DNA from: a virus
Reading direction: 5' to 3' (one strand)
IMG/VR virus record: IMGVR_UViG_3300045988_035187
DNA length: 43,040 nucleotides
In this document: positions 1 to 43,040 of the stretch, piece after piece
Layout of the letters: each line of letters begins with the position of its first letter
How positions within the stretch are numbered: position 1 is the first letter of the stretch
Notes under the pieces: generated by a model
The model's input: the letters and a program-made list of their open reading frames with translations, nothing else
What the model was told of the DNA's origin: nothing
The model's database searches: none
Made by a program: the position numbers and the translations under genes

Positions 1-150
1 GCCCCGAACAGGTTGGCCCTGGACAGGTTGGCCCCGAACAGGTTGGCCCCGGACAGGTTGGCCCCGGACAGGTTGGCCCCGGACAGGTTGGCCCTGGACA
101 GGTTGGCCCCGGACAGGTTGGCCCTGGACAGGTTGGCCCCGAACAGGTCG
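1..150. repeat. 15-bp tandem repeat, 10 units (gccc[c/t]g[a/g]acaggt[t/c]g)
   Basis: Direct reading: three unit variants plus one terminal variant. On the minus strand each unit encodes one A-N-L-x-x pentapeptide. Confidence 0.95.
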
Positions 151-227
151 GCCCGTTTTCCGCCATTTTCGCCTCGTATCCATTTAAGGTGCTTGTCCAA
201 AATATTTTTCAACTCTTGTTTGTCCAT
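1..227 (-). CDS. Pentapeptide-repeat protein, 5' part (continues at 43040..42569 on the circle)
   Basis: ATG at 227 preceded by AAGGAGGAAT. Reads [30 protein letters not shown] then [15 protein letters not shown] repeats. No stop before position 1. Confidence 0.85.
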
Positions 228-230
228 GCG

Positions 231-407
231 TTATTCCTCCTTGTAAGTCTCCCGGAAGCTGCCTTCGGGGAAATCGAACTCCACGGTGAAATGATGGTGC
301 CGCTTGTTGATGGAGACCACCCAACACCGTCTAGGGCCGTTCTTTTCTTTCATGAATGCGCTGGTGTCCAGTGTGGGCGTCATGTACAGTACGTCTCCGA
401 CTTTCAC
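231..407 (-). CDS. Small hypothetical protein (58 aa from GTG 407; the track ORF extends to 446)
   Basis: GTG at 407 follows GGAGGGAG and overlaps the upstream stop (GTGA). The start choice is uncertain. Confidence 0.5.
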
Positions 408-508
408 CGCTCTCCCTCCATCCAGGAAAGGAAGCGCATGAACCATCCAGCAACCTTGGCCGTTCCAATGATAATGATTGCCGCCACTATACCCATTTCA
501 ATGCTCAT
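404..508 (-). CDS. 34-aa hydrophobic peptide ([34 protein letters not shown])
   Basis: Below the track cutoff. ATGA overlap with the upstream gene and GTGA overlap with the downstream gene. One predicted TM helix. Confidence 0.4.
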   Translation of the reverse strand: MSIEMGIVAAIIIIGTAKVAGWFMRFLSWMEGER

Positions 509-717
509 GCGCTCACCGTTCTTTCGGCGATCCAGCGATCTAGCAAAGCCTTATAGATATAGCACCATTTGACTTTCTTGCCGTCCTCGGCCATTACGCA
601 GTCCCCGAACGGGAAGACTTTCTTTTGGATGCCATCCCGGATAGTCTCCGGAGTAATACGCAGCCCCACATTGCGAAGGACTTCTGTTGCTTCGGCCGCA
701 GTCAATGCTTCAATCAT
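505..717 (-). CDS. Small helix-turn-helix DNA-binding protein, excisionase/AlpA-like
   Basis: 70 aa, AGGAGG RBS. TAAEATEVLRNVGLRITPETIRDGI resembles MerR/excisionase-type HTH. Sits in the early lytic operon. Confidence 0.55.
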   Translation of the reverse strand: MIEALTAAEATEVLRNVGLRITPETIRDGIQKKVFPFGDCVMAEDGKKVKWCYIYKALLDRWIAERTVSA

Positions 718-783
718 AAAAACCTCCTTGATTTCTCCCTCTGGAGGCGATATACTGTATCCAAAGGGATTGTTCGTGGTTGC

Positions 784-951
784 TCAATTCTTGCCCTCGT
801 CGTGTTCGCAGCACGGCGGGGGATTTTCTTTACCCAGCCGGATTGCCTCGTCAAAGGTCATGCCATAGGCGGCCCGGTTGAGCCTGTCCATCAGATGCTT
901 CGTGTTGCGTGCCTGGGCTTCCAAGTCTTTGATGCTGTCTTTTTCGTTCAT
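784..951 (-). CDS. Hypothetical 55-aa protein
   Basis: ATG 951 preceded by CAAGGAGGTTTTT, the same RBS block as at 717. Below the track cutoff. Confidence 0.5.
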   Translation of the reverse strand: MNEKDSIKDLEAQARNTKHLMDRLNRAAYGMTFDEAIRLGKENPPPCCEHDEGKN

Positions 952-961
952 AAAAACCTCC

Positions 962-990
962 TTGTCATTTGACCCGGAGGCGTGTATAAT
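962..990 (+). promoter_or_regulatory. Sigma-70-type promoter facing right: TTGTCA-17 nt-TATAAT
   Basis: -35 at 962-967, perfect -10 at 985-990, 17-nt spacer. Lies antisense inside the minus-strand early operon. Confidence 0.45.
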
Positions 991-996
991 AACCTC

Positions 997-1075
997 GCGG
1001 GCCTGTTGGCTGGTTCAATAGGTCTCCGCAGCCCTCGTCAGTGTTTCCGGCACTGGCGGGGGCGTTTTTATTCTG
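997..1075 (+). ncRNA. Candidate ~80-nt antisense sRNA (promoter 962-990 to terminator 1031-1075)
   Basis: No plus-strand ORF. Promoter and intrinsic terminator are about 80 nt apart. Overlaps the 3' end of the minus-strand gene 1068-1337. Confidence 0.3.
1031..1075 (+). terminator. Intrinsic terminator
   Basis: 12-bp stem CCCTCGTCAGTG/CACTGGCGGGGG (2 G-U pairs) followed by CGTTTTTATTCT. Confidence 0.55.
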
Positions 1076-1337
1076 TATAGAGGCCGGTCGAGGCTAGCAT
1101 GAGTGCCTCAGAAATTGCGCGGTCTCTGGCCTGCGGTCCCTTTCCCGAGATTGTTCGGCCAACAGATGGAGCAGGTTTCCCATGGAGGCTGTCTCCCCAT
1201 GCCTCTAAGTAGAAATTTGCGTTCCTCCCCTGGTTATACTGTCGGACACAAATACGATAACCCTTGAGAAACTTTCCTTGTCCGCGGTTATCCCATGTCT
1301 GCCTGTCAAATTTCACCGTTCCTTCCCCCTTCCTCAC
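1068..1337 (-). CDS. Hypothetical early protein (89 aa)
   Basis: ATGA-coupled to the Cro-like gene upstream. No motif recognised. Confidence 0.6.
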   Translation of the reverse strand: MRKGEGTVKFDRQTWDNRGQGKFLKGYRICVRQYNQGRNANFYLEAWGDSLHGKPAPSVGRTISGKGPQARDRAISEALMLASTGLYTE

Positions 1338-1531
1338 CCCTCATTCTGATCTGAAAGAAGCTCGTCTACAGTTACGCCGAAGTAATCCGCTACTTTCTTG
1401 ATGGTCTCTAGACGTGGAGAAGAGGTCCTCCATTTTCCAATTGTTCCATTTCCGATCTCGGTAGCGGTCTCTAATGCCCAAACGCTCACTCCCCTCTCGC
1501 TGCAAAGGCGCTTCACATTATCAAAAAGCAC
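1334..1531 (-). CDS. Cro-like XRE-family HTH regulator
   Basis: 65 aa, GTG start after GGGGGGTG. RLCSERGVSVWALETATEIGNGTIGKW is a Cro/C1-type HTH. First gene of the leftward early operon. Confidence 0.8.
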   Translation of the reverse strand: MLFDNVKRLCSERGVSVWALETATEIGNGTIGKWRTSSPRLETIKKVADYFGVTVDELLSDQNEG

Positions 1532-1549
1532 TTTTTCACCCCCCTATTT

Positions 1550-1723
1550 ACTAGAAAAAACTTGACGAACTTTAGAAAATAGTCTATTATTGTTTTGTCA
1601 GGATAAATAGCTATTTCAAAAGCCCTAGTTAATGGAGGGCTAGGTTTTTTGTGCCCTCTGTACCTCTTATAATACTAGAAAAATTTCTATCTGTCAAGAT
1701 ATTTTTCTAGTTATTTTTCTAGT
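1550..1723. promoter_or_regulatory. Immunity switch: face-to-face promoters plus 10-bp operators ACTAGAAAAA
   Basis: Rightward TTGACG(1562)-17-TATTAT(1585). Leftward TTGACA(1697..1692)-17-TATTAT(1674..1669). Motif ACTAGAAAAA at 1550 and 1674, inverted TTTTTCTAGT at 1702 and 1714. Confidence 0.6.
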
Positions 1724-1739
1724 TGCTTTGAGGTGTAAA

Positions 1740-2129
1740 ATGTACACGAACGAAGAGATTGTTGAAAAAATTCGTGAACTCGCAAAGAGAAAGAATACTT
1801 CTTTAACTGATATTGAAAAAAATCTTGCTTGGTCTAATGGAAGAATAGGGAAGTGGAAATACGCAAAAAAATACCCGCCAAAACAAGATTTGGAACTTGT
1901 AGCGAGAGCATTAAAAGTTTCTATCGAAACTATTACTGGAGAGAAAAAAAGAAAGCCCGCCTCCACATCTGGAGACGAGCTCGAAGAAGCCATTATTATT
2001 GGGCGAGATGGAAAGAAAATTAAACGGACTTATACAAAAGATCAAATGGATGCAATCAGAAAAGTCATTGATGTTATGCCATTTGTCAACGACGAAGAGA
2101 TATTTGATGGTTCGCTAGATGATTTTTAA
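1740..2129 (+). CDS. XRE-family HTH repressor (CI/ImmR-like), no peptidase domain
   Basis: ATG 1740 after GAGGTG. N-terminal HTH (IRELAKRKNTSLTDIEKNLAWSNGRIGKW). Divergent from the Cro-like gene. Confidence 0.8.
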   Translation: MYTNEEIVEKIRELAKRKNTSLTDIEKNLAWSNGRIGKWKYAKKYPPKQDLELVARALKVSIETITGEKKRKPASTSGDELEEAIIIGRDGKKIKRTYTKDQMDAIRKVIDVMPFVNDEEIFDGSLDDF

Positions 2130-2703
2130 TAAATGGCTCAAACTGCTTGTAGACTTTCCATTCGGTTGACGATCTAAAAAAGTAAGAATATCCACGTTCG
2201 GCCATGTATGTATCATCTAGGGCGCAAAGCCGTTGTAGCTTATCCCAACTAATATTTGCTGCCTGATAACTGATTGCACATAAATTCTCAATAGAATAGG
2301 CACTATCAACCTTCATCCCGCGCAAGACGCAAGTAGGCGCCAATAACATAGAACTGAAAAGATTTGCCTCCTTTTCTTCGGGATCGTTTTTGTTTCCTGG
2401 TTCGCGCCTGACTGCGCCTTCTATGCACGCATGGCCCAGAGCAAAGTGCCCGATTTCATGTGCAATCGTGAAATTCCGTCGTGTTAACGGTTGTTGTTGG
2501 TTATAAAAGGCAATTGATACGCCATCTGTTTGGAACAAAAAGCCATCGGCTCCAATGGTATGATGAACTAACCCAAGTTTTTGGATAATAGAATACCCCT
2601 GACTGTATGAAAAAAGGCCAATTCCAAGTCCTTTGCAAACCTTTCTCAAATCAACTGGCAATTCACAAATTCCACATTTGAGTAAGACATCCCATGCAGT
2701 CAT
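2086..2703 (-). CDS. immA: ImmA/IrrE-family zinc metallopeptidase
   Basis: HEIGH motif in FTIAHEIGHFALGH followed by EKEAN. ATG 2703 after GGGAGA. The 3' end overlaps the repressor gene by 44 nt. Confidence 0.85.
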   Translation of the reverse strand: MTAWDVLLKCGICELPVDLRKVCKGLGIGLFSYSQGYSIIQKLGLVHHTIGADGFLFQTDGVSIAFYNQQQPLTRRNFTIAHEIGHFALGHACIEGAVRREPGNKNDPEEKEANLFSSMLLAPTCVLRGMKVDSAYSIENLCAISYQAANISWDKLQRLCALDDTYMAERGYSYFFRSSTEWKVYKQFEPFIKNHLANHQISLRR

Positions 2704-2745
2704 TTTGTATTCTCCCAATATCGAACATTTGTTTTAGTGACTGTT

Positions 2746-2774
2746 AGTATAGCATCTCTTATTCTTATAATCAA
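2746..2774 (-). promoter_or_regulatory. Promoter for the immA-like gene: TTGATT-17-TATACT
   Basis: -35 at 2774..2769, -10 at 2751..2746, 17-nt spacer, read on the minus strand. Confidence 0.5.
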
Positions 2775-2857
2775 TTAGAGAAAAACGCCAATATATTTTT
2801 CCATATTTTGGTGTTGACCTACATCTTGTGGTCTAATACTGAAAGAGGGATATTTAA

Positions 2858-3190
2858 ATGACAAGAGAAGAATATTTTGCATCACCGTCCCGCCCAACCA
2901 AAATAAAGATGTGCAAAGAAACAGCAAGAGTAGATTTTTTATTCCATATCGGGCCTGATTTGGTTCCCCCTTATAAAGATGGGGACCGTCTGATGATACA
3001 GAAACAGCCAGATGTGTTTGAAGGAGAAATCGGACTTTTCCTAATTGATGGGAAACCGCATGTGAAAAAGCGCGGAAAAGACTGCCTGATTTCACTAAAC
3101 CCGTCTATTGAACCCGTTCCAATGAGTGATAACGTTCAGGGTCTAGGAAAAGTGTTGGGTGTTGTTGACCCTGAATGGATTGGAAAATAG
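2858..3190 (+). CDS. Stand-alone LexA/CI C-terminal (S24)-like domain protein lacking the catalytic Ser
   Basis: GPDLVPPYKDGDRLMI...GEIGLFLIDGKPHVKKRG aligns by eye with GDSMxPxixxGDxvlv...vKrl. The Ser position reads Asp. No HTH. Confidence 0.55.
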   Translation: MTREEYFASPSRPTKIKMCKETARVDFLFHIGPDLVPPYKDGDRLMIQKQPDVFEGEIGLFLIDGKPHVKKRGKDCLISLNPSIEPVPMSDNVQGLGKVLGVVDPEWIGK

Positions 3191-3210
3191 TTGAATACGG
3201 AGGGGATAAA

Positions 3211-3588
3211 ATGGAAAATGAGATTTTACAACCTGGGAAAAAGTTTTGTAAGCATTGCGGCCAACAGATAGATAAAGATTGCATCGTATGCCCGATTTGC
3301 GGAAAGCAAGTTGAAGATTTGAAAGCAAATCAGCAACCCGTTGTAATAAATAATACAAACACCAACACAAATACCGTTGATGTCAAAATGGAGAACAGAG
3401 GGAAAGAAAAAAACAAATGGGTAGCTTTCGTCCTCTGCCTTTTCCTTGGAGTTTTTGGCGCTCATAAATTCTATGAAGGGAAAATATTAATGGGCGTCAT
3501 TTATATCTTTACTGGTGGCTTATTATTGATCGGGTGCATTATTGATTTGATTGCAATTTTAATGAAGCCAAATCCGTACTATGTATAA
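3211..3588 (+). CDS. Zinc-ribbon + TM2-domain membrane protein
   Basis: CKHCGx12CPICG ribbon. C-terminal KNKWVAFVLCLFLGVFGAHKFYEGK is a TM2-type motif. RBS GGAGGGGA. Confidence 0.75.
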   Translation: MENEILQPGKKFCKHCGQQIDKDCIVCPICGKQVEDLKANQQPVVINNTNTNTNTVDVKMENRGKEKNKWVAFVLCLFLGVFGAHKFYEGKILMGVIYIFTGGLLLIGCIIDLIAILMKPNPYYV

Positions 3589-3643
3589 AATTGGAGAATT
3601 GAAAAAAGAAAAAGACATCCTTTTTTGATAAGGAGACCGCAAA

Positions 3644-3898
3644 ATGTTAGATGAAAAAGACTTACAGGCTATTGCCCAGTTAATGGACTCTAAAATGGCC
3701 CAGCAGAAAAAAGAAATCATCAGCGAAACTATGGTACTCATGGAAGCCTACTTTGACCCCAAATTCCAAGCCCTCAGTGAGCAGATCAATCCTGTCCCTA
3801 AAGAGGCCATAGACATCTTGGAGGACCGGGTGGACGATCTGGAAAAAGCGGTGGAGTTACATACTCAGCAGATCAATGAGTTGAAGAAAGCGCAATAA
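3644..3898 (+). CDS. Coiled-coil protein, paralog A (84 aa)
   Basis: AAGGAGA RBS. Ends LHTQQINELKKAQ, shared with the next gene. Confidence 0.6.
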   Translation: MLDEKDLQAIAQLMDSKMAQQKKEIISETMVLMEAYFDPKFQALSEQINPVPKEAIDILEDRVDDLEKAVELHTQQINELKKAQ

Positions 3899-3910
3899 AG
3901 GAGCTTTTCC

Positions 3911-4177
3911 ATGACGAACGAAGAAAAGATTTTAGAATTACTGGAAGCGCAGGGAAAAAAGTTAGACACCGTATCGCAGGAAATTTCCAAAATCAATCTG
4001 ACGCTTGAAAATGAAATCCGTCCAAATATGCAGGCTATGGCTGAAAACATCTCCTCTATCAACAAGAAGTTAATTACCAGAGACGAGATTGACAGCATGA
4101 AAGAAGAAATCGCTTTCCTCAAGGATATTATCCGTATGCACACTAACCAGATTAACGATCTCAAGAAAGCCCAATAA
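3911..4177 (+). CDS. Coiled-coil protein, paralog B (88 aa)
   Basis: AAGGAG RBS. Ends MHTNQINDLKKAQ. Tandem paralog of 3644-3898. Confidence 0.6.
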   Translation: MTNEEKILELLEAQGKKLDTVSQEISKINLTLENEIRPNMQAMAENISSINKKLITRDEIDSMKEEIAFLKDIIRMHTNQINDLKKAQ

Positions 4178-4207
4178 AAAACGCCGTCAGGTCTCTCCTG
4201 GCGGCGT
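4176..4207. terminator. Hairpin ACGCCGTCAGG/CCTGGCGGCGT with an A-tract on the left only
   Basis: 11-bp stem (1 mismatch), 5-nt loop. The U-tract exists only for minus-strand transcripts, so it may block antisense read-in toward the lysogeny genes. Confidence 0.45.
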
Positions 4208-4222
4208 ACTTATAAGGGGGAG

Positions 4223-5308
4223 GTGTCTTTTTTGAACTGCATACGTTGCAAAGCGGAGTTGCCTGAAGGGGCAGCATACTGTCCTACCTGCGGAAAGAAA
4301 CAGACTGGCACTCCCCCACGAAAAGCCCTGAAACGGGCCAATGGCACCGGAACAGTCTATAAGCTGTCCGGCCGTCGGCGCCGCCCATGGGTAGCCGCCA
4401 AGAATAAAGTAATCATCGGATACTATGAGCGTAAGACAGACGCTATAGAAGCTCTGGAAAAACTGTCTGGTCGGGACTTGTCGGAGCGGTACAACATGAC
4501 ATTTGCTGAGGTATTCGAGATATGGAAAGCGGAGCATTATCAGGAAATCGGTGAAAAGGGCGTTGAGGGATATAACCGGGCCTTTGCTGTGTTCGCCCCG
4601 CTCCACGAGAAGAAGTTCCGGGACCTGCGCACAGCAGATTTTCAGTCGGCCCTAGACCCACACATGAAAAAGTCGCACTCCACCGTGTCAAAGTACAAGC
4701 AACTGATTACGCAGATGTCCCAATGGGCTATCCGGGAGGAAATCTGCACCACCAACTTTGCCAAATTCGTCCGGCTCCCGGAAAACGTCAAAAAGGAAAA
4801 AGACATCTTTACAGATCAAGAAATCGCAAAACTGGAAGCTGATAACAGCGAAACGGCGAAAATCGTTCTCATGCTGATTTATACAGGTATGCGTATTGGA
4901 GAATTGTTCTTACTTCCTCTTGCGGACTACCACGGCACCTATGTCGTAGGTGGAGAAAAAACAGAGGCGGGGAGAAACCGCATCATCCCCATTCGGCCCG
5001 AGGGGCGTAGATGCTTTGCGTACTTCGCTCAGCAGGCAGACGGACCGCTGCTCCTGTCTGGATATACCGGACAGCACCGCCCGGAAAACTACCGAAAACG
5101 GGATTACTACCCTCTGTTGAAGAAACTGGGCATTCCGCAGAAAAACCCGCATTGCACTCGGCACACTTACGCCAGCTGGGCAAGAAAACAGGGAATGGCT
5201 CCGGAGACCTTGCAAAAAATCCTGGGCCATGCGGATTACAGTACCACAGCAAATATCTATGTGCATACAGACGCAGATGAATTGATACAGGCAGTCGAAA
5301 ATTGTTAG
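4223..5308 (+). CDS. int: Tyrosine recombinase (phage integrase) with N-terminal zinc ribbon
   Basis: TGMRIGEL, HCTRHTYAS, LGHADYSTTANIYVH supply the R..HxxR..H..Y catalytic set. CIRCx10CPTC at the N-terminus. Start is GTG 4223 or TTG 4232. Confidence 0.9.
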   Translation: MSFLNCIRCKAELPEGAAYCPTCGKKQTGTPPRKALKRANGTGTVYKLSGRRRRPWVAAKNKVIIGYYERKTDAIEALEKLSGRDLSERYNMTFAEVFEIWKAEHYQEIGEKGVEGYNRAFAVFAPLHEKKFRDLRTADFQSALDPHMKKSHSTVSKYKQLITQMSQWAIREEICTTNFAKFVRLPENVKKEKDIFTDQEIAKLEADNSETAKIVLMLIYTGMRIGELFLLPLADYHGTYVVGGEKTEAGRNRIIPIRPEGRRCFAYFAQQADGPLLLSGYTGQHRPENYRKRDYYPLLKKLGIPQKNPHCTRHTYASWARKQGMAPETLQKILGHADYSTTANIYVHTDADELIQAVENC

Positions 5309-5431
5309 AAATTTGTTAGTAACCGAAAAAAGTTTTTAAAAATTTTCCTCGATTTAAGTTTCGATTTTCCTTGAAATTACTCGGTTTAACCATTCTACAA
5401 TGTTTTGAGAAAGTATAATACTATATTTCAC

Positions 5432-5471
5432 ACGCAGGAGGTCACTGGTTCGAGTCCAGTAGTCTCCACCA
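5432..5471 (+). pseudogene. 3' fragment of a tRNA gene (T-arm, acceptor 3' strand, encoded CCA) = attP core
   Basis: ACTGG-TTCGAGT-CCAGT T-arm, then AGTCTCC-A-CCA. No matching 5' acceptor strand (GGAGACT) or D-arm upstream. Confidence 0.8.
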
Positions 5472-5474
5472 AGA

Positions 5475-5510
5475 AAACCCTAGAGCCACAAAGGTTCTAG
5501 GGTTTCTCTT
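5475..5510. terminator. Bidirectional intrinsic terminator
   Basis: 13-bp stem AAACCCTAGAGCC/GGTTCTAGGGTTT with T-rich tracts on both strands. Ends the tRNA remnant (+) and the cargo operon (-). Confidence 0.7.
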
Positions 5511-5552
5511 TGTTCAAAAGACTTTGTGCTTGTTAGTAACGCGTAAGTAACA

Positions 5553-5894
5553 TTACAATCCTCTAATCTTCCGCATTACCCCATTATATACTCTCGGATT
5601 AGCAACCTGGAGCGTATCCATCAAGTCATCCATGATGCCCCATACCTGCTCCTCGTTTCTCCCTTCAACCTCGCGGAGAAATTCACTGTCTCCGTATCTC
5701 CCGACCTCTACAGGCATTTCAGCCGGAGCCGCAGAATAGGCTTGCTCATAGGTACGACTTTGCATTTCCGGTTCTTGCTTCTTCATCTGGTTCTTGATGG
5801 TGTACAAGGTTGCCAATTTAGCGTATGCGGGATAGCTGCTCTCTCCATATTCGAGGCGCGCAATCTCAATGTCGATCTCTTTGGGGTCTAGCAT
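5553..5894 (-). CDS. Hypothetical cargo protein (113 aa)
   Basis: ATG 5894 after GGGGGTG. Last gene before attP. No motif recognised. Confidence 0.6.
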   Translation of the reverse strand: MLDPKEIDIEIARLEYGESSYPAYAKLATLYTIKNQMKKQEPEMQSRTYEQAYSAAPAEMPVEVGRYGDSEFLREVEGRNEEQVWGIMDDLMDTLQVANPRVYNGVMRKIRGL

Positions 5895-5909
5895 AGGGGT
5901 CACCCCCTA

Positions 5910-6311
5910 TCAATCCCGTTCCAGCTCAGTCATAAACCGGCGGATGGCTTCACGCTCCCTTTCGTTGGTCGCGTCCTCCATCATTTCGCGGGCCTGCTCC
6001 ATCATAGCCTCTTTGGAGTCGTGGCGGCTGTATCCGCCTATGCGCCCATCCCGGCTATAACGTCCCATGGAATCCCGCTTCCGGCCACGGTAGCTGGAGC
6101 CGCGGGCATAAGTGCCGCGCATATCAGCCTCCCAATCCCCGGCCCGGCTGTATCCACCATCCTCTTCAAACATTTCAATCTTGTATGTCTTCTCAATGCC
6201 GCTCAGCATATTCTTGATGATCTCTACATCACCGATAGCAATTTTCCCGTCTTTGATGGAATCAGACAGGAGATCGCAGAGGATTTCTCTGACTTCACTG
6301 TATTCTCTCAT
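5910..6311 (-). CDS. Hypothetical protein with a central R/G/Y/S-rich low-complexity segment
   Basis: 133 aa. Contains GGYSRAGDWEADMRGTYARGSSYRGRKRDSMGRYSRDGRIGGYSRHD. No family recognised. Confidence 0.6.
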   Translation of the reverse strand: MREYSEVREILCDLLSDSIKDGKIAIGDVEIIKNMLSGIEKTYKIEMFEEDGGYSRAGDWEADMRGTYARGSSYRGRKRDSMGRYSRDGRIGGYSRHDSKEAMMEQAREMMEDATNEREREAIRRFMTELERD

Positions 6312-6323
6312 GTTTTTCTCCTT

Positions 6324-6746
6324 TCACGCGATGCGCTCAACAATAAAATTACTGTTGGCAACGAGGATAGGCTGGGTGCTGGTATTTCGGGCGGCTACGG
6401 TAACACAGCAGCCACGAGGGACATCCACCACAGCGGAAACATAAATATTGAAGAAGTCCTCTGCGGCAGCCGGGGTGACGGTAGCGGTAGAAGCGTTCAG
6501 CGCCTCACCATTGATGGAGATCGCTGCCGTGATGGCCTCCACGGTCCCACCGGTGGGGATAGCAATATTCGCTCCAAAGGAGACTTTGAATTTTGCCCGG
6601 CACTGGTTCGTGAGCCCGCGAAGAGTCACCAGCCCAGCGCCTTCTCGATGCACAATGCAGGGCTTGCCTGTGTTGGCCTCCTCGGTAAAAGGCACGTTCT
6701 GACCAGCGGCAACGGTTACGATTGCGCTGTTGCTGTATTCAGCCAT
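6324..6746 (-). CDS. Beta-rich protein resembling BclA C-terminal / C1q-TNF-like jelly-roll domains
   Basis: 140 aa. NVPFTEE...ISINGEAL...ILVANSNFIVERIA follows the layout of BclA-CTD by eye. No collagen repeats. Confidence 0.4.
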   Translation of the reverse strand: MAEYSNSAIVTVAAGQNVPFTEEANTGKPCIVHREGAGLVTLRGLTNQCRAKFKVSFGANIAIPTGGTVEAITAAISINGEALNASTATVTPAAAEDFFNIYVSAVVDVPRGCCVTVAARNTSTQPILVANSNFIVERIA

Positions 6747-6858
6747 AAACTTCATTCCTTTCAAAAAGATAGCGGCGAGGCTGTTGCCCCGCCGCATGGT
6801 TCAAAATCGGCACGGGGCCGAACATGTAAGCCTTTCTTACAAGTTGATGTATTGGGTT

Positions 6859-7599
6859 TTAGCAGCCGCAGCCGCAGGGATTGCAGCCACATCCGGCATA
6901 AGGATTGGGCACCTGATAGGCCGGGACAGGCATGGGGTTGATGCGGCGAATCAGTTCAGCGGTCTGGGCCTCCTGATTAGCGGTAAAGAAAGCGTTCTGA
7001 GCCGCCTGAGAAGCCTGGAACTTCAGGCTCTGGTTTTCAGCCGTCAGAGTAGCGATCTTGTCCTGGGTCAGGAAGTCCAGGATCGCGCGGCTGTTGGCAT
7101 TGGCGTTGTCGATGATGTCCCGCGTGCTGGACTGGATGGTGTTGCGGGTATCGCAAGCCTGGGTAGCCATGTCGTACCGGACGCCGTCAATGCTCCGCTG
7201 GGTATCGCAGCAGCACTGCGCCAGCTGGGCGCCGATGGCGTTAAAGCCCGCCTGCGTCTGATAGCCCAGGTTGCACACAGCGGTATCCACGCCATGGAAG
7301 CCGTTGCTCACGGCATCCCGGATGGAGGTCTGGCCGGTCTGCAGGCCGTTGAGCGCAAAGCCCTCGTTGATGTCGGCCCTGGTGGCCCAGCCCTGACCGG
7401 AGGGGGAACCCAGGCCATTGCCGGAGTTACCACCCCAGCCGCCGCCATAGCCGCCCCAGCCACCGAACAGGCCGAAAATGAGGAAAAGTACGATAAAGGA
7501 CATCCAATCCCCACCCCAGCCCATACAGGAGCCACCGTTCGAGGTGTTCGCCGGTACGACAGGCATCGTCACGGCTACGTTATCGGAAGAAAGACTCAT
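6859..7599 (-). CDS. Gly/Trp-rich membrane-anchored, Cys-rich protein of unknown function
   Basis: 246 aa. TM segment WMSFIVLFLIFGLFGGWGGYGGGWGG, internal CCC and C motifs, C-terminus GCGCNPCGCGC. RBS AAAGGAGAA. Confidence 0.65.
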   Translation of the reverse strand: MSLSSDNVAVTMPVVPANTSNGGSCMGWGGDWMSFIVLFLIFGLFGGWGGYGGGWGGNSGNGLGSPSGQGWATRADINEGFALNGLQTGQTSIRDAVSNGFHGVDTAVCNLGYQTQAGFNAIGAQLAQCCCDTQRSIDGVRYDMATQACDTRNTIQSSTRDIIDNANANSRAILDFLTQDKIATLTAENQSLKFQASQAAQNAFFTANQEAQTAELIRRINPMPVPAYQVPNPYAGCGCNPCGCGC

Positions 7600-7629
7600 T
7601 GTAATTCTCCTTTGTGAAAATATTTATAA

Positions 7630-7641
7630 ATGCGGCCGCAT
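7630..7641. promoter_or_regulatory. Perfect 12-bp palindrome ATGCGGCCGCAT in an AT-rich divergent intergenic region
   Basis: Lies between the divergent genes 6859-7599 (-) and 7770-8618 (+). Candidate operator. Confidence 0.3.
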
Positions 7642-7769
7642 CTATATACTTTTTGATGTTTTTGTGCTATAATTGTTATGCGTGGATAGGGTCGCTCCCG
7701 ACAAGCCGTTACCCTGACGGTTTCCACGCAATTCAAAAAAATCAGGGCTGCACGAAAGGGTAGTGTAAA

Positions 7770-8618
7770 ATGGGAAACATTGCTGTATCCGAGTACATCG
7801 GAAAGCGTTTCGGGCATTTGACCGTAATTGGTGAAGCGCCAAAAACACATGAATATTCAAACCGTTTTTTGCTCCGATGTGATTGCGGAAAAATCATCGA
7901 AGAACAGCCGGCCAGAGTTATCAATGGGCACAAGAAAACTTGTGGGCGGGGTTGCCCAATATGCAAAAGTCTTCAAGGAAACCATGTAGATTTTTCAGAT
8001 TACATAGGGAAACAGAAGAACGAATTAACTGTGATCGAGATTGTTTCTAAACACGGGAAAGCTATGCTAAAGTGTAAATGTTCTTGTGGGAAAGAGGCGC
8101 TTGTTTTACCGTACCAATTCAAAAATGGGGAAATAAAAAGTTGCGGCTGTCTGCGGAACACTCTTTTTAAGGAAACCAACGGTAGAAGCAAACACCCGTT
8201 GTATGGAATCTGGCGACAGATGATGCAACGGTGTTACAATGAGAAGTCAAAAATCTATCACCGTTATGGCGGACGCGGCATCTATGTTTGTGACGAGTGG
8301 CACGATTTTTTTAAGTTTGCCGAATGGTCTGATTCTGTTGGAGGTAGGCCGGAGGGTTATACGCTGGACAGAAGGGATAATAACGGCCCCTATTGTCCTG
8401 AGAACTGCCGCTGGGCAACGATGAAAACGCAGAATATAAACAAGTCCGATAACATTGTGATTGAGTACAACGGACGGACTCAGACGCTTGTGGAATGGGC
8501 AAAAGAATTAGGGATTAACTGGGTCACATTTCACAACCGATATGTGCGTGGCTGGAGCATTGAGCGAATGATGACAGAGCCGGTACACACAAAACCGTCT
8601 AAGCTTGCGGAGGGGTAA
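7770..8618 (+). CDS. Zinc-ribbon-repeat / degenerate HNH-like DNA-binding protein with C-terminal HTH
   Basis: Repeated CxCG...CGC motifs. YGGRGIYVCDEW...LDRRDNNGPYCPENCRWAT resembles HNH_3-like phage proteins. Only plus-strand gene in the 5.5-43 kb stretch. Confidence 0.6.
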   Translation: MGNIAVSEYIGKRFGHLTVIGEAPKTHEYSNRFLLRCDCGKIIEEQPARVINGHKKTCGRGCPICKSLQGNHVDFSDYIGKQKNELTVIEIVSKHGKAMLKCKCSCGKEALVLPYQFKNGEIKSCGCLRNTLFKETNGRSKHPLYGIWRQMMQRCYNEKSKIYHRYGGRGIYVCDEWHDFFKFAEWSDSVGGRPEGYTLDRRDNNGPYCPENCRWATMKTQNINKSDNIVIEYNGRTQTLVEWAKELGINWVTFHNRYVRGWSIERMMTEPVHTKPSKLAEG

Positions 8619-8640
8619 CGCCCTCCGCTTTTTATTTTCC
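8607..8640 (+). terminator. Intrinsic terminator
   Basis: GCGGAGGG/CCCTCCGC stem with the stop codon in the loop, followed by TTTTTATTTT. Confidence 0.75.
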
Positions 8641-8853
8641 AAACATCCCCCGCATCCCCTCAAACATGCCCTGCATCTGCTGGGCCTGATTCTGGACTTG
8701 GTTGAGCTGATCTTGGGAAATGCGTCCAGAGGATACCATCTCTTGTATCATGGCGTTGGGGTCTTTGCCCCGCATCTGCTGCATGAAGGATTGAAACTGC
8801 TGCATCATGTTGGGCTGTCTGTTGCCGCCCATAGCCTGATAAAACGGGTTCAT
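8632..8853 (-). CDS. Small Q/M-rich protein (73 aa)
   Basis: ATGA-coupled to the upstream gene. Low-complexity Q/M/N composition. Confidence 0.55.
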   Translation of the reverse strand: MNPFYQAMGGNRQPNMMQQFQSFMQQMRGKDPNAMIQEMVSSGRISQDQLNQVQNQAQQMQGMFEGMRGMFGK

Positions 8854-9257
8854 TCTGCATCCTCCTTATCTTTTGCCGCCAGCGCATCCAGGCGGGCCTC
8901 CAATGCCTCCAGACGAGACAGGGGCGCATACTCTACCGCCGGAACCTGCGGGGCCTGTACGGGCCGCTGATTGCGCTCTACAAGGTCATATATCTTCATG
9001 GACGGCTTCCCACTCGCGTCCGCCTGTTTGAGATAGACCACTGGGGCGTTGCTGTCCCACAAGGTAACGGCAGAGTTAGGCGCCACCAGATAATTTGCCG
9101 CCTCCATCTCACTCTGCACCCACACAATAGACGGTGACGCCGGGGCTTGCTGCGGCTGCTGCACGGGCTGATAGGACTGCCGCAGTTGTGTCAGCTGGTC
9201 CGCCATAGGCGGCTGATACGGTTGGTACGGCTGATAGTAATAGGGATAGTTCGGCAT
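8850..9257 (-). CDS. Hypothetical protein with a P/Q/Y-rich N-terminus (135 aa)
   Basis: MPNYPYYYQPYQPYQPP..., then a globular core and a C-terminal coiled coil. Confidence 0.6.
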   Translation of the reverse strand: MPNYPYYYQPYQPYQPPMADQLTQLRQSYQPVQQPQQAPASPSIVWVQSEMEAANYLVAPNSAVTLWDSNAPVVYLKQADASGKPSMKIYDLVERNQRPVQAPQVPAVEYAPLSRLEALEARLDALAAKDKEDAE

Positions 9258-9263
9258 CTCACG

Positions 9264-9626
9264 TCATCCTTTCTGCCAGAAGTAAAGTACGGTCTCGTTC
9301 TCGCTGTGCCATGTATCGTAGATCACACCATCCTGCAGGCATACTACATGCCCAGACAGGGCCAGGATGTAAGTGCCGTGCGGATGCCCCATCGCGAACT
9401 CTGCCACGGTCATGTCCTCAGGTGCCATGTCACGCTGAAAGCCATGCCGTCGGAGATAAGCCCCCCATGTGGCGTTTGCGCTTGGCATATCGCCTCTCAC
9501 AGCGCCCTCAATGCAGAGGCCAAGGTATGTCCTGTACCAGTCCTGCTCCAGCGCCTTCGAGATGGCCCGGACGGTACAGTCCCCCACATTTTTCTCGTAG
9601 GGATTCGGATTGTAAAATTCAAACAT
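9264..9626 (-). CDS. Putative papain-like cysteine peptidase fold protein (120 aa)
   Basis: NVGDCTVRAISKAL (Cys) and LSGHVVCLQDGVIYDTWHS (His/Asp). Start re-set to ATG 9626, coupled (ATGTTTGA) to the small ORF upstream. The track N-terminal extension is W/R/P-rich and implausible. Confidence 0.5.
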   Translation of the reverse strand: MFEFYNPNPYEKNVGDCTVRAISKALEQDWYRTYLGLCIEGAVRGDMPSANATWGAYLRRHGFQRDMAPEDMTVAEFAMGHPHGTYILALSGHVVCLQDGVIYDTWHSENETVLYFWQKG

Positions 9627-9789
9627 ATTGCTTTCGGTCATCATACAAAAGCTCATTCTGCCGGATAAACCGTTCCAATCCGGAGAAGTCTCCCTCCGCC
9701 GCATACTTCTCGCAGGTGTCTCTTGCTGTGGACTCCGTGATGCCGCAGGCCACCAGCCGGGCCACCAGTTCTGAACCATTCAGAATCAA
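9619..9789 (-). CDS. Small ORF (56 aa from TTG 9789)
   Basis: Protein-like frame ...ELVARLVACGITESTARDTCEKYAAEGDFSGLERFIRQNELLYDDRKQYV. The frame stays open further upstream but has no canonical start there. Confidence 0.4.
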   Translation of the reverse strand: MILNGSELVARLVACGITESTARDTCEKYAAEGDFSGLERFIRQNELLYDDRKQYV

Positions 9790-9887
9790 CTTAAAACACG
9801 TCCTTATGTAAGAAATCAGGAGGCCGCAAGGAGGGCGGCGACGTGTACCAGCCCTTGTTCCTTACGTCCTCCTGATGATATTTTCGC

Positions 9888-9923
9888 AAAAAAAGGCCCC
9901 GCCTGGGTGGTGCCCAAGCGGGG
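9888..9923 (-). terminator. Intrinsic terminator after the sigma-like gene
   Basis: On the minus strand, stem CCCCGCTTGGG/CCCAGGCGGGG (10 of 11 bp) followed by CC-TTTTTTT. Confidence 0.8.
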
Positions 9924-9934
9924 TTTCGGTGAAG

Positions 9935-10183
9935 TTATGTGAAATGTAGTTTTTGAGCTGTGCTTTCAACTTTGTGGAGAATCCGTTTGACTCGGTGAGA
10001 GATGGTAGACCGCTCCCAGCCGAACTCCGCTGCAATGTCGATCTGCGGGACTTGGTCGATCAGGTAGCGCCGGGCAATGTCCGTATCGTCGTTCCCAAGA
10101 TTAGCTTCCCGGATGGCCGTCTCCATCTCGGAGCGCATAAGGCCATCCAGGCTATCCGGTAATCTGACACGGGCAGTTGCCAC
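9935..10183 (-). CDS. Small sigma-70 region-4-like HTH protein
   Basis: 82 aa. DIARRYLIDQVPQIDIAAEFGWERSTISHRVKRILHKV matches the region-4 HTH pattern. GTG start 4 nt after the endolysin stop. Confidence 0.55.
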   Translation of the reverse strand: MATARVRLPDSLDGLMRSEMETAIREANLGNDDTDIARRYLIDQVPQIDIAAEFGWERSTISHRVKRILHKVESTAQKLHFT

Positions 10184-10187
10184 AGTT

Positions 10188-10811
10188 TCACGTCCTTCCC
10201 ATCAGCTTCCAAAACCGATACAGCATCGTACACATCTGCTGCCGGGTAACAGGCTGGGAGAGCATTAGGTCCCCTTCGCTGTCGCCCGTCAGGATGCCGT
10301 TTGCAATGGCCCATTCCACGCCCTCCTTGTGGGCGGGAGACGGTGTATTGTCCATAGTGACCTCCTTGTCATAGGCGGGCCGTACAGCCCCTAAAATCTG
10401 CCCAAGAGTCCGGGTCCGGCGCATGACCTCTCCCCCGTCGCTGTCGTTGCCAATGGCGGTGTTGCCCTCGATGGCCGTGATGGAACTGCCACCAACCGCC
10501 TCCACGATGCCGCAGTGGTCCGGGCGCTTGTCCCCGCCCCAGTCGTAGATCACTACGTCTCCGGGCTGGTAGTTGGATGTTACCCAGTTCCCGGCGGACT
10601 TTGCGGCGTTCATTAAGATTGTGCAGGAGGCCGTCTCAATGGGCAGCTTGACGCCCGCCTGGGCAAAGACCCACTCCACAAACATCACGCACCAGGGCTG
10701 GCCGTCCAGGCCGTACCATGCGCCGTATTTCGTCCGGTTGGAGTTGGCTGGGGTCTCTTTGTACCCCAGCTCTCCCCGGGCGATGTCAAGGAGTTCCCGT
10801 ACTGTTGCCAT
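10188..10811 (-). CDS. Endolysin: CHAP-type amidase/peptidase + C-terminal SLH-like domain
   Basis: GQPWCVMFVEWVF (Cys) and RPDHCGIVE (His). C-terminal AHKEGVEWAIANGILTGDSEGDLMLSQPVTRQQM is SLH-like. Confidence 0.8.
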   Translation of the reverse strand: MATVRELLDIARGELGYKETPANSNRTKYGAWYGLDGQPWCVMFVEWVFAQAGVKLPIETASCTILMNAAKSAGNWVTSNYQPGDVVIYDWGGDKRPDHCGIVEAVGGSSITAIEGNTAIGNDSDGGEVMRRTRTLGQILGAVRPAYDKEVTMDNTPSPAHKEGVEWAIANGILTGDSEGDLMLSQPVTRQQMCTMLYRFWKLMGRT

Positions 10812-11001
10812 TGTCCGCCTGCGCTTTCTTCTCCGTCTGCGTCCCGAAATAGAAGGCGATCACCACGGTGAACACCGTCAAGAACTGCTCTGCTGTCACG
10901 CCGCCGGTGCAGGTCAGATAGGCAAATACGGCCGTCAGGGTGATGGTTACGATGCTCTTGACCGCCAGCAGATTTGCCAGCCTCTTCTTCAATGTTTCCA
11001 T
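10786..11001 (-). CDS. Holin (two TM segments)
   Basis: 71 aa, two hydrophobic helices, charged C-terminus. Lies directly upstream of the endolysin and overlaps it. Confidence 0.75.
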   Translation of the reverse strand: METLKKRLANLLAVKSIVTITLTAVFAYLTCTGGVTAEQFLTVFTVVIAFYFGTQTEKKAQADNGNSTGTP

Positions 11002-11002
11002 A

Positions 11003-11338
11003 TCAGCCCTCCGGCTCCACCAGGGTGTCGCCCTTCAGTTCGTACTTCTTCCCTGCGATGTACACGTAGGCGGTCTCGGCGCCCATGTTCACATCCACGG
11101 TCTTGCCGTTCACCACATGAACCTTCTCCAGGCAGCCTACTCCGTGGTCCATCAGGCCATAGCCGTTGACGGTGTCGGGGGTCTCCCCTGCCGTGGTCGC
11201 CACGAACTCCTCCTGAGTGATGACGTTGCGGTTGGGGTCCAGAGTAAAGCCCGCACCTGCCTCTTTCAGCGCCTCGTTCGCCTCAGGCAGAGCCATTTCG
11301 CCAGTGGTGTACTTGTTCAGAATTTCGTTGGTAGTCAT
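11003..11338 (-). CDS. Hypothetical protein (111 aa)
   Basis: Sits between the XhlA-like gene and the holin. No motif recognised. Confidence 0.55.
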   Translation of the reverse strand: MTTNEILNKYTTGEMALPEANEALKEAGAGFTLDPNRNVITQEEFVATTAGETPDTVNGYGLMDHGVGCLEKVHVVNGKTVDVNMGAETAYVYIAGKKYELKGDTLVEPEG

Positions 11339-11356
11339 AAGTAAGCTCCTTTCAAA

Positions 11357-11695
11357 TTACAGCCCAATGCGGGCCAAAATAAACGCGATAACAGCCGCCA
11401 GAACCGCCCACACGGACTTGTCCACGATGGCTTCCCAGCGGCGCCCTGGTTTTGCCGCCTGTTCCTCCTGCTTTGCCAGAAGCTTTTCGATGTTTTTATC
11501 CATATTGGAAAGCTGCTCGTCCAGCTTGGCGTCTCGGGCAATCTGTTCCCGCTGCCAGTCATAGAACGAATTATGGAACTTTTTGGAGTCCTGCTGCCAG
11601 TCCTCCAGAGCCTTGATACGCCCCTCCAGACGGGCTGCTGCTTCCAGGCCAAAGCAGTCATGCCGGGGGTCTCTAACGCACTTCTCGTCAGCCAT
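11357..11695 (-). CDS. xhlA: XhlA-like hemolysin/lysis accessory protein
   Basis: Coiled coil plus a C-terminal TM anchor (VWAVLAAVIAFILARIGL). Lysis-cassette position. Confidence 0.65.
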   Translation of the reverse strand: MADEKCVRDPRHDCFGLEAAARLEGRIKALEDWQQDSKKFHNSFYDWQREQIARDAKLDEQLSNMDKNIEKLLAKQEEQAAKPGRRWEAIVDKSVWAVLAAVIAFILARIGL

Positions 11696-12152
11696 TGGAC
11701 ACCTCCCCCAGGTCCTCCCACTTCACGCCCACGCTTCCAGGTTCCCACACGTTGCCGTCCTGACCGGACCGCCAGATATGGCCCTCATACGTGCAGCAGT
11801 CCCCGGTCATATACGGCGAAGTGGAGACGGCGATAAACGGCAGAGCCTTGGCCGGGTCTGTTGACCACACAAAGCCCCACTGTGCGGGCAGGTCCTCCGG
11901 CTCGTCCGTGTAGATGGTGCTGTCATAGGGTTGGATGAGACGCACCACACGCCCCGCTGTGGAACAGCAGACAAAGCCCGCCTTACGTTCCAGCATGTTC
12001 ATGGCGCCACAGGCCGCCGTAAAGCTGGGAATGTAGTCCTCGGAGGCATACAGCTCCGTTCCCGTCATGTCCGAAGCCTGGGTCTGGAGGGTCTGTGCCC
12101 TCGCAAGCCCGGTATCCCGCATGGTGGTAAGTACAAACTGCTTGTCCGTCAT
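11688..12152 (-). CDS. Hypothetical tail-distal protein with a C-terminal CBM5/12-like carbohydrate-binding motif
   Basis: YMTGDCCTYEGHIWRSGQDGNVWEPG resembles the W/Y-rich chitin-binding type motif. Confidence 0.45.
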   Translation of the reverse strand: MTDKQFVLTTMRDTGLARAQTLQTQASDMTGTELYASEDYIPSFTAACGAMNMLERKAGFVCCSTAGRVVRLIQPYDSTIYTDEPEDLPAQWGFVWSTDPAKALPFIAVSTSPYMTGDCCTYEGHIWRSGQDGNVWEPGSVGVKWEDLGEVSNG

Positions 12153-12400
12153 ACTTCGTTCACGCCCTCTCTGATTGCTTTCGCAAGCTCCGCATAAGTG
12201 ACATACTCCGGCTCAGGTTCCGGCTCCGGTTGTCCATCATCCTCCACGGTAATCTGCCCTTGATATGCCTCCGCCTGGGCCATAGCGTAATTCGTTTCCG
12301 TGTAGGGCATCGTAACACCGGAGAGCACCGTCTCGATGTCCGGCTCTTCCGGGGTGCCGCGGTTGATCTCTGTTGCCAGCTGATATTTGATGATCTTCAT
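12149..12400 (-). CDS. Small hypothetical protein (83 aa)
   Basis: AAGGAGG RBS. Follows the tail fiber gene. Confidence 0.55.
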   Translation of the reverse strand: MKIIKYQLATEINRGTPEEPDIETVLSGVTMPYTETNYAMAQAEAYQGQITVEDDGQPEPEPEPEYVTYAELAKAIREGVNEV

Positions 12401-12409
12401 AGTGCCTCC

Positions 12410-14305
12410 TTAATCCGTGGTTTTGGTGTACTTCATAACAACGATAGCACTGGAAGATGAGAAATTTACATTAGAGCCAATATAAATGACAGCGCCAGCA
12501 CGGTAAAAGCCGGCAACTATGTTATCTCCAATCAAATTTTTGCCAGTCGACGGATCAGAGTTTGGGGAAGAACTTCCGAAAAGTTCAAAACATACTCCCA
12601 TATCTGCTACGCCGTGCTCCACAGATTTATTAGTATTGTTAGGCAAAGCCCCAAAGTTTATCGCTTTGACATACACAGGCTTTCCGTTGTACCGCTCAAC
12701 GGTGCGGTACTCGACGCCGAGAGACAGTAACGGGTTTAGGTATTCCCAAGGGCCCCAGTTGCCACCATTGCAGAACCGCACAGCAATTTCGGAAGTAAGG
12801 GCCGCAAATGCGATTTGTGTGTAATATTGCAGGCTTGTATACGGCATGACTAGAACTTTTCCGCTCTTGAAGCTGGGAATATTCTGCACTGCTGACGAGA
12901 ACGCATAGAATCCGCCTAATATGGCGTTGTTGAGATCGTTCCCAGGAATTGCGCTCCCATTGGCCCCCAGCCCAAACCTGCCGGGATTCAGACTTTCTGC
13001 GCCACGCACACACTCCAACAGCGTCAGTGGGAAAATGTTCTTCCCATACCATTGCAGCTGCGCCGTGCTCCCCGCATTCGCAAACGTCGGCGCCGCCTTG
13101 GTGTACGTCCACTCCCGCGTCACCGTCACCACACCGCTGCCGGGGTTGGTGGATGCCGTGATTTTGATTGTGCCCGTGCCCGTGGGCAAGTCCAGCACCG
13201 AAATCTTGTTGTCGGCTCCGTTGGTGGCCGTGTATGTCCGAGTGTTGACGCCGTTGATGGTTTCTGTAACCGTCAAAGTACTAGTTCCGCTGGAGGACAC
13301 CGAATACTGCACATCATTTGTGAGAGTGCCCAAACTGCCGTCAGACCCGGAAATCACCAGGGCAGAAAGAGGGACTACGGAAACAGATGTGCTCGTTGTA
13401 TAATCGCCATATTTCCCGTTTGCGAGAGATTTGACGCGGTACTGCACGCTCGTCCAGGTGCCCACCGTTTCCTCAAAGCTCGTGTTCGCTCCGGAATACA
13501 CTTGCACCCAGTCGGCGTCCGTGTTCGCTTTGCGCTCCAGGATGTAACTGCTTACTCCATCTACGGCAGACCAGCTCACTGTGATCTGCCGCCCCTGCAT
13601 GACCTGAATCGGCACAGTCAGGGCAGTGGGGGACGCCGGAACGCCAACGGTTCCATCATCCGAAACCAGGATGGTAGGGTCCATAATCATGGCAGGTAGG
13701 ACGCCATAAGAGGGGTTTACCGAGGTGCTGCCCAAGCTGCCATCGGGCAAGACGTAAAACTTTCCGTCTGTGCTCGTAGAAACTGGAGAGCGAAGCCACC
13801 AAGCAGCCGCGGCTCCATTCAGTTTAGCAATCCGCTTGCTATTGGCTTCCGTGTCAAGTCCACTCTTGAAGTAATCCAGCTTCGCGCCGTCTGCGGGCAT
13901 AATTCCGCTTGGGTCAGACAGGCCGACCTCATACCCGCCAAGAGGGAACAGCTTGCACTCCAAACCATTTTCTCCACTTTTGATGTTCCAGAAAGGTTCT
14001 CCATTTCCTGGATGGTATGGGATTTTCACTGTCTTGATGGCAGACTGGATGTGGCTTTCATACCTTCCCAGATACCCAGCCATCGTAGACATAATTGTGG
14101 AGCCTACAAGTGTATTTGCATTGGTGCTGTTCCACTGGACGTTCTCCACAATATCCTGCCGCAGCAACCACGCACCGTCACAGGCACTACCATACAGCCT
14201 TACATCCGGGTTCCCGATATGCACCACGATGTAGTTTGCCGGGCTCCCGTTCTCGTCGATCTTGACGATGCTCCCCACCGCCACGCTGCCAAGTGTCTGC
14301 GCCAT
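12410..14305 (-). CDS. Tail fiber / receptor-binding protein with FN3-like repeats
   Basis: 631 aa. Position after the baseplate genes. S/T/G-rich beta repeats (VSWSAVDGVSSYILERK is FN3-like). Confidence 0.7.
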   Translation of the reverse strand: MAQTLGSVAVGSIVKIDENGSPANYIVVHIGNPDVRLYGSACDGAWLLRQDIVENVQWNSTNANTLVGSTIMSTMAGYLGRYESHIQSAIKTVKIPYHPGNGEPFWNIKSGENGLECKLFPLGGYEVGLSDPSGIMPADGAKLDYFKSGLDTEANSKRIAKLNGAAAAWWLRSPVSTSTDGKFYVLPDGSLGSTSVNPSYGVLPAMIMDPTILVSDDGTVGVPASPTALTVPIQVMQGRQITVSWSAVDGVSSYILERKANTDADWVQVYSGANTSFEETVGTWTSVQYRVKSLANGKYGDYTTSTSVSVVPLSALVISGSDGSLGTLTNDVQYSVSSSGTSTLTVTETINGVNTRTYTATNGADNKISVLDLPTGTGTIKITASTNPGSGVVTVTREWTYTKAAPTFANAGSTAQLQWYGKNIFPLTLLECVRGAESLNPGRFGLGANGSAIPGNDLNNAILGGFYAFSSAVQNIPSFKSGKVLVMPYTSLQYYTQIAFAALTSEIAVRFCNGGNWGPWEYLNPLLSLGVEYRTVERYNGKPVYVKAINFGALPNNTNKSVEHGVADMGVCFELFGSSSPNSDPSTGKNLIGDNIVAGFYRAGAVIYIGSNVNFSSSSAIVVMKYTKTTD

Positions 14306-14568
14306 CAGTTACCACCTCCGTTGTAGGTTACTTGGATTTGAGCTGCCGTAAAGGTGGTGCCAATCAGATATAGGGCGTCGTTAACGGTGCGGTTTGCCGC
14401 GTTCCCAAAAAATACTGCCTCCGTCTCCGGCTTAAACAGTGTAGCCGTGCTGAGGGGCGTTCCAACCTGCGACGGCTCGTCTGCCCTTACAAGGTCGTAT
14501 GTGTTCTCTTGACCGGAGACAGGAGTAAGTTTAACCCGCCCCGGATAAGTAGGGATTCTGTCTTGCAT
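14305..14568 (-). CDS. Small tail-associated protein (87 aa)
   Basis: AAGGAGG RBS. Sits in the tail-tip cluster. Confidence 0.55.
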   Translation of the reverse strand: MQDRIPTYPGRVKLTPVSGQENTYDLVRADEPSQVGTPLSTATLFKPETEAVFFGNAANRTVNDALYLIGTTFTAAQIQVTYNGGGN

Positions 14569-14577
14569 GTTGCCTCC

Positions 14578-15081
14578 TTACCATTCGCCAGCGTAAACGT
14601 CACCAGCGAACAACCACAAAAGATTGTTGCTGACCCATACCAACAAATCATTGATATCGGTTAATATCCGCTCGATGTCATTTGCCTGCTCATAGGTGAG
14701 ATGTTGCATGGTTTCAGGGGTTTCCGGCGGAGTCTGCCAATCGGAGGGATAAACAGGAATATTGGACATCATGGAGCGGATTGCCGCCACGTTGGAAAGA
14801 TAGTCCTCTAAATCCTGGCTAGTCGGAATATCCTTGATGGCCCAGTCAGTTTTAGGAGTAATCGCCATAGGAAAACCAAACCCGCCGAACAAATCAGCGA
14901 TATATTCAATCGCTTCTCCAACTCTGTTCAGGTCCGTTGCGTTGTAAGCTCCTCTCACGCCGGCAGACCATTCCACTTTTTCGCCCTCTGTCATTCCGTC
15001 CCAGCCTTTATCATGCAGAGTACGCCAGCGGGTCACGTCGGATTGTGTTCGGTCTGTTATCAACGTGTCGATAATACTCAT
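14578..15081 (-). CDS. Tail-tip/baseplate-associated hypothetical protein
   Basis: Start set to ATG 15081 after GGAGG, directly after the upstream stop. Confidence 0.55.
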   Translation of the reverse strand: MSIIDTLITDRTQSDVTRWRTLHDKGWDGMTEGEKVEWSAGVRGAYNATDLNRVGEAIEYIADLFGGFGFPMAITPKTDWAIKDIPTSQDLEDYLSNVAAIRSMMSNIPVYPSDWQTPPETPETMQHLTYEQANDIERILTDINDLLVWVSNNLLWLFAGDVYAGEW

Positions 15082-15082
15082 A

Positions 15083-16543
15083 CTAGCCTCCAAGGGATGC
15101 CACAGTCGCCACAACGGTATTTGACAACTTGACTTCCATGCGGCGGAGATTCCCGGCGTTCGTGGTCCCCCATGCGGTTGGAAGCGTCACGCAATCGCCT
15201 AATAGCTCTCCTGCCCAAACGATCTTCGCATTGGTGGTAATCCGTTTTGCATAGTAGTCATAGACCCTCTGTGCCGTGGCTTGCCCGATATCCGGCGAAA
15301 CGAGAGTGGCGTCCGCAACCTCAATAACATTTTGCTTATCAGTGGCAATTACATCTGGGTTAGTAATGGTATAAACTGTTTTGGCATCGTCGTATTTGAC
15401 ACCGTTGATCTCCACGCCTCCGTTCTCGGCCTGAGTATATACATGGGCGGTCACTCTAACCTCTGTCACAAGCGCGCTGGTGTCCACGGTGACTCCAGTA
15501 AACGTGTAATCCTCTGGGATGGCGTCAGGAGTCCCCGGCAAATTAAATACTCGGATGCCGTCCCGCCCATCAGTTGACGCGCACACGCCCCACGCAAATA
15601 ACACCTGCTGTATAGCCGTCCGGATAGTTCCGGATGTAATAACTCCTGTCAAAGCCGTGTCCTCAACATCTGCATCATACTCGATGGAAAACCGTCCATT
15701 CACGATCTCTTCCAATAGAGATTTTGCGGATTTCGCATTGTACACGCCGCCAGGGAATGGGCTGTCATCCAGCACTCCAAAAGCGTCCTGACAGTCGATT
15801 GTGTACAGGTTTTGCGCCTGTCTGGTGTGGCTGTCGATGTAGTACACGCCGATCAGTTTATCGTTGTTTCTGACCTCTACGGGCTGTTTGAGCTGGAACA
15901 TAAAGTCCACGTCTTCCCGGCTGTCTAACGTCCAGTTCATTGTAGAGATGGGCATTTCCGTGGAAATCAGGCTCATTTCGTTGATGATGGAAGCGGACCG
16001 CAGTTCAGACATCCCGAAATAGCGGTAGACGCCGAAAATAATATGTTCCAGTTTCGCCCGCCGGTTGGGAAGATTCGTGCTGCCCAGGGTAATGACCACT
16101 TTGTCATAGCTCTGCACTTTCCGATTGCAGAAATACGTTGCTGCATTGGGCGTGAAATCCACGTCCGCCTTGAGAGATTCCCCCTGATACCACTTGATGT
16201 TGACCGACGGGCAATAGTCGCCAGAGGCCGTGTCAAACACCAATGTAATGCCGACGGAGGAATACTGCTGGTCCATTTCAAACGTGATGACTGGCTTATT
16301 TGTAAAGGCGCAGTCATCACCACTCATTTCCGCAGACCAGAATGCAACCTCCTGTGTATCTACGGTGACATATTCCCCAGTCAAGCCCCAGTGGTTCGGT
16401 TCACAGGTAATGGTCGGTTCCGGCGTGATACCGAATGGGAGTTTTGACGGCGCAGAAAAGGACATCGCCTCCGTAGTGGAGACGGAAGCGTCCTCGTCCG
16501 CTCCCGGCGCTATGTCCTTGTAAAGTACAGTAGTAACACTCAC
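15083..16543 (-). CDS. Tail-associated (Tal-like) minor structural protein
   Basis: 486 aa. GTGA-coupled to the distal tail gene. Canonical position after TMP and Dit. Confidence 0.65.
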   Translation of the reverse strand: MSVTTVLYKDIAPGADEDASVSTTEAMSFSAPSKLPFGITPEPTITCEPNHWGLTGEYVTVDTQEVAFWSAEMSGDDCAFTNKPVITFEMDQQYSSVGITLVFDTASGDYCPSVNIKWYQGESLKADVDFTPNAATYFCNRKVQSYDKVVITLGSTNLPNRRAKLEHIIFGVYRYFGMSELRSASIINEMSLISTEMPISTMNWTLDSREDVDFMFQLKQPVEVRNNDKLIGVYYIDSHTRQAQNLYTIDCQDAFGVLDDSPFPGGVYNAKSAKSLLEEIVNGRFSIEYDADVEDTALTGVITSGTIRTAIQQVLFAWGVCASTDGRDGIRVFNLPGTPDAIPEDYTFTGVTVDTSALVTEVRVTAHVYTQAENGGVEINGVKYDDAKTVYTITNPDVIATDKQNVIEVADATLVSPDIGQATAQRVYDYYAKRITTNAKIVWAGELLGDCVTLPTAWGTTNAGNLRRMEVKLSNTVVATVASLGG

Positions 16544-16935
16544 GGAGTCACCTGCGCTTCCATGGGGACAAAACTGACTTCGATTTCGCCCCAATAGTTG
16601 ATGCCGTTTTCCACCTTCTCCATATCCTGCGAGGCGCTGGTGTAATAGGCTTCATACGAGATCGTGGTTTGCCCATCAGCAGCTTCCAACTGTACAGAGT
16701 CATCGACGGAATGTTCCACCAAGTAGTCCCAGAACTCGTCAAGGCCATGATAGTTGTCACCCCGACGAAACACTGTCAGCTGATGGCCGATATACGTTCC
16801 GATGATGTCCCGCACCATGCGGCCAGTCATTACACGACCCGCGTTCTCTCCGTCCAAAACGTTGAAATTTCGGTTGTATGCGGAAATGGCAACATCCGCG
16901 TCAAACTCTTTTCCATTCAGTTTGATGTAGCTCAT
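16540..16935 (-). CDS. Distal tail (Dit-like) protein, short form
   Basis: 131 aa, immediately downstream of the tape measure gene. Confidence 0.55.
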   Translation of the reverse strand: MSYIKLNGKEFDADVAISAYNRNFNVLDGENAGRVMTGRMVRDIIGTYIGHQLTVFRRGDNYHGLDEFWDYLVEHSVDDSVQLEAADGQTTISYEAYYTSASQDMEKVENGINYWGEIEVSFVPMEAQVTP

Positions 16936-16936
16936 G

Positions 16937-19363
16937 TCACACCCCCGCCAGATTGACGCCGATACGCCGGGTCTCCGCCTTGTTCAGCTTATAGACCACC
17001 TTCCCCAGCTGGTCTCTATCCAATTGTAAGATAACAGTCTGCTCACCTCCGCCCAAATTGGCAGTTTCCTCGCGTACAATGCGGCGGATCAAGCTCTCAG
17101 GCGCTTCAATGTTATTCCCCTGCTTCTGGTCACCCAAGACAGCGAGAAACTCCCGGTTAGGCGGAATAACCGCTCCTTGCGCAAGATACGGTATATTCGG
17201 GATTGTAAAGGGGCGGATTTCCTGACCGCCAAACGTTCCCAGGAAAGGAATCGTGACTTTCGGAATCCTAATAACCAGATGCTCGTTAATCCAGTCAATA
17301 AACTTGTTCACAAGGGAAATTCCAATATTGAGCGCGTCCTTGATTGTCTGCACAAATCCGTCCCAAATATTAGAAAACGCCTCTGAAATACCGTCCCATG
17401 CTTCATTCCAGTCGATTGTAAAAACATTAACGACAAATTCAATAACGCTTGTCAGCCATTCCAGGATTTGGCTTACACCGTCCGCGATCGCTCCAACGAC
17501 TCGTCCGAAAATATCAATAACGGCCTGAAACGCCGCAGAAATTGGCGGTCCAAAGGTATTCACAAACCAATCAACCAGCGGCAAGATAAACTCGTTATAA
17601 ATGCGGAGGGCTCCTTCAATCAACGTACCTACAAAGTTTAGGAAGTTGTCGAGTAACGGCTTCAAATGCAAAGTCCAAAGCTCTGTAAAGGTATTGCCCA
17701 GAGTAGTCAAAACCGGCTTCAAGATCGTGTTCCAGATATTCACAAAAACAGACGTTGTGTCACTAATTGCGGCCTTGATCTGGCCGAAAATGGGTGCGCC
17801 CCATGTATTCCAGAATTTGATAATGCTGTTCCAAACGTCATTCCAAATATCTTGGATGATCTGCATGGCCGGGGCAATCGCATCTTGCCAAATCATGTCA
17901 AACACGGCCTTGACATTTTCAAAAAGCACATCTCCAACACTCAAAACCTGCGTCGCAATGTTAGTAAGCAGAGGGAGAATATCAACAGCCCACTTTGTCA
18001 GCGTGGGGAAAATTACGATGTTCCAAATATCGGAAAGCACCATTGCTGCAGAGTCCAGAAGCCCTCCGACAACATTCCCAGCCGTAAGAATAAACTGGTT
18101 CAAGAAATCCATAAACTCATTGTTGAACCAATCATATAGAGGCGGCCCAAGAGACTTGATGTCATTCCACATATCGCGGAAAACGTTAGTCAGCTTTTCT
18201 ACTCCCTCAGAAATATAGGCGAACGATTTTTTGAAAGAGTCTTCCAAAGGACTAAATGCGTCTTTAAGACGGTCAATCAGCTTTAAGATTTTGCTTTCTG
18301 CAGTGCTCTCCACGATGTCATTAGAGGTAATGGTCTCAATTTTGGAAAGGCCGCCGCCAGCTGCTCCTCCCGTTCCACCACCTGAGCCGCTTGCAGAATT
18401 TCCAGTCAGCTTGTTAATTTCATCAAACGAAGCGATACTCTTTTTCTGCTCCTTGTTAGTCTCTTTCGTGGCATCGGTCAAAGCGTTCTGGTTGTCAACA
18501 GCCTCATCAATACCAGAGGAAACACCGCCCACATTATCTTGCGTCTGCGTGATTTCCGTATTGGCACCGCCAAAGATAGCCGTGATGGCTGCATTAAAAG
18601 CGTTCGCCATGTCGATTAGCGCGGACACAATCCGGTTCAGAGTCTGCACCACTGGCAAAAGCACCTGAATTAGCGCCTCGCCAATAATAGACATGAACTG
18701 CTGCCATTGCATAGAGAGAATGCGTGTCTGATTTGCCCAGCTGTCTTGCGTCCGGATAAAGTCACCAGAAGCCAAAGATAGCTGATCCAGAACGAAGTTA
18801 TAACGCAGAGTCACCAGCTCCGCCTGAGACATAGCAGAAATACTTTTGGTGATGCCCTGAGACAGCGCAAACGCTTCTAGGTTGGCCTGGGTCATAACGA
18901 TGCCCAGGTCTTTTAATGTCTCCGTTTCACCAGTAAAGACGGATTTCAGCTTAATATCCGCCAGCTCCTGGGAGATGTTGTAGAAGGATGCCACGTCACC
19001 CGTCAGTCCGGTGAGTGTCAAGGACATCTCTGCCGCCTCTGCTTGCGACAAGCCCATATTGCTTGCCATTGCCATATATGTAGAGGCGGTACGCTTGGCC
19101 GCAAGCTCGCTCATGCCGAAGTTGGTGATGGCGTTTTGGGCAAACTCGTCAACGGCGCTGGACATATCGCCAAAGGCCACGTCGACAACATTCTGGACTT
19201 CCGCAACGTCGCTTCCAAGCTGGATAGCCTGTTTGGAAAAGTCGATAATTTTATCAACAGCAAAGGCCGTTGCAGCCAGCTTTGCCAGCTTTGTCAACGC
19301 ACTTGTCGCCTGTTGTGTGTTTGCTCGAACATCAATGATAATAGAGCCATCTGCTGCAGCCAT
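16937..19363 (-). CDS. Tail tape measure protein
   Basis: 808 aa, helical/low-complexity, G-rich linker GSGGGTGGAAGGG. Position between the chaperones and the tail tip. Confidence 0.9.
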   Translation of the reverse strand: MAAADGSIIIDVRANTQQATSALTKLAKLAATAFAVDKIIDFSKQAIQLGSDVAEVQNVVDVAFGDMSSAVDEFAQNAITNFGMSELAAKRTASTYMAMASNMGLSQAEAAEMSLTLTGLTGDVASFYNISQELADIKLKSVFTGETETLKDLGIVMTQANLEAFALSQGITKSISAMSQAELVTLRYNFVLDQLSLASGDFIRTQDSWANQTRILSMQWQQFMSIIGEALIQVLLPVVQTLNRIVSALIDMANAFNAAITAIFGGANTEITQTQDNVGGVSSGIDEAVDNQNALTDATKETNKEQKKSIASFDEINKLTGNSASGSGGGTGGAAGGGLSKIETITSNDIVESTAESKILKLIDRLKDAFSPLEDSFKKSFAYISEGVEKLTNVFRDMWNDIKSLGPPLYDWFNNEFMDFLNQFILTAGNVVGGLLDSAAMVLSDIWNIVIFPTLTKWAVDILPLLTNIATQVLSVGDVLFENVKAVFDMIWQDAIAPAMQIIQDIWNDVWNSIIKFWNTWGAPIFGQIKAAISDTTSVFVNIWNTILKPVLTTLGNTFTELWTLHLKPLLDNFLNFVGTLIEGALRIYNEFILPLVDWFVNTFGPPISAAFQAVIDIFGRVVGAIADGVSQILEWLTSVIEFVVNVFTIDWNEAWDGISEAFSNIWDGFVQTIKDALNIGISLVNKFIDWINEHLVIRIPKVTIPFLGTFGGQEIRPFTIPNIPYLAQGAVIPPNREFLAVLGDQKQGNNIEAPESLIRRIVREETANLGGGEQTVILQLDRDQLGKVVYKLNKAETRRIGVNLAGV

Positions 19364-19367
19364 GTTC

Positions 19368-19916
19368 TCACCTCCCTAGCAGTTTTTTCAGAAGTTCGTC
19401 CTCTTCTTCCGTGTAATGCCGCTTTAGATCAACTTTTGAGCGGTTCTGGTTGTAAAATTCCTTTTCCCACTTTTCGAGTTTTTTGTGTTTCCGAAGCTTG
19501 TCACGGATGGAAACAACGGCGGAAAGCTGCCCTTCCCCAATGCCCATAAAGTAAGAAACAAAGGTCCACCAATGACAGAAAGAGTCCGATCTGACATCAT
19601 GCCCGGCCACCTTGATAATGTCGGCGGCGATCATTTGGTAGTCCTGCTCCCAGTCGATCAGTTTTGGCCGTTTTTTATCCTCCTGTTCTTCTCCGCAGGC
19701 GATAAACCAAAGCAGCTTTTCAATCGCTTCTTGATAATCACTTTCCGGCATTTCTTCAAATTGGGGATAGAACAGGGCCAAGCACACATAGACCTTTACA
19801 AACTCGTTTTCGCCGCCATTAAGTCTGGAAATGATGTTCAGGATATCCCGGTAATCGGCGTTGATTGCATATTCTTTTCCACCAACTTCAAGATTGACCG
19901 GGAGTGTCCATCTCAT
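19368..19916 (-). CDS. Gp15-like tail assembly chaperone
   Basis: MRWTLPVNLEVGGKEYAINADYRDILNII resembles the phage Gp15 family. ATGA overlap with the upstream gene. Confidence 0.65.
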   Translation of the reverse strand: MRWTLPVNLEVGGKEYAINADYRDILNIISRLNGGENEFVKVYVCLALFYPQFEEMPESDYQEAIEKLLWFIACGEEQEDKKRPKLIDWEQDYQMIAADIIKVAGHDVRSDSFCHWWTFVSYFMGIGEGQLSAVVSIRDKLRKHKKLEKWEKEFYNQNRSKVDLKRHYTEEEDELLKKLLGR

Positions 19917-20332
19917 TTATTTCTTGCCTCCTGCACGGCTTTCTGCGCCTCCATCTTTGCGTAGGTCTTAACGCCGTCTTCGACGATGGGGCGCATGGCA
20001 TCCAGGAAATTTGTAATGACCAACTCCCCGTTACTGGCAACAGCCATTACATTTGCGCCGCTCAGGATGCTGTCAAAGTCGTTTTCCTCACCGAACACAT
20101 GGGCGAGAGACTTTTTTACGCGGGCGTCATACTCGGCCAGCAGATCAATGGCATCCTCTCCGGTCTCTGCAGATTTTGAACGTTCGTTATAATCCTTTTG
20201 GATTTGCTCGATTTCCACACGCAGGTCCTTGAACCGCTTGTACAGATTTGGGTCAGACGGATTAAACCGTAAAACGCCGCTGTCATTGATCTGGTATGTT
20301 TTAATGCCGGTATCAAATGTGATCTTCTGCAT
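19913..20332 (-). CDS. Tail assembly chaperone-position protein
   Basis: ATG 20332 after GGAGGAATT. Lies between the major tail and Gp15-like genes. Confidence 0.55.
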   Translation of the reverse strand: MQKITFDTGIKTYQINDSGVLRFNPSDPNLYKRFKDLRVEIEQIQKDYNERSKSAETGEDAIDLLAEYDARVKKSLAHVFGEENDFDSILSGANVMAVASNGELVITNFLDAMRPIVEDGVKTYAKMEAQKAVQEARNK

Positions 20333-20389
20333 AATTCCTCCAAAAAGAGGGCACAGCACTATTCCTTTGTACTGTGCCCTTCCTTGTCT

Positions 20390-20926
20390 TTAGGCCGCTC
20401 CGTCTGCTTTAAAGGTTACAGTCCCTGTGGTATTGGTGATGGTCCCAAGCGTTCTGGTGCCGCCGTATGTAATGTCGCAGGAAATTTCCAGGTTTCCGCC
20501 GCCAGCGCCACCAATTCTGGTTACAGACACGGATGCGCCGCTGTACCGCTCCGCAAAATTGGACTCGCCAGATGTTGCGTAGTAGTGGCCGATCAGCATA
20601 TCTTGATTTGCCAGAGCCTGTGCGTCCTGGTCCTTGATTGCCAAATTCCACAGTTTCACCGCCGCTACGTCCCCTGCATCCAGAGGGATAGGGTCGAAGC
20701 TCTGGGTGATGACTGGTTTTGTGAGTGTGGTCCAGGTGTTCCCAAAAATGTCCTTGATAGACTCCTCGGACCAGTCCATTTCCTCGTCGGACTCCTCAAC
20801 GCGCTTTCCAATGGCGGACCATACAGGTTCCTCCGGTGTTCCAGTATTCAGATATGCAATCAGCAGTTCACGGGCAATCGTGCGCCCTTCTGTGGTGTTA
20901 AACTCCAAATCTGCCAAAGTGCTCAC
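20390..20926 (-). CDS. Major tail (tube) protein
   Basis: 178 aa. Position and size fit. No sheath gene is present. Confidence 0.75.
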   Translation of the reverse strand: MSTLADLEFNTTEGRTIARELLIAYLNTGTPEEPVWSAIGKRVEESDEEMDWSEESIKDIFGNTWTTLTKPVITQSFDPIPLDAGDVAAVKLWNLAIKDQDAQALANQDMLIGHYYATSGESNFAERYSGASVSVTRIGGAGGGNLEISCDITYGGTRTLGTITNTTGTVTFKADGAA

Positions 20927-20931
20927 TCCTT

Positions 20932-21375
20932 TCAGACATTGACCTCATAGGCCAGTCTCATTAAAATTTGATAGTCCTCATAGCCGTCTTCATAAGCTGC
21001 GAACTTAGAGGATTGTGTGGTCGGCTCGACTTTCAAAGCGTTGATGCCATCTCCCAAATCGGGGTGTTGGGTCCTTGCCCAGTCCCCAAAATGGTTCAGC
21101 ATTTCGTCTGCTTGGAGCCGCTTGTCGTTGCTGCTCCCCGGTTTAATCCGGTAGATGATCTTGAATTGGTATTCCGCCTGATACCCGCCGATAATGTATT
21201 GCTGGGTGATATACGTTCCTTGGATAGTAGACAGAGCCATGGCCGCATCATCTCCGGCGGCATCATCGATGTCCAAAAACTCGTACTTGATAACTGTCAC
21301 AGGCTTGTCCGGAAAAGTATTGGCCCACACCAGCATAGAGCGAGAAATGCGGTCAACTTCCTCCGAAGATGCCAA
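20932..21375 (-). CDS. Tail terminator / head-tail joining protein
   Basis: TTG start at 21375 (weak RBS). Synteny only. Confidence 0.5.
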   Translation of the reverse strand: MASSEEVDRISRSMLVWANTFPDKPVTVIKYEFLDIDDAAGDDAAMALSTIQGTYITQQYIIGGYQAEYQFKIIYRIKPGSSNDKRLQADEMLNHFGDWARTQHPDLGDGINALKVEPTTQSSKFAAYEDGYEDYQILMRLAYEVNV

Positions 21376-21388
21376 AATTTTCTGCTTT

Positions 21389-21805
21389 TTATCCTCGAAG
21401 ATATCGCTTCACCGCCTTTCCAAATACTCGTTCCCATTTGCCCTTGTTTTCCGCTTTGCTCGCCTCAAACCAATGTGATTGCGCCTGCGAGTGCATAGCT
21501 TTGTTGAAAACCAAGTCTTTATCAGTGAGAACTTTTGTTGCTCCGTAAGATGCATAACTGCTGCCTGTTGCCGGGTCTATCATCAATTTGCCGTAGTATA
21601 AATAGCGAGATTGTGGGCCGGGATAGATAATCCTGGATTCCTCTACTTTTGTTCTTCGGTCGAGATTGCCCGTTAAGGCCGGAACGTATGGAGATGTATC
21701 CTTTTGTGCTTGGATAGCCATCGCATAAACAGCCTTTTTGCTTGCTGCTTCCAAATGCCCCGTCACAGTTGGAACAATATTGGAGCTGACATCAAAGCTA
21801 AACAT
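21389..21805 (-). CDS. Head-tail joining (tail completion, HK97 gp10-like) protein
   Basis: Start set to ATG 21805 (TGATG overlap). Synteny only. Confidence 0.55.
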   Translation of the reverse strand: MFSFDVSSNIVPTVTGHLEAASKKAVYAMAIQAQKDTSPYVPALTGNLDRRTKVEESRIIYPGPQSRYLYYGKLMIDPATGSSYASYGATKVLTDKDLVFNKAMHSQAQSHWFEASKAENKGKWERVFGKAVKRYLRG

Positions 21806-22248
21806 CAGTTCCCACCAACTTCCCAATGAGACATCTCGCCGCCGAAGTCCTTTAAATCCACAGTGTTGACATTGTAGACATCATCGTATGCGGCATCGAT
21901 CTTCTGAGCAGACCAATTAGGGTGGACGGCCTCTCCTTTTACAAAGAAGGTGTTTTCTCCAGTGGAAAGCGTCCAAAGCCCGCTCTTGTCCTCTGCCCGC
22001 CAAAATTCAATAGGCCCTACATACTGCTTTGGCTCACCAGTCACCCCGTCTACGGCTTCAACGCTGGTCGGAATATAAAGGTTGACTGCATCCGCTCCAA
22101 CCAAACCGCTTTCGTTAACGTTTTTGGCCTTGACAGCATCCAGCAGAACTCCTCGCAGAATGGTAATATGATTTGTAGTTGTTTCCTCAAAAGTGCTAGG
22201 GTCCTCTTCTGTCACCACGTTATAGAGCGTCACAACATGGGGGAACAC
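21805..22248 (-). CDS. Head closure / head-tail adaptor protein
   Basis: GTG 22248 (or 22254) after GGGGGTG. The track N-terminal extension is R/H-rich and implausible. Confidence 0.55.
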   Translation of the reverse strand: MFPHVVTLYNVVTEEDPSTFEETTTNHITILRGVLLDAVKAKNVNESGLVGADAVNLYIPTSVEAVDGVTGEPKQYVGPIEFWRAEDKSGLWTLSTGENTFFVKGEAVHPNWSAQKIDAAYDDVYNVNTVDLKDFGGEMSHWEVGGN

Positions 22249-22675
22249 AGCCACACCCCCTTCCACGATACAGGAGGCCCGTACTGGACAAATACTGCGC
22301 TGCAACAGATGCAAGAGATGCTTGTGCTGCCTGTGCCGCTGTCGTGGCCTGCTGTGCGCTCTCGCCTCCGCTCCGGTAGGTCTTGGACCAGCTGCCCACA
22401 CTCTGGCTTTGCAGCTCTCCGCCCTCTCCGACGTTTGCGGAGTTTTGGAGAGCGTTCAGGGCTGCTTTGCTGGCGAGATCGATGCTCTGGTACTGCTCTG
22501 CAACAGCACAGCAGGCCATTTTCAAGGCCTCCAGTTCCTGATTTTTGCCTGCCCGGCCCTGCGTGTAATAGTCCAAAAAGCTGCTTGCACGCAGGGCGAG
22601 GCGCGGAAAGTCGGTCTCCTGAATGGCGGTGCCCAGGTATGTATTTTTGTAATACGGATAATCTGCGTAAGCCAT
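22220..22675 (-). CDS. Head-tail connector (gp6-like) protein
   Basis: MAYADYPYYKNTYLGTAIQETDFPRLALRASSFLDYYT resembles gp6-like connectors. Lies after the capsid genes. Confidence 0.6.
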   Translation of the reverse strand: MAYADYPYYKNTYLGTAIQETDFPRLALRASSFLDYYTQGRAGKNQELEALKMACCAVAEQYQSIDLASKAALNALQNSANVGEGGELQSQSVGSWSKTYRSGGESAQQATTAAQAAQASLASVAAQYLSSTGLLYRGRGCGCVPPCCDAL

Positions 22676-22687
22676 CAGGAGTCCTCC

Positions 22688-23041
22688 TTACTTCTTCGCA
22701 CGGGCTTTCGTCTTAGCCTGCGGCTCAAACGTCGCTCCAGTAAAGCTAAATTTCACCACACTGGAATCATCAACAAGCACTTCAAAGGTATCGTCCTCAA
22801 TTACTCGGAATATGATGTCGGCATCGAACGGGATGTTTTGCTTTGTGGGGGAGCCATTTTTCTTGAAGGTCATTTTTGACCCGGTTTTGGTCAGATGGAA
22901 CGGGAAATAATACCCGCTCTGCTCCTCCGGGGTGCTGCTGAACTCTGTATAATCAGAAACATAATGAAATGTGCCCGTTACAGCGCCGTTCGCATAAACC
23001 TTCAGGTCATCACCCACAAGATCGGAAACCTGTTTCCCCAA
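22688..23041 (-). CDS. Small beta-rich protein after the capsid gene (possible decoration protein)
   Basis: 117 aa. Position only. Confidence 0.45.
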   Translation of the reverse strand: MGKQVSDLVGDDLKVYANGAVTGTFHYVSDYTEFSSTPEEQSGYYFPFHLTKTGSKMTFKKNGSPTKQNIPFDADIIFRVIEDDTFEVLVDDSSVVKFSFTGATFEPQAKTKARAKK

Positions 23042-23085
23042 TAGGGTCTGACCGCTGGGGAATAGCGTTAGGGTGTCAGACCCAA

Positions 23086-24057
23086 TTAACCCCCCGCCGG
23101 TGCGTAGACAGCAAAAGGGAAAGCCTTCGTGTTCCCGACGTTGTAAGCATTGATAGGATTGGGAATCTCCCAGCCCAGCCGCATGACGGCACGCAGGGCC
23201 ACCATGTCGTTCTGCATCAGGTTATAGAGGATGTTTCCGGTAGTGGGGTCCTGTACCACGCCGCTGTCAAAAATCTTGAAAGTCATGTCCTGCCGAATGG
23301 CATAGACCAGCTGGCTCCAATCGCCTACGATGGCGAGGGATTCCTCCGGGTCGTAAGCCCCGTTCACAGGGAAATACATGCTCATGCCGTCCAGCGCGTA
23401 GCGGGTATCGCCCTGCATATCGGTCTTGAAAATGGGCTGGCCGTTCTTGTCCACAAGGCCGCGCAGCTTGGCGCGCATCTGAATTGCGGCCATCACGCCG
23501 TTGGGAATATAGCCGCTCTCCTCTACCTTGGCAATCACGCCGCCCTCGCCCATAATGTCTTTGAAAATGTCGTTTGTGGCCGTAACGACAGCGCCTGCGG
23601 TGATGGCCGAAGGGACAAGGCCATCACGCCAAGAGGTGGGTTTGTCCGTGCTGTACAGAATAGCGGCGTCGATAACCTTGCCAAATGCCTCCTGAAGGCG
23701 GGGGCGCACCTCACCCCAAATGTCGTAATCGCTATCATCCAACACGGCCTCGGGGATAGGCACGATAACAGCGATCTCCTCGGCGTAGATTTTCTTCTTG
23801 TCCCACGCCATATTCGTGGTTTTTTTCAGAGATGCCTTGGAGTCGGACGCGCCAGTTGTTGCCTCGCCGTTGACGAAGTAGGCAGTGGGCAGAGCATCCA
23901 GCACATTGAGGGTCTGCGTCTTACTAGTCATGTTGGGCAACCGACGGGCCATCCGCAGCACAGCGGATTCCGTTACGGCACCCTGGATAATCTCACGGGT
24001 CACGGGCTCCGGGATAAGCCCGGAAAGTTTGCTTCTGTCGATAATATCAACAGCCAT
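23086..24057 (-). CDS. Major capsid protein (HK97 fold)
   Basis: 323 aa. Follows the scaffold gene. Typical length and N-terminal region. Confidence 0.85.
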   Translation of the reverse strand: MAVDIIDRSKLSGLIPEPVTREIIQGAVTESAVLRMARRLPNMTSKTQTLNVLDALPTAYFVNGEATTGASDSKASLKKTTNMAWDKKKIYAEEIAVIVPIPEAVLDDSDYDIWGEVRPRLQEAFGKVIDAAILYSTDKPTSWRDGLVPSAITAGAVVTATNDIFKDIMGEGGVIAKVEESGYIPNGVMAAIQMRAKLRGLVDKNGQPIFKTDMQGDTRYALDGMSMYFPVNGAYDPEESLAIVGDWSQLVYAIRQDMTFKIFDSGVVQDPTTGNILYNLMQNDMVALRAVMRLGWEIPNPINAYNVGNTKAFPFAVYAPAGG

Positions 24058-24070
24058 TTAGGTTCTCCTT

Positions 24071-24571
24071 TCATTTCAGTACGCCCCGGATCAGGGCGTT
24101 CATTACGTCGTTTTCTCCTGTTTTGGGCTTTCCGCCGCCCACAGGAGCGGTCCAGTCAAAGGTAGTTTTCTTGCGGTCAGCGGTTAGCTCGTCCACGGCC
24201 TGTTCGAAGGTTTTCTTATCGTCCACCATCTTCCCGGCCTTAAAGGCGATAAACTCGGCCTCCTCGCCGGACAGGCCCTTTTGGGCCAGATACAGGTCCC
24301 GCTTGAGTTGGTCCCGCTCCGCCTCTGCGGCGGTCAGTTTCCCGGCCAGCGTGTCCCGCTCTCCGGTCAGCTTGTCCCAGCGGTCTTTTTCACCGGCCTG
24401 CCCGTCCTTCCAGGTCCGGTAGGCGGTCAGTTCTTCCTCGCTGGGCATTCCCTTCATGGCTTTTGCAAGCCGTTTGCCGATCATGGCATCCACTTCCGCC
24501 TGAGTGAAGGTTTTCTCAGGCGTGGGCTCCGGCGCAGGGGCCGGGGTAGGGGTATTGATAGGTTCGCTCAT
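24071..24571 (-). CDS. Scaffolding protein
   Basis: 166 aa, helical and charged. Lies immediately upstream of the capsid gene. Confidence 0.75.
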   Translation of the reverse strand: MSEPINTPTPAPAPEPTPEKTFTQAEVDAMIGKRLAKAMKGMPSEEELTAYRTWKDGQAGEKDRWDKLTGERDTLAGKLTAAEAERDQLKRDLYLAQKGLSGEEAEFIAFKAGKMVDDKKTFEQAVDELTADRKKTTFDWTAPVGGGKPKTGENDVMNALIRGVLK

Positions 24572-24629
24572 GGTATTACCTCCGTTTATTGTCAGGGCCG
24601 TCGCCCTGCGGTTTTACGCCTCTCGGCAA

Positions 24630-25814
24630 TTAGTAAGCTACTTTCATACGTTCTCGTTGCATCGGCAACCTAGCCGCCTCGCTGAACGACTTATATTCTG
24701 CGTTTAGCCGCCGGATACGGGCCGTTACAGCTTGGTAATCATCTTCCAGCTCTGCGGCCTTATATGCGGTTTGTTCCCGCTTCAGCTTGCGGACGGTGCG
24801 TTCTATTTGACGTTGTTTTTGAGTGGCTGTATATCCATCGTACTGCCTGCCTTCAAAAGATATCTCCCGATTTTTCCCTTTCATCGCGTTCAGATCAGAG
24901 TTTGAATAGGTCGGCTCCATGACACCCTCAACAAACGGATAAAAGTGGTGGCGGCAGTTCCATCCGCCTAGACCAGGTCCGGTACCATAACCCGTAGAAG
25001 CGATAAAATCAGGATATCTCCCGCTGGATTGCTTCGGTTTTGCGCTCCATCGGTAAATCTTCCCTTGCCAGCTCTCGTGGTTTTCCGGCCCGGTTCCGGT
25101 GTTCCGCGCCCCGATATGAGCAGAGACCTCAACCAGATCAGTTTCCAAATAATCCATGCCTTGCTCCGAATACTGTTCGCAAAGCTGATTGATACCAGTC
25201 ATAATAGCGCGGCGGACTGCAACGTCAATCTGGTCCATGTGACCGCTTTCATATTCCGCTGTCTTGATGCCGCTGTCTGCAAGCTGCTTCACGGCACCTC
25301 TAATTGCCTGATTGTAGCTGATTGCACCGCTCTGTATCTGCAACACGGCATTATCAAGTGCCCATTGGTAAGCACTTGCAGGCCGGAGCAATGTCCTTCC
25401 ATTGTCGAGCAGGAAAGCCATTGATTGCGTAATATTTCGGAACGTTTTGCGAGTCTGCTCATAAATGGCATAGGTATCTTCGATGCTCAACAGTGTTTTT
25501 GGCGCGGTCACATCTGCTATCTTTATCAATTCAGAGTAATACCGCTGGTTCCACTCCACCACATCGTCCAACAGCTCAGTCAGATTCTTTTCGCTGATGT
25601 TGGTTGTTCGACGAATCGCACGCTCAATCTCCTGTTGGCTGATACCGTGAGACCGGAGTGCTTGGATGTCCAGCACCGTTACTTCGTTTAGCTCCCCTGA
25701 TACTTTAAGCCTAGAACAAATTTCCTCTAGTAGCGTGTTTTCAAGATTGCGGTATAGCTCGGCCAGCTCTTCCGGGAGGGCATCGAGAAGTTCCGGGGTA
25801 AATGGATACCTCAT
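24630..25814 (-). CDS. Minor head protein (SPP1 gp7 / Mu F-like)
   Basis: 394 aa directly after the portal gene. WNCRHHFYPF motif. Confidence 0.75.
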   Translation of the reverse strand: MRYPFTPELLDALPEELAELYRNLENTLLEEICSRLKVSGELNEVTVLDIQALRSHGISQQEIERAIRRTTNISEKNLTELLDDVVEWNQRYYSELIKIADVTAPKTLLSIEDTYAIYEQTRKTFRNITQSMAFLLDNGRTLLRPASAYQWALDNAVLQIQSGAISYNQAIRGAVKQLADSGIKTAEYESGHMDQIDVAVRRAIMTGINQLCEQYSEQGMDYLETDLVEVSAHIGARNTGTGPENHESWQGKIYRWSAKPKQSSGRYPDFIASTGYGTGPGLGGWNCRHHFYPFVEGVMEPTYSNSDLNAMKGKNREISFEGRQYDGYTATQKQRQIERTVRKLKREQTAYKAAELEDDYQAVTARIRRLNAEYKSFSEAARLPMQRERMKVAY

Positions 25815-27232
25815 TCAATTTCTTCTTCCTCCTCGTCCGTCATATCCTCCATTTTCGGCAGCATCTTCTTTGCTGTGGCTTCGTCCTCGTTATACCACTT
25901 CATCCGGTATTCCAAATGTGACATAACTCCCATAGCTAAATCCTGCCTGTCATTATTTCGTTCTGTTGTCTTGTCCTCGATGATGCTATCATCGAAATCA
26001 ATAGTGACCTCCGCATCCTCATTCAACCCGGCACCCATGGCCGTGTTGCCCAAGCGAAGAATAATCCGGCACAGTTCTTTGATGGCGCTCTCCAGAATGA
26101 TTTCATGCTTCTTGATGGTGCGGAACATGGTGGAGTTTTCACTGATGACCTGGGTGGCGGTAGTGATGTTCCCACCGTCAAAGCGGTAATAAGTCTCCCC
26201 GAAACCACACTTGCTGGACAGCAGATTAAGCTGTGTCTGCACCCCCTGGGTGTGTTCCGCTGTCCGAAGGTTCATGTCGATGGGCTGAATGATGGCCCCG
26301 CCCTCGATGTCTTCCGGAAGCACATAATAGGCCAGATCATCAGGGTCAAAAACCGGCTCCCCGTCCAAATACTGTTGTGCGGAAGGCTTGACCATCACCC
26401 GCTTTTTCCCCAGCACGAACTCATTGACGTAGCTGTCAAAAGCAATATCTACGCCCTTCATGCTGTCGATGGCGTTAGCGTAGACCGAAATCCCAAGTGG
26501 AATGGAGTAATCGAAGTTGTTGGCGATATTAGGCCGGTCAATGACGAATTGCCTCCGGTCGCTGCCGGTGTGGACAACAGGGGGCACCCTCTCAAAGCCC
26601 TGCACGGAGGTCAGCTTTACCTCAGTATCTACGTTCTGGTTCCGATATGTATACAGCCGGTTCTCAATGTTGTACAGGCCGTCGACCTTCCGGTGGATTT
26701 GCAGATAGCAGTAATCTTCCCCGTTTACGTTGACGATGCTGTCAAAGGCACATTCAGTAATAACGCCATTCTGCCAGGACAGGGGCCAGATATGCTCCAC
26801 CGTTACGTAGTCGATGACGATATCTGTGGCGCTGCCAGGAACCGGGCCCGCTTCCGTGACCCCCATGCCCACCACGCGGGGGATAAAAGCCACCGTTCCA
26901 AGAGCGAAGGCCATTTCCTGCATCTCGTTGGAGCGCACGCGAAAGTTGTTCTCCTTCAGGACCCGGTCAATAAACTCCTGCTCCTTTGTGCCATCCAGAG
27001 TGATTTCAACCCTCTCATTCATGAGAAGATTTGCCCAGTCCTCCGGGATTTTCTTTCCCATGTTGAGGGTGTACCGCTTGCAGCGCACCATCCCGGCCCC
27101 GTTTCGTACCCGGTAACGGTGGAACCCCTTCACGTCGCCCTCATACCAAGACTTCCACTCTTGCACCTTCGTGTAGAACTCCTCCGGCACGGTGGAGTAA
27201 CCAAGTTCTTTCAGTTTTTCGATAATGTTCAT
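25811..27232 (-). CDS. Portal protein
   Basis: 473 aa. Follows terL. Acidic C-terminus. Confidence 0.85.
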   Translation of the reverse strand: MNIIEKLKELGYSTVPEEFYTKVQEWKSWYEGDVKGFHRYRVRNGAGMVRCKRYTLNMGKKIPEDWANLLMNERVEITLDGTKEQEFIDRVLKENNFRVRSNEMQEMAFALGTVAFIPRVVGMGVTEAGPVPGSATDIVIDYVTVEHIWPLSWQNGVITECAFDSIVNVNGEDYCYLQIHRKVDGLYNIENRLYTYRNQNVDTEVKLTSVQGFERVPPVVHTGSDRRQFVIDRPNIANNFDYSIPLGISVYANAIDSMKGVDIAFDSYVNEFVLGKKRVMVKPSAQQYLDGEPVFDPDDLAYYVLPEDIEGGAIIQPIDMNLRTAEHTQGVQTQLNLLSSKCGFGETYYRFDGGNITTATQVISENSTMFRTIKKHEIILESAIKELCRIILRLGNTAMGAGLNEDAEVTIDFDDSIIEDKTTERNNDRQDLAMGVMSHLEYRMKWYNEDEATAKKMLPKMEDMTDEEEEEIE

Positions 27233-28467
27233 GCTGTTACTCCCATTTTTCGGAATACTCGCTCCAAAGCGTACCGTGTGGCATCAATCAGGTGATTGTT
27301 CTCGTCAGGATACCCGCTGATGATCTCTCCATCCTTATTACGCTCATACTCATAGTTCACAAATTCCTCATAAGCATGTGGCGTTCTGCGGCGGTCAATA
27401 ACGATCTTTCGGCGTTGCAGCCACTTCATACCGTACTCCACACTACCCGGCCCCTTTATTGCTTCCTTGGCGGGGAGTCCCATGGCTCTGAAATCTGCGG
27501 CGGACTTAGGCTCCGCGCTGTCGCAAGTGATATAAGCGTCTTTGTATCCGCGCTTCAAAATCACGCCCGCACTAGCCTCATTTGTCAGCTTGTTTTGGCA
27601 TATCTCATCAATCATGTAAATGGTCTCATGTGCCCGGTCGTAGTGAAGGCGGATAAAAGCGAAAGGGTCAGGGAACCAGCCCCAGTCCACACCCTGGTAA
27701 ATCTTATCGAAGGAAGCAATCTCTTTGTCGGTAATCTCTCGCAGTTCCAGGTTGTCAAAGACGTTTCCGCCCGTTCCAACCGGAATTCCCAAATACTCAT
27801 GCTGGTAAGCTCGCTCATCCGTTTCTTTCAGGTGTTCAGCCTCAAACAGAAACTGCTCTCCCAACCACTCCGGCGGCGCTTCCAAGTATGTACTCTTGTG
27901 GCACAGCCTGTCCGCCCTCTCCTTCAGGCTGTCCTTGTTGGCCCAGTTGTCCCGGCTGATTGGCGGGTTGTAACTCTCAAAGTTCCAGAACTTGGAGCCG
28001 CCGCGCATGGTAGATTGTAAAATGGTCCGGATTTCAGCCCGTCCAGCGAATTGGTCCTTCTCCTCAAAGTGAGTAACGGCAATATACCCAAACGGCACTT
28101 TGATAGATTTGATCTTCATGGGATCATCAGCGCCCCGGAACATGATCTTTTGCCCAGTCGGCTTATATACAAGTTCCAACGGCTGCACCTTGGCTATCCA
28201 GCAATCAGCCATGCCAAGTTCACTAATCGCCCACAGGTATTGAGCATATACGCTATCTCGCAAAGTATTTCCGACCTTGCGGAGCACTAAGGCGTGGGTA
28301 TTAGGGTTGGTTAGTAGAATTAACGGCACAAGCAGGGACACGCAGGAAGATTTCAGAGACCCACGCCCGCCGGATAAGTCATAGTGAGTGTGTCTGTGTC
28401 GGAATACATCACGGGCCAGCAAATGAAATGCGGGGCCAAGTACAGTAGATAAGCGCACTTCAGACAT
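27229..28467 (-). CDS. terL: Terminase large subunit
   Basis: Walker A-like LSGGRGSLKSS, 412 aa. Overlaps terS and the portal gene. Confidence 0.9.
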   Translation of the reverse strand: MSEVRLSTVLGPAFHLLARDVFRHRHTHYDLSGGRGSLKSSCVSLLVPLILLTNPNTHALVLRKVGNTLRDSVYAQYLWAISELGMADCWIAKVQPLELVYKPTGQKIMFRGADDPMKIKSIKVPFGYIAVTHFEEKDQFAGRAEIRTILQSTMRGGSKFWNFESYNPPISRDNWANKDSLKERADRLCHKSTYLEAPPEWLGEQFLFEAEHLKETDERAYQHEYLGIPVGTGGNVFDNLELREITDKEIASFDKIYQGVDWGWFPDPFAFIRLHYDRAHETIYMIDEICQNKLTNEASAGVILKRGYKDAYITCDSAEPKSAADFRAMGLPAKEAIKGPGSVEYGMKWLQRRKIVIDRRRTPHAYEEFVNYEYERNKDGEIISGYPDENNHLIDATRYALERVFRKMGVTA

Positions 28468-28843
28468 CTATAATCACCTGCACCTTGTCCTCTTTCCCCT
28501 CACCCTTGATGTCCGTCCACTTGTCGATCAGCGTCCCCAGGGCCGTCGTGATCTGCGCAGGTGTGGCCTCCGCCAGCTTTTCAGGATCGTTGAGCGCGGC
28601 AAGGCCCTTTCCGATGATTTCGCACACAAGCCCCTTCTGGCTCTCCATGTAAGCGAGAATGTCAGCAGTGTTTTCTTCTTTTTTCTGTGCTACTTTTTGC
28701 TCAATATCGCTACATTCAAGGACAATTCTCTTTACCGTCCCATCTGCAATACGGTTTTTCCTTGCTGTAGCGCGATAGCTGCCGGTCTCCAGATAATCAG
28801 CCACTATTTTCTTTTTCTGCTTATCCGTCAGCCGTGCAGCCAT
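28460..28843 (-). CDS. terS: Terminase small subunit
   Basis: 127 aa. N-terminal HTH (KKKIVADYLETGSYRATARKNRIADGTVKR). Upstream of terL. Confidence 0.75.
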   Translation of the reverse strand: MAARLTDKQKKKIVADYLETGSYRATARKNRIADGTVKRIVLECSDIEQKVAQKKEENTADILAYMESQKGLVCEIIGKGLAALNDPEKLAEATPAQITTALGTLIDKWTDIKGEGKEDKVQVIIDV

Positions 28844-28915
28844 ATCACCACCTCAATCAAAAATTCCCCGTACCCGACCCTCCCATCATTTCAGCGAGAC
28901 GGGCACGCCCTTGTA

Positions 28916-29569
28916 TCAAAGCTCCATATTGGGGTAAACTGTTTCCCAAACGTTCACATGGTAAGTATTGACTTCGCCATAATTGGCATCGAAAATCTTT
29001 TTAACCCCATAGCCCTGCCGTTGGCTCTCAAGCTTGATCCTCCGCCAGTCAAAAACCTTATATGATACTCCATTCAGATGTGCCACTCGCTTGATGGAAT
29101 ACCATTCCTTGCTCCTATCCAGTTCTGTCTCAAGGGCCATGCGCTTTTCTTCTGCATCCGCAAGCGCTCGAAGCGCAGATGGATAATCTCTCGGAAGGAC
29201 AGCATTTTCACTGGTGATCTTCTCCCGCATTATTTCAAAAGCCGTCACATAAGCCGCAGTGAACAAGACGCCCTTTTCCCCGGTCATCTTGTTTGCAACC
29301 ATGTCGCAGCCCTTCTTTGTGAGAAGATAGCAGGGAAGTGTTCTACCCGTACTGTCTTGATACACATGCGGAATGAAGAAATCACTAGGCGCAATTTTGC
29401 GCTCAGCTTCACTGCCCCCAGATTTGGGGTGAGTATTTTCAGACAGAATTTTGGCGTATCCTGCAATATCCCGGATAAGGTGGTCATGCCGTTTCCCAGT
29501 CATCTCAGCCACATCCCGGCTGTCCACAACATTCTTGCCGTTTGAATTGAATACCAGAAGTTCTTTCAT
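28916..29569 (-). CDS. Rha-family phage regulatory protein / antirepressor
   Basis: VVDSRDVAEMTGKRHDHLIRDI is the Rha N-terminal motif. AAAGGAGAA RBS. Confidence 0.75.
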   Translation of the reverse strand: MKELLVFNSNGKNVVDSRDVAEMTGKRHDHLIRDIAGYAKILSENTHPKSGGSEAERKIAPSDFFIPHVYQDSTGRTLPCYLLTKKGCDMVANKMTGEKGVLFTAAYVTAFEIMREKITSENAVLPRDYPSALRALADAEEKRMALETELDRSKEWYSIKRVAHLNGVSYKVFDWRRIKLESQRQGYGVKKIFDANYGEVNTYHVNVWETVYPNMEL

Positions 29570-30326
29570 TTGAGGGTTCTCCTTTCGTATATGTCAGGAG
29601 AGGCGGCGGGAGATCACCCCGCCATGCGTAACCCCTCAATATTGATCTTTCCGCCCCCGTCTCCTGCAACTGCGAGGCGGCGTATGTGCGCTTCCCGCTT
29701 AGATTGTCACACCTGCGTCATATGGATATGCCATATGGTACTTTACCCGATCCGGTACAGGTAGTTTTCAGCGGGATAGCGCCGGGGCAGGTCATAGCTG
29801 CCACCGCTTCCGCCTCCATGACAGGCGGGCGTCACTTTCCTTCTCCGGGGCTGTCAGACGCTGTAGACTTCCCAGTATAGTGTCTTTCCACAGTCAGCTC
29901 CTTGGCCTTTGGAGCGCATTGTCTAATGCCCGTAAAGGACGATGTTGCCGCATGGAGGGCGCGACCCTCCGGCCCTGATATGTGGGCTGCATCGTGCTGC
30001 GGCATATATTCACTGCTTCTATGTAATCCGATATGCGGTATCACATCACAATTACTATACGAATCTTCGTCAGCTATCCTGTTACAATCCGGCCTTGTCC
30101 TAAGACAGTCGGAACCGCACCTACATCCGTCAGCCTCGCAGGGGTAAGCCAGTTTCATCGTATAGCAATCACGGTACATCTCAACCCCTCCGCCGGTGTC
30201 GTCGGTCGGAACCGTTTTAGTTTATTGAGCCGGGGTCAGCCAATTAAATATTCTTCGCCCTGCCGCTTTCGCACAGCGCACAGGGAAGGCCCGTTTTCTC
30301 TTCGTGGAGCTGTGGAACCATACATC

Positions 30327-30400
30327 TGGCACGGGTGGAAGGCTCTGTTCCCCCAACCTCCGGTTTTGGAGACCGGCGCTCTCCATTGAGCTACACCCGT
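30327..30400 (-). tRNA. tRNA-Trp(CCA)-like gene with a non-canonical T-loop
   Basis: 7-bp acceptor ACGGGTG/CACCCGT, A1-U72, G73, encoded CCA, D-arm GCTC-AATGGA-GAGC, anticodon arm CCGGT-CTCCAAA-ACCGG. The T-arm GGGGG-AACAGAG-CCTTC lacks the TTC signature. Confidence 0.55.
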
Positions 30401-30408
30401 ATATTGTT

Positions 30409-30571
30409 TGAGCGGGTGAGGATTTGCACCTCACATGAGTGGATTGCTACCTAACGCCCGTCGCGCATTACAGCGGCCTGCAAACCCGAGGGATAATACC
30501 CGTTCCGCCAGCAGGATAATAGGTGCCACCCTACCCGTCACCATAGCGTCTACCTATTCCGCCACCGCTCA
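30409..30571 (-). other. Elongated tRNA-like element (Leu-type D-arm and T-arm separated by about 110 nt)
   Basis: GAGCGG...CCGCTC acceptor pairing, TG-GCGGAATAGGTAGACGC D-arm, GTGAGG-TGCAAAT-CCTCAC T-arm. No recognisable anticodon arm and no CCA. Confidence 0.3.
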
Positions 30572-30871
30572 GTCGTTATCTGCTCCGTATGTCGGCTTCG
30601 ATTGCGAAACTCTGGAGCAGGTTAACGTGAAGGGAGTCCCCCGGCAGGAAACGTACAAGAGAGGCACTCCTTTCCGTTTAATATCTGCTTACTAGATACC
30701 CTGCCGGGGGAGTGGGTTGTCCTTTGGGCCGTGGTTGGTCACAGCCCGAAAGGGGAGGAAAAGAAGGAGCATGGGGATGTCACTCCCTCATGCTCCATTG
30801 TCGCATAGTCTTCGCTTTTAATTCCCACTTTTGTGGGAACCACTGCCCAGGTTTTTTGTGATGATGAAAGA

Positions 30872-31102
30872 TTACACCCTATGTACAAATGGGAAGTTTG
30901 TTCTCCCCAGCAGATAGTCCGTACTGACCCCATAATAATCCGCGATTTTATATAGGGCATCCATAGACGGCTCTACTTCTCCTCGCTCATATCTTCTCAA
31001 CATATCCGGGTGCAATCCCATCAGTTGTGATGTAACTGTCATGCTCCGAACTGGCCGCATGGACTCTCGCAACTTTCTCAGCCTTTCCGGGAACTCACCC
31101 AT
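30872..31102 (-). CDS. XRE-family HTH regulator
   Basis: Start set to ATG 31102 after GGAGGA. FPERLRKLRESMRPVRSMTVTSQLMGLHPDMLRRYERGEVEPS is a Cro/C1 HTH. Confidence 0.7.
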   Translation of the reverse strand: MGEFPERLRKLRESMRPVRSMTVTSQLMGLHPDMLRRYERGEVEPSMDALYKIADYYGVSTDYLLGRTNFPFVHRV

Positions 31103-31232
31103 CCATATCCTCCTTCTTAATCCACCACCGTCCCGCGCAGCGGTGGGCGGTAACGCAGGCGGTGGAAATCTGGCAGGGGCGAACACTCCTTCCGCTGGCC
31201 GTGACGATCAATGGAGATCACTTCGGTTTCGG

Positions 31233-31661
31233 TCATTGTCTACCTCCCTCATACTGTCCGCCCTCCCCGTCGTGGATGTTGCCGATGACCTCACATTCGT
31301 AATGACACCAAGCATTCGGGAAACTTATGTAATACTTGTCCTCTCCAAGCGTTTCCCACATCCATGCACACATGTCCCACTTCACCATGACATTGACCGG
31401 ATATTCAAGCGGGGGAAAGAAGTATGCCCCAAGTCCGTCTGACTTCTTTGCTATCTTTAGAACATCCCCCTCAAAAATTTTCTTCCCGTTCTTGTCGGTC
31501 AGGCCGGTGTACTGGCAGACCGTGGAGGGGTCAACTTCATCGGACACCCGACATCCGTTATTATACCAATGAATAATGACGCTATCTTGAAGATTATTCA
31601 GATCTCCATATACCCATTTCCCGTCTCTCCACCGCTTGGCTTTAAAAAGGATTTCTCTCAT
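31233..31661 (-). CDS. YopX-family protein
   Basis: MREILFKAKRWRDGKWVYG...YTGLTDKNGKKIFEGD...VIGNIHD matches the YopX pattern. Confidence 0.75.
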   Translation of the reverse strand: MREILFKAKRWRDGKWVYGDLNNLQDSVIIHWYNNGCRVSDEVDPSTVCQYTGLTDKNGKKIFEGDVLKIAKKSDGLGAYFFPPLEYPVNVMVKWDMCAWMWETLGEDKYYISFPNAWCHYECEVIGNIHDGEGGQYEGGRQ

Positions 31662-32359
31662 TGGGTACCTCCGATGATTTCGTTCAGCTTGACGGATTCG
31701 CCGGGACGGAGGGATGGGAACAAGTCTTTATCAATGTCTGTTATCCATCCGCAGGTATTGTTACTCAATCCAATTACTCCGCTGTCTTTAATTCTTTCTA
31801 CATACTCCGCCTTTGGATAAAGCATGTGAATTGCTCTAAAAAGTTCCACCTCCTGCACCGTCCAGCGGGGCTTGCGGATGATGCGGTCGGGGTGGTTGAT
31901 AAGCTCACATACTCGGTCAGCATCCATTACCGATCCGATGTTTGTCCGTATGATGCCAAATAAATCTATATAGGCGTCTTTGTACGAGCGAGTGTCAAAC
32001 TTCTCTTCTGGCTCTACCCCCAGCACCTCGCAAATTCTCGGTTTGTCCATGTTGGCCTCCTTCCTTTTCACCCAATTTTTGCACCCTTCCTGCGGGTCAA
32101 AGTCCTTCTCAATTTCACACCCAATGCAGTTAAAACAAGTGCGTGGTTCATCATCCTCAACCACCTCGAACCCCATCAGGCGGGCGGCTTCGTAAGGGTT
32201 GGCTCTTACGTATTCATGACACGGCTTCTTTGTCCCTGCGTATTGCTGCACGGGTTCCCGAAGCTCGCAATAGTCGCAATCTTTTTTGCTATCGCAAAAC
32301 TGCTCTAATGCCTGTTCAATGGTAAGTGCGACTTCGCCCGTCTTACTCCGAAACTTCAT
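31658..32359 (-). CDS. Hypothetical early protein (233 aa)
   Basis: Start set to ATG 32359 after AAAGGAGG. The track extension overlaps the upstream gene. Confidence 0.55.
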   Translation of the reverse strand: MKFRSKTGEVALTIEQALEQFCDSKKDCDYCELREPVQQYAGTKKPCHEYVRANPYEAARLMGFEVVEDDEPRTCFNCIGCEIEKDFDPQEGCKNWVKRKEANMDKPRICEVLGVEPEEKFDTRSYKDAYIDLFGIIRTNIGSVMDADRVCELINHPDRIIRKPRWTVQEVELFRAIHMLYPKAEYVERIKDSGVIGLSNNTCGWITDIDKDLFPSLRPGESVKLNEIIGGTQ

Positions 32360-32642
32360 GGTCGGCCTCCTTTCGCTGGCCGTAGGAGCAGAAATCATTT
32401 TCGTAAGTTCCGCCTTCCATTCTGTGTCGCTCACATTCACCAGCACAGTGATTTTCCCACTGCCTAGTGTATCTTCTCCAATATTTACACTCCCGGCACC
32501 TGACCACAGGCACGGCGTCGATGGTGGGGGCATGACAAATCAAATTAAGAAAATTACGGTTACAGTTACGTTCAATGCCAGTTGCCCCTTTATATTGTTT
32601 CTCAACTTCGTCATAAATCATGTCAACATCAGCTAATCTCAT
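32343..32642 (-). CDS. Cys-rich hypothetical protein
   Basis: ATG 32642 after GAGGAGGA. CRECx17CAGEC motifs. Confidence 0.5.
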   Translation of the reverse strand: MRLADVDMIYDEVEKQYKGATGIERNCNRNFLNLICHAPTIDAVPVVRCRECKYWRRYTRQWENHCAGECERHRMEGGTYENDFCSYGQRKEADHEVSE

Positions 32643-32916
32643 GCCCGTCCTCCTCGTCCATGCGAGCGCCGCACGTTGGACAGTATGGCATATTCTCAAA
32701 TGTTAGCGGCTGTGTTCCAGCACAAACAGAGCACCTAACTCTTGAAATGATTCCGCTTGCGGTTGAAACCCTTTCCCATCTTCCGTGCCTCACCTCCGCA
32801 ACGTCGGCGGCGGGGATACGAGTTATCACATCATTGGCACACTGGCAATACCCCAATGCCCTTATCAGCGCGTTCAGCGCAGTTACCCTCTCGATGTACT
32901 CCTTCATTCGCTCCAC
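32629..32916 (-). CDS. Zinc-ribbon hypothetical protein
   Basis: CSVCx12CPTCG. 95 aa. Confidence 0.5.
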   Translation of the reverse strand: MERMKEYIERVTALNALIRALGYCQCANDVITRIPAADVAEVRHGRWERVSTASGIISRVRCSVCAGTQPLTFENMPYCPTCGARMDEEDGHEIS

Positions 32917-33161
32917 CTCCGTTCGTGATCGTCCACAATCCGTTGAATGATTTCCAACTCTTCATCTGTCAGCGTCCGGTTCCACGCAATGGAGAAATCG
33001 CCCGTACACCGATTCGGGCAGGCCGTACACTCGCAACGGTTGGCGTTGCTGGTATCATTCACCCTGAATGGGCAGCTGTGGTTATAGCAGTCAGTTCTAA
33101 TCCCTAATTCCCGTTCGACAAATTCAGTGGGATACATCGGCGGTATAGTTTTATTCTCCAT
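32904..33161 (-). CDS. Cys-rich hypothetical protein (85 aa)
   Basis: Multiple CxC/CxxC motifs. Overlapping gene chain. Confidence 0.5.
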   Translation of the reverse strand: MENKTIPPMYPTEFVERELGIRTDCYNHSCPFRVNDTSNANRCECTACPNRCTGDFSIAWNRTLTDEELEIIQRIVDDHERRWSE

Positions 33162-33630
33162 CCTGCTCCCTCCGTAGTGCGGCCTCTTCGCGGGTCAGGA
33201 AAACAGTTTTTCCGAAATCTTCAGGTATCAAATAACCGTTCCAAATCGGATATGTAATCTCTCCATCTGCGTTAATTTGTACGCCATCAAGACGGCTTAC
33301 GCTCGGGCAATCATCACCTTTGCGCCACTGATAGATAGTTTGATCTGGCTTTGCAGGCAGCACCATGCACCGCCCCTCATCGTCAGCCTGTTTGAGTGTG
33401 CGGAGGCGGTCAATGGGGCCGAGCTCCTTGTAAGCGTTGAGTTCATGCAGAGCGCAAGCGATTTTCGCCATATCCATGGCAGAAATGATTTCCTCCGGCT
33501 CCAAGCGCGTGTCCTCGTAGGCGGCGAGGCGGTTAATGGCAGCTTCTATCAAAGAGTAGTCGCCGTACCAATCAGAGTTTTCATACAGATCATTGATAAT
33601 ATCAGCAGCAAAGTCACTCAGCCGTTCCAT
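33151..33630 (-). CDS. Hypothetical early protein (159 aa)
   Basis: Start set to ATG 33630 after GAGGAGGA. Confidence 0.5.
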   Translation of the reverse strand: MERLSDFAADIINDLYENSDWYGDYSLIEAAINRLAAYEDTRLEPEEIISAMDMAKIACALHELNAYKELGPIDRLRTLKQADDEGRCMVLPAKPDQTIYQWRKGDDCPSVSRLDGVQINADGEITYPIWNGYLIPEDFGKTVFLTREEAALRREQDGE

Positions 33631-33631
33631 G

Positions 33632-33778
33632 TCAGTCCTCCTCATACTCCGGGTGTACGCCCATGCAACAGTCAAAGCAAATCCAGCCAGTGGGAGAACA
33701 TTCATCTCTCACCATCTCGCTCTGCTCATGCCGTTCCCCACAGATACCGCACTTTCGGTAGTATTTACGCTTTTTCAT
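33632..33778 (-). CDS. 48-aa zinc-finger peptide
   Basis: MKKRKYYRKCGICG...WICFDCC. Below the track cutoff. Fills the gap between neighbouring genes. Confidence 0.4.
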   Translation of the reverse strand: MKKRKYYRKCGICGERHEQSEMVRDECSPTGWICFDCCMGVHPEYEED

Positions 33779-33779
33779 G

Positions 33780-34142
33780 TCAGCCCTCCTCGCCGTCCCA
33801 CTTCCATGCGGGGCAAAGTTTGTGCAGGTCCTCTACTGCCGCATCCCTTTCCCGTTTTACCCGTTCCAGCTCGGCCAGTACAGCATCCCGGTCTTTCTCC
33901 GCGGCGCATCCGCCCTCTGCGCAATGGCCTTTGCGGTAGTTTTCCAGCTCGGCCTGCACAGCATGGCAAACCGCCTTTTCTTTCTGATACATTTCCCGCA
34001 GCTTCTCGTTTTCGGCCTGGAGCGTGGAGAGGGCGGTCAAGCACTCCACCATATCATGAAACGTCTCCTCCGGGTTGTTCTCCACCGTACTGTACCCGTG
34101 GTAGTTATGTTTCAGCCGCTCAATCAGCTTCTCAATGTCCAT
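33780..34142 (-). CDS. Coiled-coil hypothetical protein (120 aa)
   Basis: Heptad-rich sequence. Overlapping gene chain. Confidence 0.5.
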   Translation of the reverse strand: MDIEKLIERLKHNYHGYSTVENNPEETFHDMVECLTALSTLQAENEKLREMYQKEKAVCHAVQAELENYRKGHCAEGGCAAEKDRDAVLAELERVKRERDAAVEDLHKLCPAWKWDGEEG

Positions 34143-34339
34143 CAGGTGTCTTCCTCCCCCTCCGGCTCGTAGTAAACAAAATCCGTCCCTGCATTTGGCT
34201 TATGCAGTGCCAATGCCACAGGGTCAATGCAGTTATAGCACGGGGCCTCAACGGTCATTTTGTTTTTGTGCCTGCAGGTTCTGCATGGCGGCACATCTGC
34301 TCTCTGGCCGTCTGCCCTGATTTCATAGTGCCCTTTCAT
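34142..34339 (-). CDS. Small Cys-rich protein (65 aa)
   Basis: CRTCx11CYNC. Overlaps both neighbours. Confidence 0.5.
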   Translation of the reverse strand: MKGHYEIRADGQRADVPPCRTCRHKNKMTVEAPCYNCIDPVALALHKPNAGTDFVYYEPEGEEDT

Positions 34340-34701
34340 GCTTCTCCCTCCGGCGGGCGGCGGTAGGCAGTGACTCCGTCATCTTTCATCTCATCGTTGT
34401 CGTAATATTCATTTCTGCCCCCAAGATTACTGGTGAGAATTACGCAGTTGGCCGTTTCCACCACTTCAATCAACGCCCACATTTTAAGTGGTTCATACTG
34501 ATCATCGACGATAAGATACACCGGCTCCCCGTCCATCTCCCGCAGTTCCTCCAGCGTCAGCGGCTCGTTCGGCGGGGTGAGGGTGGGCGTGAAGTAATCA
34601 CACCCATCCGTACAGAAACAGCTTGCGTCCTGCGATTCTCGGCTCGCCCACAGCGCACATACCTTTTCGTGCAGGCACTTCTTGCAATCAAACTCTGCCA
34701 T
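34336..34701 (-). CDS. Hypothetical protein (121 aa), Cys-rich N-terminus
   Basis: CKKCx6C...CFCTDGC. Confidence 0.5.
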   Translation of the reverse strand: MAEFDCKKCLHEKVCALWASRESQDASCFCTDGCDYFTPTLTPPNEPLTLEELREMDGEPVYLIVDDQYEPLKMWALIEVVETANCVILTSNLGGRNEYYDNDEMKDDGVTAYRRPPEGEA

Positions 34702-35077
34702 CTTTCAGCGCCTCCAATCTCTCCATCACCATCTGCACGGCTTCGTCCGTCATGGGTGCGCCGCAGTGGGGGCAGAAATTTTCATCTTTCACATAAAGGG
34801 CTATCGCAAATGCTTCGTGCCCACACTTTGAGCATTTAACAACAGCAAAGTGGTCTGTTTCGGTTGTATGGCTATAATTCCACTCACCCCTCCACACCTT
34901 CTCCACCTGCTCCTTACTGACGGGGCGGAGGGCGGTGAGGATAGTGTCCAATACAAGCTTGAACGACACAGCCATACCAGCCGCTATAAACGAACCTTGA
35001 CCCTCGTATTCATCGGTCAGTTCTTTAAGGCTATCATTCAAAATTTTAGCTTTTGCGATTGCTTCTTCCAGCTTCAT
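34688..35077 (-). CDS. Hypothetical protein with a C-terminal zinc ribbon
   Basis: ATG 35077 (ATGA overlap, GGAGGGAGG RBS). CSKCGx15CPHCG. Confidence 0.5.
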   Translation of the reverse strand: MKLEEAIAKAKILNDSLKELTDEYEGQGSFIAAGMAVSFKLVLDTILTALRPVSKEQVEKVWRGEWNYSHTTETDHFAVVKCSKCGHEAFAIALYVKDENFCPHCGAPMTDEAVQMVMERLEALKDGRV

Positions 35078-35325
35078 AGTTGGGCCTCCCTCTCCATCTT
35101 CTCTTTGACGGCTGACAGGATGAAATCCCGGTTCAGCACATACAGGTCCGTAATTCCGTGCTCCTTGCACATCTTGATGATCTCGTCCATGATGTAGTTT
35201 TCGATATCTTCTTTCCAGAGGACAACCGCCTGTATCGTTGCAGAGGCCACGGTGTTTCCATCCTCGTCTGTTCTGAATTGCAAGGCTGGGTCCCCAATGT
35301 CAACATATTCTCCCGGGTTCTTCAT
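35074..35325 (-). CDS. Small hypothetical protein (83 aa)
   Basis: ATG 35325, ATGA-coupled to the methyltransferase stop. Confidence 0.5.
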   Translation of the reverse strand: MKNPGEYVDIGDPALQFRTDEDGNTVASATIQAVVLWKEDIENYIMDEIIKMCKEHGITDLYVLNRDFILSAVKEKMEREAQL

Positions 35326-35831
35326 TCCATCCCCTCCAGCATCTCCATCTCCTCCAACTTCATAAAGCACGCCCAGAAAGTACGGCTTTGCTTCCCGCTG
35401 TGATGCCCAAATAGAGGCTTTTGCCCAATGGCTTTCCAAACATCCGCTGCTGGAATGTCATACTCAGACCACTTAAAGATAAGCACCCCATCCGGTTTAA
35501 GCACTCGCATACACTCCCTGAAACCGTCATGGAGCATCTTCGGCCAGCTCTCGTCCAGTTTTCCATATTTCTTGACGAGCCAAGCCGTCTCTTTCGCCCC
35601 AGTCAGATGGGGCGGGTCAAATACCACCAGATGGAATGAGTTATCTGTGAACGGCAGGTTTGTAAAATCACATACCACATCAGGATTGATGTCCAGCATA
35701 CAGTTACCGGCGTTCTTCCAAAGATGATGGTACTGCTCCCGACGCTTATCACAGTAGACCGCCGCCGGGTGGTGCTTATTGAACCAGATAGACCTTGCCC
35801 CACAGGTCACATCAAGAATTTTCTTTTCCAT
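35322..35831 (-). CDS. SAM-dependent DNA methyltransferase (DPPH motif)
   Basis: ILDVTCGARS (motif I-like) and VVFDPPHL (motif IV, N6A/N4C type). 169 aa. Confidence 0.75.
   Translation of the reverse strand: MEKKILDVTCGARSIWFNKHHPAAVYCDKRREQYHHLWKNAGNCMLDINPDVVCDFTNLPFTDNSFHLVVFDPPHLTGAKETAWLVKKYGKLDESWPKMLHDGFRECMRVLKPDGVLIFKWSEYDIPAADVWKAIGQKPLFGHHSGKQSRTFWACFMKLEEMEMLEGME
35338..35355. repeat. 18-bp direct repeat AGCATCTCCATCTCCTCC, copy 1
   Basis: Identical copy at 35834-35851. Together the copies bracket the methyltransferase gene. Confidence 0.9.
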
Positions 35832-36099
35832 TGAGCATCTCCATCTCCTCCGCGCTCAGAATCGCCGCCCGGGTGTTCCAGGCGAGGCGGGCTTCGTGTT
35901 CCGTCTTATACCATCCGCTGTTCGTAAAGCATTTCATGCAGATCACATTTCTGCGGACATTTGGCTGATAGTAGCGTTCGTTCCGCACTCTTGCCTGTCC
36001 TTCGCACATAGGACACGGCAGCAACACCCCCGCATCTGTCAGCCGCTTGGCCGCTTCATGGTCGCCCAGCAGGGCGCGTTTTTCGTCGCTCAAAACCAT
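35812..36099 (-). CDS. lar: Lar-family restriction alleviation protein
   Basis: CPMCEG...CMKC...EARLAWNTRA matches the Lar zinc-ribbon plus AWNxR signature. Confidence 0.7.
   Translation of the reverse strand: MVLSDEKRALLGDHEAAKRLTDAGVLLPCPMCEGQARVRNERYYQPNVRRNVICMKCFTNSGWYKTEHEARLAWNTRAAILSAEEMEMLNGKENS
35834..35851. repeat. 18-bp direct repeat AGCATCTCCATCTCCTCC, copy 2
   Basis: Lies in the 3' end of the Lar-like gene, 3 nt upstream of the methyltransferase start. Confidence 0.9.
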
Positions 36100-36863
36100 C
36101 TATAGTTCAGCTCCTCATTTAGCATTGACCATCGGAAAATTTTATCGTCTTGGTAGATCAGCCCATCGTCCTCCATCTGGAAGCGCCGGTCAAAGTCGTG
36201 TACGGTATGGCCGTCCGCCTTGAACGTCACCGGGCTGTCACTGTCCCATTTCAGCATGAGCGCCCACAGCTCCGGGTAGTTCCTGCGGAGTAGCCGAAGC
36301 TGCCCCACGCTCTGATTATGGCAGAACCAGCAGCCTCCCCTCGTGGCTGTTGTGTAGATTGGAGACAGTAGGTCTTGGCCCTCGCACCAGCAGCGGCAAT
36401 CAGCTTCCGTCCAGCCCGCCTCTACAAGAGGACTTCTCTTTTTGTCAGATAGGCTGTGAAAGCGGTTCGGCTCGTCGACGGCGATGCCCAAGTATATGAT
36501 ATTGCCCTTTGTCTCGACCTTATCTAGCCCCGGCATTTTCACGTCGCTGTTACAGTAAGGCCCACTAGGGAACGGCCATCCGTAGATTTCTCCCGGCCGC
36601 TTGTTCCCTCCCAATACCCGGTAAAATGCTTGCTCGTATGTAAGCCGCCCTCGGACATGCTCCACCTCAATCCCCCACCGCTCCCGGATAATCTTGTCCG
36701 CCTTTTCCTTAAATTCCACCATCGGCGGAAGATCGGCTGGGATGGTGTCGGTGGCCCATACTTCTGCGTGGACGATGCGGTCAAGGGGCCAGCTCAGCTG
36801 TTCGATGGCCCCTAAACATGCGAGACTATCTTTTCCGTAAGATAGGGATAAAATATATTCCAT
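36090..36863 (-). CDS. PAPS reductase / PP-loop ATP pyrophosphatase family protein
   Basis: LSYGKDS PP-loop near the N-terminus. 257 aa. C-terminal Cys cluster GGCWFC. Confidence 0.75.
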   Translation of the reverse strand: MEYILSLSYGKDSLACLGAIEQLSWPLDRIVHAEVWATDTIPADLPPMVEFKEKADKIIRERWGIEVEHVRGRLTYEQAFYRVLGGNKRPGEIYGWPFPSGPYCNSDVKMPGLDKVETKGNIIYLGIAVDEPNRFHSLSDKKRSPLVEAGWTEADCRCWCEGQDLLSPIYTTATRGGCWFCHNQSVGQLRLLRRNYPELWALMLKWDSDSPVTFKADGHTVHDFDRRFQMEDDGLIYQDDKIFRWSMLNEELNYRWF

Positions 36864-36919
36864 AGGCGTTCCTCCACGTCTGGAGGTGGCCGGCCTTTAA
36901 AACGTTGCCTCCTATGGTT

Positions 36920-37141
36920 TTATTTAAAATTTGGGCAGCTCTCGATGGCGTATGTAGTCACCCAATGCTTTACACCGCCCTGGCATCTGCCGACAACAAA
37001 CGTCCGTTTCTTGGCCGTCCAGCCCGGTACTGGCTTTTCCTCACGCAGCCAGGGACACTGGCTGATCGGACAGCAGCAATCCATGCAGGGGTTGGCTGAA
37101 TACCGCCGGATGGGGACCAGATATTGTTCAAGTTCGCCCAT
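36920..37141 (-). CDS. Cys-rich small protein (73 aa)
   Basis: CMDCCCPISQC. GGTGGAGG RBS. Confidence 0.5.
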   Translation of the reverse strand: MGELEQYLVPIRRYSANPCMDCCCPISQCPWLREEKPVPGWTAKKRTFVVGRCQGGVKHWVTTYAIESCPNFK

Positions 37142-37508
37142 AGGGCCTTACCTCCACCTGTATGCTATCGTTTTCCCAAAATTCGTGAGAAACTTTCCGC
37201 ACCCATTCCCGGTTGTCGTCCGGCAGTATGTAGCCTTTCATGGCGTCTAAAAATGCCTTGCCCATGGCGGCGTGATTGTCCACGTCCAGGCCATCGTTCC
37301 AGCGAAAAATGACTTCGACAGGGCCTTTGACGAACTGTTTTCGGATATGTGCCTTTTTCATGGACCACAGCGCCAGAGAGTGGAGTTCTTCTGCGTCCCG
37401 CTTCCGCTGCGACCAATGTTTCCCGGCATAATACGCATTCAGGCCAAACCGCTTGTTCCAGGCCGCTTTTCCCCTTTTGGTGGGCGGATACGGAATTTCA
37501 AAAATCAA
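37128..37508 (-). CDS. rusA: RusA-family Holliday junction resolvase
   Basis: 126 aa. LDVDNHAAMGKAFLDAMKGYILPDD matches the RusA D-x-D-N...K..lD pattern. TTG start after AAGGAGG. Confidence 0.75.
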   Translation of the reverse strand: MIFEIPYPPTKRGKAAWNKRFGLNAYYAGKHWSQRKRDAEELHSLALWSMKKAHIRKQFVKGPVEVIFRWNDGLDVDNHAAMGKAFLDAMKGYILPDDNREWVRKVSHEFWENDSIQVEVRPYGRT

Positions 37509-37630
37509 ATCCCCATCCTCCTTGCCAGCTCTTTCAGGGCTGCCTCGTATTCGTCCGGCGGCAATCCCTGGAGCTTTTTCTTCTCCCGCTCATAGGCGGT
37601 CCAGTCAGCGTTCCCAGCCGTAGACTCCAT
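37505..37630 (-). CDS. 41-aa peptide (MESTAGNADWTAYEREKKKLQGLPPDEYEAALKELARRMGI)
   Basis: Below the track cutoff. TTGA overlap with the rusA start. Confidence 0.4.
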   Translation of the reverse strand: MESTAGNADWTAYEREKKKLQGLPPDEYEAALKELARRMGI

Positions 37631-38870
37631 CGCTTTCTCCCTTCTTTGTGTACCGGCGGCACCGGGCGTCATAGACCAGCTGTATGTTGGCTGTGGAGCC
37701 GTAGGACCGGTTCTTTAGGATGCTCAGCCCGGCGTCATACCCATAGGCCGCGATATCCTTTTCTTCCATCCGTTCCAGCGAAAAGGCGTTGTCCGCCCGG
37801 TTTGTGATGTCCGCCGACCCGCCGATGTCGTCCGCGGTCAGCAGCTTCTTTTTGTCGTTGTCGCCCTTCCGGGGGTGTGCTACCAGATGCACGTGCACCT
37901 CGTTTTTCTTGGCGAACTCCACCAGCCGCCCCGTGAACCGGCTCTGCGCCCGATAGAAGTCCTTGTCGCTCTGGTCGCTGAATCGGGCGGTCATCAGATT
38001 GTCCACAAGGAATACACAGCAGCCGAACCGGCGAATAGCATACTCGAACACGGAAATGATACTGTCCTCGTCCCCAGCACCAGCCACCCGGTTGTCGTAC
38101 AGGAAAAACTTTCCCTTCCACCAACCGTCGATCCGGTCCGCGATCTCCTTCGGCGTGTAGTAATACAGCTTCCCGGACACCGGGTCCCGCTTCGGCTCGA
38201 TATGCCCGGCCCCGGCGGCCTGCAGCATAGCCCACTGCTTGAAGCGCCAGGCCGACAGCTCCCCGGAGTAGGCGCAGACCGGGAAGCCCTGGTCGATGGC
38301 GTTTAGAAGCAGCTGGGACAGCAGCGTGGACTTGCCGCTGCCGCGCTTTCCAGTCCACACGGACAGCTCCGATGGGGCAAAGCCTCCGATGGACTGGTCC
38401 AGTGCTTTTAGACCGGACATGACGGCGACGGATGCGCCGGGGTCCCTCCGCTCCACGTCCGCCAGGTCCAGCAGGCCGTCCATGGGCTGTTCCACGGCGC
38501 CCAGCAACAGATGATCCACGGCCTTTCTCCCGCCGGAAGCCAGCACGTCCCGGATACGGGAACATTTCCCGAAGGCCCCTTCCTTCGGCAGCAGCACGGC
38601 CACAGATGGCGTGTATTCTTTGAGGGCGTCCGCCACGGCTTCCGCCGTATCACGGTCGGACAGAGCCAGAAACACAGATGGGAAGGCACTCAGAAACGGC
38701 TCCGCATCCCGGAAGTTCTCAAAGCCCGCTCCGTAGGCAAGGCAAACGGCGTTCTGGTTGTCCAGGGCTGTCACATCCTGGGCGTCCGCCACAAACCACA
38801 ACGCTTTCCGCGTGTCCATGGCGGTCTCATCGTAGAGCAGCCAGGCGGAGACATCAGGTAAACTTGGCAT
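37605..38870 (-). CDS. DnaB-family replicative helicase with an N-terminal Toprim-like region
   Basis: Walker A GKRGSGKST, Walker B VFLVDNLM, HVHLVAHPRK. ATG 38870 after GGGGAGGAGGA. Confidence 0.8.
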   Translation of the reverse strand: MPSLPDVSAWLLYDETAMDTRKALWFVADAQDVTALDNQNAVCLAYGAGFENFRDAEPFLSAFPSVFLALSDRDTAEAVADALKEYTPSVAVLLPKEGAFGKCSRIRDVLASGGRKAVDHLLLGAVEQPMDGLLDLADVERRDPGASVAVMSGLKALDQSIGGFAPSELSVWTGKRGSGKSTLLSQLLLNAIDQGFPVCAYSGELSAWRFKQWAMLQAAGAGHIEPKRDPVSGKLYYYTPKEIADRIDGWWKGKFFLYDNRVAGAGDEDSIISVFEYAIRRFGCCVFLVDNLMTARFSDQSDKDFYRAQSRFTGRLVEFAKKNEVHVHLVAHPRKGDNDKKKLLTADDIGGSADITNRADNAFSLERMEEKDIAAYGYDAGLSILKNRSYGSTANIQLVYDARCRRYTKKGESDGVYGWER

Positions 38871-39486
38871 ACGGGTCCTCCTCCCCGGCCAATGGTTCGT
38901 CATCCCAGCAACCGCCATCCAGCCACTTTGACGGGCTTGGAAAATACCTTGCGTTCTCCCCGGAATACTGCGGCCACAGCTTTTGCTGTTTCACAGCCTC
39001 CAGAATCCGCTTTACCTTCCCTTCATCCGGGTCTACCCGCTTCCAAGCGTCAAAAGCGTCTTTCTTGGCTGACTTTTTGGGATAAACATCCCAAAACTGG
39101 TCAAACCCCCAATAGTTTTTGGCAGCCCCTTCCGTTGCAGAGGGGGTAGGGGGTATATAACTATCGTTCTGATTCTCTTCCTCTCTCTCTACCTCACCCT
39201 CTACCTCTATCTCTCCCTCTATATTGCTTTCCGTTTGCTTCCGGTTTGCTTTCGGTTTGCTTCCGCCTCGCTTCCCGTTTGCTGCCTTTTTGCTTGCTTT
39301 GTCAAGTATCGGTTTTACAAGCAAAAAGGAAGCGGATGCCTGTCCTGTTAATGGCTTGCTTTCTCCCTCGAACACATAAGTACAAATCGCCGTCACAAAG
39401 GGAAGCTGGTCCTTCTTCGGAAGCACTTTTAACGCCTCCCAGAAGCTGCGGTAAAAGGTAAATTGGTCACGTTCCAAGCAGTTCAC
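38854..39486 (-). CDS. Replisome organizer / replication initiator-like protein
   Basis: N-terminal FTFYRSFWEALKVLP motif, acidic and basic low-complexity linker, C-terminal W-rich domain. Contains an iteron array. Confidence 0.6.
   Translation of the reverse strand: MNCLERDQFTFYRSFWEALKVLPKKDQLPFVTAICTYVFEGESKPLTGQASASFLLVKPILDKASKKAANGKRGGSKPKANRKQTESNIEGEIEVEGEVEREEENQNDSYIPPTPSATEGAAKNYWGFDQFWDVYPKKSAKKDAFDAWKRVDPDEGKVKRILEAVKQQKLWPQYSGENARYFPSPSKWLDGGCWDDEPLAGEEDPYAKFT
39223..39299. repeat. Seven tandem 11-bp units (consensus TTTGCTTCCGG): candidate replication-origin iterons
   Basis: The 11-bp period is not a multiple of 3, so the periodicity is at the DNA level. Lies inside the initiator-like gene. 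Confidence 0.55.
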
Positions 39487-40136
39487 CCGCCTTTTCCCTG
39501 GTGCTGATGCAGGAAAATATATTGACTATTCGGCCCCATCTGCTGGTATAGCCATTCCTCAGCTTGCTCCTTGCTCAAATGGTTCTGTGCGGCGGCCCAC
39601 TCATAGGAGAACTCTCCGGCGGCTCGCTTGGCCTCCATACGGGCCTCCAGATCGGCTCTTGTGTGGTTCGCCTCTATCATGTAGAGGTCGTAACTCTTGG
39701 CCTCAATGCCCTCCAGCGTGCCGGTGTCCGTGGCGTAGAAAAGGTGTTCTTTCCCATCGAAGATGTGCCATGCGCAGTTCGGAACGTTGTGAGGAATGAA
39801 CTCCGGCCGTACAACAGCCAAACCTTTGTATAAAGCTGCATCATCTGAGTTGTATGGGGATATCACATCAACTCGGCGCTTGTCCACCCCGGCCTCCAGC
39901 AGCGGCCCGACCATCCACTCGCAGCACCCCCATCGGAGGGCGGGGCGCTCTTTTGAAAGTGCCCGCGCCGTCCGGGGGTTAAAATGGTCGCTGTGGATGT
40001 GGGTCAGTAAAACCAGCCGCAGGTCTTTCTTGACCGGTTCCAGGGCCTTGAAGGGTACGCCGCAGTCAATCAGAATTCGGCCGTTAATCACCACGGCGTT
40101 CCCCTTAGAGCCGGTGGAGATGATGTTATAGGTCAT
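39483..40136 (-). CDS. MBL-fold metallo-hydrolase
   Basis: THIHSDH (HxHxDH) motif. 217 aa. Adjacent to recT. Confidence 0.8.
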   Translation of the reverse strand: MTYNIISTGSKGNAVVINGRILIDCGVPFKALEPVKKDLRLVLLTHIHSDHFNPRTARALSKERPALRWGCCEWMVGPLLEAGVDKRRVDVISPYNSDDAALYKGLAVVRPEFIPHNVPNCAWHIFDGKEHLFYATDTGTLEGIEAKSYDLYMIEANHTRADLEARMEAKRAAGEFSYEWAAAQNHLSKEQAEEWLYQQMGPNSQYIFLHQHQGKGG

Positions 40137-41007
40137 CGAGGTTTACCTGTTCATTGCCGCCGTCTCCAGTCGCGCTATCAGCATTGCTCTCGGAACCTGA
40201 TTTCTCCGGCTTAACAGAGGAGGCAATGGACATATCGAAATACTGTTCGACACTGGCCGAACCATCCCGGATAGCGTTGTAGACATTCTTGAGGCGAATA
40301 ACACTTTGCTGCGAGAACGCTTCTTTCTTGCAGCCGATGTAAGCTTCCAGCATCTCCGCTGTCACGCCGTACTGCTCCTGAAAGTTCTTCACAAGCGCTC
40401 TCACCATGTCCACCAGCGGCATCTTCGCATTTCCAGTGAGAGTCACATTGCACTGGCCGACTGCTGCATCAACCACATCGCCGGGAATGACCGAGAGGAT
40501 GCAGGCGCGTTCGCGGCGGGCAGCTTGATTGGCTACCATCTCATAGATATCTCGGGGGTCCGTGAGGGGATAGGCCCCCCTCTTTGTCTCTCGAATATGC
40601 GGAACGTCGAATACCTTTGTTTCCCGGTAGTTGGCCTCCAAATCCCAGCAGTATGCCATAACGGTGGATTTCTTTGCTGTCTGCTCCAGTACCTTGAAAC
40701 CGGCATCTACATTTCCCCAGCCTCTTGCCAGGGTACGGGCCAGATGGATAGATGGTCCGGTGATGACCTGTCCTCCGCGCGGATATTCGTACATGGCCTT
40801 CTCCGCAAGACTGGTGCGCTGGCAATCTTGCAGGATTCGGTTGTAGGCGGCGACTTCGTCACGGGGGAACTTCTTGGCGGCAATCATAGCCACTTGGACC
40901 TCCTGCGCCTCCCGACTGGCCGCCATTTCCGCCCCAACAGGGCGGGCCACGTTGTTCTTCCCCTCAAACTCTGCGATAGCTGCAGTATTCTTGGTCTCGT
41001 TACTCAT
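40126..41007 (-). CDS. recT: RecT-family single-strand annealing recombinase
   Basis: 293 aa. Core YPRGGQVITGPSIHLARTLARGWGN is typical of RecT-like proteins. Synteny with the DUF1351-like gene. Confidence 0.7.
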   Translation of the reverse strand: MSNETKNTAAIAEFEGKNNVARPVGAEMAASREAQEVQVAMIAAKKFPRDEVAAYNRILQDCQRTSLAEKAMYEYPRGGQVITGPSIHLARTLARGWGNVDAGFKVLEQTAKKSTVMAYCWDLEANYRETKVFDVPHIRETKRGAYPLTDPRDIYEMVANQAARRERACILSVIPGDVVDAAVGQCNVTLTGNAKMPLVDMVRALVKNFQEQYGVTAEMLEAYIGCKKEAFSQQSVIRLKNVYNAIRDGSASVEQYFDMSIASSVKPEKSGSESNADSATGDGGNEQVNLDDL

Positions 41008-41821
41008 AGCGGATGCCCTCCTGAATCATAAAATCTTTCAGCTTTTTCAGCTGCGTTTTGGTGGCAACGACGGAGAAGGAACAACGGTAGACCTTCTCAG
41101 ACTCCACAGGAGGCTCTGTGACCGGAGGCGCAGCGGCCTCCACTTTCGCCACTGCCTCAGCCTCCCGCGCTCTCTGCTCCTCTCGGAGCGCCTGGGCCTC
41201 CTTCTCCGCCTCAATGCGCCGGTGCCGCTCCTGCACAGTGGAGATGGCTGCCGGAGCATCCAGCGACCGCTTGAACTCCACCATGATCTCCTCAGCATCG
41301 TCCATACCGGAAATCAGTTCCATGTTTCGTGCGATTCCGGCCACGAAATCCGCTAACTTTTCCCGCAGCTTTTTGGGCGTTTTCTGCTTGGCGGACGCCA
41401 TATCCACAACAATACCAGCCTGCTCATACCGGGCAAAATCCACTCTTTCGGCGGCGCACAGCTCTGCGAAATACTCCCGCAGGCCGTCCTCGCAGCGCTG
41501 CTTGATTTCGCGCTCGGTGGCCTCCACCTTGCCTTTTAATGCCGCGTCCGCTGTCTTAAAGGCGTCGCTGACGCACTCTTTGTAGACAGCCTCAAACCGT
41601 TCATAGGGGCCAAGCACGGCCTTTTTGACTTCTTTGCGCTGTTCCTCCAACGCCTGAAACTCCTTATTCAGTTCCGCCCGGGCGCTTTTTACAGTTTGGA
41701 TAGTTTCTTCTGTGCATACCAGGGACAGCGCCTCCTCTACGCGCTTGTCCACGGCCTCTTTCATAGATCGCAGCTGCTCCTCTATAACTGGGAGCTGCAC
41801 GACCTTAATCAGTTCGTTCAT
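41000..41821 (-). CDS. DUF1351-like protein (recT-associated)
   Basis: Start set to ATG 41821 after AAGGAGGAA. MNELIKVVQLPVIEEQL N-terminus as in DUF1351 phage proteins. Confidence 0.55.
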   Translation of the reverse strand: MNELIKVVQLPVIEEQLRSMKEAVDKRVEEALSLVCTEETIQTVKSARAELNKEFQALEEQRKEVKKAVLGPYERFEAVYKECVSDAFKTADAALKGKVEATEREIKQRCEDGLREYFAELCAAERVDFARYEQAGIVVDMASAKQKTPKKLREKLADFVAGIARNMELISGMDDAEEIMVEFKRSLDAPAAISTVQERHRRIEAEKEAQALREEQRAREAEAVAKVEAAAPPVTEPPVESEKVYRCSFSVVATKTQLKKLKDFMIQEGIRYE

Positions 41822-41969
41822 CGGTTTCCTCCTTGAAATACGGCAGAAAACAGATTGGGCAAACAACTTTCTTGTGCTTTTCCCGGTTTCCATCCCAATC
41901 AATAATTTCTGCGCTGATTTTTATAAACGGTTGGTCAAAAGATGCTCCGCAGGTTTCACAGCGGTACAT
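41805..41969 (-). CDS. 54-aa zinc-ribbon peptide
   Basis: MYRCETCG...CPICF. GAGGGGAG RBS. Below the track cutoff. Confidence 0.45.
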   Translation of the reverse strand: MYRCETCGASFDQPFIKISAEIIDWDGNREKHKKVVCPICFLPYFKEETDERTD

Positions 41970-41981
41970 ATCGATCTCCCC

Positions 41982-42572
41982 TCATTCTTCGCACCACCAA
42001 ATGTCCGCCGTCTGGACGCCCAAGGATAAAGCTTCTGAGTGTCCCTTGACGGCAATGTCAATATGGTCCCCCTTGACTGCCGGACCGGTATCATCGGCTC
42101 TCAGATACACCATCCCGCCGTTGTGCTCGATCATGATGGTACTGGCCAGCGGTATAATGTCCGTATCCACGGCGCAGCTCACATACGGAGTCACGCGCCG
42201 TCCGCTGGCGGTGATGCCTGTCCCAGTCCCGCAGATGTGAGGCCGTTCCTCGCAACAATAAAAGGTGATGGTGGCACCTTCCAGCTTGTGAGACCGGGCC
42301 AACAAAGCGGCTTCGATCAGCTCATTTTCGGCGGCCTCCATCTCTTCCCCTGTCAGATAACAGCGAGTGGTGGCCGGGGTATCGTCGCCGGGGAGACTGC
42401 CGTCCTCTGCGGCGGGCGCCATCTTGTGCAGGGTGGGCGGCTCTGCCTCCACTGTCATAATCAGGTAGCTTCCCAGCCACGCCAGCAGCAAGATCAGAAA
42501 CAGGAGATATGTAATCAGCTGCAACCGCCTCTGGCTCCGGCGCCGCCGCTCTTCGCGGGTCAGCTTTTTCAT
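41982..42572 (-). CDS. Membrane-anchored 3D-domain (RlpA-like double-psi barrel) protein
   Basis: N-terminal TM (LITYLLFLILLLAWLGSYLIM). C-terminal GRRVTPYVSCAVDTDIIPLAS...YLRADDTGPAVKGDHIDI matches the 3D-domain Asp pattern. Confidence 0.65.
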   Translation of the reverse strand: MKKLTREERRRRSQRRLQLITYLLFLILLLAWLGSYLIMTVEAEPPTLHKMAPAAEDGSLPGDDTPATTRCYLTGEEMEAAENELIEAALLARSHKLEGATITFYCCEERPHICGTGTGITASGRRVTPYVSCAVDTDIIPLASTIMIEHNGGMVYLRADDTGPAVKGDHIDIAVKGHSEALSLGVQTADIWWCEE

Positions 42573-43040
42573 AAGATATGCCTCACCGCTTCCTCACGGG
42601 TGATATAGAAATGGATGCCCGTGCTACACTCGTTCCAGCGGTTTTCGTCAAAATCCAGCACAGAAACTACCGTTCCGGGGATATAGGAAAAATTGCAGTC
42701 TCTATCACTGACAGCGGCCTGCTCCAATACATTCCCCTCTAAATCCTGAATCTCCAAAACGGTTGCCTTTGAGCAGCGGCACTTCCGGCCTGCTGCGGAA
42801 CTGCGCACGGCATCTTCGGTAATTTCCAGCTTTACAATGCACTCATGACCGCTGGTTTTGACCCTTGCCTTTTTCCAGCCGACAAAAGCGCCGATTTCCG
42901 GGCAGGCAATGGGATAAAATAAATTTTTTGCCTTTTCAATGTAGTTGGCCCCGAACAGGTTGGCCCCGAACAGGTTGGCCCCGAACAGGTTGGCCCCGAA
43001 CAGGTTGGCCCTGGACAGGTTGGCCCCGAACAGGTTGGCC
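42569..43040 (-). CDS. Pentapeptide-repeat protein, 3' part with a C-terminal globular domain (GIHFY motif)
   Basis: Frame is open from the window edge: ANLFG repeats, then YIEKAKNLFYPIACPE...CSTGIHFYITREEAVRHIL and a stop at 42569. In frame with 227..1 through the 48-nt overlap. Confidence 0.8.
   Translation of the reverse strand, partial: ANLFGANLSRANLFGANLFGANLFGANLFGANYIEKAKNLFYPIACPEIGAFVGWKKARVKTSGHECIVKLEITEDAVRSSAAGRKCRCSKATVLEIQDLEGNVLEQAAVSDRDCNFSYIPGTVVSVLDFDENRWNECSTGIHFYITREEAVRHIL
42948..43040. repeat. 15-bp tandem repeat, 6.2 units; same family as 1-150
   Basis: Units read AAAABA+gcc. The last 48 nt are identical to nt 1-48. Confidence 0.95.

Follow-up and report, generated by a model that had tools for sequence, protein, structure and literature searches.

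A convergent repressor–ImmA gene pair with a putative LexA operator and an apparently mobile S24-fold gene in the predicted lysogeny region of a Clostridia phage

The closest described relatives of the switch reported here are ImmR/ImmA of ICEBs1, Listeria MpaR and Deinococcus DdrO/IrrE, which, like this locus, join an XRE-family HTH repressor to an adjacent M78/COG2856 protease with an HEXXH motif. Both there and here the repressor has a separate C-terminal domain, the protease is expected to cleave the repressor, and induction is, or here would be, linked to damage. The CapH/CapP pair of CBASS has the same HTH-repressor/M78-protease make-up and responds to DNA damage; the operon under CapP control is an immune one, and the region described below lacks CBASS genes. 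In known repressor–protease pairs, immA lies directly downstream of the repressor gene and is subject to autoregulation by the repressor (PMC6872733). For many prophages and ICEs of Gram-positive bacteria, the route by which DNA damage acts on switches of the ImmR/ImmA type is a long-standing question.

Coliphage 186 Tum, the Gifsy/Fels-type antirepressors and N15 AntC, all from Proteobacteria, are LexA-controlled antirepressors, small proteins that bind their repressor non-covalently. In these systems the repressor is insensitive to RecA*, LexA represses a separate antirepressor gene and the SOS response induces the phage indirectly; we propose a similar logic for the present locus, although the candidate LexA-controlled gene here encodes a proteolytic, ImmA-type antirepressor and belongs to Clostridia phages. 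The S24 fold is represented by LexA, lambda CI and UmuD, with UmuD' and phage P1 HumD as pre-truncated forms, and the C-terminal domains of LexA and lambda CI are able to cleave substrates in trans in vitro. A further precedent is GIL01 gp7. By binding host LexA, this small phage protein, expressed in lysogeny, prevents RecA-mediated autocleavage (PMC4551915), tuning the LexA/RecA* signal without binding DNA.

The window is a 43,040-nucleotide stretch of viral DNA (IMG/VR record IMGVR_UViG_3300045988_035187). We interpret the region listed below as the lysogeny control region, governing immunity and induction, of a temperate phage that infects gut Clostridia of the Oscillospiraceae type. As a whole, this explanation, which combines a LexA-gated convergent immA, repressor cleavage and a separate mobile S24-fold protein (S24L), is given a probability of roughly 0.6.

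1334–1531, minus strand: Cro-like HTH protein, 65 aa (HTH_26, E 1e-8; phrog_8, E 5e-13)
1550–1723: genetic switch region with four exact ACTAGAAAAA operator half-sites and face-to-face promoters
1740–2129, plus strand: XRE/ImmR-like repressor, 129 aa (ATG start, GAGGTG ribosome-binding site)
1943–1982, minus strand: hairpin resembling an intrinsic terminator, for transcripts of immA (13-bp stem and 4-nt loop followed by a U-run)
2086–2703, minus strand: ImmA/IrrE-type M78 metallopeptidase, 205 aa (PF06114, phrog_1914, PADLOC CapP)
2723–2734: Firmicutes LexA (Cheo) box GAACATTTGTTT, a match to the Clostridial consensus
2746–2774, minus strand: putative immA promoter TTGATT-17-TATACT, with TG before the -10 hexamer
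2858–3190, plus strand: orphan S24-fold protein (S24L), 110 aa (Peptidase_S24, AF2, Foldseek)
3175–3588, plus strand: membrane protein with a zinc ribbon and a TM2 domain, 137 aa (TM2, E 5.5e-18)
4223–5308, plus strand: tyrosine integrase with an N-terminal zinc ribbon, 361 aa (Phage_integrase, E 3.5e-14; phrog_1, E 6e-49)

The Cro-like gene is the first of a leftward early operon and diverges from the repressor gene, while the integrase gene closes the lysogeny block that carries S24L. The TM2 protein gene overlaps the S24L stop by 16 nt and, judging by the neighbour pattern across loci, is a common companion of S24L without being obligate. The annotated phage collection contained no near relative of the region beyond one unannotated 246-bp match, and its tblastn matches were all full-length CI repressors.

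The repressor matches HTH_3 weakly (E 9.5e-4, under the Pfam cutoff) and the phrog_8 family, “transcriptional regulator,” more clearly (E 8e-10); Pfam and PHROG profile searches of 1740–2129 returned no peptidase domain. Upstream of it, the ACTAGAAAAA half-sites at 1550–1559 and 1674–1683 (plus strand) and at 1702–1711 and 1714–1723 (minus strand) are the only exact copies in the 43 kb, and they accompany the promoters TTGACG-17-TATTAT (plus, 1562–1590) and TTGACA-17-TATTAT (minus, 1697–1669). Through these operators the repressor would hold the cro-side promoter off. A search for this motif at the promoters of immA and S24L found none. Relatives can exchange the N-terminal HTH, and the linker and C-terminal domain, from “KPASTSGDELEEAIIIGRDGKK...” onwards, are conserved: a comparison of loci L015, L016, L020 and L021 revealed three distinct HTH domains joined to one constant C-terminal domain; the latter is conserved together with ImmA as the HTH domains change. 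We infer that the linker and C-terminal domain are the target of ImmA, with a predicted cut within or after “KPASTSGDELEE....”

The protease assignment is supported by Peptidase_M78 (PF06114; 47.4 bits against a cutoff of 22), by phrog_1914 (E 6e-33) and by CapP as the best match in the PADLOC defence library (E 2e-17). An AHEIGH motif, which contains the zinc-binding HEXXH, occupies residues 81–86, and H82, E83 and H86 are invariant across 12 ImmA homologues. The gene adjoins its cognate XRE-family repressor, and the pair is kept at 54–99% identity. Unlike a typical immA, which is co-oriented with the repressor gene, directly 3' of it and co-transcribed, this one is convergent and has its own promoter. 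Because the stop codons lie at 2127–2129 (plus) and 2088–2086 (minus), the two coding regions overlap 3' to 3' by 44 nt. Among relatives, only L022 and L023 (30% identity) have immA co-oriented with the repressor gene.

A previous interpretation made from the DNA letters alone, hereafter the sequence-only reading, is partly supported overall. All three genes that it described are present: the HTH-only repressor without an S24 peptidase domain, the HEIGH-type ImmA/IrrE peptidase on the opposite strand and the 110-aa protein with an S24 fold. The 44-nt convergent overlap and the TTGATT-17-TATACT promoter of immA (minus strand, 2774–2746) were likewise recovered. Its proposal that an ImmA-type protease is the repressor's partner is supported, and its impression that the layout is unusual agrees with both the literature and the distant relatives, where immA is co-oriented and downstream.

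Sequence comparison indicates that the repressor and convergent immA are a conserved two-gene module, which recurs in homologues of 54–76% identity, mostly without S24L. The convergent overlap of the 129-aa repressor and the 205-aa ImmA is also found in L015, L016, L020 and L021, where ImmA is 97–99% identical. More distantly, the pair is 76% identical with a 44-nt overlap in L025, 56% identical with a 64-nt overlap in L026/27 and 54% identical with a 32-nt overlap in L028/29; in L030, a Flavonifractor plautii prophage, the convergent genes (54% identity) are 330 nt apart. From L025 to L030 the convergent pair is present and S24L is absent. Deeper convergent relatives of immA, with 35–40% identity, occur in L031–L034 and L038.

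Transcripts from immA are predicted to end inside the repressor gene. The hairpin at 1982–1953 (fold of -22.3 kcal/mol, z -2.7) is embedded antisense in the linker codons of the repressor, and terminators of different sequence occupy the same position in L025, L026 and L028. Given this location, the transcripts would overlap by about 175 nt, which is more than the sequence-only reading had claimed when it suggested antisense coupling of repressor and protease, an idea that appears plausible.

The promoter of immA also carries a candidate entry point for the damage signal. Clostridial LexA operators read GAACnnnnGTTT/C (PMC4234289), and the GAACATTTGTTT box is placed 11 nt beyond the -10 hexamer of immA, at about +5 to +16. 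The corresponding boxes are GAACAAATGTTC in L025, GAACGGATGTTC in L026/27, GAACACATGTTC in L028/29 and GAACATCTGTTC in L030. Across all five lineages, a GAAC-N4-GTTC/T element is located within the immA promoter or immediately behind it, at most 60 nt upstream of immA, and in three of them it falls exactly in the spacer of a TTGCAA/TTGCCA-17-TATAAT promoter. The half-sites are conserved while the N4 spacer and the flanks vary; the window's box has one imperfect half-site (GTTT). A candidate host-type LexA operator overlaps the promoter or start of immA in five lineages, the arrangement expected of a LexA-regulated antirepressor gene.

In L025–L030 the box is the sole match to the motif in loci of 2.6–6.9 kb. 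Within the window it is the only intergenic one of three matches, the others being in coding sequence at 21800 and at 42664, the latter within a pentapeptide-repeat ORF. Since three matches against 2.5 expected show no enrichment by count in the window, the argument relies on position and on conservation across lineages. The region between immA and S24L is 99% identical among the window, L015, L016, L020 and L021, so its conservation there is uninformative. The Cheo box was not found in the co-oriented relatives L022 and L023, nor in the deeper convergent relatives L031–L034 and L038; its absence from the latter suggests that LexA control is clade-specific and that convergence alone does not imply it. 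On this comparative basis, the host DNA-damage response appears to switch on the immA promoter through the LexA box. The open-access subset of the literature yielded no description of a LexA-box-controlled COG2856 protease.

These features suggest the following course of induction. As its own convergent transcription unit, immA would not be co-transcribed with the repressor and would be held by host LexA at its promoter. DNA damage would generate RecA*, LexA would cleave itself and immA would be transcribed; ImmA would then cut the repressor in the conserved linker or C-terminal domain, turning the lytic genes on. The immA transcript would run antisense across the 3' half of the repressor gene up to the terminator in the linker codons. 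Mutual interference is a probable further effect of the convergent transcription: immA would be kept low in the lysogen and, once immA fires, repressor synthesis would be lowered. Compared with ImmR/ImmA-type pairs, in which the protease gene is downstream and repressor-autoregulated (as at L022 and L023, it is co-oriented), immA here is convergent and overlapping, with its own LexA-box promoter and a terminator inside the repressor gene, so the damage signal would enter at immA transcription and not, or not only, by post-translational activation.

Turning to S24L, its fold is well supported, as the sequence-only reading had suggested from alignment by eye: the Pfam Peptidase_S24 profile scores 30 bits (E 4.6e-7; cutoff 23.3), the AF2 model has a pLDDT of 90.8, and the top Foldseek matches to 2858–3190 are the LexA C-terminal domain, UmuD' and the lambda CI C-terminal domain (TM about 0.6, probability 1.0). 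PADLOC and NCBIfam returned nothing for S24L except weak LexA similarity. Aligned to the M. tuberculosis LexA C-terminal domain, “hIGPDLvp” of S24L lies over “vIGDSMve,” which places Asp34 at the position of the Ser nucleophile and K70 at that of the Lys general base. The loss of Ser, which the sequence-only reading had pointed out together with the retained Lys, holds for the window's allele and fails as a family trait: close relatives read RIDESL, VDDSL or ADETL, keeping Ser or Thr. K70 is invariant in the family. None has GDSM; the window reads G-P-D-L and relatives D-E-S-L, D-D-S-L or D-E-T-L, giving a family form of [GDE][PDEA][DST]L, with S, T or D at the nucleophile position and Asp or Glu replacing the Gly two residues before it in every allele that has Ser or Thr.

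A DNA-binding domain and an Ala-Gly (or Cys-Gly) site for self-cleavage are both missing from S24L. Its nearest relatives outside the family are HTH+S24 repressors of about 250 aa with an ASAGTG cleavage site and GDSMEP. In these, ASAGTG precedes “ADF” by about 33 residues, and because “DF” is at residues 26–27 of S24L, the protein starts after the cleavage site and equals the CI/LexA C-terminal domain beyond it. S24L would thus derive from the C-terminal domain of such CI repressors, minus their DNA-binding domain and Ala-Gly site and with GDSM no longer strictly kept. It shares the beta-fold and the conserved Lys with LexA, CI and UmuD, and its length and start resemble the post-cleavage fragment UmuD'; it differs from them in these losses and in its place in a lysogeny module downstream of repressors. 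By manual mapping, F27, F/V29 and L60 align with the LexA pocket residues F111, L113 and V146. The RecA F203 pocket of LexA needs V79/V82 (bioRxiv 10.1101/2023.10.30.564768), and the V79/V82 segment is absent from S24L.

The genomic contexts of S24L vary. In L001–L008 and L012 it immediately follows a full-length CI repressor of the HTH+S24 type, and ImmA is absent; in L009, L013, L014 and L017–L019 it lies downstream of a different, co-oriented 146-aa ImmA; and in the window, L015, L016, L020 and L021 its neighbour is the convergent ImmA. Both S24L alleles occur with convergent and with co-oriented ImmA, and the Asp allele is found after a CI as well. Seven viral contigs carry the gene, as do at least 24 others, and its closest diverged relative has index entries in 252 collection blocks; a first scan of genome contigs with an S24L profile gave no match. 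Across 50–98% identity, the ORF stays intact at 109–121 aa with its own start and ribosome-binding site, 20 residues are invariant, and dN/dS is 0.05–0.25 in both halves, indicating purifying selection. For the Asp allele, the window and L016 differ by a dS of 0.51 and a dN of 0.044 (dN/dS about 0.1). Its presence downstream of three repressor types, including full-length CI without ImmA, indicates from sequence that S24L is an independently mobile, selected accessory gene of lysogeny and not a fixed third part of the switch. It is probably a non-catalytic module that acts by binding; the partner would be RecA* filaments or the C-terminal domains of S24-type repressors, such as host LexA, the phage's own CI or a rival phage's CI, and such binding would tune SOS-dependent induction. 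GIL01 gp7 is unrelated to S24L in both sequence and fold, and contact between S24L and LexA is hypothetical. No description of a standalone S24 lysogeny protein was found in the open-access subset of the literature.

The sequence-only reading had instead assembled the genes into an obligate three-part system, in which the S24L pseudo-peptidase senses RecA* or oligomerizes and signals to ImmA, which cleaves the repressor. S24L does have a fold that docks on RecA* (Foldseek), it adjoins immA in the window and its four close relatives and directly follows the different ImmA in L009, L013 and L017–L018, and the route of the RecA signal to ImmA-type proteases is generally unresolved (PMC12637031). 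An adaptor bound to ImmA is nevertheless hard to reconcile with S24L directly after full-length CI without ImmA, with convergent modules lacking S24L or with alleles that combine freely with the ImmA-module types, and the conserved LexA box would already offer immA a simpler damage input; we consider this arrangement improbable and reject S24L as an obligate ImmA partner. Another alternative takes the box not as a LexA operator but as the binding site of a regulator that the phage encodes, or as a structural palindrome within a bidirectional promoter. This would suit L026, where the element is centred between perfectly symmetrical divergent TTGCAA-17-TATAAT promoters, and the element's absence from more distant convergent immA genes. 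The conserved bases, however, are exactly the Firmicutes/Clostridial LexA half-sites (PMC4234289) amid varying spacer and flanks in five lineages, phages that share the same immA promoter have exchanged the DNA-binding domains of their repressors, and the repressor's own operator motif is absent from that promoter, which makes a non-LexA element unlikely.

S24L itself could be an active trans-acting S24 protease in its Ser-bearing forms, for example on the CI of other phages or on host LexA, with the window's Asp allele as a variant that is inactive or dominant-negative. Ser is retained in many relatives (RIDESL, VDDSL), Lys70 is invariant and trans cleavage by the LexA and lambda CI domains offers a model. 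Yet canonical GDSM occurs in no family member, Gly gives way to Asp or Glu in the Ser/Thr alleles, and S, T and D are all accepted at the nucleophile position in a protein whose remainder is under strong purifying selection, the Asp allele included; this pattern fits a non-catalytic role and leaves protease activity doubtful. The view that S24L is a decaying, functionless remnant of a CI gene whose 5' half was lost in module exchange draws on its lack of HTH and cleavage site and on the lost catalytic Ser of the window. It is effectively refuted by the dN/dS analysis, together with the conserved ORF boundaries, the invariant residues and the wide spread among contigs, so that a pseudogene is very improbable.

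Under the preferred reading, a LexA-gated immA with S24L as a separate gene, the sequence proposes for one clade an answer to how damage reaches an ImmR/ImmA-type switch, namely that LexA gates protease transcription. This would merge the LexA-controlled and the proteolytic antirepressor paradigms in a compact design, with a terminator in the repressor linker and two units transcribed towards each other. Such phages are common in human gut metagenomes, with Oscillospiraceae/Flavonifractor-type hosts, and their induction logic therefore bears on prophage mobilization by antibiotics and genotoxins. S24L shows a protease fold that selection maintains in lysogeny modules although the catalytic motif is gone, and it may modulate RecA*/LexA/CI signalling.

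A more far-reaching combination can be offered only tentatively: a LexA-controlled convergent immA that under SOS both cuts the repressor and jams its transcription, together with S24L as a portable, SOS-tuning pseudo-protease. Its first part would mean that a clade of Clostridia phages moved the ImmA protease out of the repressor operon. Its second part would make S24L a catalytically relaxed, free CI C-terminal domain that docks on RecA* or on S24 repressor C-terminal domains, setting the induction threshold or interfering with competitors, across three repressor architectures.

As to the expression of S24L, no convincing sigma-A promoter was found for it in the window, and the window shares only a leader of about 55 nt with L014 and L019.

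As judged from related loci, the repressor-ImmA pair is the real conserved unit of the immunity region. The elements concerned in the window are as follows.

1531-1334, minus strand: Cro-like HTH gene (65 aa), divergent from the repressor gene
1740-2129, plus strand: predicted immunity repressor (129 aa), XRE-type HTH only
1982-1943, minus strand: immA terminator-like hairpin (13 bp, then a U-run; -22.3 kcal/mol, z = -2.7)
2703-2086, minus strand: ImmA205, a 205-aa M78/ImmA-IrrE peptidase with AHEIGH (PF06114, 47.4 bits against a cutoff of 22; phrog_1914, E 6e-33; PADLOC CapP, E 2e-17)
2723-2734: putative LexA box GAACATTTGTTT, 11 nt downstream of the immA -10 hexamer
2774-2746, minus strand: immA promoter, TTGATT-17-TATACT
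2858-3190, plus strand: S24L, a 110-aa S24-fold protein (Pfam S24, 30 bits against a threshold of 23.3)

The sole domain recognized in the 129-aa protein is the HTH (HTH_3, E 9.5e-4; HTH_26, E 7.5e-3; phrog_8 "transcriptional regulator," E 8e-10). Only four exact copies of the operator half-site ACTAGAAAAA occur in the 43-kb window, all of them in the 208-bp cro-repressor gap (1532-1739), where two strong face-to-face (crossing) sigma-70-like promoters (1562-1590, plus strand; 1697-1669, minus strand) and a terminator-like hairpin (1624-1644, plus strand) were also located. Together, the HTH, these copies and the paired promoters beside a Cro-like gene identify the 129-aa protein as the probable immunity repressor, and the crossing promoters are laid out much as in the convergent-promoter switches of 186/P2-type phages.

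The sequence-only reading had proposed an HTH-only repressor, a HEIGH peptidase of the ImmA type on the opposite strand with its own promoter, and a 44-nt 3'-to-3' overlap of the two genes, all of which are borne out by the domain matches and ORF coordinates. Phages whose ImmA proteins are 97-99% identical join one constant linker-plus-C-terminal domain ("KPASTSGDELEEAIIIGRDGKKIKRTYTKDQMDALRKVIDVMP...") to any of three unrelated HTH domains, and this C-terminal domain is still discernible in pairs with ImmA just 54-56% identical, as would be expected were it recognized by ImmA. For instance, the HTH of the window (1740-1950) is replaced in two loci with the same convergent ImmA, L015 (3874-4090) and L020 (3898-4090), and the C-terminal domain is identical; the junction coincides precisely with the embedded immA terminator/linker, a hint that immunity is swapped by recombination at this point. 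The convergent layout itself is probably derived, since the distant relatives L022 and L023 (30% identity) show the canonical order of repressor then co-oriented immA, as does the literature (PMC6872733).

The immA hairpin falls within the repressor linker codons (KKRKPASTSGDELEE), and in the diverged convergent pairs L025, L026, and L028 this site likewise carries a hairpin, though its sequence differs. Because this terminator lies inside the repressor gene, the immA and repressor mRNAs are predicted to overlap in antisense over ~175 nt. For the repressor transcript, no terminator was predicted ahead of its entry into immA, and mutual transcriptional interference between the two genes is plausible.

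Our comparison further points to LexA as a probable regulator of immA. A perfect GAAC-N4-GTTC lies at most 60 nt from the immA start in all diverged lineages of the clade (identity of 54% or more), as listed here for the diverged convergent pairs.

L025: GAACAAATGTTC
L026/L027: GAACGGATGTTC
L028/L029: GAACACATGTTC
L030 (Flavonifractor plautii ATCC 29863): GAACATCTGTTC

In the last three entries, the box sits exactly inside the 17-nt spacer of TTGCAA/TTGCCA-17-TATAAT, and the motif occurs once per diverged locus (2.6-6.9 kb each). The half-sites are fixed across lineages and the spacer and flanks vary, so that the element has the form of a classical phylogenetic footprint of a candidate LexA operator; clostridial LexA operators are GAACnnnnGTTT/GTTC, as at C. 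difficile lexA, recA, and ruvC (PMC4234289). The remaining two motif matches in the window are both within coding sequence, and the immA promoter contains no copy of the repressor's operator motif. The box is absent from co-oriented immA genes and from more distant convergent ones (35-40% identity), the latter suggesting that the predicted LexA control is clade-specific. In L026 (2182-2215), the immA promoter forms a perfect palindrome, so that divergent TTGCAA-17-TATAAT promoters have a single putative LexA box in common; SOS control would then extend to the 70-aa gene across from immA, just past which lies a RelB/YoeB pair.

The S24 fold proposed for 2858-3190 is confirmed by Pfam and by an AlphaFold model built from 12 homologues (pLDDT 90.8), whose structural matches are LexA-CTD, UmuD' and lambda CI-CTD among PDB entries and CI repressors among those of BFVD. 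Aligned with the M. tuberculosis LexA-CTD, IGPDL lies over IGDSM and HVK over TVK, so that Asp34 takes the place of the Ser and K70 corresponds to the Lys, as had been read by eye. Database searches returned a tight family of standalone proteins (109-121 aa, 50-98% identity), and searching 1.8 billion representatives exhaustively with a profile added only one further standalone cluster at E < 1e-30. The next matches are HTH+S24 repressors, mostly ~250 aa, with a canonical GDSMEP and an ASAGTG cleavage site ~33 residues ahead of an "ADF" motif; the corresponding "DF" is residues 26-27 of S24L, which would thus start just past the self-cleavage point, much like a C-terminal domain set free by cleavage.

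GDSM is retained in none of the family members, whose motif is [GDE][PDEA][DST]L, with Asp at the nucleophile position in the window, L012, L014, L015, and L016, Ser in L009, L013, and L017-L021, and Thr in the [Clostridium] leptum group, and K70 is invariant. The N-terminal third (codons 1-46, window 2858-3000) exists as two alleles, HIGPDL and RIDESL, between which dS is saturated (1.3-2.5) versus 0.1-0.3 in the nearly identical C-terminal two-thirds, indicating an internally mosaic gene; the divergence stands inside otherwise near-identical flanks. A relic is ruled out by dN/dS of 0.05-0.25 in every comparison, including within the Asp allele (window vs L016: dS 0.51, dN 0.044), and S24L is a functional gene. 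That its active-site motif is relaxed when the rest of the protein is strongly constrained speaks for a non-catalytic role.

Of the earlier interpretation, the three ORFs and the repressor-ImmA pairing stand, and the three-part unit that would include S24L is not borne out by genomic contexts. In the window, L015, L016, L020, and L021, S24L adjoins the 205-aa ImmA of the convergent pair; in L009, L013, L014, and L017-L019, its upstream neighbor is another ImmA, 141-147 aa long and co-oriented; and in L012 and eight prophage loci of the [Clostridium] leptum type, all without ImmA, it comes directly after a full-length CI (HTH+S24). No S24L was found near the diverged convergent pairs L025-L030. 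Both alleles occur with both ImmA-module types, the Asp allele also after CI (L012), and in all contexts the gene flanks the immunity genes on the side facing the integrase and shares the integrase's strand. These contexts point to an accessory gene of the lysogeny block that is mobile in its own right.

We propose that in the lysogen LexA holds immA off, possibly with read-through from the repressor promoter. DNA damage would trigger LexA self-cleavage and immA transcription, ImmA would then cleave the repressor, and transcription of immA would further oppose repressor expression. Least certain is the step in which S24L may modulate activated RecA (RecA*)/S24-repressor signaling via binding: the LexA F203 pocket engaged by RecA uses V79/V82 (bioRxiv 10.1101/2023.10.30.564768), a segment absent in S24L, so RecA* docking is not a given. 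The parts are all of known kinds (XRE repressor, ImmA protease, S24 fold, LexA box). What sets their combination apart from ICEBs1 ImmR/ImmA and Listeria MpaR is gene orientation and signal entry point; what sets it apart from Tum- and Gifsy-type LexA-controlled antirepressors is the use of a protease. Neither a standalone S24 lysogeny protein nor a LexA-box-controlled ImmA-type protease is described in the searchable open-access literature.

Frequent further members of the lysogeny block are a zinc-ribbon/TM2 membrane protein and a pair of small coiled-coil paralogues. In the window, the TM2 gene (3175-3588) overlaps the S24L stop by 16 nt, and a CxxC...CxxC zinc ribbon opens both its product, which recalls the "zinc proteins associated with lysogeny" of pneumococcal prophages, and the tyrosine integrase (4223-5308). 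Between these genes lie the tandem coiled-coil paralogues (3644-3898 and 3911-4177; 84 and 88 aa, phrog_33872, ~34% identical), whose copy number differs among relatives. In L013 (1704-2945), S24L and the TM2 gene are separated by an inserted SNIPE/T5orf172 nuclease-domain protein, which shows a slot apparently accepting cargo genes.

Both ends of the window (1-154 and 42944-43040) are one 15-bp tandem array, and the end-to-start join (42572-43040 plus 1-230, minus strand) yields a 233-aa pentapeptide-repeat protein, consistent with a circularly permuted complete phage genome cut within that gene.
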